From an uncultured Candidatus Rokubacteria bacterium (lineage in GTDB: Bacteria; Methylomirabilota; Methylomirabilia; Rokubacteriales; DASRDR01): DNA of 64,000 nucleotides. The translations under genes and the position numbers were made by a program. The first letter of the stretch is position 1. Every line of letters begins with the position of its first letter. Below are positions 1 through 64,000 of the stretch, piece by piece. A model generated the notes under the pieces. The model made no database searches. It saw only the letters and a list, made by a program, of their open reading frames with translations, and was not told the origin of the DNA. Location: assembly GCA_963805625.1 (NCBI GenBank), contig CAWDVE010000019.1, positions 576,001 through 640,000 of the forward strand, written 5' to 3'.

Positions 1-558
1 GGCGAACACGACCGCGGCAGCTTCGAAGAGAACGCTCCAGGGCAGCCACTCGGCGAGGGTGACCATGCCGCTGCCGATCAGGACCAGCGCCACGCGGTAC
101 GCGGAGGCGCGGACGCCGTTCGCCGCGCCCTGCTCCTCCTGGTTCACCAGCGCGACGGTGTAGGCGTCGATCGCCATGTCCTGGGTGGCCGCGGCGACCG
201 TCAGGACGAGGATCAGGACGATGAGGACGACCAGGCCGCGCGTGGCGTCGGTCATGGGGAGAAGGGCGACGACGAGCGCGACCACGAGCATGGCGCCGGT
301 GACCCAGTCGCGGCGGTCGCCGAAACGCTGGACCAGCGGCGACCAGATGAACTTCAGAGAGAACGGCAGTTCGAGGAGACGGAGCCCGCCGATGGCGCGG
401 AGCGACGTGCCCTGTCGGCGGAGGTAGACGGGCAGCACCTCCCACAGGACGCTCACCGGACTGCCCTCGATGAAGTAGAGGAGCCCCACGATCCCGAGCT
501 TGGATCGCGACGCCTCGGGCAGCCGGCTGGCGCCGAGCAGCGTCCACAGAAGGCGCAT
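1..558 (-). CDS. AmpG-like MFS transporter (5' part; runs off the window edge)
   Basis: Translated by hand: MRLLWTLLG...LYFIEGSPVSVLWEVLPVYLRRQG...LPFSLKFIWSPLVQRFGDRRDW...SATQD-like 'AATQDMAIDAY', which are typical AmpG motifs. ATG 558 lies 7 nt downstream of TACAAT; alternative ATG at 567. Confidence 0.8.
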   Translation of the reverse strand, partial: MRLLWTLLGASRLPEASRSKLGIVGLLYFIEGSPVSVLWEVLPVYLRRQGTSLRAIGGLRLLELPFSLKFIWSPLVQRFGDRRDWVTGAMLVVALVVALLPMTDATRGLVVLIVLILVLTVAAATQDMAIDAYTVALVNQEEQGAANGVRASAYRVALVLIGSGMVTLAEWLPWSVLFEAAAVVFA

Positions 559-630
559 CGCGCGCATTGTACCCGAGCCCAGTTCGTGGGCCGCCGTAGA
601 AGCGCGGGCCCACGCCTGCTCGCGCGGCTG

Positions 631-2589
631 CTAGGCTCCCGGACGCTCCCGAGGGATGTCGAGGACGAACGTCGCGCCGCCGCCCGGTGTGTCCTCGAGG
701 CGGAGGTTCCCTCCGTGCGCCTGCAGGATCTCGCGCGAAACCGCGAGACCCAGGCCCGTGCCCTCGCCGGGCGGCTTCGTGGTGAAGAACCAGTCGAAGA
801 TCTTCGCCTTCACCTCGGCCGGGATGCCGGGCCCATCGTCGATGACCTGGATGTCGACCATCTCCCCGCGCTGGCGGGTGCGCACGGTGAGGTTCCGGCC
901 CTTGTCAGCGGACTCCATTGCCTGCCGCGCGTTCCCCAGGAGGTTCATCAGCACCTGACCGAGGCGGTGCGGGTCGGCCGTGACGCGGGGCAGGTCGGTC
1001 TGGAAGTCCCCGACGAGCTTGATCCCGGCCACGGAGCACTGGGGGCGCTCGAGGTCCATCGTCTGCTTGATCAGGGCATTGAGGTCGACGGCCTCGAACG
1101 TGGGCGGGCGCGGCTTGGTCATGGTCAGGAGCTCGCGCACGAGGCGCTGGGCACGCTGGGCGGCGTGGATGATCTGGCCGGACCGTTCGCGGCTGGTCCC
1201 ATCGGCCTTCGGATCGGACTGGATCATCTGTGCGAGCGTCATCAGCGCCGTGAGCGGGGCATTGATGTCGTGGACCAGCCCGGCCATGCTCTGGCCGATC
1301 GTCGCGAGACGCTCGACCTCCACGAGGTGCGCGCGCGCCTGGCTGACCTGGTCCTGGAGGGCGCCCGCCACCGCGGCCCGATCCTCGCGCGCCAGCGCCA
1401 CCCCGATCTGGCCGGCCAGTCCCGCCAGGACCCGCAGCTCCTCGGGAGGCAGATCGAATCCGGGGTCATCCCACGACAGCGCCAGGAGGCAGCGCGGGCT
1501 GGCCTCGCCGGAGGGGATCGGGAGCACGAGCCACGGCGTGCCCGCGTGGCGGAGCCAGGCCGGCGCACCCGTGAGTGGGATCCCCGCGATCCAGGCGGGC
1601 TGGCCGTGCTCGAGAAGGCGGGTCAGGTCGTCGTTCAGCGGGAGTGTGGTTCCTTCGAGTGCTCCCTGGTCGAGGGGACCGGTGTCCCAGCCCGCGACCG
1701 CGGCGAGTGTGGCACTGTCGGGCGCGGACGCGAGGAACGCCAGCGCCTGGCTGGAGCGGAACGCCGTCGCCAGCCGCGGCATCACGGCTCTGAGCGCCCG
1801 TGCCGGCTCGGCGCCCGTCACGAACGCGTCGACGACAGCCAGCAGCGCCTCGATGGCGCGGGTGCGAGCCTGGGCGCGCTGGAGGAGATTCGCCTGGTCG
1901 ATCGCGAGGGCTGCCGTGCCGGCGAACAGCCGGAGGACGGCGAGGTCGCTCGAGGTGAAGCGGGGCCTATCCGCGAGGCGGTTGGCGTTGAGAACGCCCA
2001 CCACCCGGCCGCCCACCTCGAGCGGGACCGACACGGCCGACTGGATGCGGCCTCCCTTGGGGACGAGGTTCGGGAACCGCGAGAGGTCGTCGCCCTCGCT
2101 CAGCAGCACCGGGCTGCCGGTCTGGGCTACCCAGCCCGCCACGCCTTCGCCCAGGCGCGATCGCTGCTGCCACGTCTCGGCCTCGCCGGCCGGGGTACGC
2201 GTGGAGGATGCGACGCGCAGTTCGTCCCCCTCCACGAGCATCAGCGAGGCCTCGTCGGCGCTCAGCGAGTCGGCGGCGCCGTCGACGACGTGGCGAAACA
2301 GCTCGTCGGGGGTGACCTTGTTCGAGAGGAGGCTGAGCGTGAGCTCCTGGACCCGGAGGATCTCGTCCCACCGCTCGCCACCCTGGCTTCCGGTCCCCGA
2401 CCCTGAGCCCGCGGCCCCTTCGACCTCTGCCGCGGACGGCCGTCCGGCGCCGCGGCTGACCCTGGCGAGCCAGTCCCTCAACCGCTCGATCAACGGGTGA
2501 TTCTGGAGCGCCACCCAGCCTCCATGGTCAGGAGTAACCGCCTTCCCAGGATCCTGCCCCAGTCTACCAGGGGGGCTCGGTTTGTACAT
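631..2589 (-). CDS. Soluble GAF-GAF sensor histidine kinase (NtrB-like)
   Basis: Two GAF-like segments, H-box 'GLVHDINAPL', N-box 'QVLMNLLGNA', G1 'DDGPGI', F/G2 'FFTTK..GEGTGLGL'. The true start may be downstream of 2589. Confidence 0.9.
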   Translation of the reverse strand: MYKPSPPGRLGQDPGKAVTPDHGGWVALQNHPLIERLRDWLARVSRGAGRPSAAEVEGAAGSGSGTGSQGGERWDEILRVQELTLSLLSNKVTPDELFRHVVDGAADSLSADEASLMLVEGDELRVASSTRTPAGEAETWQQRSRLGEGVAGWVAQTGSPVLLSEGDDLSRFPNLVPKGGRIQSAVSVPLEVGGRVVGVLNANRLADRPRFTSSDLAVLRLFAGTAALAIDQANLLQRAQARTRAIEALLAVVDAFVTGAEPARALRAVMPRLATAFRSSQALAFLASAPDSATLAAVAGWDTGPLDQGALEGTTLPLNDDLTRLLEHGQPAWIAGIPLTGAPAWLRHAGTPWLVLPIPSGEASPRCLLALSWDDPGFDLPPEELRVLAGLAGQIGVALAREDRAAVAGALQDQVSQARAHLVEVERLATIGQSMAGLVHDINAPLTALMTLAQMIQSDPKADGTSRERSGQIIHAAQRAQRLVRELLTMTKPRPPTFEAVDLNALIKQTMDLERPQCSVAGIKLVGDFQTDLPRVTADPHRLGQVLMNLLGNARQAMESADKGRNLTVRTRQRGEMVDIQVIDDGPGIPAEVKAKIFDWFFTTKPPGEGTGLGLAVSREILQAHGGNLRLEDTPGGGATFVLDIPRERPGA

Positions 2590-2725
2590 ACTTGGACTTT
2601 GTATGAAATCGCTTGGTGTGCACGGCGGTTCGTGCTACGGTCCAGGCGCTGGCCGGGGTCTCGGTCCTGTCGACCGGAAATGGCTGGCACAGGCACAGCC
2701 GGGGCGCCCGGCAGGGGGAGGAGCG

Positions 2726-3139
2726 ATGCGCACGAGACATCTGATCATCCTGGGGGTGGCCGCGGCCATCGGCATGGGCTGCTCGGCCAACAGTCTGAGG
2801 ACACAGAAGGACGACGGGTTTGCCCACGTGTCCCAGTCGCTGCCCGATGGGGAGTGGATCTACAATCCGTCCCTCCCCACTCTGTCGAAGCTTCCGGACC
2901 CGACGTGGGTGGGGTTCTCCTCGACCCCGAGCGCCTACGGGCACCCGTTCCGCCCGCTCGCGTTTGTCGTTTACCCGTTCGCCGTGGCGTTTGACTGGGC
3001 GGTGGTGAAGCCCCTCTACATGCTCGGTGGGCTGGCGCCCGAGTGGTTCGGTCTCAACTCGGATGACGCCCAGACCTACCAGAGCCACATGCCGGAGCTG
3101 ACCATCTCAAAGGACGCGCCGCGCAACCGCTTCGAGTAG
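2726..3139 (+). CDS. Hypothetical lipoprotein
   Basis: GGAGGAG RBS before ATG 2726; signal peptide MRTRHLIILGVAAAIGMG-C ending in a lipobox-like Cys. Confidence 0.7.
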   Translation: MRTRHLIILGVAAAIGMGCSANSLRTQKDDGFAHVSQSLPDGEWIYNPSLPTLSKLPDPTWVGFSSTPSAYGHPFRPLAFVVYPFAVAFDWAVVKPLYMLGGLAPEWFGLNSDDAQTYQSHMPELTISKDAPRNRFE

Positions 3140-3202
3140 GCGCCCCCCGTCGAGCGAGATTCCGGGAAGGACAGGGAGCCGTTTGCCCACGAGAGGCACC
3201 CT

Positions 3203-3811
3203 CTATTCGCGGCGCTTGTGGGCCTGGAGGCCGCGTTCCCAGAGGTACTCGGGCTCTCCTAGCCGCCGAGCGGTCCATCGCGAGAGCACGAACAGGAGAT
3301 CGCTCAGCCGGTTGACGTAGCGGAGCGGCCACTCCGAGACGGGCTCTCCCCGCGAGAGCCGCAGGATCTCTCGCTCGGCGCGGCGACACACCGTCCGGGC
3401 CTGGTGGAGAAACGCTCCCACCCGGCCGCCTCCCGGGAGCACGAACGACTTGAGCGGCTCGAGCTCCTTCTGGCAGCGGTCGATCAGCTTCTCGAGCTCG
3501 GTCACGTCCGCCGCCCCGACCCGATACATCCCCTCGTAGACGGCGTCCTCGGGCGTCGCCAGCTCCGACCCAAGGTCGAACAGCTGGTTCTGCAGCCGGC
3601 GGAGCGTCTCGTCGAGCCACCGGGGGCCTTCGCCTTCCGCGAGCCGCTCGGCATTGAAGACCCGCGCCAGGCCGAGGATCGCGTTCAGCTCGTCGACCGT
3701 CCCGTAGGCCTCGATCCGGGGCGCGTCCTTCGGCACGCGGCGGCCGCCGACCAGCGCCGTCTGCCCGCGGTCGCCGGTGCGCGTGTAGACGCGCGTGATG
3801 CGGATCGCCAT
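3203..3811 (-). CDS. PduO-type ATP:cob(I)alamin adenosyltransferase
   Basis: Motifs 'VYTRTGDRGQT', 'RIEAYGTVDELN', 'LHQARTVCRRAER', 'YVNRLSDLLFV'; GGAGAGG RBS before ATG 3811. Confidence 0.93.
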   Translation of the reverse strand: MAIRITRVYTRTGDRGQTALVGGRRVPKDAPRIEAYGTVDELNAILGLARVFNAERLAEGEGPRWLDETLRRLQNQLFDLGSELATPEDAVYEGMYRVGAADVTELEKLIDRCQKELEPLKSFVLPGGGRVGAFLHQARTVCRRAEREILRLSRGEPVSEWPLRYVNRLSDLLFVLSRWTARRLGEPEYLWERGLQAHKRRE

Positions 3812-3851
3812 GGCTTCCTCTCCTCCTCGCGTCGACGCTCGGTGGCCTCCA

Positions 3852-3972
3852 CGCATACCGCGTCACCGACGCGACGTCAACGCGCCCGGGTGCACTGGCC
3901 AGTGGATCGACCGCGCCGGTACGGCCGGCCGCCATGGCCGGCTTGACGCCACCCCGCGAGGCTCTCGATACT
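3852..3972. promoter_or_regulatory. Divergent sigma70-like promoters with a central palindrome
   Basis: Minus strand TTGACG(3880-3875)-N17-TATGCG; plus strand TTGACG(3943-3948)-N18-GATACT; perfect palindrome CACTGGCCAGTG at 3893-3904 between them. Confidence 0.5.
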
Positions 3973-4013
3973 AAACGGGCGCCGCGCCGAACCCCATCGG
4001 AGGAGACTCGCGA

Positions 4014-4382
4014 ATGTCGAAGCCCGAGCTCGAGTTCTTCGCGCCCGACCACATTCCCTGGCAGCCCGTCGCCGGCTCGACCACCGGCGGGGCGGGGGGG
4101 CCGGGCGTCGAGCAGAAGATCCTGGCCCTCGATCCGGAGAGCGGAGACGTCACCCGCCTCCTCCGGTTTGCGGCGGGCGTCGAGACCCGGGAGACGATCA
4201 CCCACGACTTCTGGGAGGAGGTCTGGATCCTCGCCGGCGAGCTGATCGACCTCGGGAAGGAGCAGACGTTCACGGCCGGGATGTACGCGTGCCGCCCACC
4301 GGGCATGGTCCACGGACCCTACCGCGTGCCGCGTGGATGCACCACCCTGGAGCTCCGTTACGGGAAGACGACGGCGCGATGA
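4014..4382 (+). CDS. Cupin-domain protein (ChrR-like cupin)
   Basis: 'HDFWEEVWILAG' and 'YACRPPGMVHGP' cupin metal motifs; GGAGG RBS. Confidence 0.85.
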   Translation: MSKPELEFFAPDHIPWQPVAGSTTGGAGGPGVEQKILALDPESGDVTRLLRFAAGVETRETITHDFWEEVWILAGELIDLGKEQTFTAGMYACRPPGMVHGPYRVPRGCTTLELRYGKTTAR

Positions 4383-4426
4383 CGTCGCCATGCTCCGGCT
4401 CGGCCGGGTAAGGGGGATAGGGAGAC

Positions 4427-5434
4427 ATGGCCAAGCTCAGATTCGGCGTGTGGATTCCGACCTACGCGTGGGCGGACGACCCCGGGACCCCCGACAGCGT
4501 CCGGGAGAACGCGGCCAAGGTCCGGGACTCGGTACTCAAGTGCGAGGAGCATGGGATCGACGTCTGGGTGATCGATCATCTCCTCTCGGCGCCCGGGCTC
4601 TACGGCAACGCGTGGCTCGAGCCGCTCAGCGTGCTGTCGTACGCCGCCGCGCTCACCGCGCGCGTCAAGCTGGCGACCGGGATCCTGGTCCTGCCCGTCA
4701 GGCACCCCGTGATGCTCGCGAAAGAGATCTCGACGCTGTGCCATCTCTCGCAGGGCCGCTACCTGTTCGGCGTGGGGCCGGGCTGGTACGCGCGGGAGTA
4801 CGAGGTCACCGGCACTCGGATCGAGGAGCGCGGGAAGCGGACCGACGAGCTCATCGAGGCGGTGCTCCTCCTCCTCTCGCGGCCCAACGCGACCTTCCAC
4901 GGCCGCTACTACCGCTTCGACGACGTGACGATTGACCCGAGACCGCCGGAGCTGCCGGAAGTGTGGGTCTCGGGCGGGTCGCGGATCCCGGATCCCGGAG
5001 AGCACGACGTGCCGAAGCTCGCCACGACCGTGGCCGAGCGGATCGTGCGGGCGGGCAACTGGATCTCGCGATGCTCGGGCAAGCAGGAATGGGTGAAGCG
5101 AGACTGGGAGGACCTGCAGCGCCACGCGGTTCGGATGGGACGTGACCCGAAGGCCCTGGCGTTCGGGCACTGCAACTTCACGCACCTCGTGGAGACGGCG
5201 ACGCACGAGCGGGCGGTCGAGGCGTCCAGGGCGCCGTTCCTGCGCGCGATGGGGACGCATCGGAGCTGGGAGCACTTGCAGGAGTGCTACATGGTGGGCT
5301 CCGTCGACCGGATCAACACGCGCATCGCCGACCTCGTGTCCGCCGGGATGGAGTATATGGTCCTCGGCCCGGTCAGCGACGACCCGAGGCAGATCGACCT
5401 CATCGCCAAGCACGTCATGCCCGCGTTCGCATGA
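4427..5434 (+). CDS. LLM-class flavin-dependent oxidoreductase
   Basis: 'VWVIDHLL', 'KLATGILVLPVRHPVMLAK', 'GVGPGW..EY' motifs. Confidence 0.9.
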   Translation: MAKLRFGVWIPTYAWADDPGTPDSVRENAAKVRDSVLKCEEHGIDVWVIDHLLSAPGLYGNAWLEPLSVLSYAAALTARVKLATGILVLPVRHPVMLAKEISTLCHLSQGRYLFGVGPGWYAREYEVTGTRIEERGKRTDELIEAVLLLLSRPNATFHGRYYRFDDVTIDPRPPELPEVWVSGGSRIPDPGEHDVPKLATTVAERIVRAGNWISRCSGKQEWVKRDWEDLQRHAVRMGRDPKALAFGHCNFTHLVETATHERAVEASRAPFLRAMGTHRSWEHLQECYMVGSVDRINTRIADLVSAGMEYMVLGPVSDDPRQIDLIAKHVMPAFA

Positions 5435-6069
5435 GCGTGCCGGCTGCCGCCCGCACGCCCATCAAGGCGGTGATCTTCGACATCGGCGGGATCCTCGAGC
5501 CGCCGTTCGACGACGTCCTCTTCGCCGACCTGGCGGGGATGTTCGACATGCCGGAGCCGCGGCTGCGGCAGCACCGCGCGGCGGAGGCCATCACTCTCAG
5601 CGAGGGCCGGATGACGCTCTGGGAGTTCTACGCGCGGGTCGCCCCCGACAGTGGGCGGCTCGTGGACCCGGACGCGGCCGTCGCGCGGCACCTCACGGTC
5701 TACGGGGCGGCAACGGCCCGCCTCGACGCACGCGTGCTCGGGCTGATCCAGGAGCTCAGGCGGCGGCATCTCGTCGCGTGCCTCACGAACACCGAGGTGG
5801 AGGTCGGGCGGTTCAACCGGGAGCGCGGCCTGTTCGCCCCCTTCGACCGGGCGTTCCTGTCCACCGAGCTCGGCCTTCACAAGCCGGGCCGCGCCATCTT
5901 CGAGCGCGTCCTGGCCGAGCTCGGCTGTGCGCCGTCGGAGGCCGTGTTCACCGACGACAAGCTGGAGAATGCCGCGGGGGCTCGCGCGGCCGGCATGCAC
6001 GCGATCCACTACCAGGATTTCGAGGGCTTCTCGAGGGAGCTCGCGGAGCTGGTGAAACCGGGAGCCTGA
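5431..6069 (+). CDS. HAD-superfamily phosphatase (YihX-like)
   Basis: Motif I 'IFDIGG', 'LTNT', 'KP...IF', 'FTDDKLEN'; ATGA overlap with the LLM stop codon. Confidence 0.88.
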   Translation: MSVPAAARTPIKAVIFDIGGILEPPFDDVLFADLAGMFDMPEPRLRQHRAAEAITLSEGRMTLWEFYARVAPDSGRLVDPDAAVARHLTVYGAATARLDARVLGLIQELRRRHLVACLTNTEVEVGRFNRERGLFAPFDRAFLSTELGLHKPGRAIFERVLAELGCAPSEAVFTDDKLENAAGARAAGMHAIHYQDFEGFSRELAELVKPGA

Positions 6070-6073
6070 GCCG

Positions 6074-8416
6074 ATGGGGGCGAAGTACGTCGGAGCCGAG
6101 GTCCGCCGCCGCGAGGACCCGCGCCTCCTGATCGGGCGGGGGTGCTACGTCGACGACCTCCGCCCGTCCGCTTGCCTCCACGCCGCGATCCTCCGGAGTC
6201 CGCACGCCCACGCGCGGATCCGGGGGATCGGCGTCGATCGCGCACGCACCCACCCCGCGGTGATCGGTTGCTTCACGTATGCGGACCTGGTTCCGCCGCT
6301 CCGGCCGCTCCCCCTCGCCGGTGCGCCCCCGCCGTCGCTCCAGGCTCGCGTCGGCTTCCGCCTGAAGACGGCCGCGCAACTCGCGCTCGCCCACGAGAGG
6401 GTCCGCTACGTCGGCGAGCCGGTGGCGGTGATCGTCGCCACCGACCCGTACGCGGCGGAGGACGCGCTCGACCTGATCGAAGTCGACTACGAGCCGCTCC
6501 CGGCCGTCGTCGACGTCGAGACAGGGCTCGCCCCCGACGCGCCCCTCCTCCACCAGGACTGGGGCGACAACGTGGGCGTCGCCTTCAAGGTGCGGATCGG
6601 GGATCCGGAGCGCGCGCTGGCGGACGCGTCGGTGCGCGTGGGCGCCCGGATTCGCGTGCCCCGCTACGCAGGGATGCCGATGGAGCCCCGTGGAATTCTC
6701 GCCGAGCCCGCCGCGCGCGGTGGGGGCCTGACCGTGTGGGCCTCCACCCAGGTGCCGCACTGGCTCCAGCGCACGCTCTGCGAGATGCTCGATCTTCCGG
6801 CGCACAAGCTGCGCGTCGTCGCGCCCGAGGTCGGTGGCGGCTTCGGGACGAAGGCTTCGATCTACCAGGAGGACGTCCTGATCCCCGTGATCGCGACGCG
6901 CCTCGACCGTCCCGTGAAGTGGATCGAGACCCGACGGGAGCATCTTCAGAGCGCGACCCACTCGCGGGAGCAGCTTCACGACGCCGAGCTCGGCGCGACC
7001 CGTGACGGCCTGATCGTGGCGTTTCGGGACCGCTTCCTGCTGGATCTGGGCGCGTATAACCCCTGGGGCATCGTCCAGCCGTACAACACCGTTGGCCACA
7101 TCCTGGGCCCGCACCGGATCAGGAACGCGGCGTTCGACGGCCAAGCCGTCGTGACCAACAAGACGCCCCACGCGCCGTATCGCGGGGCCGGGCGGCCCGA
7201 GGCCGTCTTCGTGATGGACCGTCTGCTCGACATGCTCGCCCGCGAGGTGGGACTCGATCCAGGGGAGCTTCGCCGGCGGAACCTGGTCAGGCCGGACGAG
7301 ATGCCCTACGACGTGGGGATGCTGTACCGCGACGGGAACCCCCTCGTGTACGACGGGGGCGACTTTCCCGACGGGTTAGCCCGGGCGCTCCGGGCGGCCG
7401 ACTACGACGGCCTGCGCGCCGTGCAGGCCGGGCTCCGGGCGCGGGGGATCTATCGGGGCGTGGGCATCTCCTCGTACGTCGAGGGCACCGGGGTCGGACC
7501 GTACGAGGGCGCGACCGTGCGACTCGACGCCTCGGGCAAGGTGCTGGTCGCGACCGGCGCGTGCTCGCAGGGGCAGGGGCACGAGACCGTTTACGCCCAG
7601 ATCGCGGCGGATGTGCTCGGCGTCGGTCTCGAGGACATCACGGTGATCGGCGGCGACACGGACGCGATCCCGTTCGGCATCGGGACGTTCGCGAGCCGCA
7701 GCACGGTCCTCGCGGGGAACGCCGTGGCGGCTTCGGGGGCGACCGTCCGGGCCAAGCTCGTCCGGGCCGCGGCCCGGCTTCTCGAGGCCGCCGAGGCCGA
7801 TCTCGAGGTGGAGGATGGCCGCGTGTTCGTCCGCGGCAGCCCGGGCCGCGCGCTCACCTTCGCGAGCATCGTGCGCGGGAGCCTGCCGACGTTCCAGGCC
7901 CTGGGAGCCGTCGACCCCGACTTCGAGGCGACCACGTACCAGGGTGTGCCCACCGTGACCTACGCGAGCGCGGTCCACGTGGCGGTGGTCGAGGTCGATC
8001 CCGAGACGGGCCGCATGCGCCTCCTCCGCTACGTGGTCGCCCACGACTGCGGCCGCGTGATCAACCCGATGCTCGTGGACGGGCAGATCCACGGCGGGGT
8101 CGCCCAGGGGATCGGCGGTGGCCTCGGCGAGGAGATCGTCTACGACTCGGCGGGGCAGCTGCTCACCGGCTCCCTGATGGACTACGCCGTACCGCGGGCC
8201 GACGAGCTACCGTTCATCGAGACGGTCCACCTCGAGCATCCCTCGCCGCGCAACCGGCTCGAGGTCAAGGGCGTCGGGGAAGGGGGCGCCATCTCACCGC
8301 CGGCGGCCCTCGCCAATGCCATCGAGGACGCCCTGGCGCCGTTCGGCGTGCGCATCACCGAGGGCCCGGTCACCCCGGCCCGGATCGTCGCGCTTCTGAA
8401 CGGGGTCAGACTTTGA
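6074..8416 (+). CDS. Xanthine dehydrogenase/CoxL-family molybdopterin-binding large subunit (form II-like)
   Basis: 'VRRREDPRLL.G.G.YVDD', 'GGGFG', active-site loop 'PYRGAGR', 'QGQGHET', 'GQIHGG..QG', 'KGVGE'. Confidence 0.93.
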   Translation: MGAKYVGAEVRRREDPRLLIGRGCYVDDLRPSACLHAAILRSPHAHARIRGIGVDRARTHPAVIGCFTYADLVPPLRPLPLAGAPPPSLQARVGFRLKTAAQLALAHERVRYVGEPVAVIVATDPYAAEDALDLIEVDYEPLPAVVDVETGLAPDAPLLHQDWGDNVGVAFKVRIGDPERALADASVRVGARIRVPRYAGMPMEPRGILAEPAARGGGLTVWASTQVPHWLQRTLCEMLDLPAHKLRVVAPEVGGGFGTKASIYQEDVLIPVIATRLDRPVKWIETRREHLQSATHSREQLHDAELGATRDGLIVAFRDRFLLDLGAYNPWGIVQPYNTVGHILGPHRIRNAAFDGQAVVTNKTPHAPYRGAGRPEAVFVMDRLLDMLAREVGLDPGELRRRNLVRPDEMPYDVGMLYRDGNPLVYDGGDFPDGLARALRAADYDGLRAVQAGLRARGIYRGVGISSYVEGTGVGPYEGATVRLDASGKVLVATGACSQGQGHETVYAQIAADVLGVGLEDITVIGGDTDAIPFGIGTFASRSTVLAGNAVAASGATVRAKLVRAAARLLEAAEADLEVEDGRVFVRGSPGRALTFASIVRGSLPTFQALGAVDPDFEATTYQGVPTVTYASAVHVAVVEVDPETGRMRLLRYVVAHDCGRVINPMLVDGQIHGGVAQGIGGGLGEEIVYDSAGQLLTGSLMDYAVPRADELPFIETVHLEHPSPRNRLEVKGVGEGGAISPPAALANAIEDALAPFGVRITEGPVTPARIVALLNGVRL

Positions 8417-8506
8417 CTTCCCGACATTTCCTCTTCCGGAATCAGATCGTGCTTCCGGACCACTCAGCGGAAAAATGTCGGGGAATGAAAGTCTGACCCC
8501 ATTCAG
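8396..8506. repeat. Palindromic REP/MITE-like element between convergent genes
   Basis: Imperfect terminal inverted repeats CTGAAcGGGGTCAGACTTTgactTCCCGACATTT ... AAATGTCGGGgaatgAAAGTCTGACCCCaTTCAG, an internal TCCGGAA/TTCCGGA stem, and lower GC than its flanks. Confidence 0.75.
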
Positions 8507-8959
8507 GGCTTGATGCCCAGCAGGCGGGCGTCGCCGCTCAGCCTGAGCTCGATGCGGAGGCGCACGGTGCCCGGGCTGCGATCGTTCCCGAAGAGGTAGG
8601 AGTAGAAGCCGGGGGCGTCGGGCGCGCAGCGAACCGTCGCGCGGGCTGCCGCCCCCTGGGCGAGGACAACGAAGGTCGCCGGCGACTCCTCCACCGGATG
8701 GGAATGGAGGTTCCAGGTCACCTCGCCGCCCTCCGCCGTGACCTCGGCCACCGCCTCCGCGCCGGCGGCGAGCCGGAGATCGATCTCGGCCCACATCCCG
8801 GGATAGAGCGTCCACGAGAAGACCATGCTTCGCGGCGCGTCCGGCGTGCCCGCCGAGGTCTGCGCGAGCACCGGCCCGCCGCCGGGGCCCGCCGCCACCG
8901 CGGGGCTGCCGGTCGCCGCCAGGGGCGGCGAGGATCGACGCCAGGAAGGGCAGCCGCAC
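8503..8959 (-). pseudogene. Exported beta-rich hypothetical protein with an apparent +1 frameshift in its signal peptide (or a sequencing error)
   Basis: ORF 8503-8898 contains 'WNLHSH' and 'GFYSYLFGN'. Removing one base from the G run at 8922-8925 joins it to GTG 8959, giving the signal peptide MRLPFLASILAALAATGSPAVAA. Confidence 0.5.
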
Positions 8960-9083
8960 CGCGCCAGCTTGCCAGCGATCCCCGGGCGCCGCTACCATGT
9001 GTTGGCGGCCCTCGGGGGCGTGGGCGGACAGACCGGCATTCCCGGTCGGACGGCTTCCGGCGGCTCGAAGGGAGCAACACCTC

Positions 9084-9776
9084 GTGCGTGTCGTCCGTGG
9101 CATCCTCGGGGCGATCCGGGGACACCCATGGGTGTTCCTGGCCATTGCCGTGACCGTGGTGGGGCTCTCGATCCTGGGCCCGCCGGCGCTCCTCTCCGTC
9201 GCGCGCCGGCCCGTCGACTACTTCGCCTTCAATCCCTGGCTGAAGGGTCTTCCGGCGTACGTCCTCTCGTCGACGATCCCGCTCGAGCAGAAGCTCCAGA
9301 AGCTCCCCGCTCTCGCCCTCTTCTGGTTCTCTTCGGACAGCCCCTACGGCGGCACCGAGTGGGGCTTTGCGGTGGACGTCACTGACATGGCGCGCATCCT
9401 GCTCCTGGCCGGCCTCTTCGGCGCGTACTTCGCCCTCCTCGCGCGCCGCCGCGAGGCGTCGGCCGCCCGGGGTGCGGGCTTGGCGGCCACCCGCCGGGGC
9501 GGCATCGCGGGGATGCTGACGAGCGTCGTGGGGCTGTCGACCGGGCCGTGCAGCGTCATGGGCTGCGGCGCGCCGGTGCTCCCCGTCGTCGGGCTCGCGT
9601 TCGCGGGGCTGTCCAGCGGGACGCTCGCCTTCCTGGCGGGCCTGTCGCGGGTCACGACGCTGCTGGTCTTCCTGGCGCTCGCGGCGGCCGTCGTCATCCT
9701 GGGCTGGCAGACCGGCCCGGCGCGGGGCGCTCCCGCTACACCGGCGCGCACTCCCGTCCCGCGAACCTCTCCCTGA
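9084..9776 (+). CDS. Hypothetical membrane protein with a CxxxxC motif
   Basis: Four or more hydrophobic helices; 'GPCSVMGCGAPVLP'; GGGAG upstream of GTG 9084. Confidence 0.7.
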   Translation: MRVVRGILGAIRGHPWVFLAIAVTVVGLSILGPPALLSVARRPVDYFAFNPWLKGLPAYVLSSTIPLEQKLQKLPALALFWFSSDSPYGGTEWGFAVDVTDMARILLLAGLFGAYFALLARRREASAARGAGLAATRRGGIAGMLTSVVGLSTGPCSVMGCGAPVLPVVGLAFAGLSSGTLAFLAGLSRVTTLLVFLALAAAVVILGWQTGPARGAPATPARTPVPRTSP

Positions 9777-10368
9777 CCCCGGGGAAGCGTCCGAGGAGGT
9801 CTCGGATCGCGTCGCAGCCCGCGACGCTGCCCGGCTGCGGGGGTTGGCCCGAGGCGGTGGCGGTGCGGTGAATGGCGAGGAGCCACGCGTACATCTCCTC
9901 CAGGGCCTCGCTCTCGGACAGCCCCTTGACCTGGACCAGGATGTCGACCGCCTGGGCGTTCCCGTCCAGAGCGATCTGCGCGCGTTCGCGCTCCCGATCC
10001 GCCAGCGAGGTGGCCTTGCTGGGCGCGCGGAGGATCTCGTAGCCGAGCGCTGTCGCGATCACGAGGTCCCGGTTCGTGGCCCGTAGCAGCCGGCGGTTCA
10101 GGTAAAGTCCCCCGCGCGTGTACACGGCCGGGCTCGATGCGTACTGCTGCACGGAGCTGCTCCCGACCCACGACGCGACCGAGACCTCGAGCGGCGCCAC
10201 CATCCGGTAGCGCTGGGCCGCCGCCCGGACGAAATCGCGGATCTGCTGGAGGCTTGCCTCCTCGTCGGGGGCCAGCGGGCCGGTTCCCTGAGCGAAGGCG
10301 GCACACGGCATCGCGGCAAGACAGGCGAGGGCGAGCACGCGGAGGCAGGAGCGGGCGGATGGCCGCAT
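9736..10368 (-). CDS. Exported hypothetical protein, possible inactive M48/zincin homologue
   Basis: Signal peptide ending AAFA-Q; 'IATALGYEILRA' at the position expected for HExxH; GAGGAG RBS. Confidence 0.65.
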   Translation of the reverse strand: MRPSARSCLRVLALACLAAMPCAAFAQGTGPLAPDEEASLQQIRDFVRAAAQRYRMVAPLEVSVASWVGSSSVQQYASSPAVYTRGGLYLNRRLLRATNRDLVIATALGYEILRAPSKATSLADRERERAQIALDGNAQAVDILVQVKGLSESEALEEMYAWLLAIHRTATASGQPPQPGSVAGCDAIRDLLGRFPGVRERFAGRECAPV

Positions 10369-10393
10369 GGAACGATCTCCTCGAGTCCGGGCG

Positions 10394-11116
10394 TTACCCC
10401 CGAAGCGTGCGCATGACCTCCTCGTTCGCCATCGCGGCGCCCGGATCGCCGTGGAAGATGATCTCGCCGCGGTCGATGGCGTAGAGCCGGTCGGCGATCC
10501 GGCTCGCGGTGGCGAGGTTCGACTCGGCGATCAGGAGCGAGATCCCCATGTCCTTGATCCGCCGCGCCGTGTCGATGAACCGGCTCACGACGACGGGGGC
10601 GAGCCCCTCGAACGGCTCGTCCAGCAAGAGGATCGATGGCGACAGCGTCAGGGCCCGGGCGATGGCCACCATCTTCTTCTGGCCGCCGGAGAGGTTGAGG
10701 CCACGGCGGCTCAGGAACTGCCGCACCTCGGGGAACAGGTCGAACACGCGCTGGTCGACGCTCGTTCCCGCCGCGATCGAGCCCCTCCGCGCGGCGGCGA
10801 CGAGCGACTGGCTGATCTCGAAGTTCTCGGCGACCGTCAGGTCAGGGAAGATGCCGGCGTCCTCAGGCGCGTAGCCGATTCCGAGGCGGGCGCGCTCGTA
10901 CGTGGGGAGCCGCGTGATGTCCCGGTCATTCAGGAGGACCCGGCCGCTCCGCACCGGGAGGATCCCCATCGTGCTTTCGATCGTCGTCGTCTTGCCGGCG
11001 CCGTTCCGCCCCACCAGGCAGACCGCCTCGCCCGCGCCGACGCGAAGGGAGACGCCCTGAAGGACGTGCGCGGCGCCCCGGTACGTGTGGATGTCGTGCA
11101 GGTCCAGCGCGTTCAT
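10394..11116 (-). CDS. livF: Branched-chain amino acid ABC transporter ATP-binding protein (LivF-like)
   Basis: Walker A 'GRNGAGKTT', 'LSGGQKKM', 'LLLDEPFEGLAP'. Confidence 0.9.
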   Translation of the reverse strand: MNALDLHDIHTYRGAAHVLQGVSLRVGAGEAVCLVGRNGAGKTTTIESTMGILPVRSGRVLLNDRDITRLPTYERARLGIGYAPEDAGIFPDLTVAENFEISQSLVAAARRGSIAAGTSVDQRVFDLFPEVRQFLSRRGLNLSGGQKKMVAIARALTLSPSILLLDEPFEGLAPVVVSRFIDTARRIKDMGISLLIAESNLATASRIADRLYAIDRGEIIFHGDPGAAMANEEVMRTLRG

Positions 11117-11164
11117 TGTGCCCGCCTTGTCCGGCGGCGCGCCGCGGGCTGAGGCGCTCACGCT

Positions 11165-11926
11165 CTAGCCCTGAGGGGCCGCATGGGTACCGAGAAGCGT
11201 CATGGCAACCTGCTCGTTTCGCCGGATTTCATCCGGCGTGCCGGAGGCGAGAACCGCTCCCTGGTGCATGGCGACGATGCGATCGGAGTAGCGGAACACG
11301 ATGTCCATATCGTGCTCGATCACCACGGCGGTGATCCCCTCGGCTCGCACGACGGCCGTGATGATGTCCATGATCGGCGCCTTCTCCCGTGTGCTGACGC
11401 CGCTCGTCGGCTCGTCGAGGAACAGGAGTTTCGGGCGGAGCGCGTAGGCCACGGCGACGTCGAGGAGCTTCCGCTCGCCCTGCGAGATGGAACCGGCCAG
11501 CACGGGAGCATGGGCCTCCAGACCGAACTGGCGGAGCACGGCGACGGCCTCGTCTCGCACCGCGCCATCCCGGTCCGCCAGCGTCCACAGCCAGCGCGTC
11601 TTGCCCTGGCGCGAGAAGATCGTCAAGGCGATGTTGTCGAGAACCGTCAGATGGTCGAAGAGGTTCACCAGCTGGAAGCTGCGCGCGATGCCGACGCGGA
11701 TCCGCTCGTTGATCGACTGGCGCGTGATGTCGTGCCCGTCGAACACGAGGGCGCCGCGGTCCGCCGGGAAGAAGCCGCTGATGAGGTTCACGAGCGTGGT
11801 CTTCCCGGCGCCGTTCGATCCGATGAGACCCAGGAACTCGCCCCGCTGGATCGTGAGCGTGACGTCGTCGACGGCCCGGTTGTCCCCAAACGCCTTGGTG
11901 ATGTTGCGAATCTCGAGGAGGCTCAT
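11165..11926 (-). CDS. livG: Branched-chain amino acid ABC transporter ATP-binding protein (LivG-like)
   Basis: 'GSNGAGKTT', 'GIARSFQ', 'LFLDEPTSG', 'IEHDMD'. Confidence 0.9.
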   Translation of the reverse strand: MSLLEIRNITKAFGDNRAVDDVTLTIQRGEFLGLIGSNGAGKTTLVNLISGFFPADRGALVFDGHDITRQSINERIRVGIARSFQLVNLFDHLTVLDNIALTIFSRQGKTRWLWTLADRDGAVRDEAVAVLRQFGLEAHAPVLAGSISQGERKLLDVAVAYALRPKLLFLDEPTSGVSTREKAPIMDIITAVVRAEGITAVVIEHDMDIVFRYSDRIVAMHQGAVLASGTPDEIRRNEQVAMTLLGTHAAPQG

Positions 11927-12948
11927 GCCCGGCGGCTCCTTCGCAGCCACGCGAGCAGCTGCCCGGCGGTCCCCACGAGCCCCGTGGGCATCGTCAGGAC
12001 GAGGGCGACGAGGATGACCCCCAGGACCAGCTGCCAGTAGACGGTGGCGCTGACCGCGAACACCTCCAGGTAGTTGAAGACGAAGGCCCCCACCACCGGG
12101 CCCCAGAAGGTGCGGAAGCCCCCCAGCACGGCCATGAAGACGATGCGGCCGGAGAAGGGCCAGTAGAGGACCTCCGGGGTCGTCAGCCCGTTCAGGGGGA
12201 CCCAGAGGACGCCCGCGAGGCCCGTGAATGCTCCCGAGACCAGGAAGGCGACGTACCGGTAGCGCCGGACCTGAACGCCGACGAACTCTGCCCGCACCTC
12301 GTTGTCGCGGATCGCCTGCAGCGCCTTCCCGAACGGCGAGTGCACGATCACCCACATGACTGCCGTCGCCACGACGAAGACCGCGAGGACGTAGTAGTAG
12401 TAACGGTACGCCAGGAATTCGATCTTGTCCGCCTGGACGCCGAAGGCCTGCGTGAAAGCGCCGCCGAGCAAGGTCGGGGTGGGCACGCGGAGGCCGTCGC
12501 TCCCTCCCGTCACCCAGAAGAGCTTCATCGCGAGGCTCCAGAGCACCTGCGAGAGGGCCAGCGCGAGGATCCCGAAGAAGATCCGCGTGTAACGGACGCA
12601 TACTGCCCCGATCAGCGCGGCCACCAGCAGAGAGGCCAGCACCCCGCCGACGATGAAGGCCTCCATCGACCGGATGCCCCAGTACTTCACCAGAAACGCC
12701 GCGGCGTAGGCGCCGGTGCCGAAGAAGGCCGAGTGCCCGAACGACAGGAGCCCCGTGTACCCGAGCAGGAGGTTGAAGCCCAGCGCCGCGATCCCGAGGA
12801 TCAGCCCGTACGACACCTGGAGGGTGTCGAACGGGGGCAGGATCAGCGGGAGCACGCCGAGAACCAGGAGGCTGAAGGCCACGCCCGCCAGGCGACGGGG
12901 CGTCAGGAGCGCCTGGGTGGCGGCCGCGACCGATCCGCGGGCGCTCAT
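11923..12948 (-). CDS. livM: Branched-chain amino acid ABC transporter permease (LivM-like)
   Basis: 'GYTGLLSFGHSAFFGTGAY', 'TGGSDGL', 'SPFGKALQAIRDNE.RA'. Confidence 0.9.
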   Translation of the reverse strand: MSARGSVAAATQALLTPRRLAGVAFSLLVLGVLPLILPPFDTLQVSYGLILGIAALGFNLLLGYTGLLSFGHSAFFGTGAYAAAFLVKYWGIRSMEAFIVGGVLASLLVAALIGAVCVRYTRIFFGILALALSQVLWSLAMKLFWVTGGSDGLRVPTPTLLGGAFTQAFGVQADKIEFLAYRYYYYVLAVFVVATAVMWVIVHSPFGKALQAIRDNEVRAEFVGVQVRRYRYVAFLVSGAFTGLAGVLWVPLNGLTTPEVLYWPFSGRIVFMAVLGGFRTFWGPVVGAFVFNYLEVFAVSATVYWQLVLGVILVALVLTMPTGLVGTAGQLLAWLRRSRRA

Positions 12949-13820
12949 GCGCGTCCGAACAGGCCGGCCGGCCGGAAGAAGAGGACGACCGCCGCGATGA
13001 GATAGAGGAGGGCGAGCTCGACCTCCGCGAAATACGTGATGCCGACCGTCCGGACCGCGCCCACGATCACCGCACCTACCAGCGCCCCTTCCAGCGACCC
13101 GAGGCCGCCGATGACCACGACGACGAACGCGAGGATGAGGGCCTCGACGCCCATGCCCAGCACCGCCCCCGAGATGGGCATGACCACCGCGCCGCCCAGA
13201 CCCGCCATGAAGCACCCGATCGTGAACGCCTGCACGTAGACACGTTTGACGTTGACCCCGAGGGCCGCCGCCATGCGCATGTCCTGGGAGGTCGCCCGGA
13301 GCATCACACCGAAGCGGGTCTTGTACACGAAGGCCCAGAGGCCCGCGGCGGCAAGGGCGCCGACCAGAATGACGAAGATGTTGTAGCCGGGGTACGTCGC
13401 CCCCAGGATGGTGATGCTGCCGAGCGCGTCCGAGAGCGCACTGGCCGTGAGGGGATGCGGCCCCCAGACGAGGCGGAGCAAGTCTTCGAGAATCAGGAGG
13501 AGCCCGAACGTGATGAGGAGCTGGTACTCCTCCGCCCGCCGGTAGAGCGGCCGCAGCATCGTCGGCTCGAGGATCGCGCCGGCCAGCGCGGCGGCCCCCG
13601 CCCCGATCAGCAAGAGCAGGAAGAGGGCGGCTGGCGGAAACACGCCCGCCAGGAGGCCGACGATCCACGCGGCCACGTAGGCGCCGAGCGCGTAGAGGTT
13701 GCCGTGGGCCATGTTCACGATGCGCATGACGCCGTAGACCAGGGTGAGCCCGCATGCGATGAGGAAGAGGATGGACGCGTAGAAGAGCGAGTTCAGGATG
13801 TGGATGACTAGCGTGTCCAC
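12945..13820 (-). CDS. livH: Branched-chain amino acid ABC transporter permease (LivH-like)
   Basis: 'GLTLVYGVMRIVNMAHG', 'TRFG..LRATSQD..MA', 'VVIGGLGSL.GA'. Confidence 0.9.
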   Translation of the reverse strand: MDTLVIHILNSLFYASILFLIACGLTLVYGVMRIVNMAHGNLYALGAYVAAWIVGLLAGVFPPAALFLLLLIGAGAAALAGAILEPTMLRPLYRRAEEYQLLITFGLLLILEDLLRLVWGPHPLTASALSDALGSITILGATYPGYNIFVILVGALAAAGLWAFVYKTRFGVMLRATSQDMRMAAALGVNVKRVYVQAFTIGCFMAGLGGAVVMPISGAVLGMGVEALILAFVVVVIGGLGSLEGALVGAVIVGAVRTVGITYFAEVELALLYLIAAVVLFFRPAGLFGRA

Positions 13821-16060
13821 GGGACCACCTTCACGGGCAGGTTGGTGCGGTTGTCGTCGACGGCGAGCGCGACGAGGGCCACATAGTGGCCCGGTCGGTC
13901 CACCGCGCGGAGGTCGATGCGGTAGTCCCCAGGGTCGCTCGCCTCCACGGTTCCCGCGGCGGCCACCGCGCCGTCCGGCCCCACCACGACGTAGTGGCCG
14001 ACCGGCAGGCTCCGACGATCCTGCTCGAGGACGCGCTTGACGAACGGCTCACGGACGATCTGGTACTCGCGACCGAAGCGGTCCAGCCGCTCCACCTCGG
14101 CCTTCAGCACGAGCTCGTCGGCGCGAGCCTCGACCGCCGTGACGAAGGCACGAAGCGGGAGCGCGTGGCTGTTGAAGGCGCCGAGGCCCCTCGGATAGGA
14201 GAGATCCCGGAACACCTGGAGAACGCTCGCGTCCTCCGTCCAGCTCGCGAGCCGGTACGGCCCGTTCGTGACGAGAAAGTGTCCCGACGCGTCGTGGAAG
14301 GCGCGGAGCGCCGCCCACCGCGCCTCTGCCTCCTCGGGCGTGACCCGGCCGACGAGCGCGGCCGGCACGTGCCGACGCGCGGCCAGCTCGTCGAGGAGCG
14401 CGCGAAGCCGCGGACCGAGCGCTCGGTCACGGACCAGATCGAGCCAGGGCACGCCGCGCGCCTGGGCGTTCTCGCGCGAGAAGGCCGCGAGGCCGCGGGC
14501 GACCGCCTCCTCCGCGAGGGCCAGCAGGGGCCAGGGTACGGTCGTCCAGGGCGGTGCGATCAGGGCCGTCTCGGCCGGGTTTGCTGACGGCCGGTCGACG
14601 AATACCTCCACGATCGGCACCTCGTAGGTGAGCTTGTCCTCGCCGAACGCGAGCACATCGGTCTCGGTCCGCAGGATCCGCAGCGCCGCCAGGCGCTCGC
14701 GCATTCGTGCCGTGGCACGCATCACCGCCGGATCCTGGGTGCGCCAGGCGAGACCGAGCGCGTAGAGGAGGTCCGTGGCCTCGAGCTTCGTGTTGTCGTG
14801 GAAGCGGGAGGCGAGCACCCGGTAGACCACGCGCGCGCCGGCACGCCGGCCGGGACCGACCGCGCGGAGGGCGCCGGTGCCCCGCTCGACCGCGAGCGCC
14901 TCCTCGGGCACCGCCACGTCCGGGGCGCCGAGCTCCACCGAGGCGACGGTCACGCGGTTCGGGATCCAGCCGGTCCCGTGGGGGGAGGGGAAGAGGGCGG
15001 GATCGCCGAGCGTGAGCCAGAGGAGCCGGCCGGCCGGATCGGTGAAGCCTGCCACCGGGTTCCAGGCGGCCGAGGGGGGCTCCGGCACGCCGACCGTCAG
15101 CCAGCCGTTCCACGGAAAGTCCTTGAGCTTGACCGTTCGCGGGAAGATCGCCGAGCCCAGGCCGGCCTGCGCGTCGTAGGCGGCGTTCTCGATGCCGCCC
15201 GAGTAGTCCGCGTTCAACGATTCCGCTCTGAGCGTGTAGCCGGCGATGGTGCGCTCGCACCCTGCGCGCAGCGTCGAGACCAGCTCGCGCTGGAGCGTCA
15301 ATCGCTGGCGCTCTGGCACGTTCTCGCCGGCCGCGAGCCGCTCGTGGAGGGCATCGGCCCGCCGCCGGGTGTCCAGATCGCCCACGCCGTCGCGGAGGAC
15401 GAGGTAGGCGTGGTGCCAGCCCATCTTGAGCCCCGGAGCGCCCGGGCTCCCGTTGGGCCCCACCGCGGCCTCTGCCCACAACGGCGCGATCTCCACGGTC
15501 TCGACGGCGGCGTCCCAGTCGGCACCGGCGGCCCGGTGCGCCGGCGGGATGAGCGCCGCGGCGCTGGGATCTCCCGCCCGGACGCGAAGCGGAGGGCCGT
15601 CCCACCCGACAGGGGCGCTCGCCGCGGCGGCGAGGTCGGCGTGCTGGAGATAGTCGGGGTGATACGGGGTTACCGGGTACGGATGCGGCCGGTACCCGGG
15701 GGCGGCTGTCAGAGCCTCGGCCACCGCGCGAGCCGCGGCGCACCGGCGCCCGGGATCGCCCGGGAACCGAGCTGTCGGGTTGAGCGCGATCACCACGTAC
15801 GCGGCCAGAGATTCCGCTCGAGCGACGGTGGGCGGGACGGGGCTGCCGGCGAAAGGGTCGGCCCCGAGATAGGCATGAAGCGACCCATCGGCGAGCTTTG
15901 CGGGGACTGCGGCTTGGCTGAGCACGCTGAGCGTGATCTCCTGCGGATAGTAGGAGGGATAGAAGGGGAACTCGTGCCCGGCCCGCGCGGGGAGGGTGGG
16001 ATAGAGCCACACGGCCAGCGCCGTGGCGAGGAACGCGGCACGGCGCGGACTCGGTCTCAT
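13808..16060 (-). CDS. Large exported protein resembling a divergent family-5 (Opp/Dpp-like) solute-binding protein
   Basis: Signal peptide (RR..FL...ARA); 'WNPVAGFTD', 'FHDNT....DLLY', 'NGPYRL' recall SBP_bac_5 motifs; overlaps the livH start. Confidence 0.65.
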   Translation of the reverse strand: MRPSPRRAAFLATALAVWLYPTLPARAGHEFPFYPSYYPQEITLSVLSQAAVPAKLADGSLHAYLGADPFAGSPVPPTVARAESLAAYVVIALNPTARFPGDPGRRCAAARAVAEALTAAPGYRPHPYPVTPYHPDYLQHADLAAAASAPVGWDGPPLRVRAGDPSAAALIPPAHRAAGADWDAAVETVEIAPLWAEAAVGPNGSPGAPGLKMGWHHAYLVLRDGVGDLDTRRRADALHERLAAGENVPERQRLTLQRELVSTLRAGCERTIAGYTLRAESLNADYSGGIENAAYDAQAGLGSAIFPRTVKLKDFPWNGWLTVGVPEPPSAAWNPVAGFTDPAGRLLWLTLGDPALFPSPHGTGWIPNRVTVASVELGAPDVAVPEEALAVERGTGALRAVGPGRRAGARVVYRVLASRFHDNTKLEATDLLYALGLAWRTQDPAVMRATARMRERLAALRILRTETDVLAFGEDKLTYEVPIVEVFVDRPSANPAETALIAPPWTTVPWPLLALAEEAVARGLAAFSRENAQARGVPWLDLVRDRALGPRLRALLDELAARRHVPAALVGRVTPEEAEARWAALRAFHDASGHFLVTNGPYRLASWTEDASVLQVFRDLSYPRGLGAFNSHALPLRAFVTAVEARADELVLKAEVERLDRFGREYQIVREPFVKRVLEQDRRSLPVGHYVVVGPDGAVAAAGTVEASDPGDYRIDLRAVDRPGHYVALVALAVDDNRTNLPVKVVPWTR

Positions 16061-16120
16061 GACGGAGTGAATTGGCTCCTCACTGGCTCGGTCAGGTCGG
16101 ATCGGGTCCCGGTGGGACGC

Positions 16121-16151
16121 GGGTCCCGGCAGGCATCGCCCGCCGGGACCC
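16121..16151 (-). terminator. GC-rich hairpin after the SBP gene (mRNA stabiliser or attenuator)
   Basis: GGGTCCCGGC-aggc-atc-gccc-GCCGGGACCC stem; no U tract. Confidence 0.5.
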
Positions 16152-16163
16152 GGAGGATCTCAG

Positions 16164-17537
16164 CTACGCAGTCGCCTGCGGCCAGGTCTCCTCGATCCAC
16201 TTGAAGGTCGCCGTCGGCTCGCCTTTCGGCCAGCCCGGCGGTGCCGTGACGTTGCGGATCGGCACCGTGATCACTCGCTTGGGGTCCATGACCGGGAAGG
16301 GATAGTCCGGTGAGTTCCAGAGATATCCGGTGATGGCGTCCTTGTACCCCTGGTGGTTGTCTGGTCGGATGTGGATGTAGCCGGCCGGTGACTCCCAGGA
16401 CAGACCCTCGAGCATGGCGATGATGGCGTCCTCGTCGGGCCAGCCGCCCATCAGCCGGTTCGCCTTTTCGATCGCGAGTTTCAACATGTACAACGCGGTG
16501 TACGCGCCCTCCGCCTCGAAGTTCGGGTACTCCTTCCAGCGCTCGTGGAACTTCTTGACGAATTGCACGTTCAGTGGCCACCGGTTGCCCGCTGGGTGGA
16601 GGAAGTGGTAGTTGGCGTGGACGCCAGCCACGATCCCCTCCGGGTGGTCTTTGCCGATGGCGTGGGGAGCGATGCCGAAGGCCAGACTGGTGGCCACCTT
16701 CATCTTCTTGAAGAGGTCGTAGCGGAGCGCCTGCTTGTAGAAGGCGATGTAGTCGCCGCCCCAGACCGAGACGTAGAGCAGGTCGGGCTTAGCCGAGATC
16801 GTCTTCGTGATGTGGGCCGTGAACTCGGTCGTGCCAAGCTTGGGCCACGCCTCCGATACGACGTCCAGCTTGCCCGGGATGAGCTTCTTCATCACGATGT
16901 TGAAGTGATCGAATGCGTTCCGGCCGTACGAGTAGTCGGGGTGGAGGTGGGCGATCTTTCGCGACTCGGGCCAGGCGGTGGCGGCACCGATGGCGGCCAT
17001 CGCGCCGTCCGCTGACTGGATGTTCGTGAGGCGGAAGACGTAGTGCGGATCCGGGACGGCCTTCTCGAACAGGAAGTCCGTGCAGCCGTCGGTGAAGAGG
17101 GTCAGGCACTTCACCTCCTCGGCCACGGGGCCGAGGGCCGGCGTGTTGCCGCTCGAGATGACCCCGGTGAAGCAGTCGATCTTCTCCGACAGCTTCATCC
17201 GGCGGAGCTCCTTGACGTTCGCATCGGTCCCAGCCGCCTCGTCGGCCTTGATCGTCTCGATCTGGCGCTTGCCGAGGAGCCCGCCCTGCGCGTTGATCTC
17301 CTCCGCGGCGAGGATGTGGCCCTTGTAGCTCTGCTCGCCGAGCACGGCGGCGGGGCCCGTGAAGAAGGTCATGTGGCCGGTCTTGTAGGGCGTGCTCGGG
17401 ATGTTGCCCTTCGGGGTGAACTTCTGCTGCGCCTCCGCCGCCTTCGGCGTCACGATCGAGCCGGCACTGGCGGCGGCGGCTCCGATCGTCACGCCCAGGC
17501 GCTTGAGGAGATCGCGTCGGGTGACCTGCTCTGCCAT
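16164..17537 (-). CDS. Branched-chain amino acid-type ABC substrate-binding protein, Tat-exported
   Basis: Tat motif 'TRRDLLK'; 'EEINAQGGLLG', 'PDYSYGR', 'KPDLLYVSVWGGD'; AAGGAGG RBS. Confidence 0.9.
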   Translation of the reverse strand: MAEQVTRRDLLKRLGVTIGAAAASAGSIVTPKAAEAQQKFTPKGNIPSTPYKTGHMTFFTGPAAVLGEQSYKGHILAAEEINAQGGLLGKRQIETIKADEAAGTDANVKELRRMKLSEKIDCFTGVISSGNTPALGPVAEEVKCLTLFTDGCTDFLFEKAVPDPHYVFRLTNIQSADGAMAAIGAATAWPESRKIAHLHPDYSYGRNAFDHFNIVMKKLIPGKLDVVSEAWPKLGTTEFTAHITKTISAKPDLLYVSVWGGDYIAFYKQALRYDLFKKMKVATSLAFGIAPHAIGKDHPEGIVAGVHANYHFLHPAGNRWPLNVQFVKKFHERWKEYPNFEAEGAYTALYMLKLAIEKANRLMGGWPDEDAIIAMLEGLSWESPAGYIHIRPDNHQGYKDAITGYLWNSPDYPFPVMDPKRVITVPIRNVTAPPGWPKGEPTATFKWIEETWPQATA

Positions 17538-17639
17538 TGGGTGTCCTCCTTGCGTTGCGCTGCTATCGCGGGCCTGGGGCGCGGACCCTGGGGGATGGGG
17601 CCTCTTCGAGCCAGCTGGGGCGATCACGGAATGTTCGGC

Positions 17640-17669
17640 ATTGCACCACGGCACCTTCCGGGGTGTCAA
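17640..17669 (-). promoter_or_regulatory. Sigma70-type promoter for the ABC operon
   Basis: TTGACA(17669-17664)-N18-TGCAAT with an extended -10 TG. Confidence 0.55.
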
Positions 17670-17796
17670 GGCCACGGGAAGGGCCCCCCGAGTGCCGTCC
17701 GCTCGGCCCACGCCTTGCGCCTCCACCGCCGGGCGCGCTAAGGTCCCGTGGGGTCGCCGGGCTGCCGGGACGATCCCGGACGGGAGGGCGTGGCTC

Positions 17797-18894
17797 ATGA
17801 AGGCTGTCGTGCTGCCCGCGGTCGGGGCGCCGCTCGTGGTCGAGGACATCCCCGTCCCCGAGCCCCGGACCGGCGAGGTCCTCATTCGCGCCCGCGCCTG
17901 CGGCGTGTGTCACACGGATCTTCACGTCGTCAAGGGCGAGGTGAAGTTTCCCGTCCCGGCGGTGCTCGGGCACGAGGTGTCGGGGACGGTGGAAGCGGCC
18001 GGGGCGGGGGTAGCTGGGCTCGAGCGTGGCGCCCGGGTGGTCGCCTCCTTCATCATGCCGTGCAACCGCTGTCGCTTCTGTGCCGTCGGTCGCGACGACC
18101 TCTGCGAGACCTTCTTCGCGCTGAACCGCCTCAAGGGCGTCCTCTACGACGGCGAGAGCCGCCTCCGCCGCGCGGACGGCACCGTCCTGGCCATGTACAG
18201 CATGGGCGGCCTAGCCGAGTACTGCGTCGTGCCCGCCACCGACGTCTTCCGGGTCCCGGACGCGCTTCCGCTGGAGGAGGCCTGCATCCTCGGGTGCGCG
18301 ATCATGACCGCGTACGGCGCGGTGAAGCACCAGGCAGCGCTCCGGGCGTCCGAGACGGTGGCGGTCGTCGGCGCCGGGGGAGTGGGGTCGAACGTGATCC
18401 AGCTGGCGCGGCTGTTCGGCGCGCTGCGGGTCATCGCTGTCGACGTCCGGGCAGAGAAGCTCGACGCGGCCCGTCAGCTTGGGGCGACGGACGGTGTCGA
18501 CGCGAGCGCCGGGGATGCCGTCGCCGAGGTGCGGCGGCTCACCGGCGGCGAGGGCGTCGACGTCGCCTTCGAGGCGCTGGGGCGGCCCGAGACGGTGACG
18601 GCCGCCTTCAAGATGGCGCGGGACGGCGGTCGCGTCGTGGTGATCGGCATCGCGGCCGGTGCCACGCCGGCGCCCATCGAGATCACGCACCTCGTGCGCC
18701 GGGGGATCCGGCTCCAGGGATCCTACGGCGCGCGCGTGCGGGGCGACATGCCGGAGATCGTGAGCCTGGCGGCCGCCGGGCGGATCAGCGTGACTCAGCC
18801 CATCTCCCGTCGCTACCGCCTCGACCAGGCGGACGAGGCCTACCGGGCGCTCGATCGCGGGCAGATCACGGGGCGCGCGATCGTGGTGATGTAG
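17797..18894 (+). CDS. Zn-dependent alcohol dehydrogenase (MDR, class III-like)
   Basis: 'CGVCHTD', 'GHE', 'CNRCRFC...C' structural Zn site, 'GAGGVG'; GGGAGG RBS. Confidence 0.93.
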   Translation: MKAVVLPAVGAPLVVEDIPVPEPRTGEVLIRARACGVCHTDLHVVKGEVKFPVPAVLGHEVSGTVEAAGAGVAGLERGARVVASFIMPCNRCRFCAVGRDDLCETFFALNRLKGVLYDGESRLRRADGTVLAMYSMGGLAEYCVVPATDVFRVPDALPLEEACILGCAIMTAYGAVKHQAALRASETVAVVGAGGVGSNVIQLARLFGALRVIAVDVRAEKLDAARQLGATDGVDASAGDAVAEVRRLTGGEGVDVAFEALGRPETVTAAFKMARDGGRVVVIGIAAGATPAPIEITHLVRRGIRLQGSYGARVRGDMPEIVSLAAAGRISVTQPISRRYRLDQADEAYRALDRGQITGRAIVVM

Positions 18895-18915
18895 TCTGGC
18901 TGGCAGGAGGCGGCG

Positions 18916-20763
18916 ATGACCGGATACGGGGGACGGACGCTTCACGTGGATCTCACCAGCGGGCGGAGCGAGGTGCGCCCGCTCGACGAGCGGACGGCGC
19001 GAGCCTTCCTCGGCGGGAACGGGCTGGCCGCGCGCCTCCTGTGGGAGGCGGCCGTGCCGGGAACCGACGCCTTCGATCCCGGCAACCCCGTTGCCCTCGC
19101 AGTGGGCCCGATCACGGACACGCTCGTTCCCGGCAACAGCCGCGCGTGTGTCGCCACCAAGTCGCCCCAGACGGGCCTGTTCTTCGACTCGACGTTCGGC
19201 GGCCGGTTCCCGGCCACGCTCAAGCGCACCGGCTTCGACGCTGTCGTGGTGACCGGGCGCGCCGAGCATCCGGTCTACCTCGCGGTGGACGAGGAGGGGG
19301 CGACTGTCCGGGACGCGCGGGGTGTGTGGGGAAAGACGACGCGTGACACGGTGGAGGCGATCCAGGCCGCCGACGGCGCCGAGACTGACGTGCTGGCCAT
19401 CGGCCCGGCCGGGGAGCATCGCGTTCGCTTCGCATGCCTCGCCCACTACTGGAAGAACCGCGAGGGCGTCGCCGGCCGCGGGGGCATCGGCGCCGTCTGG
19501 GGGGCGAAGCATCTGAAGGCCGTCACCGTCCGGGGGAGCCGGAAGACCGCTGTCGCCGACCCCGGGCGGCTCAAGCGGCTGGTGGACGAGACGCGCGAGC
19601 CCATGAAGAAGGGCACCGCCAACCTCTCGACGTACGGCACGCCGTTCCTCACCGGGCCCATCAACGCCATCGGCGCGCTCGGCGCCTACAACCTCAAGCA
19701 GGAGATCTACGCCGAGTGGGAGGCGATCGACGGGCGCTCGCTCAAGGAGCACTATCACGACCGGGACACGACCTGCCTCAAGTGCCCGGTCGCGTGCGGC
19801 AAGCAGTTCGCCGTCCCGGCCGACGTCCCGGTCTACGGCGGCGTCCGGGGGAAGATGCCCGAGTACGAGACCCTCTTCGCCTTCGGCTCGATGCTCGGCA
19901 ACGCGAACGCCCCCAGCATCGTCCACGCGAACATCCTGTGCGATCTTCTCGGGCTCGACTCGATCTCCATGGGCGTGACGCTTGCCTTCGTGGCCGAGTG
20001 CCTCGAGAAGGGGCTCCTGGCGCCGGACGACGTCGGCGGATCGTTCGGATGGGCGGACCACGCGGGAATGATCCGCCTGCTCGAGCAGACCGCGCGCCGC
20101 GAAGGATTCGGTGACCGTCTGGCCGAGGGCTCCTGGCGGCTGGCCCGGGAGATCGGGCGCGGGGCCGAGCGCCTGCCCTACGCGGTCAAGGGGCTCGAGC
20201 TACCCGCCCACTCGGCGCGCGCGCTGAAGGGCATGTCGATCGGGTACGCCACGGCGACTCGGGGCGGGAGCCACCACGACACCCGCCCCACGCCCCAGTA
20301 CGCGCAGGGGTTCGACCGCCGCTCGACGGGGGACAAGCCCGCCTTCGCGGCGAAGAGCCAGCACTTCACCGCGGTGGACGACAGCCTCGTCATGTGCCGG
20401 TTCACGTCGGAGCGCGGCTTCGGGCTCTTCCTGAACGAGGCCTACGCGGGGCTCCTCTCTGCGGTGACCGGCTGGACGGTGGACGTCGCGGAGCTCGAGC
20501 GGATCGGCGAGCGCATCGTCAACCTCGAGCGGCTGTTCGGCGTCCGGGAGGGGGTCCGCCGGAAGGACGACGTCCTACCGTGGAAGGTGATGCACGAGCC
20601 GATCCCGGACGGCCCGTCGGCGGGCATGCACTGCCCGCCCGAGGAGCTCAGCGAGATGCTCGACGCCTACTACGCGCTACGCGGCTGGGATGCCGACGGC
20701 GTGCCCACGCGGGAGCGCCTCACCGACCTCGGTCTCGACGCCGTGCCGGGTGTCCTCGGCTAG
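18916..20763 (+). CDS. Aldehyde:ferredoxin oxidoreductase family (tungstopterin) enzyme
   Basis: 'KSPQTG', 'IGPAGE', 'AGRGG.GAV.GAK.LKA', 'CLKCPVAC', 'PEYET', 'CD.LGLDSIS', 'YYALRGWD..G.P'. Confidence 0.93.
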   Translation: MTGYGGRTLHVDLTSGRSEVRPLDERTARAFLGGNGLAARLLWEAAVPGTDAFDPGNPVALAVGPITDTLVPGNSRACVATKSPQTGLFFDSTFGGRFPATLKRTGFDAVVVTGRAEHPVYLAVDEEGATVRDARGVWGKTTRDTVEAIQAADGAETDVLAIGPAGEHRVRFACLAHYWKNREGVAGRGGIGAVWGAKHLKAVTVRGSRKTAVADPGRLKRLVDETREPMKKGTANLSTYGTPFLTGPINAIGALGAYNLKQEIYAEWEAIDGRSLKEHYHDRDTTCLKCPVACGKQFAVPADVPVYGGVRGKMPEYETLFAFGSMLGNANAPSIVHANILCDLLGLDSISMGVTLAFVAECLEKGLLAPDDVGGSFGWADHAGMIRLLEQTARREGFGDRLAEGSWRLAREIGRGAERLPYAVKGLELPAHSARALKGMSIGYATATRGGSHHDTRPTPQYAQGFDRRSTGDKPAFAAKSQHFTAVDDSLVMCRFTSERGFGLFLNEAYAGLLSAVTGWTVDVAELERIGERIVNLERLFGVREGVRRKDDVLPWKVMHEPIPDGPSAGMHCPPEELSEMLDAYYALRGWDADGVPTRERLTDLGLDAVPGVLG

Positions 20764-20823
20764 GACACTCCGACCGCGCGGCGCGGGCGGTGCGGGCGTC
20801 GCCTCTCGCGAGTCGAATCGGCC

Positions 20824-21213
20824 CTAGCAGCGGTTCGCGTCGTCGATGACGAGGGTGACCAGACCGGTCGCCGGCTCGTACCGGTAGTCGTTCCCCTCGC
20901 ACTGGAAGGACGGCGGCGGGTTCAGGAGCGTCGCCACGACGTCCTTGCTGGGGGGGTACGTGCCATGCTGGCCGAAGTACAGCGTAAGCGACGTCCGGAT
21001 CGAGGCCACGGTCGCGCGGTCGGCGGCGAGCCGCGCCGCGGACATGGGCTTCTGCTGCTGGATGGTCTCGACGGTCTTCGTCGTCGAGACGAAGTACTGG
21101 TAGAGGAACGCCCCGGCGACGGCGAGGATCACGGCCACGACGAGGATCTCCACCAGCCCGAAGCCGGACTGGCCGCGCCTGGCCCGAGACGTGAGAGCGC
21201 CGCCCCGATGCAC
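20824..21213 (-). CDS. Type IV pilin / pseudopilin-like protein
   Basis: Class III signal 'GQSG|FGLVEILVVAVILA'. A TTGACA-N18-CAAGAT promoter at 21249-21220 suggests the start is GTG 21213. Confidence 0.75.
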   Translation of the reverse strand: MHRGGALTSRARRGQSGFGLVEILVVAVILAVAGAFLYQYFVSTTKTVETIQQQKPMSAARLAADRATVASIRTSLTLYFGQHGTYPPSKDVVATLLNPPPSFQCEGNDYRYEPATGLVTLVIDDANRC

Positions 21214-21318
21214 GCCGCCATCTTGAGTCGGCGCGTCCAGACGTGTCAAGAAAAGCGGGCCCGGCCTAGCAGTTCCTCCCCGGGGAGGGTCCGCTAGGCC
21301 GGAAACCGGCCGCGGCGG

Positions 21319-21747
21319 TCACTCCCCGACGATCTGGACCTGGAGCCTCCGGTCACGCGGCCCGTCGAGCTCGGCCAGGATGACGCGCTGGTACTGGCCG
21401 AGCAGGACCTCCCCGTCGGCCATGGCCAGCGCGATCGGACGTCCGAGCAGCGTCGCCCGCAGGTGCGCATGGGCGTTGGCGCGGTCGCAGTCCGAGTAGC
21501 GCGGATCGTCGTGACGATATCCGTCCCGTCGCGGGACCAGCTTCTGCAGCACGGCGCCGAGGTCGTCGAGGAGGGCCGACTGGAACTCGTTGATGAAGAC
21601 GGCGATCGTCGTGTGGAGCGAGTTGATCAGGAGCGTGCCGTTCTGGATGCCCGATCGGCTCACGGCGTCGCGGACCTGCTTCGTGACGTCGAGGAACTGC
21701 TGATTCTCTTCCGTCCGGATCTCGATCGTGTCCCGGAACACCTTCAT
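21319..21747 (-). CDS. yjbQ: YjbQ/UPF0047 family (secondary thiamine-phosphate synthase) protein
   Basis: 'HTT....INE', 'YRHD', 'NAHAHLRA', 'LGQYQ....ELDGPR.R'; AGGGAGG RBS. Confidence 0.9.
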   Translation of the reverse strand: MKVFRDTIEIRTEENQQFLDVTKQVRDAVSRSGIQNGTLLINSLHTTIAVFINEFQSALLDDLGAVLQKLVPRRDGYRHDDPRYSDCDRANAHAHLRATLLGRPIALAMADGEVLLGQYQRVILAELDGPRDRRLQVQIVGE

Positions 21748-21858
21748 CTGCCGCCTCCCTTGCCTACGTTCGAATGACACGCACGTGCGGCCCTGCCGCA
21801 TCCGTGCGCGTCGACGCCCGGTCTCGTGGAGCCCGGGCTCCGCCAGCTGCGGTGGAGC

Positions 21859-22155
21859 TCAGGCTGCGGGCGGTGCCCGCGGCAGCCGGCGAGGGAGGGG
21901 GGCCGGATCAGGCGGAGTCGCCCGGGAGCCGAGCTCCTCGAGGACCGCGCTCGAGTGACAGCCCGCGTCGAGCGGGATCGCGAGCGAAACGACGGCATCG
22001 AGCGCGGTGGTGGCCTGGGAAGGACCGGCGAGAGTGACTCCTGCGGTCGGCGCAGGCGCGAAGGCAAGGACCTGATCCAGTCCGAGGTGCTGGACGACGA
22101 GGAGAATGATGACGATGCGGCTCGCCCGGGTCAGCCCCCATCCCCTGAGCTGCAT
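21859..22155 (-). CDS. Putative leader/arrest peptide with an N-terminal hydrophobic segment and a C-terminal RAPP motif
   Basis: MQLRGWGLTRASRIVIILLVVQHLGL...PLPRRLPRAPPAA*; TATCCT 7 nt before ATG 22155 (alternative ATG 22161); lies 111 nt upstream of yjbQ. Confidence 0.6.
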   Translation of the reverse strand: MQLRGWGLTRASRIVIILLVVQHLGLDQVLAFAPAPTAGVTLAGPSQATTALDAVVSLAIPLDAGCHSSAVLEELGSRATPPDPAPLPRRLPRAPPAA

Positions 22156-22235
22156 GCTCATCAGGATACCGGAGGTGCGCTATACTGCTCGCGTCCAGGA
22201 CGTCACGATCGGGAGCCGCCAACCCGGAGGGTCCC

Positions 22236-22556
22236 ATGCCGCTCTACATCATGCTGTCCTCGCTGTCCGAGACGGGCCGACAGGTGCTCCGCAAGCTGCC
22301 CGGCTCCATCCGCAAGGTCAACGCGGAGGTCGGCCGGATGGGGGCGCGGGTCATCGCCCAGTACGCCGTCCTGGGGCCCTACGACTTCGTCACGGTGCTG
22401 GAGGCTCCGGACAACGAGACCGTCTCCCGGATCTCGGTCGAGCTTGGCGCCCGGGGTTCCGTTCAGATGATGACGATGCCGGCCATCCCGGTGGACGACT
22501 TCATCAGCCGTCTGGCCAGCCCATCTCGCCGGGGCGGCGCCCGCCGGCGCCGCTGA
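22236..22556 (+). CDS. GYD domain protein
   Basis: 'MPLYIMLS.L...G', 'QYAVLGPYDFVTVLEAPD'; GGAGG RBS. Confidence 0.88.
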   Translation: MPLYIMLSSLSETGRQVLRKLPGSIRKVNAEVGRMGARVIAQYAVLGPYDFVTVLEAPDNETVSRISVELGARGSVQMMTMPAIPVDDFISRLASPSRRGGARRRR

Positions 22557-22700
22557 GATCACCCGGCCGCCGGCGCGGCCGACTGCCCTGCGTCTGACCG
22601 AGTGGGCACGCGTCGGACCGCCGTGACGAGCTGGGCTGGTCCCCGCAATTCCGGGAAGCGAAGCGTGGCCCTCGAGGGCCGGACCGAACGCGACTGACCC

Positions 22701-24026
22701 GTGCTCCTGCTTCCCGAGCGCTGCTACGCGGCGGGGGCTGTCCACGACGGCTGGGCCGTCCGTCTCGAGGACGGTCGGATCACTGCCTTGGGGCCGCGGG
22801 CGGCGCTCCCGCCGTACCCGGCCGTCGAGGCCAACGCGCCGGAGGCGGTCTGCCCCCTCCCCGGGCGGCTTCTCCTCCCCGGTGGCGTCAACGCCCACAA
22901 CCATTCATTCCAGTCGCTCCTCCGCGGGCTCGGCGACGATCTCGACTTCATGGGGTGGCGCGACCGCGTTCTCTATCCCTTCTCGCGGCGGCTGGACGCC
23001 CGGGGAATCGAGATCGGGGCGGCCTTCGCCTTCGCCGAGATGCTGCGCCACGGCATCACGACGGTCGTGGACTTCTTCTACGTCCAGGGCGGCGGCAACG
23101 CGAACGCGGAGGCAGCCATCCGGGCGGCGAAGCAGGTCGGGATCCGCCTCGTCCTGGCCCGCGCCTTCTACGACTGGTCCGGGGCGCCGCCGGAGTATCG
23201 CGAGACGGTACCGGAGGCGACCGCGCGCTGCCGGGAGCTGATGGCCCGGTACGCCGGCGATCCGACGGTGAGCGTCCAGCCGGCGCCCCACAGCCTTCAC
23301 GCGGCCTCGCCCGAGATGATCCGCGCCGCGGCGGCGCTCGCGGACGAGGTTCGCGTGCCGTTCCACATCCACGTCGCCGAGTACCGCGCCGAGCGCGAGC
23401 AGATCGAGGCCCGCCACGGAGTCACCCCGGTGCGATACCTCGACCAGCTCGGCGTCCTGGGTCCGCGGCTCATCGGCGTCCATTGCGTGTGGGTCGACGG
23501 CGGCGAGGTGGAGCTCCTGGCCGAGCGGGGCGCCCGTGTCGCCTACTGCCCGTCCTCGAACATGATCCTGGGTGACGGGGTGACCAGGCTGCGGGAGATG
23601 CGCGCCATCGGTGTCCCCGTGGCGCTCGGCACGGATGGCGGCTGCACGAACAACCGGCTGTCCATCTTCGAGGAGATGCGGATGGCCGCTCTTCTCCAGA
23701 AGGTCACGCACCTCGACGGGACCGCCTTCAGCGCCGAGGAGGCATTCTGGCTCGGGACGGCCGGTGGCGGCGAGGTGCTCGGCCTTCCCGTCGGCGAGAT
23801 CGCGCCGGGCCGCTTCGGGGACCTGGTCGCGCTCGATCTCGAGCATCCGTCGCTCCACCCGCCGAACGCGATCATGAAGAACGTCGTCTACGCGCTCTCG
23901 CCCCAGGCGATCACGGACGTGTGGGTGCACGGCCGTCCGGTCGTGCGGCAGGGGCGCATCGCGACCCTCGACGAGGCGGAGCTCCTCGGGGAAGTGCGGG
24001 CCCTCACGCGCGACTGGCGCGTCTGA
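22701..24026 (+). CDS. Amidohydrolase (MTA/SAH or guanine-type deaminase family)
   Basis: 'PG.VNAHNH', 'HIHVAE', 'GVHCV', 'YCPSSN', 'GTDG' metal ligands. Confidence 0.9.
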   Translation: MLLLPERCYAAGAVHDGWAVRLEDGRITALGPRAALPPYPAVEANAPEAVCPLPGRLLLPGGVNAHNHSFQSLLRGLGDDLDFMGWRDRVLYPFSRRLDARGIEIGAAFAFAEMLRHGITTVVDFFYVQGGGNANAEAAIRAAKQVGIRLVLARAFYDWSGAPPEYRETVPEATARCRELMARYAGDPTVSVQPAPHSLHAASPEMIRAAAALADEVRVPFHIHVAEYRAEREQIEARHGVTPVRYLDQLGVLGPRLIGVHCVWVDGGEVELLAERGARVAYCPSSNMILGDGVTRLREMRAIGVPVALGTDGGCTNNRLSIFEEMRMAALLQKVTHLDGTAFSAEEAFWLGTAGGGEVLGLPVGEIAPGRFGDLVALDLEHPSLHPPNAIMKNVVYALSPQAITDVWVHGRPVVRQGRIATLDEAELLGEVRALTRDWRV

Positions 24027-24091
24027 CCGCGGCCGTCAACCACCTCGGCCCGTGCGTCACGGCACGGTGACGGCCGTGCTATAAGAGCGCG

Positions 24092-25084
24092 ATGCGATTC
24101 GGGTTCATTCCCACCGAGGGCGGGCACCTCGCGCGCGAGGCGCTGGCGGAGGTCGACCGCGCGGAGACGTTCGGCCTCGACTCCGTCTGGATGGAGGAGC
24201 ACCATGGCGTTCGCGGCCACTACTGGCCGTCGCCGCTCGTGGTGCTCGCAGGCTTCGCCACCCGGACGTCGCGGCTGCTCCTCGGCACCGACGTGGTGGT
24301 CCTGCCGTTCTACGATCCGGTTCGTGCGGCCGAGGATGCGGCGATGGTCGACGTGCTCTCGGAGGGCCGGCTCGTGTTCGGCGCCGCGATCGGGTACCGG
24401 CCGGACGAGTTCGCCCTCTATCGCACGCCGCTCGAGAAGCGGGGGGCGCGGTTCGAGGAGGCCCTCGCCGTGATCCGGGCGCTCTGGACGCAGGAGACGG
24501 TCACGCTTCCGGGGCCCCACTATCCGCTCGAGGACGCGCGTATCGAGCCGAAGCCCGTTCAGCGGCCGCACCCTCCGATCTGGATCGGCGGCTGGGGCGA
24601 GCTGATGATCCGGCGGGCGGCGCGCCTGGCCGACGCGTGGATTCCCGGCCCGACGGCGCACCTCCAGAAGCTGCTCGACGGCAAGGCGCGCTATCAGGCC
24701 GAGCTGCGGGCGGCGGGTCGGCCGGACCCGGCCGAGTGGCCGCTCACGCGCGACACCGTGATCGCCGACACCGACGCGGAGGCGCTCGAGCTCGCCGAGC
24801 GCCATCTCCTGGTGAACTACCGCGACGAGTACGGCGGCGGCCGCTGGAAGCACCCGCTCATCGGCGCAGAGGATGCCACGCCGGTGGACCAGCTCGACGC
24901 GCTCGGGCGCGACCGCTTCGTGATCGGCGGGCCCGAGCGGTGCAGGGCGCAGGTGCGGCGCTTCATCCAGGCGTTTGGCGCGACCCACATCATCTTCCGG
25001 CTGTACTTTCCCGGGATGCCGCACCGCCATATCCTCCGGGAGCTGGAGCTCCTGGCCCGCGAGGTCGCGCCCGCCTTTCGCTGA
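24092..25084 (+). CDS. LLM-class flavin-dependent oxidoreductase
   Basis: 'WMEEHHG', 'PSP', 'PFYDPVRAAED', 'PKPVQRPHPPIWIGG'. Confidence 0.9.
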   Translation: MRFGFIPTEGGHLAREALAEVDRAETFGLDSVWMEEHHGVRGHYWPSPLVVLAGFATRTSRLLLGTDVVVLPFYDPVRAAEDAAMVDVLSEGRLVFGAAIGYRPDEFALYRTPLEKRGARFEEALAVIRALWTQETVTLPGPHYPLEDARIEPKPVQRPHPPIWIGGWGELMIRRAARLADAWIPGPTAHLQKLLDGKARYQAELRAAGRPDPAEWPLTRDTVIADTDAEALELAERHLLVNYRDEYGGGRWKHPLIGAEDATPVDQLDALGRDRFVIGGPERCRAQVRRFIQAFGATHIIFRLYFPGMPHRHILRELELLAREVAPAFR

Positions 25085-25143
25085 CCCGCCGCCCGGGCCC
25101 GCGTGGCGAAAGGGCCCGCGCGGCCAGGCGTACAATACCGGAG

Positions 25144-27621
25144 ATGCGCAGGAACGCGCTCTTCTGGGGCATCCTCGGGCTCGCACTCGCCGTCGGTGTC
25201 GTCACCACTCTCGATCGGTACCAGCGCCAGGGCCGGACCTTCGCCGGCTTCTGGGTGATGGAGAACCTGCTCGTCGCGATCGGCGGACCCGAGCGTGGGC
25301 CGCTCGAGCCGTTCGACGTCGTCCGGGTCATGAACGGGCAAGTGCTCAAGAGCGGCCGGGACATCCAGACGACGATCGAGAGCCAGGATCCGCAAACGAC
25401 ATTCCACTACATCGTCTACCGGCGCGGCCAGCTGGTCGAGGTAGACGTCAAGACTCGCCTCTTCGCGCGTCGAGACTTTCTGCGGTTCGTGGCCGAGTCC
25501 CTCCTGTCAGGCTTGTTCCAGCTTGCGGTGGGTGCGGTCGTGTTCCTGATCCGCCCGGGGCGGTCACAGAGCTGGCTGTTTCTCACCTTTGCACTGATTG
25601 CGTATCTAGTCAGCGTCACCTTTGCCGACGCGCACACGACGTACCGCTTCTCCGGGTTGTTCCTGACTGCCTGGGCCTTCTGGCCGGCGACGCTGCTTCA
25701 CCTCGCCCTGACGTTCCCGCAGCGCCGCCGGATCCTCCGGCGCTTTCCGCGGGCGGTCTGGCTGCCCTACTTGATCTCGGCGGCCATCGCCGCGCTCCTT
25801 CAGCTGCCGGGGGTCTACCAGCAGCTGCCGGGGGTCTACCAGCTGCCGGGACTCCAGGGTGACGTCCGGCTCCTCCTCGCCGTGCCCGCCACCGGAGCCG
25901 CGTACTGGGGAGTGGCGCTGATCCTGCTGGTCCTTTCGCTCGCCCGGGCCAGCGTGGTGGGCGGTACCCCCTTGATCCGGCAGCGGGCACGGATCCTGTG
26001 CGCGGCGTTCGTTCTCGGCTACATCCCGCCGATCCTCGGGACGGCGACCGAGGCTCTCTTCCAGGTGACGGTCCCCTATCTGAATGCGATGTGGAGGCTG
26101 ACGCTCCTCTTTCCCATCGTCATGGCCTACGCCATGGTTCGCTACGACCTGTTCGACGTACGCGCTGCGCTCCGCGCCGGCGCCGTCTACTCGGCGGCCA
26201 CCGGAGTCGTGGTGCTCGCCTACACGGGCGCCATTGCCGGCACGGACATCCTCCTGGCCAACTGGGAGGCCGCGCAGTCGCCCGTCGTCGCCGCCGCCGT
26301 CATGGCGGTGCTGGTCGTGGTGCTGCTGAACCCGCTCTACCTCCGATCGCAGCGGCTGGTCGACCGTCTGTTCTTCCGACAGCGGGTGGACGTCCAGCGG
26401 TCGATCGAGCACGTTTCGGAGGTCATGAGCGGGCTTCTCGACCTCCGGCGGATCGTCGAGCTGCTCACCCAGACCGTCGAAGAGCAGCTGCACCCCTTGC
26501 GGCAGGAGTTGTATCTCCTCGACGCGGGCCGCCAAGGCTACGTGCGCGCGGAGCAGGAGGAGGCGGACGAGCAGGACGGCCGGCCCCCGATCGACGGCGG
26601 CTCGCCGCTGGTGCGGTGTCTCGAGCTGCGCCGCCAGCCGCTGACGCGGGAGCGGGTCGAGGAGGATCCCGCGCTGGAGGACTACCAGGCGGGGTGTCTC
26701 ACGGCGATGGACGGCCTCGGGGCGACCCTGGCCGTGCCGTTCCTCTTCCAGGGTCGCGTGACGGGCTTCCTCGCCCTGGGTTCGAAGCGGTCTGGCCTCG
26801 GTTACTCGAGCCAGGACCTCGGACTCCTCCGGCTCCTGGCGAATTCGAGCGCCCTGGCCCTCGAGCACGCGCAGGCGTACGCGGCCCTCCAGGACACGAA
26901 CGCGGAGCTGCGAGCGGCGATCCGGCGTGTGGAGATCCTCGAAAGCATCCGGACGAACCTCGCCAAGTTCGTTCCCCGCACCGTGCAGGACCTGATCGAG
27001 CGCGCGCCGGAGGCCCCGGAGCTGGACAAGCGCGAGGTGGACGTGACCGTGCTGTTCGTCGACCTGGTGGGCTACACGCGGCTCACCGAGCGGCTCGACC
27101 CCACCCGCGTCAACGAGCTGGTCGAGCGGTGCTTCGGCGCTTACCTCGACGAGATCCTCCGGCGAGGCGGGGACGTGAACGAGACGGCTGGCGACGGCCT
27201 CATGGCCATCTTCCACGATGCGGATTCGCGGCGCCACGCCCGCCAGGCGGTGAGGTGCGCGCTCGGGATCCTGCGCCGGACACGTGAGCTGAACGAGACG
27301 CTGCACGGGCTGCCCGAGCCGCTCGCCGTCCATATCGGCGTGAACTCCGGCCTCGCCACCGTGGGCGCCACCAAGATCGAGGGCGCGAACGGCACGCGAT
27401 GGACGTACACCGCCTCAGGGCAGGTCACCATCGTGGCGGCTCGTCTCGCCGCCCTCGCCCGGAGGGACGAGATCCTGGTGGGGGCCGGAACCAGGGAGCG
27501 GCTGGGCGACGAGTTCTCGTTCGAGACCCTCGGCGAGCGGCCCTTGCGGAACGTCGAGATGCCGGTGAAGGTGTTCCGGCTGATGCTGGCCCAGCCCGTT
27601 CCCGCGACGGCCACGGCCTGA
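25144..27621 (+). CDS. Membrane-bound class III nucleotide cyclase (PDZ-like periplasmic domain, multi-TM, GAF, coiled coil, cyclase)
   Basis: 'LFVDLVGYT', 'AGDGLMAIF', 'HIGVNSG', 'AARL', 'LRNV..PV.VF'; 'YAMVRYDLFD' ends the TM block. Confidence 0.88.
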   Translation: MRRNALFWGILGLALAVGVVTTLDRYQRQGRTFAGFWVMENLLVAIGGPERGPLEPFDVVRVMNGQVLKSGRDIQTTIESQDPQTTFHYIVYRRGQLVEVDVKTRLFARRDFLRFVAESLLSGLFQLAVGAVVFLIRPGRSQSWLFLTFALIAYLVSVTFADAHTTYRFSGLFLTAWAFWPATLLHLALTFPQRRRILRRFPRAVWLPYLISAAIAALLQLPGVYQQLPGVYQLPGLQGDVRLLLAVPATGAAYWGVALILLVLSLARASVVGGTPLIRQRARILCAAFVLGYIPPILGTATEALFQVTVPYLNAMWRLTLLFPIVMAYAMVRYDLFDVRAALRAGAVYSAATGVVVLAYTGAIAGTDILLANWEAAQSPVVAAAVMAVLVVVLLNPLYLRSQRLVDRLFFRQRVDVQRSIEHVSEVMSGLLDLRRIVELLTQTVEEQLHPLRQELYLLDAGRQGYVRAEQEEADEQDGRPPIDGGSPLVRCLELRRQPLTRERVEEDPALEDYQAGCLTAMDGLGATLAVPFLFQGRVTGFLALGSKRSGLGYSSQDLGLLRLLANSSALALEHAQAYAALQDTNAELRAAIRRVEILESIRTNLAKFVPRTVQDLIERAPEAPELDKREVDVTVLFVDLVGYTRLTERLDPTRVNELVERCFGAYLDEILRRGGDVNETAGDGLMAIFHDADSRRHARQAVRCALGILRRTRELNETLHGLPEPLAVHIGVNSGLATVGATKIEGANGTRWTYTASGQVTIVAARLAALARRDEILVGAGTRERLGDEFSFETLGERPLRNVEMPVKVFRLMLAQPVPATATA
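25801..25842 (+). repeat. Perfect in-frame 21-bp tandem duplication
   Basis: CAGCTGCCGGGGGTCTACCAG x2 (QLPGVYQ x2), followed by a partial CTGCCGGG. Confidence 0.9.
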
Positions 27622-27681
27622 GCGGCCGAGGCGCCCCACACCGACCCGGGCGGACCCGGATCCGTCAGACCGGTCGCGTCC

Positions 27682-28254
27682 TCATCCGCGTTCCATCGAC
27701 CAGAACTCGGGGCCGAAGTGGTCCCACGGCAGGCGCCACTCGTCGGTCCGATCGCGGTCCGCGGTGAAGAACTGGTTGACCGCGTAGAGAATCGACTGGG
27801 GCTCCGTCCCGAGGTTCGCCACCCCGTGAGCCACGCCCCGGGGGATCAGCAGGCGGTGGCAGCGCCCGGCGCCCAGGACCAGGCGCTGCGGGGTCGGCCG
27901 TGTCTCGGAATGGACGTCGCGTCGAAGATCCGCAAGGCCGACGAGGAGCGTCGCGTTGGGTGGCACGACGAAGAGGTCTTCCTGGTCGAGGTGGAGGTGC
28001 CAGGCCTTGACCGCGCCGGGCTGGAGCAAGCTCCAGTTCCACTGGACGGGCCGGAAGGCCTCGAGCCCCTGGATGCCGCCGCTCCCTCCATCGATCCGCG
28101 CGATCTCCGCGAATAGTCCGTCCGCGCTCCGCGAGACGGCTACCTCCGAAAGCACCACGCCGGCGATCGGCGCGCGCGGTGCGTAGGACTGACGGGTCAG
28201 ACGCTGCCGCGCCTCGTCGACGAGGTCATCCGGATCGAGGGGACGCGGCTCCAT
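27682..28254 (-). CDS. dTDP-4-dehydrorhamnose 3,5-epimerase-like cupin (RmlC family)
   Basis: 'DG.FAE', 'GAVKAWHLH', 'DLR', 'LLIPRGVAHG'. Confidence 0.8.
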   Translation of the reverse strand: MEPRPLDPDDLVDEARQRLTRQSYAPRAPIAGVVLSEVAVSRSADGLFAEIARIDGGSGGIQGLEAFRPVQWNWSLLQPGAVKAWHLHLDQEDLFVVPPNATLLVGLADLRRDVHSETRPTPQRLVLGAGRCHRLLIPRGVAHGVANLGTEPQSILYAVNQFFTADRDRTDEWRLPWDHFGPEFWSMERG

Positions 28255-28314
28255 ACCCGCGGCATTCTATCATCCATCGTGTCCGATGTGCGGCCCTGAC
28301 GGCCTTCGTCCTGG

Positions 28315-29208
28315 TCAGGAGGACGGATGCGGACTCGTCGCCTCCGCAAGGTAGAAGGCGTCGAGTGCGGCGACGGCGATCGGCTCCGCCAGGGTTGGCG
28401 CATGGCCAACTCCCTCGACGTCGACGTGGCGGAGACGCGGCTGCCGCACCTGCATGGCCGCCGCCGTCTCTCGAGAGAGGATGTCGCTCTCGGAGCCGCG
28501 GAGGACGAGGACGGGACATCGAAGGGCTTCGAGGGCCGCCCACCATGCCTGGCTCGCGGCGCGGGTGGCCTCCGGCGTCGGGCGGGGGGCGCGCCCGATC
28601 GCCGGGTCGAACTTGAGCCGCCATGCGCCATCCGGCGCCCGCCGGACCGCCCAGCGGATCGCGTCGGTCACCGTCTCGGGCGGAAGCCCCGTGAGCCAGG
28701 GATACTGCGCGAGGGCCCACGCGATGGCGGCGGCGAGGTCCGGGAAACGCTCCGGGACGGCAGCCGTGTACGTCGCGACGCGCGTGGCGCCGCGCGGGTC
28801 GATCTCGGGCCCGATGTCATTGAGAGCGAGGGAGCGGAGCCGCCCCGGCGCCGCCCGGGCGAGCGAGAGCCCGATGAGCCCGCCTAGCGAGGTGCCGAGG
28901 ACGTGGACGGCGTCCAGCCCGAGCGCGTCGAGCAGTGCGAGCACGTCGGCGACGTACTGCGGGATCGCATAGGTATCCGCCGCCCACCCGCTCTCCCCCC
29001 GGCCCCGGAGATCGAGCGCCACGCAGCGGTGGCGCCGAGCCAGCCGTGCTGCGACGGCGTCGAACGCGTGGCTTTGCTGCGTGAGCCCGTGGAGGAGGAG
29101 GACGGTTTCCGCCCCGGCTGCCCCGCCGCCGACCCCATCCCGCCGACCCTGCCAGTCCTGAAAATGGAGCCAGACCCCGTTGAGGTGGAGCCACTCGTCC
29201 GTGTACAT
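28315..29208 (-). CDS. Alpha/beta hydrolase
   Basis: 'LLHGL', 'DLRGRGES', nucleophile elbow 'GTSLGG', 'LNDIGP', 'GVGHAP'. Confidence 0.9.
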   Translation of the reverse strand: MYTDEWLHLNGVWLHFQDWQGRRDGVGGGAAGAETVLLLHGLTQQSHAFDAVAARLARRHRCVALDLRGRGESGWAADTYAIPQYVADVLALLDALGLDAVHVLGTSLGGLIGLSLARAAPGRLRSLALNDIGPEIDPRGATRVATYTAAVPERFPDLAAAIAWALAQYPWLTGLPPETVTDAIRWAVRRAPDGAWRLKFDPAIGRAPRPTPEATRAASQAWWAALEALRCPVLVLRGSESDILSRETAAAMQVRQPRLRHVDVEGVGHAPTLAEPIAVAALDAFYLAEATSPHPSS

Positions 29209-29219
29209 GGGCGCCCGCC

Positions 29220-29248
29220 ATGATGCGGAGGGCGTCGTGTCCTGTCAA
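29220..29248 (-). promoter_or_regulatory. Sigma70-type promoter of the hydrolase gene
   Basis: TTGACA(29248-29243)-N17-CATCAT. Confidence 0.5.
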
Positions 29249-29351
29249 TTGCGTGGGCGGCGATGGGCGCACCCGAGCCGGTGAGTCGACGCATGATCCA
29301 GGCGCTCCTTCGATTGCGAGCCTCCAGGGCGCCGGGTAGGATGGGCTTGGG

Positions 29352-30083
29352 ATGGGTGCGCTCCTCTCCTTCGATGCCCTGCTCGGTCTGGCGACGCTCA
29401 CCCTCATGGAGATCGTGCTGGGCATCGACAACGTCGTGTTCATCGCGATCCTGGTGGCGAAGCTGCCGGCCGCCCAGCAGAACCTCGCGCGCCGGCTGGG
29501 CCTCACCCTGGCGCTCGGCATCCGCATCCTCCTGCTCCTGGCGATCTCCTGGATCATGGGGCTCACGAAGCCGCTCGTGACCTTCGGGGAGAGCGAGATG
29601 TCGGGACGCAGCCTCATCCTGCTGGGCGGGGGGCTCTTCCTCATGTTCAAGGCGACGCGGGAGGTGTACGAGAAGGTCGAGGGGCACGCCCACGAAGCGG
29701 CGCACGGCAAGTCGCGCGCCATGTTCGGCTGGGTCCTCTTCCAGATCCTCCTGCTCGACATCGTGTTCTCGCTGGATTCCGTGATCACCGCGGTGGGCAT
29801 GGCGAACCAGGTCTCGGTCATGATCACGGCGATGGTCCTCGCCATGCTCGTGATGCTCGTGTCGGCTGGAGCCGTGAGCGGCTTCGTCGACCGGCACCCG
29901 AGCGTCAAGATCCTGGCGCTGTCGTTCCTCCTCCTCATCGGGGTGATGCTGGTGGCCGAGGGGATGGGCACCCACATGGCGAAGGGGTACGTCTACTTCG
30001 CGATGGCGTTCTCCCTCTTCGTCGAGATGCTGAACCTGCGCTACCGGCAGCGTGACGTGGCCCGACGCCGTGCGCGTGCCTGA
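29352..30083 (+). CDS. TerC family membrane protein
   Basis: 'EIVLGIDNVVFI', 'DIVFSLDSVITAVG', 'KGYVYFAMAFS..VE.LN'. Confidence 0.93.
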   Translation: MGALLSFDALLGLATLTLMEIVLGIDNVVFIAILVAKLPAAQQNLARRLGLTLALGIRILLLLAISWIMGLTKPLVTFGESEMSGRSLILLGGGLFLMFKATREVYEKVEGHAHEAAHGKSRAMFGWVLFQILLLDIVFSLDSVITAVGMANQVSVMITAMVLAMLVMLVSAGAVSGFVDRHPSVKILALSFLLLIGVMLVAEGMGTHMAKGYVYFAMAFSLFVEMLNLRYRQRDVARRRARA

Positions 30084-30086
30084 CCC

Positions 30087-30824
30087 ATGCGATCGGATGG
30101 GCGGACCGCCCTGGTCACCGGCGCCGCGCGCGGGATCGGCCTGGCCATCGCCCGGCGGCTCGCCGAGGACGGGCTCCGGGTCGCTCTCCTCGATCTGGAC
30201 CGCGACCGAGTGGACGCGGCGGCGCGCGACGTGGGCGCGGGCGCCGTCGCCTTGGTCGCGGACGTTACCCGGAGCGCGGAGGTGGATGTCGCCGTGCGGA
30301 CCACCGTGGAGCGCTGGGGCCGGCTCGACGTCCTCGTGAACAACGCCGGCATCACGGGGCGCTCGTTCCCGATCTGGGAGCTCGACGACGCGGACTGGGA
30401 GCGCGTCTTGGCGGTTGACCTCACGAGCGTCTTCTACTGCTGCCGGGCGGCGATCCGGGTCATGCTCCGGCAGGGATCGGGGCGGATCGTCAACATCGCC
30501 TCGATCGCCGGCAAGGAGGGGAACCCGACCCTGGTCCCGTACTCCAGCGCGAAGGCTGGGGTGATCGGGCTCACGAAGGCCCTCGCGAAGGAGGTCGCCA
30601 CCCGAGGGATCCTGGTGAACGCCGTCGCGCCGGCCGTGATCGGCACCGAGCTCCTCCAGCAGATGGAGCGGAGCACGGTGGATCTCCTGATCTCCAAGAT
30701 CCCCATGGGCAGGGTGGGGCGGCCGGAGGAGGTCGCCGCGCTCGTGGCCTGGCTCGCCTCGGAGGAGTGCTCCTTCAGCACCGGCGCCGTGTACGACCTG
30801 TCCGGCGGCCGGGCGACCTACTAG
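30087..30824 (+). CDS. SDR family NAD(P)-dependent oxidoreductase
   Basis: 'TGAARGIG', 'NNAG', 'YSSAK', 'IPMGRVG.PEE'. Confidence 0.92.
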   Translation: MRSDGRTALVTGAARGIGLAIARRLAEDGLRVALLDLDRDRVDAAARDVGAGAVALVADVTRSAEVDVAVRTTVERWGRLDVLVNNAGITGRSFPIWELDDADWERVLAVDLTSVFYCCRAAIRVMLRQGSGRIVNIASIAGKEGNPTLVPYSSAKAGVIGLTKALAKEVATRGILVNAVAPAVIGTELLQQMERSTVDLLISKIPMGRVGRPEEVAALVAWLASEECSFSTGAVYDLSGGRATY

Positions 30825-30951
30825 GCTCCGTGGCAGAGCGCTGAGGGCGAGGCTTGGGATCACCGAGGCTCGCGAGAAGATCCACGGCTGAAGGGCTAAC
30901 GCGCTCCAACACGATTCCGTGTCGAGGCGATCTGAACCAGGAGGCGACGCG

Positions 30952-31254
30952 ATGGCGGGTGTCCTGACGGTGGTGGCGAGGATCCATCCGAAGGGGGGCC
31001 GGGAGAGCGAGGTCGAGGGCCTGCTCGTGAAGATGGCGGCGGCCGTGCGGCAGCACGAGCCCGACTGCCTGGTCTACCGGCCGCACCGCTCCACAGGTGA
31101 GCCGACGGTCTTCTACTTCTACGAGCAGTACCGCACTGACGCCGCGTTCGAGCTCCATCGGACCGCGTCGCATCTCGCCGGGTACCGGGCCGAGATGAAG
31201 GAGCTGGTCACGCGGCCGTCGGAGATCGAGCTCTACCGCTCGCTCACGGCCTGA
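30952..31254 (+). CDS. Antibiotic biosynthesis monooxygenase (ABM/YgiN-like) protein
   Basis: 'EPDCL.Y', 'FYFYEQY....AFE.H....H'; AGGAGG RBS. Confidence 0.85.
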   Translation: MAGVLTVVARIHPKGGRESEVEGLLVKMAAAVRQHEPDCLVYRPHRSTGEPTVFYFYEQYRTDAAFELHRTASHLAGYRAEMKELVTRPSEIELYRSLTA

Positions 31255-31256
31255 CG

Positions 31257-32492
31257 TCAGGCGGGGGCGGCGCTCGTCCGGGGGGCGGGCGCTTCCGATA
31301 TCGCCCACGCCATGAAGGCGGCGGTGCCCGAGAGCGCCGCGCCGGCGATGAAGAACGCCGTGTAGCTGCCGGTGAGGTCGTGGATGAGCCCGCCCGCGTA
31401 CGAGCCGACGGCGGACCCCAGCTGGTGGGTCAGCGACACCAGGCCGAACACGGTCCCCGCCGAGCGGCGGCTGAAGAGGATCGTGGAGAGCGCCGTGGTC
31501 GGTGCGACCGTGGAGAAGTCCACGATGCCGTACGCCACGGCGAAGACGAAGAGCGACGTCGGGTCCGTTGCGAACACGAGGTACACGAGCGTCACCGCGC
31601 GACCGGCGTAGATCCAGCCGAGCAGCCGCGTGTAGCCGAGCCGGTCGGAGATGGCGCCGGAGAGCGTCGTGAAGACCATGTTCACGAGCGAGAGGACGCC
31701 GAACGCGCTGGCGGCCGTCACGGCGGAGATGTGGTGGTCCTGGGCGTGGGGGATGAAGTGGGTGTCGATCAGCCCCCCCGTCGTCACGCCGCACACGAAG
31801 AAGGAGAGCGCGAGCCACCAGAAGTTGGCGTGGCGGAGGATCTCGTTCACGGCCATCGGGGATTCCGCGCGGGCCGCGGTCGCGCGGGCGCGGCCCGCGG
31901 CCTGGCCCGGGTCATCCCGGAGCAGGAGGAGGACGACCGGGAGCGCCACCACGAGGATGCCGACGCCCAGCCAGGCGAATGCGGCCCGCCAGCCAACGAC
32001 GTTGATGAGGGTAGCCATGACGGGCAGCAGCACGAGCTGCCCGGCCGCCGACCCGGCGGAGACGACGCCGATCGCGAGACCGCGCCGCGCCGTGAACCAG
32101 CGGGCGACCGCGACGGCGGCGGCGGGGCCGGCCACGCCGCCGATGCCGAACATGATGAGGACGCCGAAGATCAGGTACGCCTGCCAGAGGGTCACGATCG
32201 AGCTGACGGCGACGGTCCCTACGCCGAGGAGGGAGATGCTCGCCGCGAAGATCACTCGGGGCCCCGTGCGGTCGGCCCAGCGCCCTGAGAGGGCCTGGGC
32301 CAGTCCGTACACCACGAAGCCGAGTGAGGCGGTCAGGCTCACCGCCGCCCGGTCCCACCCGAACTCGGCCTCCCACGGCTTGACGAGGAGACCGATGGTC
32401 CCGCGCACGCCCAGGGCCACGGCCTGCGCGAAGAAGATCACCCCCACCACGGCCCACGCGTATGACGGCTCCCGCTCGCGCCCCTCCGTCAC
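31257..32492 (-). CDS. MFS transporter (OFA/YbfB-like)
   Basis: About 12 TM helices; 'G.WADR.GPR', 'RWF..RRGLA.G', 'HQLGSA.G...GG'. Confidence 0.9.
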   Translation of the reverse strand: MTEGREREPSYAWAVVGVIFFAQAVALGVRGTIGLLVKPWEAEFGWDRAAVSLTASLGFVVYGLAQALSGRWADRTGPRVIFAASISLLGVGTVAVSSIVTLWQAYLIFGVLIMFGIGGVAGPAAAVAVARWFTARRGLAIGVVSAGSAAGQLVLLPVMATLINVVGWRAAFAWLGVGILVVALPVVLLLLRDDPGQAAGRARATAARAESPMAVNEILRHANFWWLALSFFVCGVTTGGLIDTHFIPHAQDHHISAVTAASAFGVLSLVNMVFTTLSGAISDRLGYTRLLGWIYAGRAVTLVYLVFATDPTSLFVFAVAYGIVDFSTVAPTTALSTILFSRRSAGTVFGLVSLTHQLGSAVGSYAGGLIHDLTGSYTAFFIAGAALSGTAAFMAWAISEAPAPRTSAAPA

Positions 32493-32631
32493 CGCCGCCT
32501 CCTGTCGGGCTTGAACTTCCCTCGTTGAGATGGGCGGTGGGACAGTGAGGATTCCCGGTCGACCCCTCCCGAACTCCGGAGTCCGTCCGCGCCGTGACGC
32601 GGGCAGGCCTCTCCGCTATCATCATCGCGCT

Positions 32632-32780
32632 ATGGGGAGCGCCATGGGAGGAGACGCCGAGCGCCACGCCGGCGCGAGGAGGACGGCGCCGACGGGCTCG
32701 CACCCGACGCCGCCGGCGCTCGCGGAGCGGATCGCGGCCGATCCGTACGGGCGCTGGCTCGGCATCGAGCTCCTCGACAG
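32632..32780 (+). pseudogene. N-terminal remnant of a PaaI/hotdog thioesterase
   Basis: 'LAERIAADPYGRWLGIELL' resembles PaaI N-termini; the frame then becomes non-homologous, with no HGG motif. Confidence 0.5.
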
Positions 32781-32842
32781 TAGCCCCGCGCCCCGTCGAC
32801 GAGTGGCGACCTCTGGCGACCTCCGGCGGCCTCCGGGGTCGG

Positions 32843-33601
32843 TCAGCGCCCGGAGAGCTTCAGCAGCTCCTCTAGGGGCTTGATGTCGAACGGTTGGGGG
32901 GCCCGCAGGATAAAGTGCTGCACGCCGGCGCGGAGCAGATCGTCGATCTGACCGAAGAGATCCGGGCTGATCGAGCAGGTGCGCTCGACGGTCTTCGGGT
33001 CGCGCCCGACCTTCTGGCACCAGTCGGTCAGGATCTCGTTCTTGCGCTGCCAGTTGTCCACTGGCGGGAACGTGTTCCACATGTCCGCGTACTGCGCCGT
33101 GAGCTTGAGCGTCACCTTCTCGCCCCCGCCCCCGATCATGATGGGCACGCTGCCGATCGGCGGCGGCACTAGCTTGGCGAGCCGCGACTTGATCCGCGGC
33201 AGCGCCGCTCCGAGATCCCGCAGGCGGGACGGCGCGGTCCCGAACTCGAACCCGTACTCCTGATAGTCGCGCTCGAACCAGCCGGCGCCGATGCCGAGGA
33301 TGGCACGGCCTCCGCTCATGTGGTCCATGGTGGCGACGTCGCAGGCCAGCAGCTCGGGATTCCGGTAGCTGTTCGCGTGCACGAGCGAGCCGAACCGAGC
33401 GTGCCGTGTCTCGGCCGCGATCGCCGCCAGGAGTGGCATGCAGGAGAAGTGGTTGCCATCCGGCGGCCCGTAGAGGGGGAACATGTGGTCCCAGACCCAG
33501 AGCGTGTCGACGCGGAGCGAGTCCGCCGCCCGGTAGGCCTCGCGAATCTGCTGGACCGTGCAATGCTGGGGATGGATCTGGTAACCGACCCGGAATCGCA
33601 T
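32843..33601 (-). CDS. LLM-class, probable F420-dependent oxidoreductase (MSMEG_2906-like)
   Basis: 'GYQIHPQH', 'WDHMFPLYG..DG.HF', 'NSYRNPELLA', 'GIGAGWFERDY.EYG.EFGT'. Confidence 0.85.
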   Translation of the reverse strand: MRFRVGYQIHPQHCTVQQIREAYRAADSLRVDTLWVWDHMFPLYGPPDGNHFSCMPLLAAIAAETRHARFGSLVHANSYRNPELLACDVATMDHMSGGRAILGIGAGWFERDYQEYGFEFGTAPSRLRDLGAALPRIKSRLAKLVPPPIGSVPIMIGGGGEKVTLKLTAQYADMWNTFPPVDNWQRKNEILTDWCQKVGRDPKTVERTCSISPDLFGQIDDLLRAGVQHFILRAPQPFDIKPLEELLKLSGR

Positions 33602-33668
33602 CTGCCGACCTTGCCCTCTCTGACGCCGGCGCGGCGTGCCGAAGGTGAAACAGCGGCTGGGGCGGTGG

Positions 33669-34670
33669 TCAGTAGCCCCGTGCCCGGTCCACGAGGTTCA
33701 GGAGGGGCGCGCCCGCCAGATAGCGACGGAGGTTCTCGGCAAACAGCTCGGCGCACCGGTCGTCGTAGCTCGGCAGGAACCCCGACACGTGCGGCGACAG
33801 GATGACGTTGTCGAGATCGTAGAAGGGGTGCCCCGCAGGCGGCGGCTCCGTGGCGAACACGTCGATGGCCGCGCCGGCGATCCGGCGCTCCGTCAGCGCG
33901 TGCGCGAGCGCGCCCTCGTCCACGCTGGCGCCCCGGCCCACGTTGATGAAATACGCGGTGGGCTTCATCGCGGAGATCGTCGCCCGGTCGATGAGGTGCC
34001 GCGTCTCGGCGGTGAGCGGCGCCGAGAGCACGACCACGTCGCAGCGCGGCAGCATGCGCGGCAGCTCGCTCGGGCCGTACCACTCGGCGGGGAGCGTCCC
34101 GTCCGGATCCCCGGTGCCGGGCAGGCCGTACCCGGGATCGGCCCGCGCCCCCGGATCGCGCTTGCAGGCAAGCACGGTCATCCCGAACGCGGATGTCGCG
34201 ATGCGCGCGAGTTCTCGGCCGATGCTCCCGTAGCCGATCACGCCGAGGGTCGCGCCGCGCACCTCGGTCGGCACGAACAGGCCCCAGCGCTCCGCGTCGG
34301 GTGGCCACGCCTTCCGGGCGTGCCACTCGAGCATCCGCGGGACGCGGTGCGCGAGGGCGAGGAGCACCGTGATCGCGTACTCGGCGATCGTGGCCGCGTG
34401 GACTCCGCTCGTCGTCGTGAGCGGAATCGCGGTGTCCCGATAGAGAGGATGGTCCTGGAGCGAGTTGACACCGGCCATGTGGAGCTGCACCCACCGGAGA
34501 TCCGGAGCGCGCGCGAGGTCTCGGGGCGGACTCCCCGTGTACAGGACCTCGGTTCCCCGGTAGTCGGCCGTGGCCGGGTCATCGCGCATCACGGTGAGGC
34601 GCGGCGAGGCCGCCCGGATGCGGTCGAGCTGCGCATCGCTGAACGGCATCGTGACGAGCACGCGGGTCAC
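33669..34670 (-). CDS. D-2-hydroxyacid dehydrogenase family protein
   Basis: 'GYGSIG', 'PLT.ET', 'INVGRG', 'DVF..EP', 'SPHVSG'. Confidence 0.92.
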   Translation of the reverse strand: MTRVLVTMPFSDAQLDRIRAASPRLTVMRDDPATADYRGTEVLYTGSPPRDLARAPDLRWVQLHMAGVNSLQDHPLYRDTAIPLTTTSGVHAATIAEYAITVLLALAHRVPRMLEWHARKAWPPDAERWGLFVPTEVRGATLGVIGYGSIGRELARIATSAFGMTVLACKRDPGARADPGYGLPGTGDPDGTLPAEWYGPSELPRMLPRCDVVVLSAPLTAETRHLIDRATISAMKPTAYFINVGRGASVDEGALAHALTERRIAGAAIDVFATEPPPAGHPFYDLDNVILSPHVSGFLPSYDDRCAELFAENLRRYLAGAPLLNLVDRARGY

Positions 34671-34920
34671 GACGCGCCCCCTGCGCCCGATGCCAGCTCC
34701 GGCCTCGTCACGGTCCGCTCGCGAGTCGAACCGGAGATCGGCGATCTGGTAGAACTCGTCGCCCGGTCCCCTTTGCCACGGTGATCCGGCGGATCCGGGG
34801 CCACTTCTTGACCGTGGGCAAGTGGGTCCCCCAGTAGTAGGCGTCGAAGGCGGCCGGATCGGCCGGCTGCCCGACGTACATCACCGACACCTTCACCAGG
34901 GAGTACCCCTTCGCGGCCAT
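34667..34920 (-). pseudogene. EthD family protein with an apparent +1 frameshift (or a sequencing error)
   Basis: 'PADPAAFDAYYWGTHLP' continues in the +1 frame as 'PGDEFYQIADLRFDS', ending at a TGA that overlaps the GTG of the next gene. Confidence 0.65.
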
Positions 34921-35085
34921 CCGGCCGCCGCTGGACAGTGTCCGTTCCCCGGGCATCTTACGTCGACTCCGGTCGCTCACGAAGAGGAGGCGGGCGTGTC
35001 GGCTGGAGCGGCGGCCCGAGCGTGGCGGTCCCTGGCTGCGGCATGATGGAGGCGTGTTCGTGATCCGACGCGGAAGGAGAGGCCT

Positions 35086-36582
35086 GTGACGCCACAGGCC
35101 GAAGGCCGTCTGGACGTCCCGGCGATCCGGATCCGCGCGATCGGCGCCGTGCCGGTCCGGGCGGAAGGTGCCTACGTCCTCTACTGGATGACCACGGCCC
35201 GCCGGGTGGGATCGAGCTTTGCCCTCGACCGCGCGGTTGGCTGGGCGCGGGAGCTGGGGAAGCCGCTCCTGATCCTGGAGGCCCTCGGCGTCGGCTATCC
35301 ATGGGCGAGCGACCGCCTGCACCGGTTCGTGCTCGACGGCATGGCGGACAACGCCCGGCGCCTCGCGACGCGCCCCGTCCTCTATCACCCCTACGTCGAG
35401 CCGACGGCTGGCGCGGGACACGGCCTCCTCGACGCCCTCGCGGCGCGCGCGGCGGTTGTGATCACGGACGACTTCCCGTGCTTCTTCCTGCCCCGGATGC
35501 TCGAGACGGTGGGGCGGCGCGTCCCGGTCCGGCTCGAGGCCGTCGACGGCAACGGTCTCCTGCCGATGCGGGCCGCGAGCGAGGTGTTCACGACCGCCCA
35601 TGCCTTCCGCCGGTTCCTCCAGCGGACCCTGCCGGCGCATCTTGGGATTGCGCCCACGGCGGACCCGCTCAGACGCACGGCGCTCCCGCCGGCGCCCGCG
35701 TTGCCGGCGGCCGTGCGCCGTCGCTGGCCTCCGGCCTCGCCCGAGACCCTGGCCGCGACTCCGGCCGCTCTCGCGCGGCTGCCCCTGGACCACACCGTGA
35801 GCGAGGTGCCGACGCGGGGCGGGGCCGGCGCCGGCCGCGCGGCTCTCGCCCGCTTCGTGGCCGAGCGGCTTCCGCGCTACGCCGAGGAGCGCAACGAGCC
35901 CGAGAAGGACGTGGCGAGCGGGCTCTCACCCTATCTTCACTTCGGCCACGTGTCGGTTCACGAGGTTCTGGCCGCGCTCGCCCGCCGCGAGGACTGGGCG
36001 CCGGCGGACGTGGCGCCCCGCGCGACGGGCCGCCGGAGCGGATGGTGGCGGATGAGCCCGACGGCCGAGGCGTTCCTCGACGAGCTGGTCACATGGCGCG
36101 AGATCGGCTTCAACATGTGCTGGCAGCAACCCGGCGACTACGACCGCTACGAGTCGCTGCCCGCCTGGGCGCAGCGGACGCTCGCCCGGCACGGGCGGGA
36201 CCGCCGGCCGCGGGTGTACAGTCTTGCCGACCTCGAAGCCGGGCGGACGCACGATCCCCTCTGGAACGCGGCGCAGATGCAGCTCGTCCGCGAGGGGCGG
36301 CTCCACAACTACCTCCGGATGCTCTGGGGGAAGAAGATCCTGGAGTGGTCGGCGACCCCACGGGATGCGCTCGCGGCGATGATTGAGCTGAACAACAAGT
36401 ACGCGCTCGACGGGCGTGACCCGAATTCGTACACGGGGATCTTCTGGGTGCTCGGCCGCTACGACCGCGGCTGGGGACCGGAGCGGCCGATCTTCGGCAC
36501 GGTGCGCTACATGAGCTCGGAGAACACGGCGCGCAAGGTCCGCGTCCGCGACTACGTCAAGCGGTATGGCCTGACCCCATGA
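35086..36582 (+). CDS. Class II CPD photolyase-like protein
   Basis: 'YVLYWM', 'SGLSPYLHFG', 'THDPLWNAAQ', 'HNYLRMLWGKKILEW', 'NNKYALDGRDPNSY'. Confidence 0.9.
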   Translation: MTPQAEGRLDVPAIRIRAIGAVPVRAEGAYVLYWMTTARRVGSSFALDRAVGWARELGKPLLILEALGVGYPWASDRLHRFVLDGMADNARRLATRPVLYHPYVEPTAGAGHGLLDALAARAAVVITDDFPCFFLPRMLETVGRRVPVRLEAVDGNGLLPMRAASEVFTTAHAFRRFLQRTLPAHLGIAPTADPLRRTALPPAPALPAAVRRRWPPASPETLAATPAALARLPLDHTVSEVPTRGGAGAGRAALARFVAERLPRYAEERNEPEKDVASGLSPYLHFGHVSVHEVLAALARREDWAPADVAPRATGRRSGWWRMSPTAEAFLDELVTWREIGFNMCWQQPGDYDRYESLPAWAQRTLARHGRDRRPRVYSLADLEAGRTHDPLWNAAQMQLVREGRLHNYLRMLWGKKILEWSATPRDALAAMIELNNKYALDGRDPNSYTGIFWVLGRYDRGWGPERPIFGTVRYMSSENTARKVRVRDYVKRYGLTP

Positions 36583-37535
36583 GCGCAGCCATTCCCAGGC
36601 CCGACAGCGCGCCGCGGCTTCGCATCGCCGTCACCGGCGCCACCGGGCTCGTGGGGAGCGCGCTCGTGCCTGCGTTGCGCGCCGCGGGGCACCGGGTCGA
36701 CCGCCTGAGCCGCCGGGTCCCGGAAGCGGGATCGACGGACATCCAGTGGGATCCAGCGCGAGGCCGGCTCGACCCCCGGGCGCTCGAGGGCGTGGACGCG
36801 GTCGTGCACCTCGCGGGGGAGAGCATCGCGGCGCTCCGCTGGACCGGATCGACGAAGGAACGGATCCGGCGGAGCCGCGTGGATGGCACGCGGCTCCTGG
36901 CCGAGACGCTCGGGCGCCTCACGCGGCGGCCCCAGGTTCTCCTGTCGGCGTCTGCCGTCGGTTACTACGGTGACCGGGGCGAGGCGCCGCTCACCGAGGA
37001 GAGCGCTCCGGGCTCGGGCTTCCTTGCCGAGGTCTGCCGCGAGTGGGAAGCGGCGGCCGACCCCGCGCGGGCGGCTGGCATCCGCGTCGTTCACCCCAGG
37101 CTCGGCGTCGTCCTCGCGGGGCAGGGGGGCGCCTTGCCGCGGATGGCCCTCCCGTTCCGGCTCGGCGTCGGCGGTGTGATCGGAAGCGGCCGCCAGTACT
37201 GGAGCTGGATCGAGGTCGGCGACCTCGTGCGGGCCATCGAGCTCTGCCTCGCGCTCGACGCTCTCGCGGGGCCGGTGAACGCCGTCGCGCCCGCTCCGAT
37301 CGCCAACCGCGAGTTCACACGGGTGCTGGGCCGCGTTCTGGGCCGCCCAACTCTCGTGCCTCTGCCGGCGCTCGCGGTCCGGCTCCTCCTCGGCGAGATG
37401 GGCCAGGCGCTGCTGCTGGACAGCGCGCGCGTCCTGCCGCAGCGCCTCGAGCGCGCCGGCTTCCGGTTCCGGCACCCCGGCCTGGAGACCGCGCTCCGCG
37501 CCGCGCTCGCGCGCGAGCGCACGGAAACCGGATGA
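36579..37535 (+). CDS. TIGR01777 family (YfcH-like) NAD-dependent epimerase
   Basis: 'TGATGLVG', 'HLAGE', 'SASAVGYYG', 'GFLA..C..WE', 'GSG.QY.SWI'. Confidence 0.92.
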   Translation: MSAAIPRPDSAPRLRIAVTGATGLVGSALVPALRAAGHRVDRLSRRVPEAGSTDIQWDPARGRLDPRALEGVDAVVHLAGESIAALRWTGSTKERIRRSRVDGTRLLAETLGRLTRRPQVLLSASAVGYYGDRGEAPLTEESAPGSGFLAEVCREWEAAADPARAAGIRVVHPRLGVVLAGQGGALPRMALPFRLGVGGVIGSGRQYWSWIEVGDLVRAIELCLALDALAGPVNAVAPAPIANREFTRVLGRVLGRPTLVPLPALAVRLLLGEMGQALLLDSARVLPQRLERAGFRFRHPGLETALRAALARERTETG

Positions 37536-40498
37536 GGCGGCTCGAGGCGCGGCTCGTCGAGGACGTGCGCGCGCTCCGCGAGCGGGACCCGCGCGGCGCG
37601 CTCCTCCTCGTGGTCCCGAGCCGGCTCCTCGGCGCGCGCCTGAGGGCCCGTCTCGCGCGCGCGCTCGACGGCGTCGCGGGGATCCACGTCGTGACGCTCC
37701 CCGAGTTGGCCGAGCGCGTCGCCTTGCTGCCGCTCGCGCTCGCGGGACGCCAGCCGCTCCCGGCGGTGGCCGACCGGCTCCTCGTCGACCGGGCGATCCG
37801 CGAGGCGGTGCCGCCGGTGGGCGGCTACTTCTCCGGGGTTCTCGCCGCACGAAACTTCCCGGCGGCGGTGCTACGGACCCTCCTCGACGTCAAGCGCGCC
37901 CGGCTCGGGCCCGCGGAGCTCGAGGCGGCGTTCCCCGAGAGCGTGAAGGTCCGGGAGCTCGCGGCCTCCTATCGTGCGCTCGAGACGGCGATCGTGCGGC
38001 ACGGCTACTACGACGCCTCGGACCTGCTCGCCGAGGCCGCGCGCCTCGTCCTCGCCGATCCGGGGCGGCTCGGGGCGGCGGCGGTCCTTGTCTTCGGATT
38101 CGTGGAGCTGAACCCGCTGGAAGGGCGCCTCCTCGACGCGTGCGGCGGGGAGGCGACGGTCCTTCGCTATCCCGCCGGTGCGGACGCGGCGGACCTGCCG
38201 GCGTCTTCCGCCATCGAGATTGTCGCGGCGCCCGGCGAGGAGCGCGAGGTCCGCGAGATCGTCCGCGTGATCCTCGGTCACGTGGAGGTCGGGGGCCGGC
38301 TCGACGAGGTCGGCATCCTTCTCCGCCAGCCGGCGACCTACCTGGCTGCGGTGCGCGACGTCTTCGGCGCGGCCGGCATCCCGTACACCCTGGGGACGGC
38401 GCCGGCCGTCGGCGAGACCCGCGCAGGCCGGAGCCTGCGTCTCCTGGCCGAAGTGCGGCGATCGGACTTCGCCCGTGCGGCGGTGATGGAGTTCCTGGCG
38501 TTCGCCGATCTCAGAATCCGGCCCGGAACGAGCCCCGCGGAGTGGGAGCGGCTGTCGCGCCAGGCCGGGATCGTCGGCGGCGCTCGCGAGTGGCGGGAGC
38601 GGCTCGATCGGCTGGGGCGCCGGCTCGAGCCGGCGCCCGAGACGGATGACGACGACGAGGAGCGCCGGGCGCGGCGGGCGGGCGATCGGGACGCGCTCGG
38701 CGCTCTCCGCCGGGCGGCGCGCGTCCTCCTGCGCGGCCTCTCGCGGCTTCCGGATCCCGCGCCGGTGGAGGCGCTCGTGGACGCCTTCACGCGGACGTTC
38801 CGCCGTCTCGTGGAGACGTCCCCGGAGGCCGAGCTGGCGCTCGGCGCGCTCGCGCGGCTCCGGGAGCTCGGCACGGTGGACGCCGTCGTCCCGCTCGAGG
38901 AGTTCTGGACCCTGCTCGAGGCCGCGCTGGCCGCGCCGTCGGCGAACGGGCCGGAGCCTGGGCCCGGCCGGGTGTTCGTCGGCGAGCTCGGCGTCGCTCT
39001 CGGGGTCGACTTCCCGCTCACCATCGTGCCGGGGCTGGTCGAGGGCGGGTTCCCGGCCGCGCCACGTCAGGACCCCATCCTGCTCGACGCCGAGCGCCGC
39101 CAGCTGACGGGCCTCCCGCTCGCGGAGGAGGCGAGGGGACTCGAGCGAGTGCGTTTCGCGCTGGCCGTCGGATCCGGGGCGCGCCGCGTCGTCCTGACGT
39201 ACCCGCGGATCGACGCGGAGAGCGGGCGCCCGCGCGTCCCGTCGTTCCTCGTGCTGGACCTGCTGGAGTCGGTGACGGGAGAGCGCCACGACTTCGAGAC
39301 CCTCGAGGCCTTCCCCGGCTGGCGGACGGTCCCGCTTCATCCGGCGCCCCCCTCCGCACGCGAGCGGCCGCTCGACGAGCGGGAGTGGCTCGTGACCCGG
39401 GCGCTCGCGGCGCGCGGGGACCCGGAGCCGCTGCTGAGGCATCTACCGGGTGCCCGGCGTGGCCTCGCGGCGATCCGGTCCCGGGAGGGGACGGACGTCC
39501 TCACGGCGTACGACGGACTCCTCGGGCGGGGGGTCGATCTGGGCGTGACGCCGCTGGCGCCGACGGCGCTCGAGCGGTACGCGTCCTGCCCGTTCCGGTT
39601 CCTCCTCGAGCGTGTCTACCGGCTGGAGGCGGTCGAGGAGCCGGATCGCATCCTCATGATCGACCCGAGGGATCGGGGCGACCTGGTCCACGCGGTCCTC
39701 GAGGCGACGTTCCGGCAGCTCGCGGAGAGCGGGGCATTGCCGCTCACACGCGAGCGCCTCCAGGTGGCGCTCGACACGCTCGACGCCGCGTTCGCCGTCG
39801 CGTGCGCCGAGGCCGAGCGCCGGGGTCTGACGGGGCTGCCGGCCCTCTGGGCGGGCGAGCAGGCCCGCCTTCGCGAGGAGCTCCGATCTGCCCTCGAGGC
39901 CGAGGCGGATGACCCGGCGGGCTGGCGGCCGGCTCTCTTCGAGGTGGCCTTCGGCGTCGAGAGGCCAGGCGCGCCAGACGGAACCACCGCCCCGCTCGTC
40001 TACCAGCTCCCGGACGGCAGCGCGCTCGTCCTCCGCGGTCAGATCGACCGCATCGACGTCTCGTCCGACGGGCGGCGCGCGCGCGTCCTCGACTACAAGA
40101 CCGGCAAGCTCCGGTCGCCGCGGACGCCGGACCGCCTCGCAAAGGGCCGGGCGCTCCAGCTTCCGGTCTACCGGCTGGCCGCGGAGGCCTTGCTCGCGGC
40201 GGCCGGACCCACGGCCGTCGAGGAGGCGCAGTACTACCACGTCATCGGGCCCGACGCCGGGACGCGCGTGCGCTTCACCCGCGCCGGCTGGGAGGCACGC
40301 CGCGCCGACTTCGACCGGGTGCTCGCCACGATCGTCGGCGGCATCCGGGCGGGGCGGTTCTTCCAGCGCCCCGGCGCCTGCGCCCGGGGCCCGTGCGCCT
40401 TCGACCTCGCGTGCGGCGCCGAGCGCGGACGATGGGCGGAGGCCAAGCGTGCCGACCCCGCGGTCCTGGCCCACGAGACCCTGGACGCGATCGAATGA
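37532..40498 (+). CDS. addB: AddB/RexB-like subunit with a PD-(D/E)XK nuclease and a 4-Cys Fe-S staple
   Basis: No Walker A; 'YASCPFRF', 'RG...H..LE', 'LRGQIDRID', 'DYKTG', 'QLPVY', 'CARGPCAFDLAC'; ATGA overlap with the upstream gene. Confidence 0.82.
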   Translation: MRRLEARLVEDVRALRERDPRGALLLVVPSRLLGARLRARLARALDGVAGIHVVTLPELAERVALLPLALAGRQPLPAVADRLLVDRAIREAVPPVGGYFSGVLAARNFPAAVLRTLLDVKRARLGPAELEAAFPESVKVRELAASYRALETAIVRHGYYDASDLLAEAARLVLADPGRLGAAAVLVFGFVELNPLEGRLLDACGGEATVLRYPAGADAADLPASSAIEIVAAPGEEREVREIVRVILGHVEVGGRLDEVGILLRQPATYLAAVRDVFGAAGIPYTLGTAPAVGETRAGRSLRLLAEVRRSDFARAAVMEFLAFADLRIRPGTSPAEWERLSRQAGIVGGAREWRERLDRLGRRLEPAPETDDDDEERRARRAGDRDALGALRRAARVLLRGLSRLPDPAPVEALVDAFTRTFRRLVETSPEAELALGALARLRELGTVDAVVPLEEFWTLLEAALAAPSANGPEPGPGRVFVGELGVALGVDFPLTIVPGLVEGGFPAAPRQDPILLDAERRQLTGLPLAEEARGLERVRFALAVGSGARRVVLTYPRIDAESGRPRVPSFLVLDLLESVTGERHDFETLEAFPGWRTVPLHPAPPSARERPLDEREWLVTRALAARGDPEPLLRHLPGARRGLAAIRSREGTDVLTAYDGLLGRGVDLGVTPLAPTALERYASCPFRFLLERVYRLEAVEEPDRILMIDPRDRGDLVHAVLEATFRQLAESGALPLTRERLQVALDTLDAAFAVACAEAERRGLTGLPALWAGEQARLREELRSALEAEADDPAGWRPALFEVAFGVERPGAPDGTTAPLVYQLPDGSALVLRGQIDRIDVSSDGRRARVLDYKTGKLRSPRTPDRLAKGRALQLPVYRLAAEALLAAAGPTAVEEAQYYHVIGPDAGTRVRFTRAGWEARRADFDRVLATIVGGIRAGRFFQRPGACARGPCAFDLACGAERGRWAEAKRADPAVLAHETLDAIE

Positions 40499-43400
40499 CC
40501 TCACCGGGCGCCCCAGGCCGGAGCCCGTTCACTCCGAGCGATCCGGCCGGTCCGCTCGCGGACCACGAGGAGCGTCGCCGCGCGCTCGAGGACCTCGACA
40601 CCACGTTCCTGGTCGAGGCGGCGGCCGGCAGCGGGAAGACCACGCTGCTCCTCGGTCGCATCGTGAACCTCGTCCGGAGCGGGCGGGCGCGCCTCGCGGA
40701 GATCGCGGCCGTCACGTTCACCGAGAAGGCGGCCGCCGACTTGCGAGTGCGCCTCCGCGGCGAGCTGGCGCGCGCCGGCCTCCACGGGGCGCTCCGCGAG
40801 CTCGAGATCGCCCGGATCGGGACGATTCACGCGTTCGCGGCCGGGCTCCTGCGCGAGCGCCCCGTCGAGGCCGGCGTGGATCCGGGGTTCACGGTCGCCG
40901 ACCCGCTCACCGCCCGCCTCCTCCTGGACCGGACCTGGGAGGCGTGGCTCCCGGCGGCGCTGTCGGACCCATCGGCGGCCGAGACCGTGCGACAGGCGAT
41001 CGAGCGAGGGCTCGGACTCGAGCGCCTCCGTGATCTGGCCTTCGCGCTTGTGGACGCGCGAGACCGGCTCGACGGGCTCCCGGATCCGGAGCCGTACGCC
41101 GAGCCGCCGGCGGCCCTGAACGTGGACGTTCGCGCGACGATCGTGCGACTCGCCGAGCGCGCGCGCGGCGCCGTCAAGGACCCGGAGGATCGTGCGGCGC
41201 GGACGCTCGAGGACCTGGCGCAATGGGTCCACCAGACGGCGGGCTTGCCGGAGGCTGACCAGGTGAGCGCGCTCCTGGGCCCGGCACGGCTGCCGGACAA
41301 GCCCGAGAGGCTCGGCAACAAGGCAAAGTGGCAGGACAAGGCCGGGCTGGAGGAGTGCCGGACCGGTCTCATCGCGCTGCGCGAGCGGGTCGAGGTCGCG
41401 CGAGCGGTCGCCCGCCACAACCTGGTCGCCGGCCTCGCCTGCTGGGCGGCGGGCTTCGCCGCCGCCTACGACCTCGCCAAGGGCCGGGCGGGCTGCCTCG
41501 ACTTCCTCGACCTGCTCCTGCGGGCGCGTAACCTCGTGCGCGACCGGGTGGACGTGCGATGCGACCTCCAGCGCGCGATCCGGTACCTCCTGGTCGACGA
41601 GTTCCAGGACACCGACCCGCTCCAGCTCGAGATGGTCCTGAGCCTCGCGGAGGGCGCGCCTTCGGGGAGCCTCTTCGTTGTCGGCGACCCGAAGCAGAGC
41701 ATCTACCGGTTCCGCCGGGCCGACATCGAGACCTACGAGGATGCGAAGCGGACGATCGCCGGGTGCGGCGAGGTCCTGACGATCCGCGCGAACTTCCGGA
41801 GCTCTCGCGCGATCCTGGAGGCCGTCAACGGCGTGTTCGAGGGCGTCATGGTCCCGCCGCCCGACGGCGCCTATCAGCCGACGTACGTGGCGCTCGAGCC
41901 CTCGCCCCGGACCCAGCCCGGCGGGCTGCCGGTGGTCCTCGCGCTGCCGCCGGACGTGCCGACGGCCGGAAGCGTCAGCGAGGCCGCGGCGCAGGAGGCG
42001 CGTTTGGTCGCCGCCTATCTCCGCCGTGAGGTCGAGCACGCGCACCGCTTCCGCTACGGCGACGTCGCGCTCCTGTTCCGCGCGATGACGAACGTGGTCT
42101 CGTACGAGGACGCGCTCCGGGAGGCGGGCATCCCGTTCCGCACGGTCGGGGGGCGCCACTATTACGACCGGTCCGAGGTGGGCTGGACGATCGCGGCGCT
42201 GGCGGCGATCGAGGACCCGCACGACCCCGTGGCGCTCGTGGGCGCGCTCCGCTCCCCGTTCTTCGGCGTCACGGACGAGATGCTCCTCGGTCTCCACACC
42301 TCGGGCGGGGAGTTCTGCTATCTCCGGCCGCTCCCGGCCGATGCCGACCCGTCGCTCGCGCGGGCATGGACGCTTCTCGGCGCGCTTCACCGCGAGCGGA
42401 ACGCCGTGGCGCCGGCCGCGGTCGTCGAGCGACTTCTGGCCGGCACCGAGGCGCTTGCCGCCTACGCCCTCGAGCCTCAGGGCGAGGCGCGCGTCGCCAA
42501 CCTCCTGAAGGTCCTCGACACCGCGCGGGCGTTGGAGGCGACGGGGGCGCTCACCTTTCGCGGGCTCGTCCGGTGGCTTCGCGATCGCGGGGCGGCCCGC
42601 TACGAGGAGGAGGAGTCGGCGGTCGAGGCCGACGACGCGGTGCGCCTCATGACGATCCACAAGGCCAAGGGCCTCGAGTTTCCGGTCGTCGTCATACCCG
42701 ACCTCGGCCGCGAGGGGCCGTGGCGGGCGCCGGTGGTCCTGGCGGACCGCGCATCGGGGCGGCTCGCCGTGAACCTTGGTCGCCTGGGCGATGCGACGAT
42801 GACGACGCTCGACTGGGCGGACGCCGAGGCCAGGGAGATCCAGCGCGTGGACGCCGAGGCGCTCCGCGTGCTCTACGTGGCCCTCACGCGCGCGGAGCGG
42901 GGGTTCGTGCTTCCCGTGCCGCCGCGGCCGGAAGGCAAGGGCTTCTACCAGCATCTCGCCGCCCTCCTCGGCACCCCGACGGACGTCCTCACCATCGACG
43001 ATCTCGAGCGCCCGGGTCGCGGCCCCGAAGCGCCCGCCGCTCCCGCGGGACCGGAGGAGGCCCTCGACGTCTGGCGCGCGCGCCACCGGGCGCTCATCGC
43101 GCGCGGCGGCGCGGTGGAGGAAGGCCCGCCGGGCGGTGATGGCGCTCGCGTCGGCCCCCTCACGCGCGCCGCCCGCCAGCGCCTGGCGGCGGCCGCGCTG
43201 GCCCGCGCGGCGCTCCTTCTGGTGGACCTCGGTCGCCCCGACGCCGCGCCCCCCGTCGTGACGGCGCTGGGAGCGCGTCGCGGCGCACGGCCGGAGGTCG
43301 TTGCCGAGGCGGCGCGGCTTCTCCGACAGGCGCTGGCGGACCCGGTGATCGATCGGGCGCGCCGCGCTTCGTGGCTGGCGCGCGACGTGCCGGTGGCGAT

Positions 43401-43584
43401 CGCGGCGGAGGGCGCGGTCGCGGAGGACCGCCTCGACCTCCTCTTCGAGGAGTCCGGGGGCCTGGTCGTCGTGCGGGTCGAGGCGGGCGCGGCCGACGCC
43501 GCCTCACCCGGGCTTCAGCCGGACGCGCTCGCCCAGGCGCTCGGCCGGCCGGTGCGGGAGGTGCTGACCTTGAGCCTGTCCTAG
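40495..43584 (+). CDS. addA: AddA/RecB-like UvrD (SF1A) helicase with a degenerate C-terminal nuclease
   Basis: 'AAAGSGKT', 'TFTEKAA', 'TIHAF', 'DEFQDT', 'VGDPKQSIYRFR', 'NFRS', 'MTIHKAKGLEF', 'YVALTRA'. Confidence 0.88.
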   Translation: MTSPGAPGRSPFTPSDPAGPLADHEERRRALEDLDTTFLVEAAAGSGKTTLLLGRIVNLVRSGRARLAEIAAVTFTEKAAADLRVRLRGELARAGLHGALRELEIARIGTIHAFAAGLLRERPVEAGVDPGFTVADPLTARLLLDRTWEAWLPAALSDPSAAETVRQAIERGLGLERLRDLAFALVDARDRLDGLPDPEPYAEPPAALNVDVRATIVRLAERARGAVKDPEDRAARTLEDLAQWVHQTAGLPEADQVSALLGPARLPDKPERLGNKAKWQDKAGLEECRTGLIALRERVEVARAVARHNLVAGLACWAAGFAAAYDLAKGRAGCLDFLDLLLRARNLVRDRVDVRCDLQRAIRYLLVDEFQDTDPLQLEMVLSLAEGAPSGSLFVVGDPKQSIYRFRRADIETYEDAKRTIAGCGEVLTIRANFRSSRAILEAVNGVFEGVMVPPPDGAYQPTYVALEPSPRTQPGGLPVVLALPPDVPTAGSVSEAAAQEARLVAAYLRREVEHAHRFRYGDVALLFRAMTNVVSYEDALREAGIPFRTVGGRHYYDRSEVGWTIAALAAIEDPHDPVALVGALRSPFFGVTDEMLLGLHTSGGEFCYLRPLPADADPSLARAWTLLGALHRERNAVAPAAVVERLLAGTEALAAYALEPQGEARVANLLKVLDTARALEATGALTFRGLVRWLRDRGAARYEEEESAVEADDAVRLMTIHKAKGLEFPVVVIPDLGREGPWRAPVVLADRASGRLAVNLGRLGDATMTTLDWADAEAREIQRVDAEALRVLYVALTRAERGFVLPVPPRPEGKGFYQHLAALLGTPTDVLTIDDLERPGRGPEAPAAPAGPEEALDVWRARHRALIARGGAVEEGPPGGDGARVGPLTRAARQRLAAAALARAALLLVDLGRPDAAPPVVTALGARRGARPEVVAEAARLLRQALADPVIDRARRASWLARDVPVAIAAEGAVAEDRLDLLFEESGGLVVVRVEAGAADAASPGLQPDALAQALGRPVREVLTLSLS

Positions 43585-43724
43585 GCTGCGGGGGCGAGGA
43601 CTGGGCCGCGCGGGGCCTGCGCTCGGCGGTCCACGCGGCGGGCGGCCTGAAGGGCTGGTGGACACGCGCGCGCCAGGTGCGGGGGTAGCCCGGGGCCGAG
43701 CCCTGAGTCGTGTATGGTACCGCC

Positions 43725-44834
43725 ATGAGAGGGGTCCGCACCGCCTCGCTTTACTGCGCGGCAGGCCCGCCGGCCGGTCTCCTAGTTCAGCCGGCAGCCG
43801 CCGGGAGCCTCCTCGGGCTCGACCGGGACGAGGTCATCGCCGCGTTCCGGGAGCATGGCGTGCTCGTGTTTCAGGGGTTCCCCGTCGACGCGGCGGTGTT
43901 CGACACGTTCACCCGGCGCTTCGCCGATCGGTTCGTCATCCACGCGAACGCCACCAAGCTGCGCAAGCCGCCCGAGGCGGACGTGACCATCGGGACCGTC
44001 GACTACGGTGGTCGCGCCCTCGGTCCGCACTCGGAGCTGGCGTTCCTGCCGCGCCCCTTCCGTCCCGATATCCTGTTCCTGCACGGAGTGAGACAGGCCC
44101 CGGTGGGCGGCGCGACCACGGTCTACGACGGACAGGCGATCGCCCGCCAGCTCGATCCGGCCACCCGCCGGATTCTCGCCGCGAGTCGCCTCCGGTATCG
44201 GATTCCCGTGCCGAGACAGGTCTGGTCCCAGGTGCTGGAGATCGAGTCGCCTCAGGCTCTCGCGCGCGTGTCCGGCGATTTCCGCATCGTCGTGGGCGGT
44301 CTTCGCGCGCTCTCGATCCGGTGGCTGCTGAGGTCCACGAGCTGGGTCATCGGCAAGGCACTCCGCAAGGATCTGGCGGCGCTGGACCGGGACGACCCTC
44401 ACTTCCGGCTGGCCGCGTTCCTGGCGGGTCCCGACGCCCAGTCGGACTCGATCTACGTCGATTGGGAGACACCGGCCCTGACGCGCTCCAGATTCTCGGG
44501 GCAGGAGGCGCTGGCGACCTCGCTCTTCTCCGGCTACATGCGGATCTACGGGCGTGTGAATGGCTGGCGGGTGTTCCGGTACCGGAGTCTCATCTCGCGG
44601 CTGCTGGAGACGGTCGAACGGTACCGGACGCCGATCGCGTGGGGTGGGGGCGACGTCCTGATGATCGACAACACGAGGATGATGCACGGACGGGAGCGTT
44701 TCGAGGACTCTGCCGGGGCCCGGCGGCACGTCCGGACCCGGTACGGCCTGGCGTCCTGGGCCGGAGGCTCGGGTGACGGTGAGGAGGCCGCGGCGATGCG
44801 TCGTGACCGAGGCAGACAGCCCGAGAATCCATGA
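43725..44834 (+). CDS. TauD/TfdA-family Fe(II)/2-oxoglutarate dioxygenase
   Basis: 'HGVLVFQGF', HxE 'PHSE', 'GGATT..DG', 'W..GDVLMIDN.RMMHGR..F'. Confidence 0.82.
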   Translation: MRGVRTASLYCAAGPPAGLLVQPAAAGSLLGLDRDEVIAAFREHGVLVFQGFPVDAAVFDTFTRRFADRFVIHANATKLRKPPEADVTIGTVDYGGRALGPHSELAFLPRPFRPDILFLHGVRQAPVGGATTVYDGQAIARQLDPATRRILAASRLRYRIPVPRQVWSQVLEIESPQALARVSGDFRIVVGGLRALSIRWLLRSTSWVIGKALRKDLAALDRDDPHFRLAAFLAGPDAQSDSIYVDWETPALTRSRFSGQEALATSLFSGYMRIYGRVNGWRVFRYRSLISRLLETVERYRTPIAWGGGDVLMIDNTRMMHGRERFEDSAGARRHVRTRYGLASWAGGSGDGEEAAAMRRDRGRQPENP

Positions 44835-46537
44835 TGCCCGGGCCTTCCCGTGTCGTCCGCGCCGGCCGGGGGATGCTCGGGGAGGCCGTAGTCGGGGCGC
44901 GGTTCGCGCTGCGCCTGCCGCCCTTCCTCCGGCGTCCGGTCGGCCAGGCGGAGGCACGAACCGTCCTGCGGAGCCGGCTGGAGCGGCGGGAGGTCGCGCT
45001 CCTTGGCCTCGCGAGGATCCTCTACGATTCCCCGGAGGGTCCGTACGCGGTCCTCCTCCGTCGGTCGGGATGCGAGTACGGCGATCTCGAGCGCCTGGTC
45101 GCCCGGGACGGCGCCGAGGGGGCGCTGGCTCAGCTCTTCCGAGCCGGCGTCTACCTCACGATCGACGAGTTCAAGGGACGGCGGCCCGTGGTTCGAGGGT
45201 CCACCACCGTTCGCGTGGAGCCCGGGCTCCTGCGCAACCCCCGATCGGCGCTCCACGTCGCGGCGCGGACCAGCGGGAGCCGGAGCGGCGGGACACCGGT
45301 CCTGGTCGATCTCGCGTTCCTCCGCGAGTGCGCCGTCGACACGCTGCTCGCGCTGGACGCCCGAGGCGCCGCGGAGTACGCCAAGGCGATCTGGCTGGTC
45401 CCCGGGGGGGCCGCCCTGGCCCGCCTCCTCGAGTTCGCGGGGTTCAGGCCAGTTCCGGCGCGCTGGTTCTCCCAGATCCATCCGGCGGCGGCGGGTCTGC
45501 ATCCTCGGTATCGCTGGAGCTCCCGCCTCACCCGATGGAGCAGCCTGGTGACCGGGGTACCGTTGCCGTTACCGGAGCACGTGTCCCTCGACGAGCCGCT
45601 CCCGGTCGCCGGCTGGATGCTCGACGTGCTGCGCCGAGGGCAGCGGCCACACCTGCTCACGTTCCCGAGCTCGGCCGCCCGTCTCTGCCACGCCGCAACG
45701 TCGGCCGGGCTCGATCTCCGGGGCGCACACTTCACGCTCACCGGCGAGCCGATCACGGCGACCCGGCTGGCGGCGATTCGCCGAGCCGGAGCGGACGCCG
45801 AGGCCCGCTACGGAATCATCGAGGCCGGGCCGATCGGGTACGGGTGCTTCGTGCCCGAGGCCCCTGACGACATGCACCTGCTCCACGACCTGGTGGCGGT
45901 GGTCCAGCCGGGCGTGGACGGCGCCGGCGCCGGTCTTCCGCCCGATGCCCTGCTGTTCACGTCGCTCCGGGCAACGGCGCCCTTCGCCCTGCTGAACGTC
46001 TCGATGGGAGATCGCGCGACGATGACGGGACGGCGATGCCAGTGCCCGCTCGAGCAGCTCGGGTGGACGACACACCTCCGGGAGATCGGGAGCCTCGAGA
46101 AGCTCACCGCCGGCGGGATGAGCTTCCTCGACACCGACGTGATCCCGGTGCTCGAGGAGGTGTTGCCCGCTCGGTTCGGCGGCGGCCCGACCGACTACCA
46201 GCTGGTGGAGGACGAGGGGGAGGCCGGCGAGCCACGTCTGCGACTCCTCGTCAGTCACCGGGTGGGCGACGTGGATCCGGACGCGGTGGCGGAGACCTTC
46301 CTTGCTGCGATGAGCTTCGGCTCGGGCGTGGAGCGCGTGATGGGCCTGATGTGGCGCCAGGCCCGTCTCCTCCGGGTCGAGCGGCGCTCCCCCCTGACCG
46401 CGGCGTCCGGCAAGGTCCTGCACCTCCATATCCCTGATGGGGGACGGGCGGCACAATCCCTTGGGCGGTGGGTCCCCTCGGACGCGGGCGAATCCGGGCG
46501 ATGCGAGTCGGACGCCGGCGTCATGCCGCTGCCCTGA
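44831..46537 (+). CDS. PaaK/CapK-like adenylate-forming (ANL-related) protein
   Basis: P-loop 'TSGSRSGG', 'TGEP', 'YGIIEAG', 'N..MGD', 'CQCP', 'DYQLVE', 'T.SGK'. Confidence 0.7.
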   Translation: MMPGPSRVVRAGRGMLGEAVVGARFALRLPPFLRRPVGQAEARTVLRSRLERREVALLGLARILYDSPEGPYAVLLRRSGCEYGDLERLVARDGAEGALAQLFRAGVYLTIDEFKGRRPVVRGSTTVRVEPGLLRNPRSALHVAARTSGSRSGGTPVLVDLAFLRECAVDTLLALDARGAAEYAKAIWLVPGGAALARLLEFAGFRPVPARWFSQIHPAAAGLHPRYRWSSRLTRWSSLVTGVPLPLPEHVSLDEPLPVAGWMLDVLRRGQRPHLLTFPSSAARLCHAATSAGLDLRGAHFTLTGEPITATRLAAIRRAGADAEARYGIIEAGPIGYGCFVPEAPDDMHLLHDLVAVVQPGVDGAGAGLPPDALLFTSLRATAPFALLNVSMGDRATMTGRRCQCPLEQLGWTTHLREIGSLEKLTAGGMSFLDTDVIPVLEEVLPARFGGGPTDYQLVEDEGEAGEPRLRLLVSHRVGDVDPDAVAETFLAAMSFGSGVERVMGLMWRQARLLRVERRSPLTAASGKVLHLHIPDGGRAAQSLGRWVPSDAGESGRCESDAGVMPLP

Positions 46538-46570
46538 AAGGGTCCACGGCGAAAAACGCGGGCCGTGGAC

Positions 46571-48076
46571 TCAGACCACGCCGGCGGAGACCGCCTGGCG
46601 CGACAAGGGCGCCTCGCCCAGCCGGGTGAGGGCCTGCTCCATCGCGCGCCCGAGCCGCCGGGCGCCCTCGACGATCCGGTCGGGCGGGAGCGCCGCGTAG
46701 CAAAGGCGGATGTGGTCCGCGCCGCCCCCGTTCGGGGTGAACGCCGAGCCGGGCCGCACTCCGACGCCATGCTCGAGCGCCACCGGCTGGAGTGCGTCCG
46801 TCGTGAGGGGCGCGGGTAGCGTGGCCCAGACGTAGTACGAGCCCCCGGGCACACGGAAGCGGAGCCGCGGGCAGTGCTGGCGGAGGGCGCTGACGAGCGC
46901 GTCCCGACGAACGCGGCACTCGACTCGAAGCCGGGCCAGGTGCCGCTCACCGTGGGGGCTGCCGATGAAGGCCGCGGCCAGGCGCTGCGTGAGCGCCGCG
47001 GTGTGGAGGTCCTCGAAGGTCTTGGCGACCGTGAGGGCGGCCATGGCGGGGATGGGCGCGACGAGCCAGCCGACACGGAGGCCGGGGAGCCCGAGCTTCG
47101 ATCCACCGCCCTGGTAGATGACGACGCCGGCCGCGTCCTGGGCCTTGAGCGCCGGCGGTGGCTCCTGCTCGAAGTAGAGATCCCCGTAGAGGTCGCTCTC
47201 CACGACCGGCACCCGGTACTGGAGCGCGAGCTCCAGCACGCGGCGCCGGCGGTCGGCGGTCAACACCGCTCCAGTGGGATTCTGGAACGCCGGGATGAGA
47301 TAGACCAGCTTCGGCCGGTAGCGCGCCAGGGCCTCCTCCAGCGCATCGATACGCACGCCGTCGTGGTCGACCGGGAGGCCGACGACGTCAGCCCCGGCCC
47401 ACCGGAACGTGAGGAACGCGCCCGGGTAGGTGGGGCTCTCCGTGAGGACGACGTCACCCGGGGTGAGGAAGGCCCGGGCGAGGACGTTCAGCCCCTGCTG
47501 GCCGCCGGTGGTCACGAGGATCTCCTCGGGAGTCGCGCGGATGCCGCGAGAGCGGAGCCAGCCCGAGAGGGTCTCCCGGAGCACCGGGTCGCCCCAGGCC
47601 GGCGCCGGATTGTAGAGGCTGCCATCGCCGCGGGGCAGGGCGTCGAGGAGCGAGTCGAGCGTCTCGACCGGGTATAGGTGAGGATCCGGGAGTCCCACCC
47701 CGAAGCCGATCACGTCCGGCCCGCCCGGTGCGGCGTACGCGACCTGCATGCCCTGGATCGCGACGGGCGCGATCCGCTGGGCCCAGGGGAGGGCGGCGTG
47801 ACGGGCATCGGGCGGGGTCCCCACGACGATGGTGCCCCGGCCCACGTGCCCCCGCAGGATGCCGCGGGCCTGGAGCTCCTGATAGGCCCCGGTCACGGTC
47901 GTTCGGCTCACCCCCAGGTCTAAGGCCAATTCACGCTCTGCAGGGAGCCGATCACCGACCCTGAGGCGCCCCGCCCGGAGCGCCTCCTCGACGGCCTGGG
48001 CGACCTGAAGATAGAGGGCCTCGCCCGAACTTGGGTCCGGTCGCCCAATCAATGGCTCATTACTGGAGTGTTTCAT
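46571..48076 (-). CDS. MocR/GabR-family regulator (GntR wHTH plus PLP aminotransferase domain)
   Basis: 'RLPAERELA..LGVSRTTV..AY..L', 'GRGT', 'QNPTG', 'SKLGLPGLRVGW'. Confidence 0.93.
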   Translation of the reverse strand: MKHSSNEPLIGRPDPSSGEALYLQVAQAVEEALRAGRLRVGDRLPAERELALDLGVSRTTVTGAYQELQARGILRGHVGRGTIVVGTPPDARHAALPWAQRIAPVAIQGMQVAYAAPGGPDVIGFGVGLPDPHLYPVETLDSLLDALPRGDGSLYNPAPAWGDPVLRETLSGWLRSRGIRATPEEILVTTGGQQGLNVLARAFLTPGDVVLTESPTYPGAFLTFRWAGADVVGLPVDHDGVRIDALEEALARYRPKLVYLIPAFQNPTGAVLTADRRRRVLELALQYRVPVVESDLYGDLYFEQEPPPALKAQDAAGVVIYQGGGSKLGLPGLRVGWLVAPIPAMAALTVAKTFEDLHTAALTQRLAAAFIGSPHGERHLARLRVECRVRRDALVSALRQHCPRLRFRVPGGSYYVWATLPAPLTTDALQPVALEHGVGVRPGSAFTPNGGGADHIRLCYAALPPDRIVEGARRLGRAMEQALTRLGEAPLSRQAVSAGVV

Positions 48077-48120
48077 TGGGTGGTCTCCTCCTGCCTGGCT
48101 CCTGCCCACCGCCGAACGCA

Positions 48121-48166
48121 CAATCCAGGACTCCTCATCAACTAAGTCCAAGTGTCATGATTGGAT
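48121..48166. promoter_or_regulatory. Putative MocR operator
   Basis: ATCCA (48123) and GTCCAA(48146-48151)-N9-TTGGAT(48161-48166) form direct and inverted repeats in an AT-rich divergent intergenic region. Confidence 0.5.
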
Positions 48167-48219
48167 ATTGCCACATGGCCGAGGATACCATAACGTCGAC
48201 GTCAAGGAGGATGGTGAAG

Positions 48220-48438
48220 ATGATCGAGTCCAGTCTGATGGTCGACGTCCTGATCCGCGAGCGGGAGGCAGAGCTGCGGGCTCTTGCCCTTCGTCGCGCT
48301 GCGTTCCGAGGCTCCGATTCGGCGCGTGACCGCCGGCACTCGCTCCGCGAGCGGCTCGGCTTTTCCCTGATCCAGGCCGGGCGGGCGCTGCTCCGGCACG
48401 GGTCGGCCTGCGCGCCGGCTTCGCGCCGCCTGGCCTGA
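48220..48438 (+). CDS. Small helical hypothetical protein
   Basis: AAGGAGG RBS; 'REREAELRALA...LRERLGFSLIQAGRAL'. Confidence 0.65.
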   Translation: MIESSLMVDVLIREREAELRALALRRAAFRGSDSARDRRHSLRERLGFSLIQAGRALLRHGSACAPASRRLA

Positions 48439-48449
48439 GGGAGGCTCCA

Positions 48450-48845
48450 ATGACGGTCCTGACCAACGTGCTCTCGCTACTGGTGGCGTGCGTTGTGGGG
48501 GTCGGGCCGGTCGCGCTTGTGGCGGTCCTCCAGAATCGTCGGGACCGCCGCGCGCAGGCGCTGTTTCACGAGGTAGCGAGCCAGCTCCCGGCCGAGGCGC
48601 TCAGGAGCGACGTCGCACTGGACGTGCGCTGCCGGCTGCTCTCCCGTGGCGCGACGGTGCGGCTCGACCTCGGGAGGGCCCCGTCCGCGCACATCTGGGA
48701 GACCGCAGCCCGGCTTCGCCGGGGGCTCCCGGCCTGGGTGCGGCTCAAGGTGGACGGGCACGTGGACGGCCCCCTGACCGTCCCGCGCCCGGTTCGCATC
48801 ACCGTCGAGAGCCCGGAGCCCGAGCCGCTCCGCCAGGCCGCCTGA
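48450..48845 (+). CDS. Hypothetical membrane-anchored protein
   Basis: GGGAGG RBS; N-terminal TM segment; 11 nt after the previous stop codon. Confidence 0.65.
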   Translation: MTVLTNVLSLLVACVVGVGPVALVAVLQNRRDRRAQALFHEVASQLPAEALRSDVALDVRCRLLSRGATVRLDLGRAPSAHIWETAARLRRGLPAWVRLKVDGHVDGPLTVPRPVRITVESPEPEPLRQAA

Positions 48846-48947
48846 CCGACAGGAACCGGGACTCCCGGGCCGCGAAGTTGCGGTCCGGGGCCCGGCCACC
48901 GGTGCCCCGAGGATCTGCCCGTCGAAGGCCGCGCCGCCTCGCGGCGG

Positions 48948-49967
48948 TCAGAAGCGGCTGCAGACCTTGCCGAAGTGCTGGCCGGCCGGCAGAGCCTTGA
49001 TCGCCTCGCCCACCTCCTCGAACGCGAAGCGCCGCTCGTCGACGGGCGGCTCGGTTCCGTGGAGCTCCATGGCGCGGACCATGTCCTCGAAGAGCTCGCG
49101 GCTTCCTACGGTGACGCCCTGGAGGCGGATGTTCTGCGTCACCACCGCGCCCAGGCTGAGCTGGGCGACCGCCCCCGCCAGGACGCCGATGAGCGCCACC
49201 GTGCCGCTCGTGCGCACCGAGCGGACCGCGGCATCGAGCGTGCCCGCGACCTCGACCACGAGGTCGACCCCCACGCCGTTAGTGACCTCCCGCGCGATCT
49301 TGTGCCAGTCGGGGTTGGTCTTGTAGTTGACGATGTGGTCCGCACCCATCGCGCGGACGCGCTCGAGCTTCGCGTCGCTCGACGAGGTCGCGAGGACGCG
49401 GGCCCCGTGCATCTTGGCGAACAGGAGGGCGAAGAGCGACACCCCGCCCGTTCCCTGGACGAGCACGACGTCCCCGGCCTTGACCCGGCCCTGCGCGACG
49501 ACGGCGTTCCAGGCGGTGACGGCGGCGCAGGGCAGGGTCGCCGCCTGCACCGCGTCCAGGTGGCGCGGCACGCGGACGACGCCCTCCTGGCTGAGCGCCA
49601 TGAACTCCTGCATCACGCCGGCCCGCGGGCCGCCGAGGGTCCCAGCCCAGTGAGCCTCGCGGAACGGACCGTTCCACCACGTCTGGTTGTAGATCGGGCA
49701 GACGAGGTCGCCTACCGCCACGCGCGAGACGCCGGGGCCGACCGCGATCACGTGCCCGGCGCCATCCGAGCAGGGGATGAGGGGCAGCGCGCCCCCCCGG
49801 CGGCCGTAGCCGCCGCACGCCATCACGTAGTCGCGGTAGTTGAGGGACGCGGCTTCCATCCGCAGCAGCACCTCGCCCGGGCCGACCTCGGGCGTCGACC
49901 GCTCCGCGAGCTTGATGTTGTCCGGGCTCCAGCTGTCCTGGATCTGCATGACCTTCATGCTCGGCAT
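48948..49967 (-). CDS. Zinc-type alcohol dehydrogenase-like NAD(P)H oxidoreductase (MDR)
   Basis: 'SLNYRD', 'PCSDGAG', 'LPCAAVTAW', 'GTGGVS', 'HFGKV'. Confidence 0.9.
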   Translation of the reverse strand: MPSMKVMQIQDSWSPDNIKLAERSTPEVGPGEVLLRMEAASLNYRDYVMACGGYGRRGGALPLIPCSDGAGHVIAVGPGVSRVAVGDLVCPIYNQTWWNGPFREAHWAGTLGGPRAGVMQEFMALSQEGVVRVPRHLDAVQAATLPCAAVTAWNAVVAQGRVKAGDVVLVQGTGGVSLFALLFAKMHGARVLATSSSDAKLERVRAMGADHIVNYKTNPDWHKIAREVTNGVGVDLVVEVAGTLDAAVRSVRTSGTVALIGVLAGAVAQLSLGAVVTQNIRLQGVTVGSRELFEDMVRAMELHGTEPPVDERRFAFEEVGEAIKALPAGQHFGKVCSRF

Positions 49968-50011
49968 GCGTGCGCTCCTCGTATGGGCGGACGGGGACTC
50001 GGGTAACGGCC

Positions 50012-50944
50012 TCAGTCCTTGCCCACCTCCGCCCGCGCCGCGCGGATGAGCTCGGGAAAGCTGTAGCTGGGGATCGCGCAGCCCGGGGCGATGAAGAGCT
50101 TTCGCGTCCCGGCCTCCGCGACGGCCGAGCGGACCTGCTCCCGGATCTTGGCGGCCGACGTGTACGGGAAGTTCGCGTGGTCGAGACCGCCCATCAGGGC
50201 CCGCGGGCTGATCCGGCGCATCAGCGTGAGCGGCGGGCCGGACTCCCGGTCCGCCCACGAGATCGCGTGGACCGGATAGTCCTGGATCCGGTCCAGGTAA
50301 AGCTCCTTCCCGTGGGCGTGGAGCACGTGGAACTCTCCGAAGGGGCGGATGGCCTCGAGGAACGCGATGTCGAACGGACGCATGAACCGCTCATACTGCT
50401 CCGCCGTCAGGGACTCCGGCGTGGCGGGCACGGAGTAGAAGATGCCCGACGCTCCCCCGTGGAGGCTCGTGATCGCGTAGCGGATGAGGTTGTCGTTGAC
50501 GACCGCCAGCGCGGCCTCGAGCTCCGCCGGGTGCTCCTGCATGAACGGCCCCATTGCTTCCTTGAGAACGTTGCGCTTCAGCGTGTTCCACGCGTTGAAG
50601 ACCGTGTCCACGACCAGCGCCTTGCCCCGGAGCGACTGGCCGATCAGGCGGATCGCTTCCAGCTGCTCACCGAGCGGTCCCTGCCGGACGTCGAAGGCCG
50701 TGATCCGCTTGAGGTCGCGCGGGTCGGTGAGGCTCTCGATGCTGCGCGGCATCGGGTAGGAGTAGTCGTTCATGACCTTGAGCCAGTCGAGGTTGTAGGC
50801 CTCGAAGAACTCCACGTGAGTCTGGGCCGTGCGCTCCGCCGGCGCGTGCTGGAGCCCGAAGTGGTACCAGACGCTGAAGGGGGGCTGGTCGACCTCGGCT
50901 CCCGACAGGGCAGCCCGGACGCGCTCGATCTTCGTCATGGTCAT
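50012..50944 (-). CDS. Uroporphyrinogen decarboxylase/MtaA-superfamily protein
   Basis: 'PPFSVWYHF', 'YERF..PFD', 'LHAHG', 'MGGLD', 'IAPGC.IP'. It lacks the HemE RQAGR motif, so it is not true HemE. Confidence 0.8.
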   Translation of the reverse strand: MTMTKIERVRAALSGAEVDQPPFSVWYHFGLQHAPAERTAQTHVEFFEAYNLDWLKVMNDYSYPMPRSIESLTDPRDLKRITAFDVRQGPLGEQLEAIRLIGQSLRGKALVVDTVFNAWNTLKRNVLKEAMGPFMQEHPAELEAALAVVNDNLIRYAITSLHGGASGIFYSVPATPESLTAEQYERFMRPFDIAFLEAIRPFGEFHVLHAHGKELYLDRIQDYPVHAISWADRESGPPLTLMRRISPRALMGGLDHANFPYTSAAKIREQVRSAVAEAGTRKLFIAPGCAIPSYSFPELIRAARAEVGKD

Positions 50945-50963
50945 GGCAGAGCTCCTCAGAGGG

Positions 50964-51503
50964 TCAGATGACGTAGAGCCAGGGACGCGTGAAGAGGGCG
51001 CCGGGCTTCCAGGATCCGGTCTCGGACAGCCAGCCGGTGGCCGCGTCGACGTCGGCCGTCCGGGCGACCGCCACCGTGCTTCCGTCCAGGAGGAAGCCCC
51101 CGAAGACGACACGGCCCGCGCCGCGCAGCTCGACGAGCGCGAGCTGGGCCATGTCGCGGTCGGCCGTGGGCCCCTCGACGACGAGGGCCGGACGGGAGCC
51201 GTCGAGGACCACCGGCGGCTCGGGCTCCCACGGGTCGACGAACGTCTCGAAGTTCCGCGGGACGTAGGCCGTCCACGCGCCCGCGCGGTGGTAGGGATCC
51301 TCCTCGACGATCGCGCGGAGGGCGCCGTGGTCCGGCACGCGATAGAAGAGCTCGGCGGTCCGGCCGCCCGGGTCGGGCCCGCCGGCCACGAGGGCGCCGG
51401 CCGCCCGGAGGTGGAGGAGTCGCTCGATGTGGGCCTGGCGGACCGGTGCCCGGCGGGCGAGGTAGTCCTCGGCGCAGGTGATCCGCACGTGAACGACGGT
51501 CAT
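50964..51503 (-). CDS. Tandem YciI-like protein
   Basis: 'RR..R.AH..L....G.LV.GGP', 'EDPY...G.W'; a second, degenerate repeat follows. Confidence 0.75.
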   Translation of the reverse strand: MTVVHVRITCAEDYLARRAPVRQAHIERLLHLRAAGALVAGGPDPGGRTAELFYRVPDHGALRAIVEEDPYHRAGAWTAYVPRNFETFVDPWEPEPPVVLDGSRPALVVEGPTADRDMAQLALVELRGAGRVVFGGFLLDGSTVAVARTADVDAATGWLSETGSWKPGALFTRPWLYVI

Positions 51504-51606
51504 CAGTACTCCTCGAGCCTTTGCGAGCCTGGGGACTGCGGAACGGGGCCGTCCCCTTCCGGGGCATGATACCCCCGGACGGCGGCGCGCGGGGGGCCGA
51601 CCGGGG

Positions 51607-54165
51607 CTACTCGCCCCGAAGGACGGGCAGGGGCTTCCGGCCCAGCAGGCGGAACGTGCCCAGGAAGCCCACGCCGACGGCGAGGGCGACGGTTGCCAGG
51701 AGCGCCACGCCGACGGGGGCCACCTCGAGCACCGGGGGCACGTCGAGAACGAAGCGCAGGACGAGCCACGCCGTGAGGGCGCCGGTCGTCGCCCCGCCGA
51801 GCCCGGCCACCAGCCCGAGACAGCCGTACTCGACGGCGAAGGCGCGCGCCACCCGGCCTCGCGTGGCGCCGAGGGTGCGAAGGAGCACCGACTCGTAGAG
51901 CCGCTGCGCTCGGCTCTGGGCGAGGGCCTCGGCCATCACGGTGAAGCCGGCGCCGAGGACGAAGAGCGCGACCAGCCGGACCGCGACCGCGATGCGGTCG
52001 ACCACGCCCGTCACACGCTCGAGGACGTCGCGGACCGGGATGGCCGTGACGTTCGGGAAGGCCGCCGCGACGCGCTCCTGGACGGCGCCGTCCGCGCCGG
52101 GGGGGACCCGAGCCGTCGCCAGGTAGGCGAGCGGCGCTCCGTCGAGCGGCCCCGGCGAGAAGATCACGAAGAAGTTCGCGCCGAGCGTCTGCCAGTCCAC
52201 CTTGCGGAGGCTCAGCACCTCTGCTTGCACCGGCACCCCCTGGACGTCGAAGGTGAGGGTGCCGCCGAGGTCGACGCCGAGCGCGCGCGCCGCTTCCGCC
52301 TCGACCGAGACCCACGCCCGGCCCCGGTCGCTCGCGGTCCACCAGCGGCCGCGGGTGACGACCGTGCCCGCCGGCGGCTCGTCGGCGAACGTCAAGACGT
52401 ACTCGCGCGTGAAGCGCCACGCATCCTCGCGGCCCGCCCATCGCTCGCGCACGATCGGCGTTCCGTTGATCCCGGTGAGCCGCGCGCGGACGATGGGCAC
52501 GAGCGCTGCGGGGGACGCGCCGGGGATGGCCGCGATCGTCTGGCGGAAGGCGTCCGCCTGATCCGGCTGCACGTCGACGAAGAAGAAGGAGGGCGCCTCG
52601 CGGCGGCGCTCGAGGTCGAGCTGACGCGTGAGCCCCCGTTCGAGGAGCGCGACGGCGGTCAGGAGCGTCACACCGATGCCAAGCGCCACCGTCACCCCGA
52701 TCGTCTGGCTTCCGGGGCGGGTCAGCGCGTGGAGCCCCTGGCGCCACGCGAGGGAGCGCGGGCGCGGGAGCCGCCCGGCGAGCCGCCGGGTGGCCCACGC
52801 GGCGAGGACGAGGAGGCCGAGCGCTCCCGCGGCCGCCGCGAGGAAGATGGCGCCGATCCGGAGCGGGCCCGCTTGCCAGAGCGCGAGCGCGGCCAGTCCG
52901 CCGGCCACGGCGCCCCCGGTCGCCCAGGGTCGGCGCGGCCGCACGCTCCCGGCGTTGACCGGGTGCCGGAGCAGGATCGCCGGCGGCACGGCACGCGCAG
53001 AGAGGAGCGGCCAGAGCGCGAAGAGGAGCGTCGCCAGGCACCCGGCCAGGAGCCCGGTCGCCACGGCCCCGGGAGCTGCGCGCGCCTCGAGGTCGAAGGG
53101 GACGAACGGCTGGAGCAGCGGCCCGAGCGCGAGCTGGGCGGCGGTGCCGAGGGCCGCGCCCGCGAGGCTCCCGAGCACGCCGAGGGCAAGCGCCTGGACG
53201 ACGTACACCGCGGTCAGCGTCCGCGCGCTCGCCCCGAGGCAGCGGAGGATGGCGATCGTCCCCACCTTTCGCGCGAGGAACGCGCGCACGGCGGCCGCCA
53301 CGCCGATGCCGCCGACGAGCAGGCTCGTGACGCCCACCAGGCGAAGGTAGGTGGTGAGCTGGTCGAAGAAGCGGCGGAGCCCGGGCTGAGCCTCGTCGAA
53401 GGTGGCGACGCGCACGGCAGGGTCCGCCATCGCCTCGATCAGGGCGGCCCGCGCCGCGCGCGGCTCGAGCCCGGCGGGGAGGCGCACGAGCGTGCGGTGC
53501 CGCACGCGGCTGCCGAACCGGACGAGCCCCGTCGCCTCGAGGCTCGCGGCGTTCAGGAGCACGCGCGGCCCGAGCGTGAAGAGCGACGCTGCCCGGTCGG
53601 GCTCCTTCCGGACGATGCCGGTCACGGTGAGGTTCGCGTCGCCGATGGCGAGCGTGTCGCCGGTCGCAAGGCCGAGCCGCCCGAGGACGGCTTCCTCGAC
53701 CACGACGCCTCCGCCGGCGAGGAGCTGGTCGAGCGGCCGCGCGGGCACGGTGTCGAGCCGCCCATAGAGGGGATAGCCGCCGTCGACCGCCTTCAGCTCG
53801 ACGAGGAGCGTGCCGCCCCGGGCGGGATTCCGGGCCATCGCCACCAGCTCGCGCACCCGGGCCACGGCCGCGCCGCGTCGCGCGAGGTCCCGGACCGGCG
53901 CCTCCGCCGCGGGATCGAGCGGGCGGCCCGAGCGCAGCTCGACGTCACCCCCGAGGAGGGCGCGCGCCTCCCGGCCGAGCGAACGGTCGAGCGACGCGGC
54001 CACACTCAGGACCGCCACGAGGGCGCCCACCCCGAGCGCGATGCACGCGAGGAAGCCAGCGAAGTGTCGCCACGCGCCGCGCGTCTCCCGCCAGGCGAGG
54101 CCCGCGACGAGACGCCAGGGGAGAGCGGGGGGCTCGGGCGCGGCAGCCAACGGCGGCGGCCTCAC
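51607..54165 (-). CDS. ybbP: YbbP-like FtsX-family ABC permease
   Basis: 'LAWRE', 'LLGGD', 'VELKAVD..YPLYG', 'PSFFFVDVQPDQ', 'R.VDW.....NFF', 'LRTLGATR'. Confidence 0.88.
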   Translation of the reverse strand: MRPPPLAAAPEPPALPWRLVAGLAWRETRGAWRHFAGFLACIALGVGALVAVLSVAASLDRSLGREARALLGGDVELRSGRPLDPAAEAPVRDLARRGAAVARVRELVAMARNPARGGTLLVELKAVDGGYPLYGRLDTVPARPLDQLLAGGGVVVEEAVLGRLGLATGDTLAIGDANLTVTGIVRKEPDRAASLFTLGPRVLLNAASLEATGLVRFGSRVRHRTLVRLPAGLEPRAARAALIEAMADPAVRVATFDEAQPGLRRFFDQLTTYLRLVGVTSLLVGGIGVAAAVRAFLARKVGTIAILRCLGASARTLTAVYVVQALALGVLGSLAGAALGTAAQLALGPLLQPFVPFDLEARAAPGAVATGLLAGCLATLLFALWPLLSARAVPPAILLRHPVNAGSVRPRRPWATGGAVAGGLAALALWQAGPLRIGAIFLAAAAGALGLLVLAAWATRRLAGRLPRPRSLAWRQGLHALTRPGSQTIGVTVALGIGVTLLTAVALLERGLTRQLDLERRREAPSFFFVDVQPDQADAFRQTIAAIPGASPAALVPIVRARLTGINGTPIVRERWAGREDAWRFTREYVLTFADEPPAGTVVTRGRWWTASDRGRAWVSVEAEAARALGVDLGGTLTFDVQGVPVQAEVLSLRKVDWQTLGANFFVIFSPGPLDGAPLAYLATARVPPGADGAVQERVAAAFPNVTAIPVRDVLERVTGVVDRIAVAVRLVALFVLGAGFTVMAEALAQSRAQRLYESVLLRTLGATRGRVARAFAVEYGCLGLVAGLGGATTGALTAWLVLRFVLDVPPVLEVAPVGVALLATVALAVGVGFLGTFRLLGRKPLPVLRGE

Positions 54166-54836
54166 GTGGCGGCGCGGTCCCCCACCACGCGGCCGTCCCG
54201 GAGCTCCACGATCCGCTCGGCGTGGGCGGCGAGAGCGGGGTCGTGGGTCACCAGGATCAGCGTCGTCCCGTGGCGCCGGTGGAGGCCGACGAGGAGATCG
54301 ACGATCTGGGCGCCCGTCGCGGAGTCGAGGTTGCCCGTTGGCTCGTCCGCGAGTACGAGACCCGGGCGGTTCGCGACGGCCCGCGCGAGTGCGACCCGCT
54401 GCTGCTCGCCACCCGACAGCTCCGCGGGGTAGTGGTCCACGCGCATCTTGAGCCCCACCTCCTCGAGGAGCGCGCTCGCCTGCCGGGCGGGCTCCCGCAC
54501 GCCCGCCAGCTCGAGCGGGATGGCGACGTTCTCGAGCGCGGTGAGCGTCGGGATCAAGTGGAAGGCCTGGAACACGTAGCCGATCTTCGCGAGGCGGAGC
54601 CGGGCGAGAGCGTCCTCGTCGAGGGAGGCGAGATCGACACCGTCCACCCGGATGGAGCCCGCCGTCGGACGGTCGAGCCCGGCGACCAGCCCGAGGAGGG
54701 TGGACTTGCCGCTCCCGGACGGGCCCGTGATCGCCACGAACTGGCCCGGGGGGACGTCCAGCGTGACGCCGTCCAGGATGGTCACGACGCCGGCGGCGCT
54801 CCGGAGCCGCATGACGAGGTCGCGGACCTGGACCAT
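54162..54836 (-). CDS. ybbA: YbbA-like ABC ATP-binding protein
   Basis: 'GPSGSGKST', 'FQAFHLIPTLTALENV', 'LSGGEQQRVA', 'ADEPTGNLD'; alternative start GTG 54842. Confidence 0.9.
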   Translation of the reverse strand: MVQVRDLVMRLRSAAGVVTILDGVTLDVPPGQFVAITGPSGSGKSTLLGLVAGLDRPTAGSIRVDGVDLASLDEDALARLRLAKIGYVFQAFHLIPTLTALENVAIPLELAGVREPARQASALLEEVGLKMRVDHYPAELSGGEQQRVALARAVANRPGLVLADEPTGNLDSATGAQIVDLLVGLHRRHGTTLILVTHDPALAAHAERIVELRDGRVVGDRAAT

Positions 54837-54861
54837 GCGCACCTCATATTACACTGTACTC

Positions 54862-55488
54862 ATGCGGCGACTCCGTGCAGGTGGGATCGCGCTGGTGCTC
54901 GGCATCCTGGCCGGGCTCGCCTCGCCCGCTCCAGGGAGCGAGCGCGTCGTCGTCGCCTTCGGCGACAGCCTAACGGCGGGCCTCGGCGTGGCCGCCGACG
55001 AGGCGTGGCCCGCACTGGTCGAGGCCCGGCTCAGGCGCGAGGGCTACCCGTACCGCGTCGTGAACGCCGGCGTGAGCGGAGACACGACGGCCGGCGGTCT
55101 CCGCCGGGTGGACTGGGTGCTGCGGAACCGGCCCGAGGTGGCCGTGGTCGCGCTCGGCGCGAACGACGGGCTCCGCGGCCTCGCGACCGACGCCATGGAG
55201 AGGAATCTCGTCGCGATCGTCGAGCGCCTCCGGGCCGGCGGGGCGCGTGTCCTCGTCGCGGGGATGGAGGTGCCGCCCAACTACGGGGCGGCGTACACGC
55301 GCGCGTTCCGCGGGGTGTTTCCCGACGTCGCGCGGCGGACGGGGTCGGCGCTGATGCCGTTCCTTCTTGCCGGTGTCGCGGCCGACCCTCGCCTGAACCT
55401 GGCCGACGGCATTCACCCGAACGCCGCCGGCTACCAGGCCATCGCCGAGCACGTCTGGCCCTACCTGATCGCGCTGCTGACGCGATGA
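54862..55488 (+). CDS. tesA: TesA-like arylesterase/acyl-CoA thioesterase (SGNH)
   Basis: 'FGDSLTAG', 'NAGVSGDTT', 'LGANDGLRG', 'DGIHPN'; divergent from ybbA as in E. coli. Confidence 0.92.
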   Translation: MRRLRAGGIALVLGILAGLASPAPGSERVVVAFGDSLTAGLGVAADEAWPALVEARLRREGYPYRVVNAGVSGDTTAGGLRRVDWVLRNRPEVAVVALGANDGLRGLATDAMERNLVAIVERLRAGGARVLVAGMEVPPNYGAAYTRAFRGVFPDVARRTGSALMPFLLAGVAADPRLNLADGIHPNAAGYQAIAEHVWPYLIALLTR

Positions 55489-56459
55489 GGCGATCCAGCT
55501 CCGTGGCGGCTCTGATGGGCGTTCGGCGAGTCCGGTGGTGGGCGGCGCTCCTCGCGAGCGCCTTCGTCCTCGCGGGCTGTGCCGGCGCCGCGCCTTCGCC
55601 AGCGGCGGACAATCGAAAGCGGCTCGCCTTCGGGCCCGATGCGGATCTCGAAGCCACGGCCCGGCTGGTCGCGGCTCGCGCCGGGAGCGCCGAGGTGGTG
55701 TACCTCGGAGAGCTTCACGACAACCCGCAGCACCACGCCATCCAGGCCCGGATCCTCGCGGCCTTGCTCGCGGCCGGCGCCCGCCCCGCGCTCGCGTTCG
55801 AGATGGTCCCGGAGACCCGGCAGGCGGCACTGGAGGCCGCGGTCCAGGGCGACGCGGGCCAGGCCGAGGTCGATCGGTTGATCGGCTGGAGCGCCCAGGG
55901 CTGGCCCGACTTCACCATGTACTGGCCTCTCTTCGAGCTCGCGCGGAAGCACCACCTCCCCGTCGTGGGAACGGATGTGGACCCCGCCGTCGTCCGTCGG
56001 ATCGGTCGTGACGGCCTCGGCGCCGCGGGACCGGATCCCGCGCGGCTCCGCTCGGCTCTCCCGGATGATCCGATGCGGGACCAGGCGATCGCGCGGCGGC
56101 TCCGGGCGGCCCACTGCGACCAGATCACCGAGGATCGCGCGATCCGGATGCTCGAGGGCTGGTACGCGCGCAACGTGGTCATCGCGCGGCGCGTGAGTGG
56201 CGGCCTGGAGCGGGCGTCCCAGGTCGTCGTGATCATCGGGCGCGGTCACCAGTCGCCGGGCGGCGTGCCGGAGCAGCTCGCTGCCCTCCGCCCCGGGACC
56301 CGTCAGCTCGCGGTCGGCCTCTTCGAGGGCGAGGCCGACGGGACCACCGAGCCCCTGTCCGACATCGTGTGGGTGACGCCGGCCCGCCCGCGTGTCAACC
56401 CCTGCCTCTCCCTCCCCCAGCGCCTCGGGGGACTCACCCGAGAAGGAGCGACGCAATGA
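55485..56459 (+). CDS. ChaN family lipoprotein
   Basis: Lipobox 'LAGC'; 'YLGELHDNP.HH..Q', 'LAFEM', 'GWP.F.MY.PLF', 'G.GH....GVP'. Confidence 0.85.
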   Translation: MRRSSSVAALMGVRRVRWWAALLASAFVLAGCAGAAPSPAADNRKRLAFGPDADLEATARLVAARAGSAEVVYLGELHDNPQHHAIQARILAALLAAGARPALAFEMVPETRQAALEAAVQGDAGQAEVDRLIGWSAQGWPDFTMYWPLFELARKHHLPVVGTDVDPAVVRRIGRDGLGAAGPDPARLRSALPDDPMRDQAIARRLRAAHCDQITEDRAIRMLEGWYARNVVIARRVSGGLERASQVVVIIGRGHQSPGGVPEQLAALRPGTRQLAVGLFEGEADGTTEPLSDIVWVTPARPRVNPCLSLPQRLGGLTREGATQ

Positions 56460-58096
56460 CCGGTGGCGACGCGCTCGTCCAGACCCTGCTCGCCCACGGC
56501 GTCACCCAGGGCTTCGGCGTTCCAGGTGAGAGCTACCTCGCCGTCCTCGAGGGGCTCCGCCGCGAGCGGGCGCGCTTCCGCCTGGTCGTCACCCGTCACG
56601 AGTCGGGCGCGACCTTCGCGGCCGAGGCGTACGGCAAGCTCGCGCGGCGTCCGGCGGCCGCCTTCGTCACCCGCGGCCCGGGGGCGACCAACGCCGCGAT
56701 CGGGATCCACACGGCGATGCAGGACTCGACGCCCGTCCTCCTCTTCGTCGGCCACGTCCCGACCCACGCCAAGGGGCGCGAGGCGTTCCAGGAGATCGAC
56801 TACCACCGCATGTACGCGCCCGTCGCCAAGGCGGTGCTGGAGCCGGAGTCGGGCGCCGACGTGGCCGAGTGCACGGCGCGGGCGATCCGGCTGTCCGTGG
56901 CCGGCCGCCCCGGGCCCGTCGTCGTGATCCTGCCGGAGGACGTCACCGAGGCGGGCGCGGGAGACGCCCCGATCCCGGTGTCGCCCCCGCGTCTCCGCGC
57001 CGTGCCGGCGCCGGAGGGAGTGCGGGAGGCGGCGCGTCTGGTCGCCAACGCGCGCCACCCGCTGGTGATCGCGGGCGAGATGGCGGCCTTCGAGGACGCC
57101 ACCTCGGCGCTCGTCCGGTTCGCGGAAGCGAGCGGCGCCGGCGTCGTGACGGCGTGGCGCCGCCAGGACACCTTCCCGAACGACCATCCGGCGTATCTCG
57201 GCCACTTCGGGATCGGGCGGGCGCCGTTCCAGCGCGAGGCGTGGGCGACGTGCGACGTGGTGATCGCGGCCGGCACGCGGCTCGACGACATCACGACCGA
57301 GGAGTTCACCCTCCTCCGGCCCGACCAGCGGCTCGTTCACATTCACACCGATCCTGGGATCCTCGCGCGGTGGCGGGCCGACGTGCCGCTGGCGGCGGAC
57401 ACGGGCGTGACGCTCCTCGCGCTGGCCGAGGCCCTCGGTGGTGGATCGCCGCCGCCGGCCCGCCTCGCGTGGCGCGAGCGGCTCCACGCCGAGTTCCTCG
57501 CCTTCACTCGGCCGGGGCAGGTGCCCGTGCGCGGCGCCGTCGATCCCGCGCGCGTGGTGGAGGCCGTGACGGCGGCCCTCCCGGCCGAGGCGATCGTGGT
57601 CAACGACGCGGGCAACTTCGCGGGCTGGGTGCACCGCTACCACCGCTTTCGCCTGTCGGGCACCCAGGCCGCGCCCTCCTCGGGCGCGATGGGCTACGGC
57701 GTGCCCGCGTCGATCGGCGCGAAGCTGGCCCGCCCGGACCGTCCCGTCGTGGCCTTCGTGGGAGACGGCGGGTTCCTCATGACCGGGCAGGAGCTGGTGA
57801 CGGCCGTCCAGGAGGGGCTGGCGGTGAAGGTGGTGCTGGGAGACAACGGCGCCTACGGCACCATCGCCATGCACCAGCACAAGCGCATCGGTCCGGACGG
57901 GCTCTTCGCGGTCCACCTCCGGAGTCCCGACTTCGCGGCCGTCGCGCGGGCGTACGGCGTCGCCGCGTTCGCGGTCGAGAAGACGGCGGAGTTCGCCGAC
58001 GCGTTCGCGGCCGCGTTGGCGCATCCCGGCCCCGCGCTCGTCCACGTGAAGACAGACCTCCGGGACATCTCGCCCGCGGGCCCGCTTCCGGCCTGA
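56456..58096 (+). CDS. Thiamine-diphosphate enzyme, acetolactate synthase-like
   Basis: 'GVPGESYL', 'RHE', 'TRGPGATN', 'GAMGYG', 'GDGGF...GQE...N..YGTI'. Confidence 0.9.
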   Translation: MTGGDALVQTLLAHGVTQGFGVPGESYLAVLEGLRRERARFRLVVTRHESGATFAAEAYGKLARRPAAAFVTRGPGATNAAIGIHTAMQDSTPVLLFVGHVPTHAKGREAFQEIDYHRMYAPVAKAVLEPESGADVAECTARAIRLSVAGRPGPVVVILPEDVTEAGAGDAPIPVSPPRLRAVPAPEGVREAARLVANARHPLVIAGEMAAFEDATSALVRFAEASGAGVVTAWRRQDTFPNDHPAYLGHFGIGRAPFQREAWATCDVVIAAGTRLDDITTEEFTLLRPDQRLVHIHTDPGILARWRADVPLAADTGVTLLALAEALGGGSPPPARLAWRERLHAEFLAFTRPGQVPVRGAVDPARVVEAVTAALPAEAIVVNDAGNFAGWVHRYHRFRLSGTQAAPSSGAMGYGVPASIGAKLARPDRPVVAFVGDGGFLMTGQELVTAVQEGLAVKVVLGDNGAYGTIAMHQHKRIGPDGLFAVHLRSPDFAAVARAYGVAAFAVEKTAEFADAFAAALAHPGPALVHVKTDLRDISPAGPLPA

Positions 58097-58117
58097 GCGG
58101 GCTGCCGCCGGTCCTCC

Positions 58118-58160
58118 GCGCGGCTGGCGCGCGGCTGGGCGCGGCGGGCGCGCGGCTGGG
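58118..58160. repeat. Imperfect short tandem repeat (GCGCGGCTGG-like, about 4 copies)
   Basis: ...cgcgcggctggcgcgcggctgggcgcggcgggcgcgcggctggg... between convergent stop codons. Confidence 0.55.
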
Positions 58161-58175
58161 GTCCCAGCCCTCTGG

Positions 58176-58841
58176 CTAGCAGGGCGGTGGTCGGACGGGC
58201 ACCTCCCCGTCCGGGATCGCCAGCCCGGTCAGCTTCACCTCGGTCTGACCGTCGAACGCCCGGATCCGCGCCTGCGCGAGCAGCTCGGTGAACGTCCCAG
58301 CGCCGTCGACGAATGGGGTGACCGCCGCCTTCGGCAGGAAGACGACGAGCGTTTCACCGATCGGCGGATCGCCTCCCGGCGGCTTGACCCAGGTGAGGAC
58401 GAGGCCGTAGCCCCCGACGCGAGCATCCGCGTGAATGACCTCCCGTGCAACGAGCTGTGGGAGGAGCTTCGGCGCGTAGCGACGGAAGGCCTCGGTTGCG
58501 CGAGCGCCGATGCCATCACTGGGCAAGGCTGGTTCATTGGGGATCCAGACCCACGTCGCGAGGTAGGGCAGCAGCCCTTCGATTCCGAGCGGCCGCCGGA
58601 AGCCGAGGCCGTGCTGGTGGAAGTCCAGCTCGGGCGTGCAACGTCGAACCGACTGATAGAAAGCTTGGAGCTCGCCGAGGTACGCCTGGGCCAACACCCG
58701 GCCGTCCTGGGCCTTGTACTCTGCGATCGGGAAGATCGCCTCCTCGACCGGCCGCTGGGGCCACCCGGCACGGGCTCCGAGGACCAGGATCGCGATCGTG
58801 GCCCCCGCCGCCCACCAACGGATCCGCCTTCTCATCGTCAT
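58176..58841 (-). CDS. Exported hypothetical protein
   Basis: Signal peptide 'MTMRRRIRWWAAGATIAILVLGARAG'; globular composition. Confidence 0.65.
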   Translation of the reverse strand: MTMRRRIRWWAAGATIAILVLGARAGWPQRPVEEAIFPIAEYKAQDGRVLAQAYLGELQAFYQSVRRCTPELDFHQHGLGFRRPLGIEGLLPYLATWVWIPNEPALPSDGIGARATEAFRRYAPKLLPQLVAREVIHADARVGGYGLVLTWVKPPGGDPPIGETLVVFLPKAAVTPFVDGAGTFTELLAQARIRAFDGQTEVKLTGLAIPDGEVPVRPPPC

Positions 58842-58868
58842 CTGGCCATCGTGCGACGTCCGCGTTCG

Positions 58869-59120
58869 CTAGTTCTGGAAGATCTGGTCCGGGCGCACCA
58901 CCACGGGACTCCCCCACCACGACTGGGCGGTGGCCTCCCGAGTGTCCGCGCTGGTCACCCTCGGGGTCTTGCCCTGGTTCTTGAGGGAGAACGCCATGTG
59001 GTCGCCTGACGCGAAGTGAGTCGAGTGCGACTTCCACTCCTGCCAGTCCTGGGACGCGCAGCCGGTGCCGACGACGACACCCGCGAGAAACAACAGAGCG
59101 ATCGGGATTCTAAGGCGCAT
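58869..59120 (-). CDS. Small His/Trp-rich lipoprotein
   Basis: GGAGG RBS; 'LAGVVVGTG-C', then 'WQEWKSHSTHFASGDHMAFS'. Confidence 0.7.
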   Translation of the reverse strand: MRLRIPIALLFLAGVVVGTGCASQDWQEWKSHSTHFASGDHMAFSLKNQGKTPRVTSADTREATAQSWWGSPVVVRPDQIFQN

Positions 59121-59439
59121 CGGGGACCCTCCATGGGTGAGGGAGACGAACATCGAAGGTGAGCGACCTTCCCAGCATATCCGAGAGCCGGGGACTGCCG
59201 CAATTGCCCGTCTCGCCCGCGGCCCCGCTGCCGGCCTGAGCCGGCCTGGCTCGGGAGGGTGGTCACACCCACGAACCCCGGCGCTCGGCCCATGGATCGG
59301 GACCTCCGGTCTCGAGCGTGTCGCGGCTCCTGGCGCGGTGTTGACGCCGCCGGGGCACTCTGGGAACATCGACCGCCGGGTCTGCGGCAGACCCCTCTCG
59401 ACCTCGAACGCGACCGTCCGCCAGACGAGGAGGCGCACG

Positions 59440-60693
59440 ATGAAGATGGGCAAGTGGCTCCTGGTAGCGCTCGGCTTGACGTTCGGGATCGCGGGCACCG
59501 CCGGGGCCCAGACCGTCGAGATCGAGTACTGGCAGTACACCTTCGCCCAGCGCGTGCAGGCGATCGACGAGCTCATCAAGCGCTTCGAGGCGGAGAACCC
59601 CGGCATCAAGGTCAAGCACACCCACGTGCCGTACGACGACTTCCGGCTGAAGATCGCCGCCGCGATCCCGGCGGGGCAGGGACCCGACGTGGTCCAGCTC
59701 TTCTACGGGTGGCTCCAGGACTACCTGAAAGCCAAGCTCCTGCAGCCGCTACCGTCGGAGATGTTCCCTCCGGCCGAGATCGAGCGCGATTTCTTCCCGC
59801 TGGTGAAACAGATGAAGGTCGACGGGCAGTACTACGCCGTGCCCACGGCCGTGCGCTCACTCGCCTTGTTCTGGAACAAGAAGCTGTTCGCCGAGGCCGG
59901 CCTCGACCCGGCGAAGCCGCCCCAGACCCTCGACGAGCTGCTCGACACGGCCCGGAAGCTGACCAAGCGCGACGCCGGTGGCAACCTCCTCCAGGCCGGC
60001 ATCGCGCTGGACATGGGGCTCCAGGACCATCACTGGCTGCGCGAGGTGCTGATCCGCCAGATGGGCGGCCAGCCCTACTCGGCCGACGGCCGGAGCGTCG
60101 CCTACAACACGCCGGCCGGCCACCGGGCCGTCGCCTGGTACACCGACCTCGCGACGAAGCAGAAGGTCGGCGAGTTCGGCTTCATGACCGACGGGGTCAC
60201 GGCGTTCAAGTCAGGCAAGGCCGGCCTCATGATCGACGGCTCGTTCCGCCTGGCGGCCTTCGACGCCCAGGCCGGGCTCGACTACGGGGTCGTTGAGCTG
60301 CCGACCCACCAGGGCAAGCGCTCCAACTTCGCGTCCTACTGGGTCAACGGCATCACGCCCAAGGCGACCGGCCCCAAGCGGGACGCGGCCGTGAAGTTCC
60401 TCAAGTTCATCACCACGCCCGCGGCGATGGAGCTCTGGCTCGAGAAGGTGGGTGAGCTCCCGGCCCGCAAGGCGGTGGCCGAGCGCGACTCGATTCGCAA
60501 CAATCCGAAGTACGGCGCCTTCATCCGCGGCCTCGGCTACGCCGAGGCGACCTTCTTCGTCAACGAGACCGCGCAGCGCAAGCTCTTCATGGACATGGTC
60601 GACCGCGTCGTCCTCAAGGCCCAGCCGGTGCCGGAGTCGGTCGCGCAGGCGGCAGCCGAGGAGCAGAAGCTGCTGGACGCGTTCTTCAAGTAG
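59440..60693 (+). CDS. CUT1 (sugar-type) ABC substrate-binding protein
   Basis: Signal peptide; 'FEAENPGIKV', 'GQGPDV', 'LFWNK.LF..AGL', 'F.SGKAG'; GAGGAGG RBS. Confidence 0.92.
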   Translation: MKMGKWLLVALGLTFGIAGTAGAQTVEIEYWQYTFAQRVQAIDELIKRFEAENPGIKVKHTHVPYDDFRLKIAAAIPAGQGPDVVQLFYGWLQDYLKAKLLQPLPSEMFPPAEIERDFFPLVKQMKVDGQYYAVPTAVRSLALFWNKKLFAEAGLDPAKPPQTLDELLDTARKLTKRDAGGNLLQAGIALDMGLQDHHWLREVLIRQMGGQPYSADGRSVAYNTPAGHRAVAWYTDLATKQKVGEFGFMTDGVTAFKSGKAGLMIDGSFRLAAFDAQAGLDYGVVELPTHQGKRSNFASYWVNGITPKATGPKRDAAVKFLKFITTPAAMELWLEKVGELPARKAVAERDSIRNNPKYGAFIRGLGYAEATFFVNETAQRKLFMDMVDRVVLKAQPVPESVAQAAAEEQKLLDAFFK

Positions 60694-60702
60694 GGGCTCT
60701 GA

Positions 60703-60734
60703 CGGGGCCCCGGGGGCTCGGCCCTGGGGCCCCG
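60703..60734 (+). terminator. GC-rich hairpin after the SBP gene
   Basis: CGGGGCCCCGGG...CCTGGGGCCCCG stem; no U tract. Confidence 0.5.
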
Positions 60735-60751
60735 CGCCCTCGACGCCCGCG

Positions 60752-61636
60752 ATGCTGGACCGGCTCTCTCTCCGTGCGCGGCGGACCCTTTCCGCATGGA
60801 CCTTCCTCGCGTTGCCCATCCTCTTCTATGCCGCCATTCGCTTCTACCCCACGGCCGACGCGCTCCTCACGTCCCTGACCGACTGGAACATCGTCGGCCC
60901 GCGCCGGTTCGTCGGCCTCGACAACTACCGGCGTCTCCTGACGGACCCGACCTTCTGGAAGGTGATGGGGAACACTTTCCAGTACCTGGTCGTGGGCGTC
61001 GCCGTCAGCCTCGCGCTCTCCTTTCTCATCGCCTACCACCTCGACCGGATCCGCGTCGGCCATGCGCTCCTGCGCGCGCTCTACTTCGTGCCCCACCTCA
61101 CGACCGCCGTCGCCATGGCCTGGGTCTGGCGGTGGCTCTACCAGCCGGTGCCGATCGGCGTGTTCAACGGCCTGCTGGTGTGGGCGGGCCTCCCGCAGCA
61201 GCCCTTCCTGCGCTCGACGGAGCAGGCGCTCTACGCCGTCCTGGCGCCCGCCGTCTGGGCGGGGCTCGGGTTCCAGGTCGTGATCTTCCTGGCCGGTCTG
61301 AAGGCGATCCCGCAGGAGTATTACGAGGCCGCGGCGATCGACGGCGCCGGGAGCTGGCGGACGCTCGTGGACGTGACGCTCCCGCTCCTCCGGCCGACCG
61401 TCGTCTTCTTGGTCGTCGTCAGCTCGATCGCCTTCCTCCGCATCTTCGACTACGTGTACAGCATGACGAACGGACAGGGCGGGCCGCTCGACTCGACCAA
61501 GCCGCTCGTCCTCAAGATCTACGAGACCGCCTTCGGCCACTTCCAGATGGGCTACGCCACCGCCCAGACGGTCGTCCTGTTCGTGATCCTCCTCGCCATC
61601 TCGCTCTTCCAGCTCCGGCTGCTCCGGTCCGCATGA
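60752..61636 (+). CDS. CUT1 ABC permease (MalF-like)
   Basis: 'FVGLDNY', EAA loop 'IP.EYYEAAAIDGA'. Confidence 0.92.
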   Translation: MLDRLSLRARRTLSAWTFLALPILFYAAIRFYPTADALLTSLTDWNIVGPRRFVGLDNYRRLLTDPTFWKVMGNTFQYLVVGVAVSLALSFLIAYHLDRIRVGHALLRALYFVPHLTTAVAMAWVWRWLYQPVPIGVFNGLLVWAGLPQQPFLRSTEQALYAVLAPAVWAGLGFQVVIFLAGLKAIPQEYYEAAAIDGAGSWRTLVDVTLPLLRPTVVFLVVVSSIAFLRIFDYVYSMTNGQGGPLDSTKPLVLKIYETAFGHFQMGYATAQTVVLFVILLAISLFQLRLLRSA

Positions 61637-62472
61637 GCCTCACGGTGGGGCGGGGGAGGCCGGGGCGACCGAGGCGGATGATCGTCTGGACACTCCTGTT
61701 CCTCGGCGGCGTGCTGATGGTGATGCCGTTCGTCTACATGCTGTCGACCTCGCTCAAGCAGAACGTCGAGGTGTACCAGCTGTCGCTCCTGCCCCGGTCG
61801 CCGACGCTGGCGAACTACCGCCGGCTGACCGCCGCCTCGGGGTTCCCGCGCTGGTTCCTCAACTCCCTCGTGATCGCGGTCCTCACGACGCTCTCCGTGC
61901 TGATCTTCGACAGCCTGGTGGGCTACACGCTGGCGAAGTTCCGGTTCCGCGGCCGCCGGCTCGTGTTCCTGGCCATCCTGAGCACGCTGATGATCCCGAC
62001 CGAGATGCTCGTCCTGCCCTGGTACGTCATGAGCAAGAATCTCGGCTGGCTCGACACCTACTGGGGCATCATGTTCCCGGGCATGATGACCGGGTTCGGG
62101 ACCTTCCTCATGAAGCAGTTCTTCGAGAGCGTGCCGGACGAGCTGCTGGAGGCCGCCCGGGTCGACGGGGTGGGCGAGTTCCGGATCTGGTGGCGCATCG
62201 CCATGCCTCTCGTGGCCCCGGCGCTCTCGGCGCTCGCGATCTTCACCTTCCTCGGGAACTGGACGGCCTTCCTCTGGCCCCTCATCTCCACGACGAAGCG
62301 CGAGCTCTACACGCTGCCGGTGGGGCTCGCGTCGTTCTCGGGCGAGTTCCAGACCGAGTGGGAGATGGTGATGACCGGCGCCAGCGTCGCCACTCTCCCG
62401 ATGCTCCTGGTCTTCATCGTGCTCCAGAAGTACATCGTCCGCGGCGTCATGCTGACGGGCATCAAGGGCTAG
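61633..62472 (+). CDS. CUT1 ABC permease (MalG-like)
   Basis: 'FLNS', EAA loop 'VPDELLEAARVDG', 'WTAFLWPL', 'G.MLTGIKG'. Confidence 0.92.
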   Translation: MSLTVGRGRPGRPRRMIVWTLLFLGGVLMVMPFVYMLSTSLKQNVEVYQLSLLPRSPTLANYRRLTAASGFPRWFLNSLVIAVLTTLSVLIFDSLVGYTLAKFRFRGRRLVFLAILSTLMIPTEMLVLPWYVMSKNLGWLDTYWGIMFPGMMTGFGTFLMKQFFESVPDELLEAARVDGVGEFRIWWRIAMPLVAPALSALAIFTFLGNWTAFLWPLISTTKRELYTLPVGLASFSGEFQTEWEMVMTGASVATLPMLLVFIVLQKYIVRGVMLTGIKG

Positions 62473-62473
62473 C

Positions 62474-62594
62474 GGCGTGGCCGATGACCGGCGCAGCCCG
62501 GCGTCCTCGGCCCTCGCCCATCCTCGGCGTACAGGAGTACGCCTCCGGGGGGCTCGGGCCTGCGTCCTTGGGCTGCTTGGTCCTCGACCACGCC
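62474..62594. repeat. Nested palindromic REP/MITE-like element
   Basis: Outer stem GGCGTGG/CCACGCC, inner stems GCAGCCC/GGGCTGC and GGCCC/GGGCC, apical hairpin GGCGTAC-agga-GTACGCC. Confidence 0.65.
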
Positions 62595-62656
62595 CCGGGG
62601 TGGACTGGGAAGCTCGGCAGTTCCGAACCTCGGCCGTTCGAGGATTCTAGGGACGC

Positions 62657-64000
62657 ATGAGCGGCTCGTCGGGTGAGGAGCGGTTTCCGGCGCCGGTGTA
62701 CCGCGAGACGGTGCTCGCGCCGCTCTTCGAGGGCGTGAAGCAGCACCACTGGCGGCAGCAGATGCGGATCAACCGGGCGAGCGCGATCATGCTGGCCGCG
62801 CAGGGCCTCCTCACCCGGGCCGAGGCGGGGGCGATCCTCCAGGCACTCGACGACATCGAGCGGAGCACCGACGTCCCGGCGCTCGCCTACACGGGAGAGC
62901 ACGAGGACTTCTTCTTCCTCGTCCAGACGGAGCTCGAGCGGCGACTCGGCGTCGAGACGGCGGGGAAGCTCCACACGGGGCGCAGCCGGAACGACATCGA
63001 CCACACGGTGTTCAAGATGGCGCTCAAGGAGCGCCTGGTCGTGCTGCTCGACGATCTCCTCGGGGCGATCGCGGCCCTGCTCGAGGTCGCGGAAGTGAAC
63101 CGGGGCACGCTGGTGGTGGCCTACACCCACGGCCAGCCCGCCCAGCCGACGACCTACGGGCACTACCTCGGCGCCCTCATCGAGCTCTTGCTTCGCGACG
63201 TGGAGCGCCTGCGGCTGGCGAGCCGCTACCCGGATCTCTCCAGCATGGGCGCCGCGGCGATCACGACCTCCGGCTTTCCGCTGGACCGTGCGGCGATGGC
63301 CGAGCTCCTCGGCTTCGCCGGCGTGCAGGACAACGCCTATGGCTGCATCGCCGCCAACGACTACGTCACCAGCGTGTACGGCGCGCTCCAGCTCCTCTTC
63401 ATCCATCTCGGGCGGTTCGCCCAGGATCTCAACGCCTGGACCGCATTCGAGGTGGGGCACCTCCGCGTCCCCGACGCGTACGTGCAGGTGAGCTCGATCA
63501 TGCCGCAGAAGCGGAACCCCGTCGCGGTCGAGCATCTCCGGCTCCTCTGCTCGCTCGCGGCGGGCCGGGCCGAGGCGACGCTCGCGGTGCTCCACAACAC
63601 GCCGTTCACCGACGTGAACGACGCCGAGGGCGAGGTGCAGGTGGCCGGCTACGCCGCCTTCGACGCGGGCGGCCGGGCGCTCCGGCTCCTCGCGGGATTC
63701 ATCCGCGCCGCGCGCGTGGACGAGGCGCGCGTCCGCCGCCACATCGACGAGAGCTGCATCACGGCGACCGAGCTGGCCGACTCGCTGGTGCGCGCGGAGG
63801 GCATCTCCTTCCGCCAGGCGCACGAGATCGTCTCGCGGCTCGTGCGGGGGATGCTCGGCCGCGGCGAGCGTTTTCCCACCGTTCCCTACGCGGCGTTCGC
63901 CGAGGCGTTCACCCAGATGGTGGGCCGCCCGCCCCGGCTTGGGGAAGCGGATCTTCGCCGGTACACGACGCCCGAGCACTTCGTCGCCGTGCGCACGCTC
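62657..64000 (+). CDS. Argininosuccinate lyase-family (fumarase/aspartase superfamily) lyase, truncated by the window edge
   Basis: Translated by hand from ATG 62657: 'LHTGRSRND', 'AYTHGQPAQP', 'SSIMPQKRNP', 'TELAD.LV', 'FRQAH'. Confidence 0.88.
   Translation, partial: MSGSSGEERFPAPVYRETVLAPLFEGVKQHHWRQQMRINRASAIMLAAQGLLTRAEAGAILQALDDIERSTDVPALAYTGEHEDFFFLVQTELERRLGVETAGKLHTGRSRNDIDHTVFKMALKERLVVLLDDLLGAIAALLEVAEVNRGTLVVAYTHGQPAQPTTYGHYLGALIELLLRDVERLRLASRYPDLSSMGAAAITTSGFPLDRAAMAELLGFAGVQDNAYGCIAANDYVTSVYGALQLLFIHLGRFAQDLNAWTAFEVGHLRVPDAYVQVSSIMPQKRNPVAVEHLRLLCSLAAGRAEATLAVLHNTPFTDVNDAEGEVQVAGYAAFDAGGRALRLLAGFIRAARVDEARVRRHIDESCITATELADSLVRAEGISFRQAHEIVSRLVRGMLGRGERFPTVPYAAFAEAFTQMVGRPPRLGEADLRRYTTPEHFVAVRTL

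Follow-up and report, generated by a model that had tools for sequence, protein, structure and literature searches.

RAPP and RGPP motifs readily arrest the ribosome, and upstream open reading frames (uORFs) that carry them precede diverse genes, as described by Fujiwara et al. 2025 (PMC12992588). In brief, SecM, ApdA and ApdP combine an export signal with an RAGP or RAPP arrest motif, and in SecM a stem-loop masks the downstream Shine-Dalgarno (SD) sequence (PMC7897499, PMC10987492). In the accounts considered here, ApcA, ApdA and ApdP have no predicted SD hairpin. The DUF2946 leaders CruR and CutF are described as exported uORFs with a Pro-rich arrest end, a C>G bubble and a fixed distance from a motif to RAPP, and CutF uses an SD stem-loop (PMC9426467; bioRxiv 2025.02.05.636593).

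Here we describe a putative leader of this kind upstream of yjbQ in an uncultured Candidatus Rokubacteria bacterium. Its nearest relatives with a name belong to Rokubacteria/Methylomirabilota. The window is the whole stretch of 64,000 nucleotides that was analysed, and its features are on the minus strand unless a plus sign is given. The yjbQ gene (21319..21747) encodes a 142 aa protein of the UPF0047/TIGR00149 family (PF01894, E 9.9e-32; TIGR00149 above cut-off) with no evident signal peptide. The sequence-only reading of the window had placed an ORF of about 98 aa upstream of it on the same strand, and this ORF is real. It runs from 22155 to 21859, encodes 98 aa and ends with a TGA at 21861-21859, 111 nt upstream of the yjbQ ATG at 21747. 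It is the second ATG, at 22155, that is conserved as the start; relatives have GTG in place of the ATG at 22161 or lack it. The product has a basic N-region, a hydrophobic run of eight residues in a short helix interrupted by a conserved Gln, a free linker and the end PLPRRLP-RAPP-AA-stop. Both this C-terminus and the RIVIILLVV N-terminus had been read correctly. The RAPP codons lie at 21868..21879, and the predicted P-site codon, assigned by analogy with PMC12992588, is CCG at 21873-21871.

Like the uORFs of Fujiwara et al. 2025 (PMC12992588), the leader is shorter than 300 aa, hypothetical and hydrophobic at the N-terminus, with a C-terminal RAPP and a downstream gene on the same strand. A predicted leaderless start and the anti-SD position described below are not discussed in the available part of that paper. 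With SecM, ApdA and ApdP (PMC7897499, PMC10987492) the leader shares a putative export signal and the arrest motif, but its target is neither sec nor yidC, only two sister loci have tatA after yjbQ, and its anti-SD lies behind the ribosome footprint. With CruR and CutF it has in common the plan of a putatively exported uORF, the Pro-rich end and the C>G bubble. Unlike these, it has no DUF2946 (PF11162) match, no CxxC or CxxxC and no conserved Cys or His, and its target is not a metal gene. The lack of CxxC had been pointed out before. The single CH reported alongside it is present in the window leader but kept in just 3 of 12 same-genus leaders, and metal sensing through this unconserved CH was rejected.

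Our literature search found no paper joining yjbQ or Rokubacteria with an arrest peptide, in line with the earlier statement that no yjbQ target had been described for such a leader. The main text and readable supplements of PMC12992588 gave no mention of yjbQ, UPF0047 or Rokubacteria; this is limited evidence because the source list covers enriched groups only and the supplements were searched in part. One row of the Fig. 4B source list, PYM39766.1, is a Rokubacterial leader of the Asp-loop type treated below. The novelty of the target is smaller than was assumed when secretion and metal genes were taken as the usual targets, since RAPP uORFs upstream of diverse genes are published (PMC12992588). 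The device itself is known; yjbQ as its target and the loop-less form of the leader were not found in our search.

A six-frame search of the GC-rich source genome yields 945 cases of RAPP or RGPP within eight codons of a stop, and the window leader ranks second among them for upstream hydrophobicity. The same-genus set comprised 15 genomes including the source genome, 12 of them with a close full-length yjbQ. In all 12 loci an intact ATG...R[AG]PP-xx-stop leader is present, its frame is open and the other frames contain stops. Leader lengths are 288, 294 or 303 nt, with indels in multiples of three that preserve the frame, and the spacers to yjbQ differ freely in length (104-119 nt, and 20 nt in one locus). 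Pairwise dN/dS of the leader was 0.46 in columns 1-36, 0.76 and 1.05 in the linker and 0.36 in the last 18, compared with 0.13 for yjbQ. In all 18 aligned leaders the R, P and P of RxPP are unchanged, with two residues between the motif and the stop; at the N-terminus M1, Q2, R13 and V20 are invariant and Q22 nearly so. Genome G006 (68% complete) has no yjbQ match, G004 has distant paralogs alone, and in G001 a single deletion took the leader end and most of yjbQ. At the G001 locus (L114:1780-1960) the promoter is kept, the leader start is frameshifted and the last 33 yjbQ codons are all that remains. The protein P0030, distinct from this deletion case, is an in-frame leader-yjbQ fusion.

AlphaFold predicts a helix at residues 10-32 and a linker with pLDDT <50 (overall pLDDT 58.6, pTM 0.27). 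No Pfam or NCBIfam family was found for the leader, with 0 Pfam families at E<=1, and 30 of the 30 nearest ESM Atlas clusters were without a common Pfam family; we take the DUF6769/SecM_small rows at 0.90-0.91 as leads and no more. The arrest-leader reading fits because conserved ends, a free middle and a fixed length are the pattern expected of such a peptide. The 98-codon ORF is a conserved gene and likely a cis-acting arrest leader, for which stalling is a prediction. Arrest at RAPP seems to us highly probable, in our judgement rather than by computation.

A leader that is untranslated, and conserved for its promoter and RNA structure, would explain the missing SD before the ATG and the overlap with a divergent promoter region. 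We find this barely credible against a frame open in 12/12 loci with stops in the others, indels in threes and dN/dS <0.5 at both ends; furthermore, sister genera have different leaders of the same architecture at the same position. RNA runs, eight of them as contigs, showed small shares only. In an RNA library, one 364-nt contig from a relative, which does not give start, strand or level, spans the leader and part of the spacer.

The leader is tied to one clade of yjbQ. In a tree of 42 yjbQ rows, hand-picked from fetched loci, a clade of 30 (support 97/95) has an R[AGS]PP leader in 27 rows, compared with 0/12 rows outside it; the clade rows are kin, and there was therefore probably one leader gain, not 27. 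Outside this clade, in a large sister family, yjbQ has a TTGACA/TATCGT promoter about 85 nt upstream and no leader. An RxPP leader was present at 13 of the 15 nearest metagenome loci and absent from one; the remaining locus was too short for the test. The position upstream of a same-strand gene is conserved in the same-genus loci, the metagenome loci, the tree and the genome survey. With the 12/12 same-genus loci, these observations uphold the proposal of a conserved RAPP-type leader linked to yjbQ. The loop-less leader type occurs once per genome, in this genus alone, and always with yjbQ downstream (12/251 genomes). It could still be an independent small envelope peptide whose RAPP times its own targeting, with yjbQ merely co-transcribed, and none of the covariation tests is decisive. 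We regard this as very improbable, as the section that would form the mature peptide shows no conservation and is predicted to be disordered, and the loop-less type is found only once per genome and only upstream of yjbQ.

In four of six sister genera the yjbQ leader is dissimilar in sequence and has the same plan, in some cases with an Asp-rich loop. A variant in L112, L232, L233 and L236 reads LPDDxxxxGYYDGDGDDAVVAPERLA...RSPP, with a spacer of 190-210 nt; the SD of L112 pairs with the PP codons and those that follow. The GYYDGDGDD-loop subclade is nested among the loop-less yjbQ-leader rows, and hence there was either repeated loss of the loop or an exchange of leaders.

The Asp-loop leaders form a wider family with the consensus SPPDPxWxxGxYDDxDxDDVV, about 95-100 aa long, with a hydrophobic N-terminus and R[AGS]PP-xx-stop. 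We did not find Asp-rich Rokubacterial RAPP leaders as a named family in print. Profiles were needed, as the L015 leader used alone as a query for homologs gave a single match. When 32 candidates per genome were scored, a 14-row profile had matches in 80 of the order's 151 genomes, with at least 13 matches in the richest genome. The profile matches comprise 572 clusters at 50% identity. R[AGS]PP was present in 147 of 150 family proteins examined and in 106 of 109 fetched loci, shares that are biased upward because the search profile itself included RAPP. The Asp loop was found in 128 of the 150 proteins, and 80 of the 109 loci end two residues past the motif. The spacing from W to R is 59-61 in 121 of 124 Asp-loop relatives, which matches the fixed motif-to-RAPP ruler of CruR and CutF (PMC9426467; bioRxiv 2025.02.05.636593). 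A -10 box stands ahead of the ATG in 38 of 90 loci. Downstream genes, from 59 of 108 heuristically called genes run against Pfam, include TatA, efflux components, DUF1344, glycosyltransferases, asparagine-synthase and DegT enzymes, epimerases and regulators. A cytoplasmic target such as YjbQ is not unusual, since the family heads many cytoplasmic enzymes and regulators.

The source genome encodes a second RAPP leader with a partly decayed Asp loop (G000:C13:179986-180276, minus strand, corresponding to L111:5987-6280). It lies 121 nt upstream of a gene for a secreted DUF1344 protein, and its pairing recurs in several same-genus genomes. Locus L207 (G069:C57:18500-32500) has four Asp-loop RAPP leaders in 14 kb, ahead of two asparagine-synthase-type genes, tatA and a glycosyltransferase gene. 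Across the family loci (L111-L224) the first Pro of RxPP is encoded by CCT in 31/103 cases, compared with 68/1129 Pro codons of downstream genes, and the codon before it often ends in T; these figures do not separate anti-SD from slow-codon selection.

In contrast to the Asp-rich leaders, the window leader has no loop and a shorter, Gln-broken hydrophobic segment (median run of 8 residues in loop-less leaders and 14 in Asp-loop leaders), and its SD blocker is 5' of the stall, whereas theirs is in or after it. The loop (DPxWxxGxYDxxDxDD) is missing from the window lineage and decayed in several others; a motif-only profile gave at most 0.3 bits in the window lineage versus 49 in L015. Two sister genera, at L015:1019-2162 (+) and L017:1234-2366 (-), have leader-yjbQ-tatA units. 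In these genomes, G020 and G018, tatA is immediately 3' of yjbQ and the loops are the best kept among yjbQ leaders (49 and 16 bits). Leader-tatA units are present elsewhere in the order. These two loci suggest that the coupling first arose on account of tatA. Homology of the window leader to the Asp-loop family is weak in sequence, at about 10 bits and an hhalign probability of 3.8% over the tail only; the two share the position before an orthologous yjbQ and the plan of length and tail. From position and architecture we infer that the loop-less leader descends from the Asp-loop family.

A putative -10 box, TATCCT (TATACT in relatives), lies at 22163..22168, 7 nt before the leader ATG, and a TAnnnT box is found 6-7 nt upstream of the ATG in 12/12 same-genus loci. 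As the box is this close and no well-spaced SD precedes the ATG, the sequence suggests a leaderless mRNA with a predicted start near 22155. A mirror box at 22181-22186 (+) would serve the divergent gene for a GYD-domain protein (22236-22556, +). The two -10 boxes stand back to back in 22163-22186 and both are kept in 12/12 loci. A promoter of its own for yjbQ within 21748-21858, which would have spoken against control by the leader, was not found there: the promoter scan gave 0 and the spacer has no TAnnnT hexamer. One relative with just 20 nt between leader and yjbQ disfavours a separate spacer promoter further. Downstream of yjbQ, a hairpin with a short T run is seen at 21251..21300, an uncertain feature that the terminator scan did not call, and TTGACA follows at 21249-21244. 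Together they suggest, with some uncertainty, that the transcription unit ends after yjbQ. In 14 related loci a gene for a prepilin-type N-methyl protein (PF07963; 20824-21249 in the window) is located 3' of yjbQ. This gene may have its own promoter, to judge from the TTGACA and from the GTG at 21213, a possible leaderless start.

Within the leader, the Pro-Leu-Pro codons contain a candidate anti-SD, CCUCCCU (21892..21898), 19-25 nt 5' of the P-site codon, and the yjbQ SD is AGGGAGG (21754..21760). The sequence-only reading had paired CCUCCCUCGCC (21898-21888) with GGCAAGGGAGG (21764-21754). The pairing at 10 of 11 positions stands and RNAalifold recovers it, with the SD paired in the consensus; as a match in one genome it could have arisen by chance, since 468 of 2000 codon shuffles produced an exact complement of at least 8 nt, and its support lies in conservation. 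RNAalifold was run on 18 loci, with G003 excluded for its deletion. In the CCUCCCU:AGGGAGG helix 92.9% of cells were paired and 3 of 7 pairs showed a two-sided change, each in one sequence, a modest covariation that is sensitive to alignment register and comes from close kin. Nested inside is a hairpin with the RAPP and stop codons (21856..21887, RNAalifold columns 30-61), where 93-98% of cells were paired, mostly by invariant coding bases. The value for the whole structure was reached by 4 of 500 shuffles, a result that relatedness can yield. Other tests were weaker: recoding with synonymous codons reached p<0.05 at 5 of 19 loci, and swapping partners revealed little specificity. On the full 456-nt transcript the helix had p=0.19, with other C-rich leader stretches competing.

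The other RNA elements proposed earlier fared less well. CUGCCGC and GCGGCAG do pair at 7 of 7 positions, but this second helix is not conserved and has a predicted probability of 0.00. It was rejected, as it crosses the first helix in pseudoknot order, shares base 21754 with it, and GCGGCAG varies. The spacer hairpin (21776..21812) folds, but is variable and deleted in G003, which argues against an essential role. No riboswitch or other known RNA was found, with 0 Rfam matches at E<=5 across 18000-26000.

The ribosome footprint limits used for modelling are approximate, apart from the +15-17 toeprint edge. In a local model of 19 yjbQ loci, the mean SD opening energy was 11.1 kcal/mol for the free RNA and 10.7 with -15..+17 masked, followed by 5.7 (-26..+17 masked), 3.8 (two ribosomes) and 4.1 (-48..-16 only). 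The claim that a ribosome stalled at RAPP frees the yjbQ ribosome-binding site is thus not supported for one footprint. A single mask leaves the SD closed because the anti-SD is at -19..-25 from the P-site codon. The matching values for 74 other family loci were 7.5, 6.3, 5.8, 5.8 and 7.4, a contrast by which the window lineage differs in blocker position. In 34 of these 74 loci the SD pairs mainly within the footprint, and a family-wide swap control of this property was not significant (529 of 5000 permutations as good). Release by a single ribosome may nevertheless occur, since the ribosome bulk would be 3-4 bases from the helix and is ignored by the model. On the 456-nt transcript the SD opened only when the entire leader was masked (10.5 to 3.1).

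That the leader controls yjbQ by some route we consider probable, again as a judgement and not a calculation. A SecM-like cis leader with predicted stalling and regulation is the most likely reading, which we hold with slightly more belief than doubt. In brief, translation would initiate at the first bases of the transcript, at the leaderless start 22155, and the ribosome would arrest at RAPP in a Pro96/Pro97-type P/A-site geometry (third and fourth RAPP residues). When Sec engages the weak signal segment, the pull of export would release the arrest. Persistent arrest would uncover the yjbQ ribosome-binding site, and yjbQ would be translated. Because the first ribosome would have the anti-SD directly at its rear, we invoke steric clash or a queued second ribosome to open the SD. 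The ancestor would be the Asp-loop leader of a yjbQ-tatA unit, from which tatA was lost and a loop-less export monitor retained. A stricter version is a threshold switch that counts collisions, leaderless, sensor-less and derived from the Asp-loop yjbQ-tatA leader, in which the blocker behind the stall lets yjbQ be translated only with a second ribosome queued; this we think quite improbable.

The finding that one ribosome leaves the SD closed in models also favours a CruR-like attenuation. Here the stalled ribosome would shield a C-rich rut, release would let Rho terminate before yjbQ, and the anti-SD would be secondary. CruR is described as using such control (PMC9426467). The genome has a rho gene, and the leader is richer in C (38-50%) than in G (26-35%) throughout, with the bias reversed in the spacer. 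However, Pro, Ala and Leu codons yield C richness regardless, and rut sites lack structure whereas folding is predicted for the leader 3' end. One relative, moreover, has a 20-nt spacer. We rate attenuation as unlikely, though a live rival. The opening of the SD under a whole-leader mask would likewise suit a vestigial sensor that senses nothing after the loss of tatA and the loop, and is retained as a constitutive coupler since only translation of the leader would unlock the yjbQ start. The missing loop in the window lineage, its decay in several others and the near neutral evolution of the linker agree with this. Simple coupling needs neither a fixed ORF length nor the constraint on the N-terminus (purifying selection at 0.46 in the first 36 columns; invariant M1, Q2, R13 and V20), and for this reason we find it rather doubtful.

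No functional link between cytoplasmic YjbQ and export is known, which counts against an export monitor, and we found no primary YjbQ function in the literature. The nine PDB relatives of the product are all hypothetical or uncharacterised, and a 2026 preprint calls its function unclear. Thiamine-phosphate synthase activity of YjbQ is described as secondary (PMC3020362) and the source genome has two ThiE-family matches; a thiamine role was not adopted on these grounds. In the sister family yjbQ is often 5' of a winged-helix regulator and an epimerase, neighbours that give a slight hint at an envelope role.

The impact is moderate, as the principle is known and the organisms are represented by genome assemblies only. 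If the collision-counting switch were true, YjbQ would be implicated in an export or envelope stress response. With this leader YjbQ, a cytoplasmic protein, would join the genes' products that RAPP leaders control, which offers a hint on its role that can be tested. It also provides a natural series on one target, in which the Asp loop is intact and accompanied by tatA, decayed, variant or missing. This series addresses a question raised in PMC12992588, namely what releases RAPP arrest outside Sec/YidC feedback.
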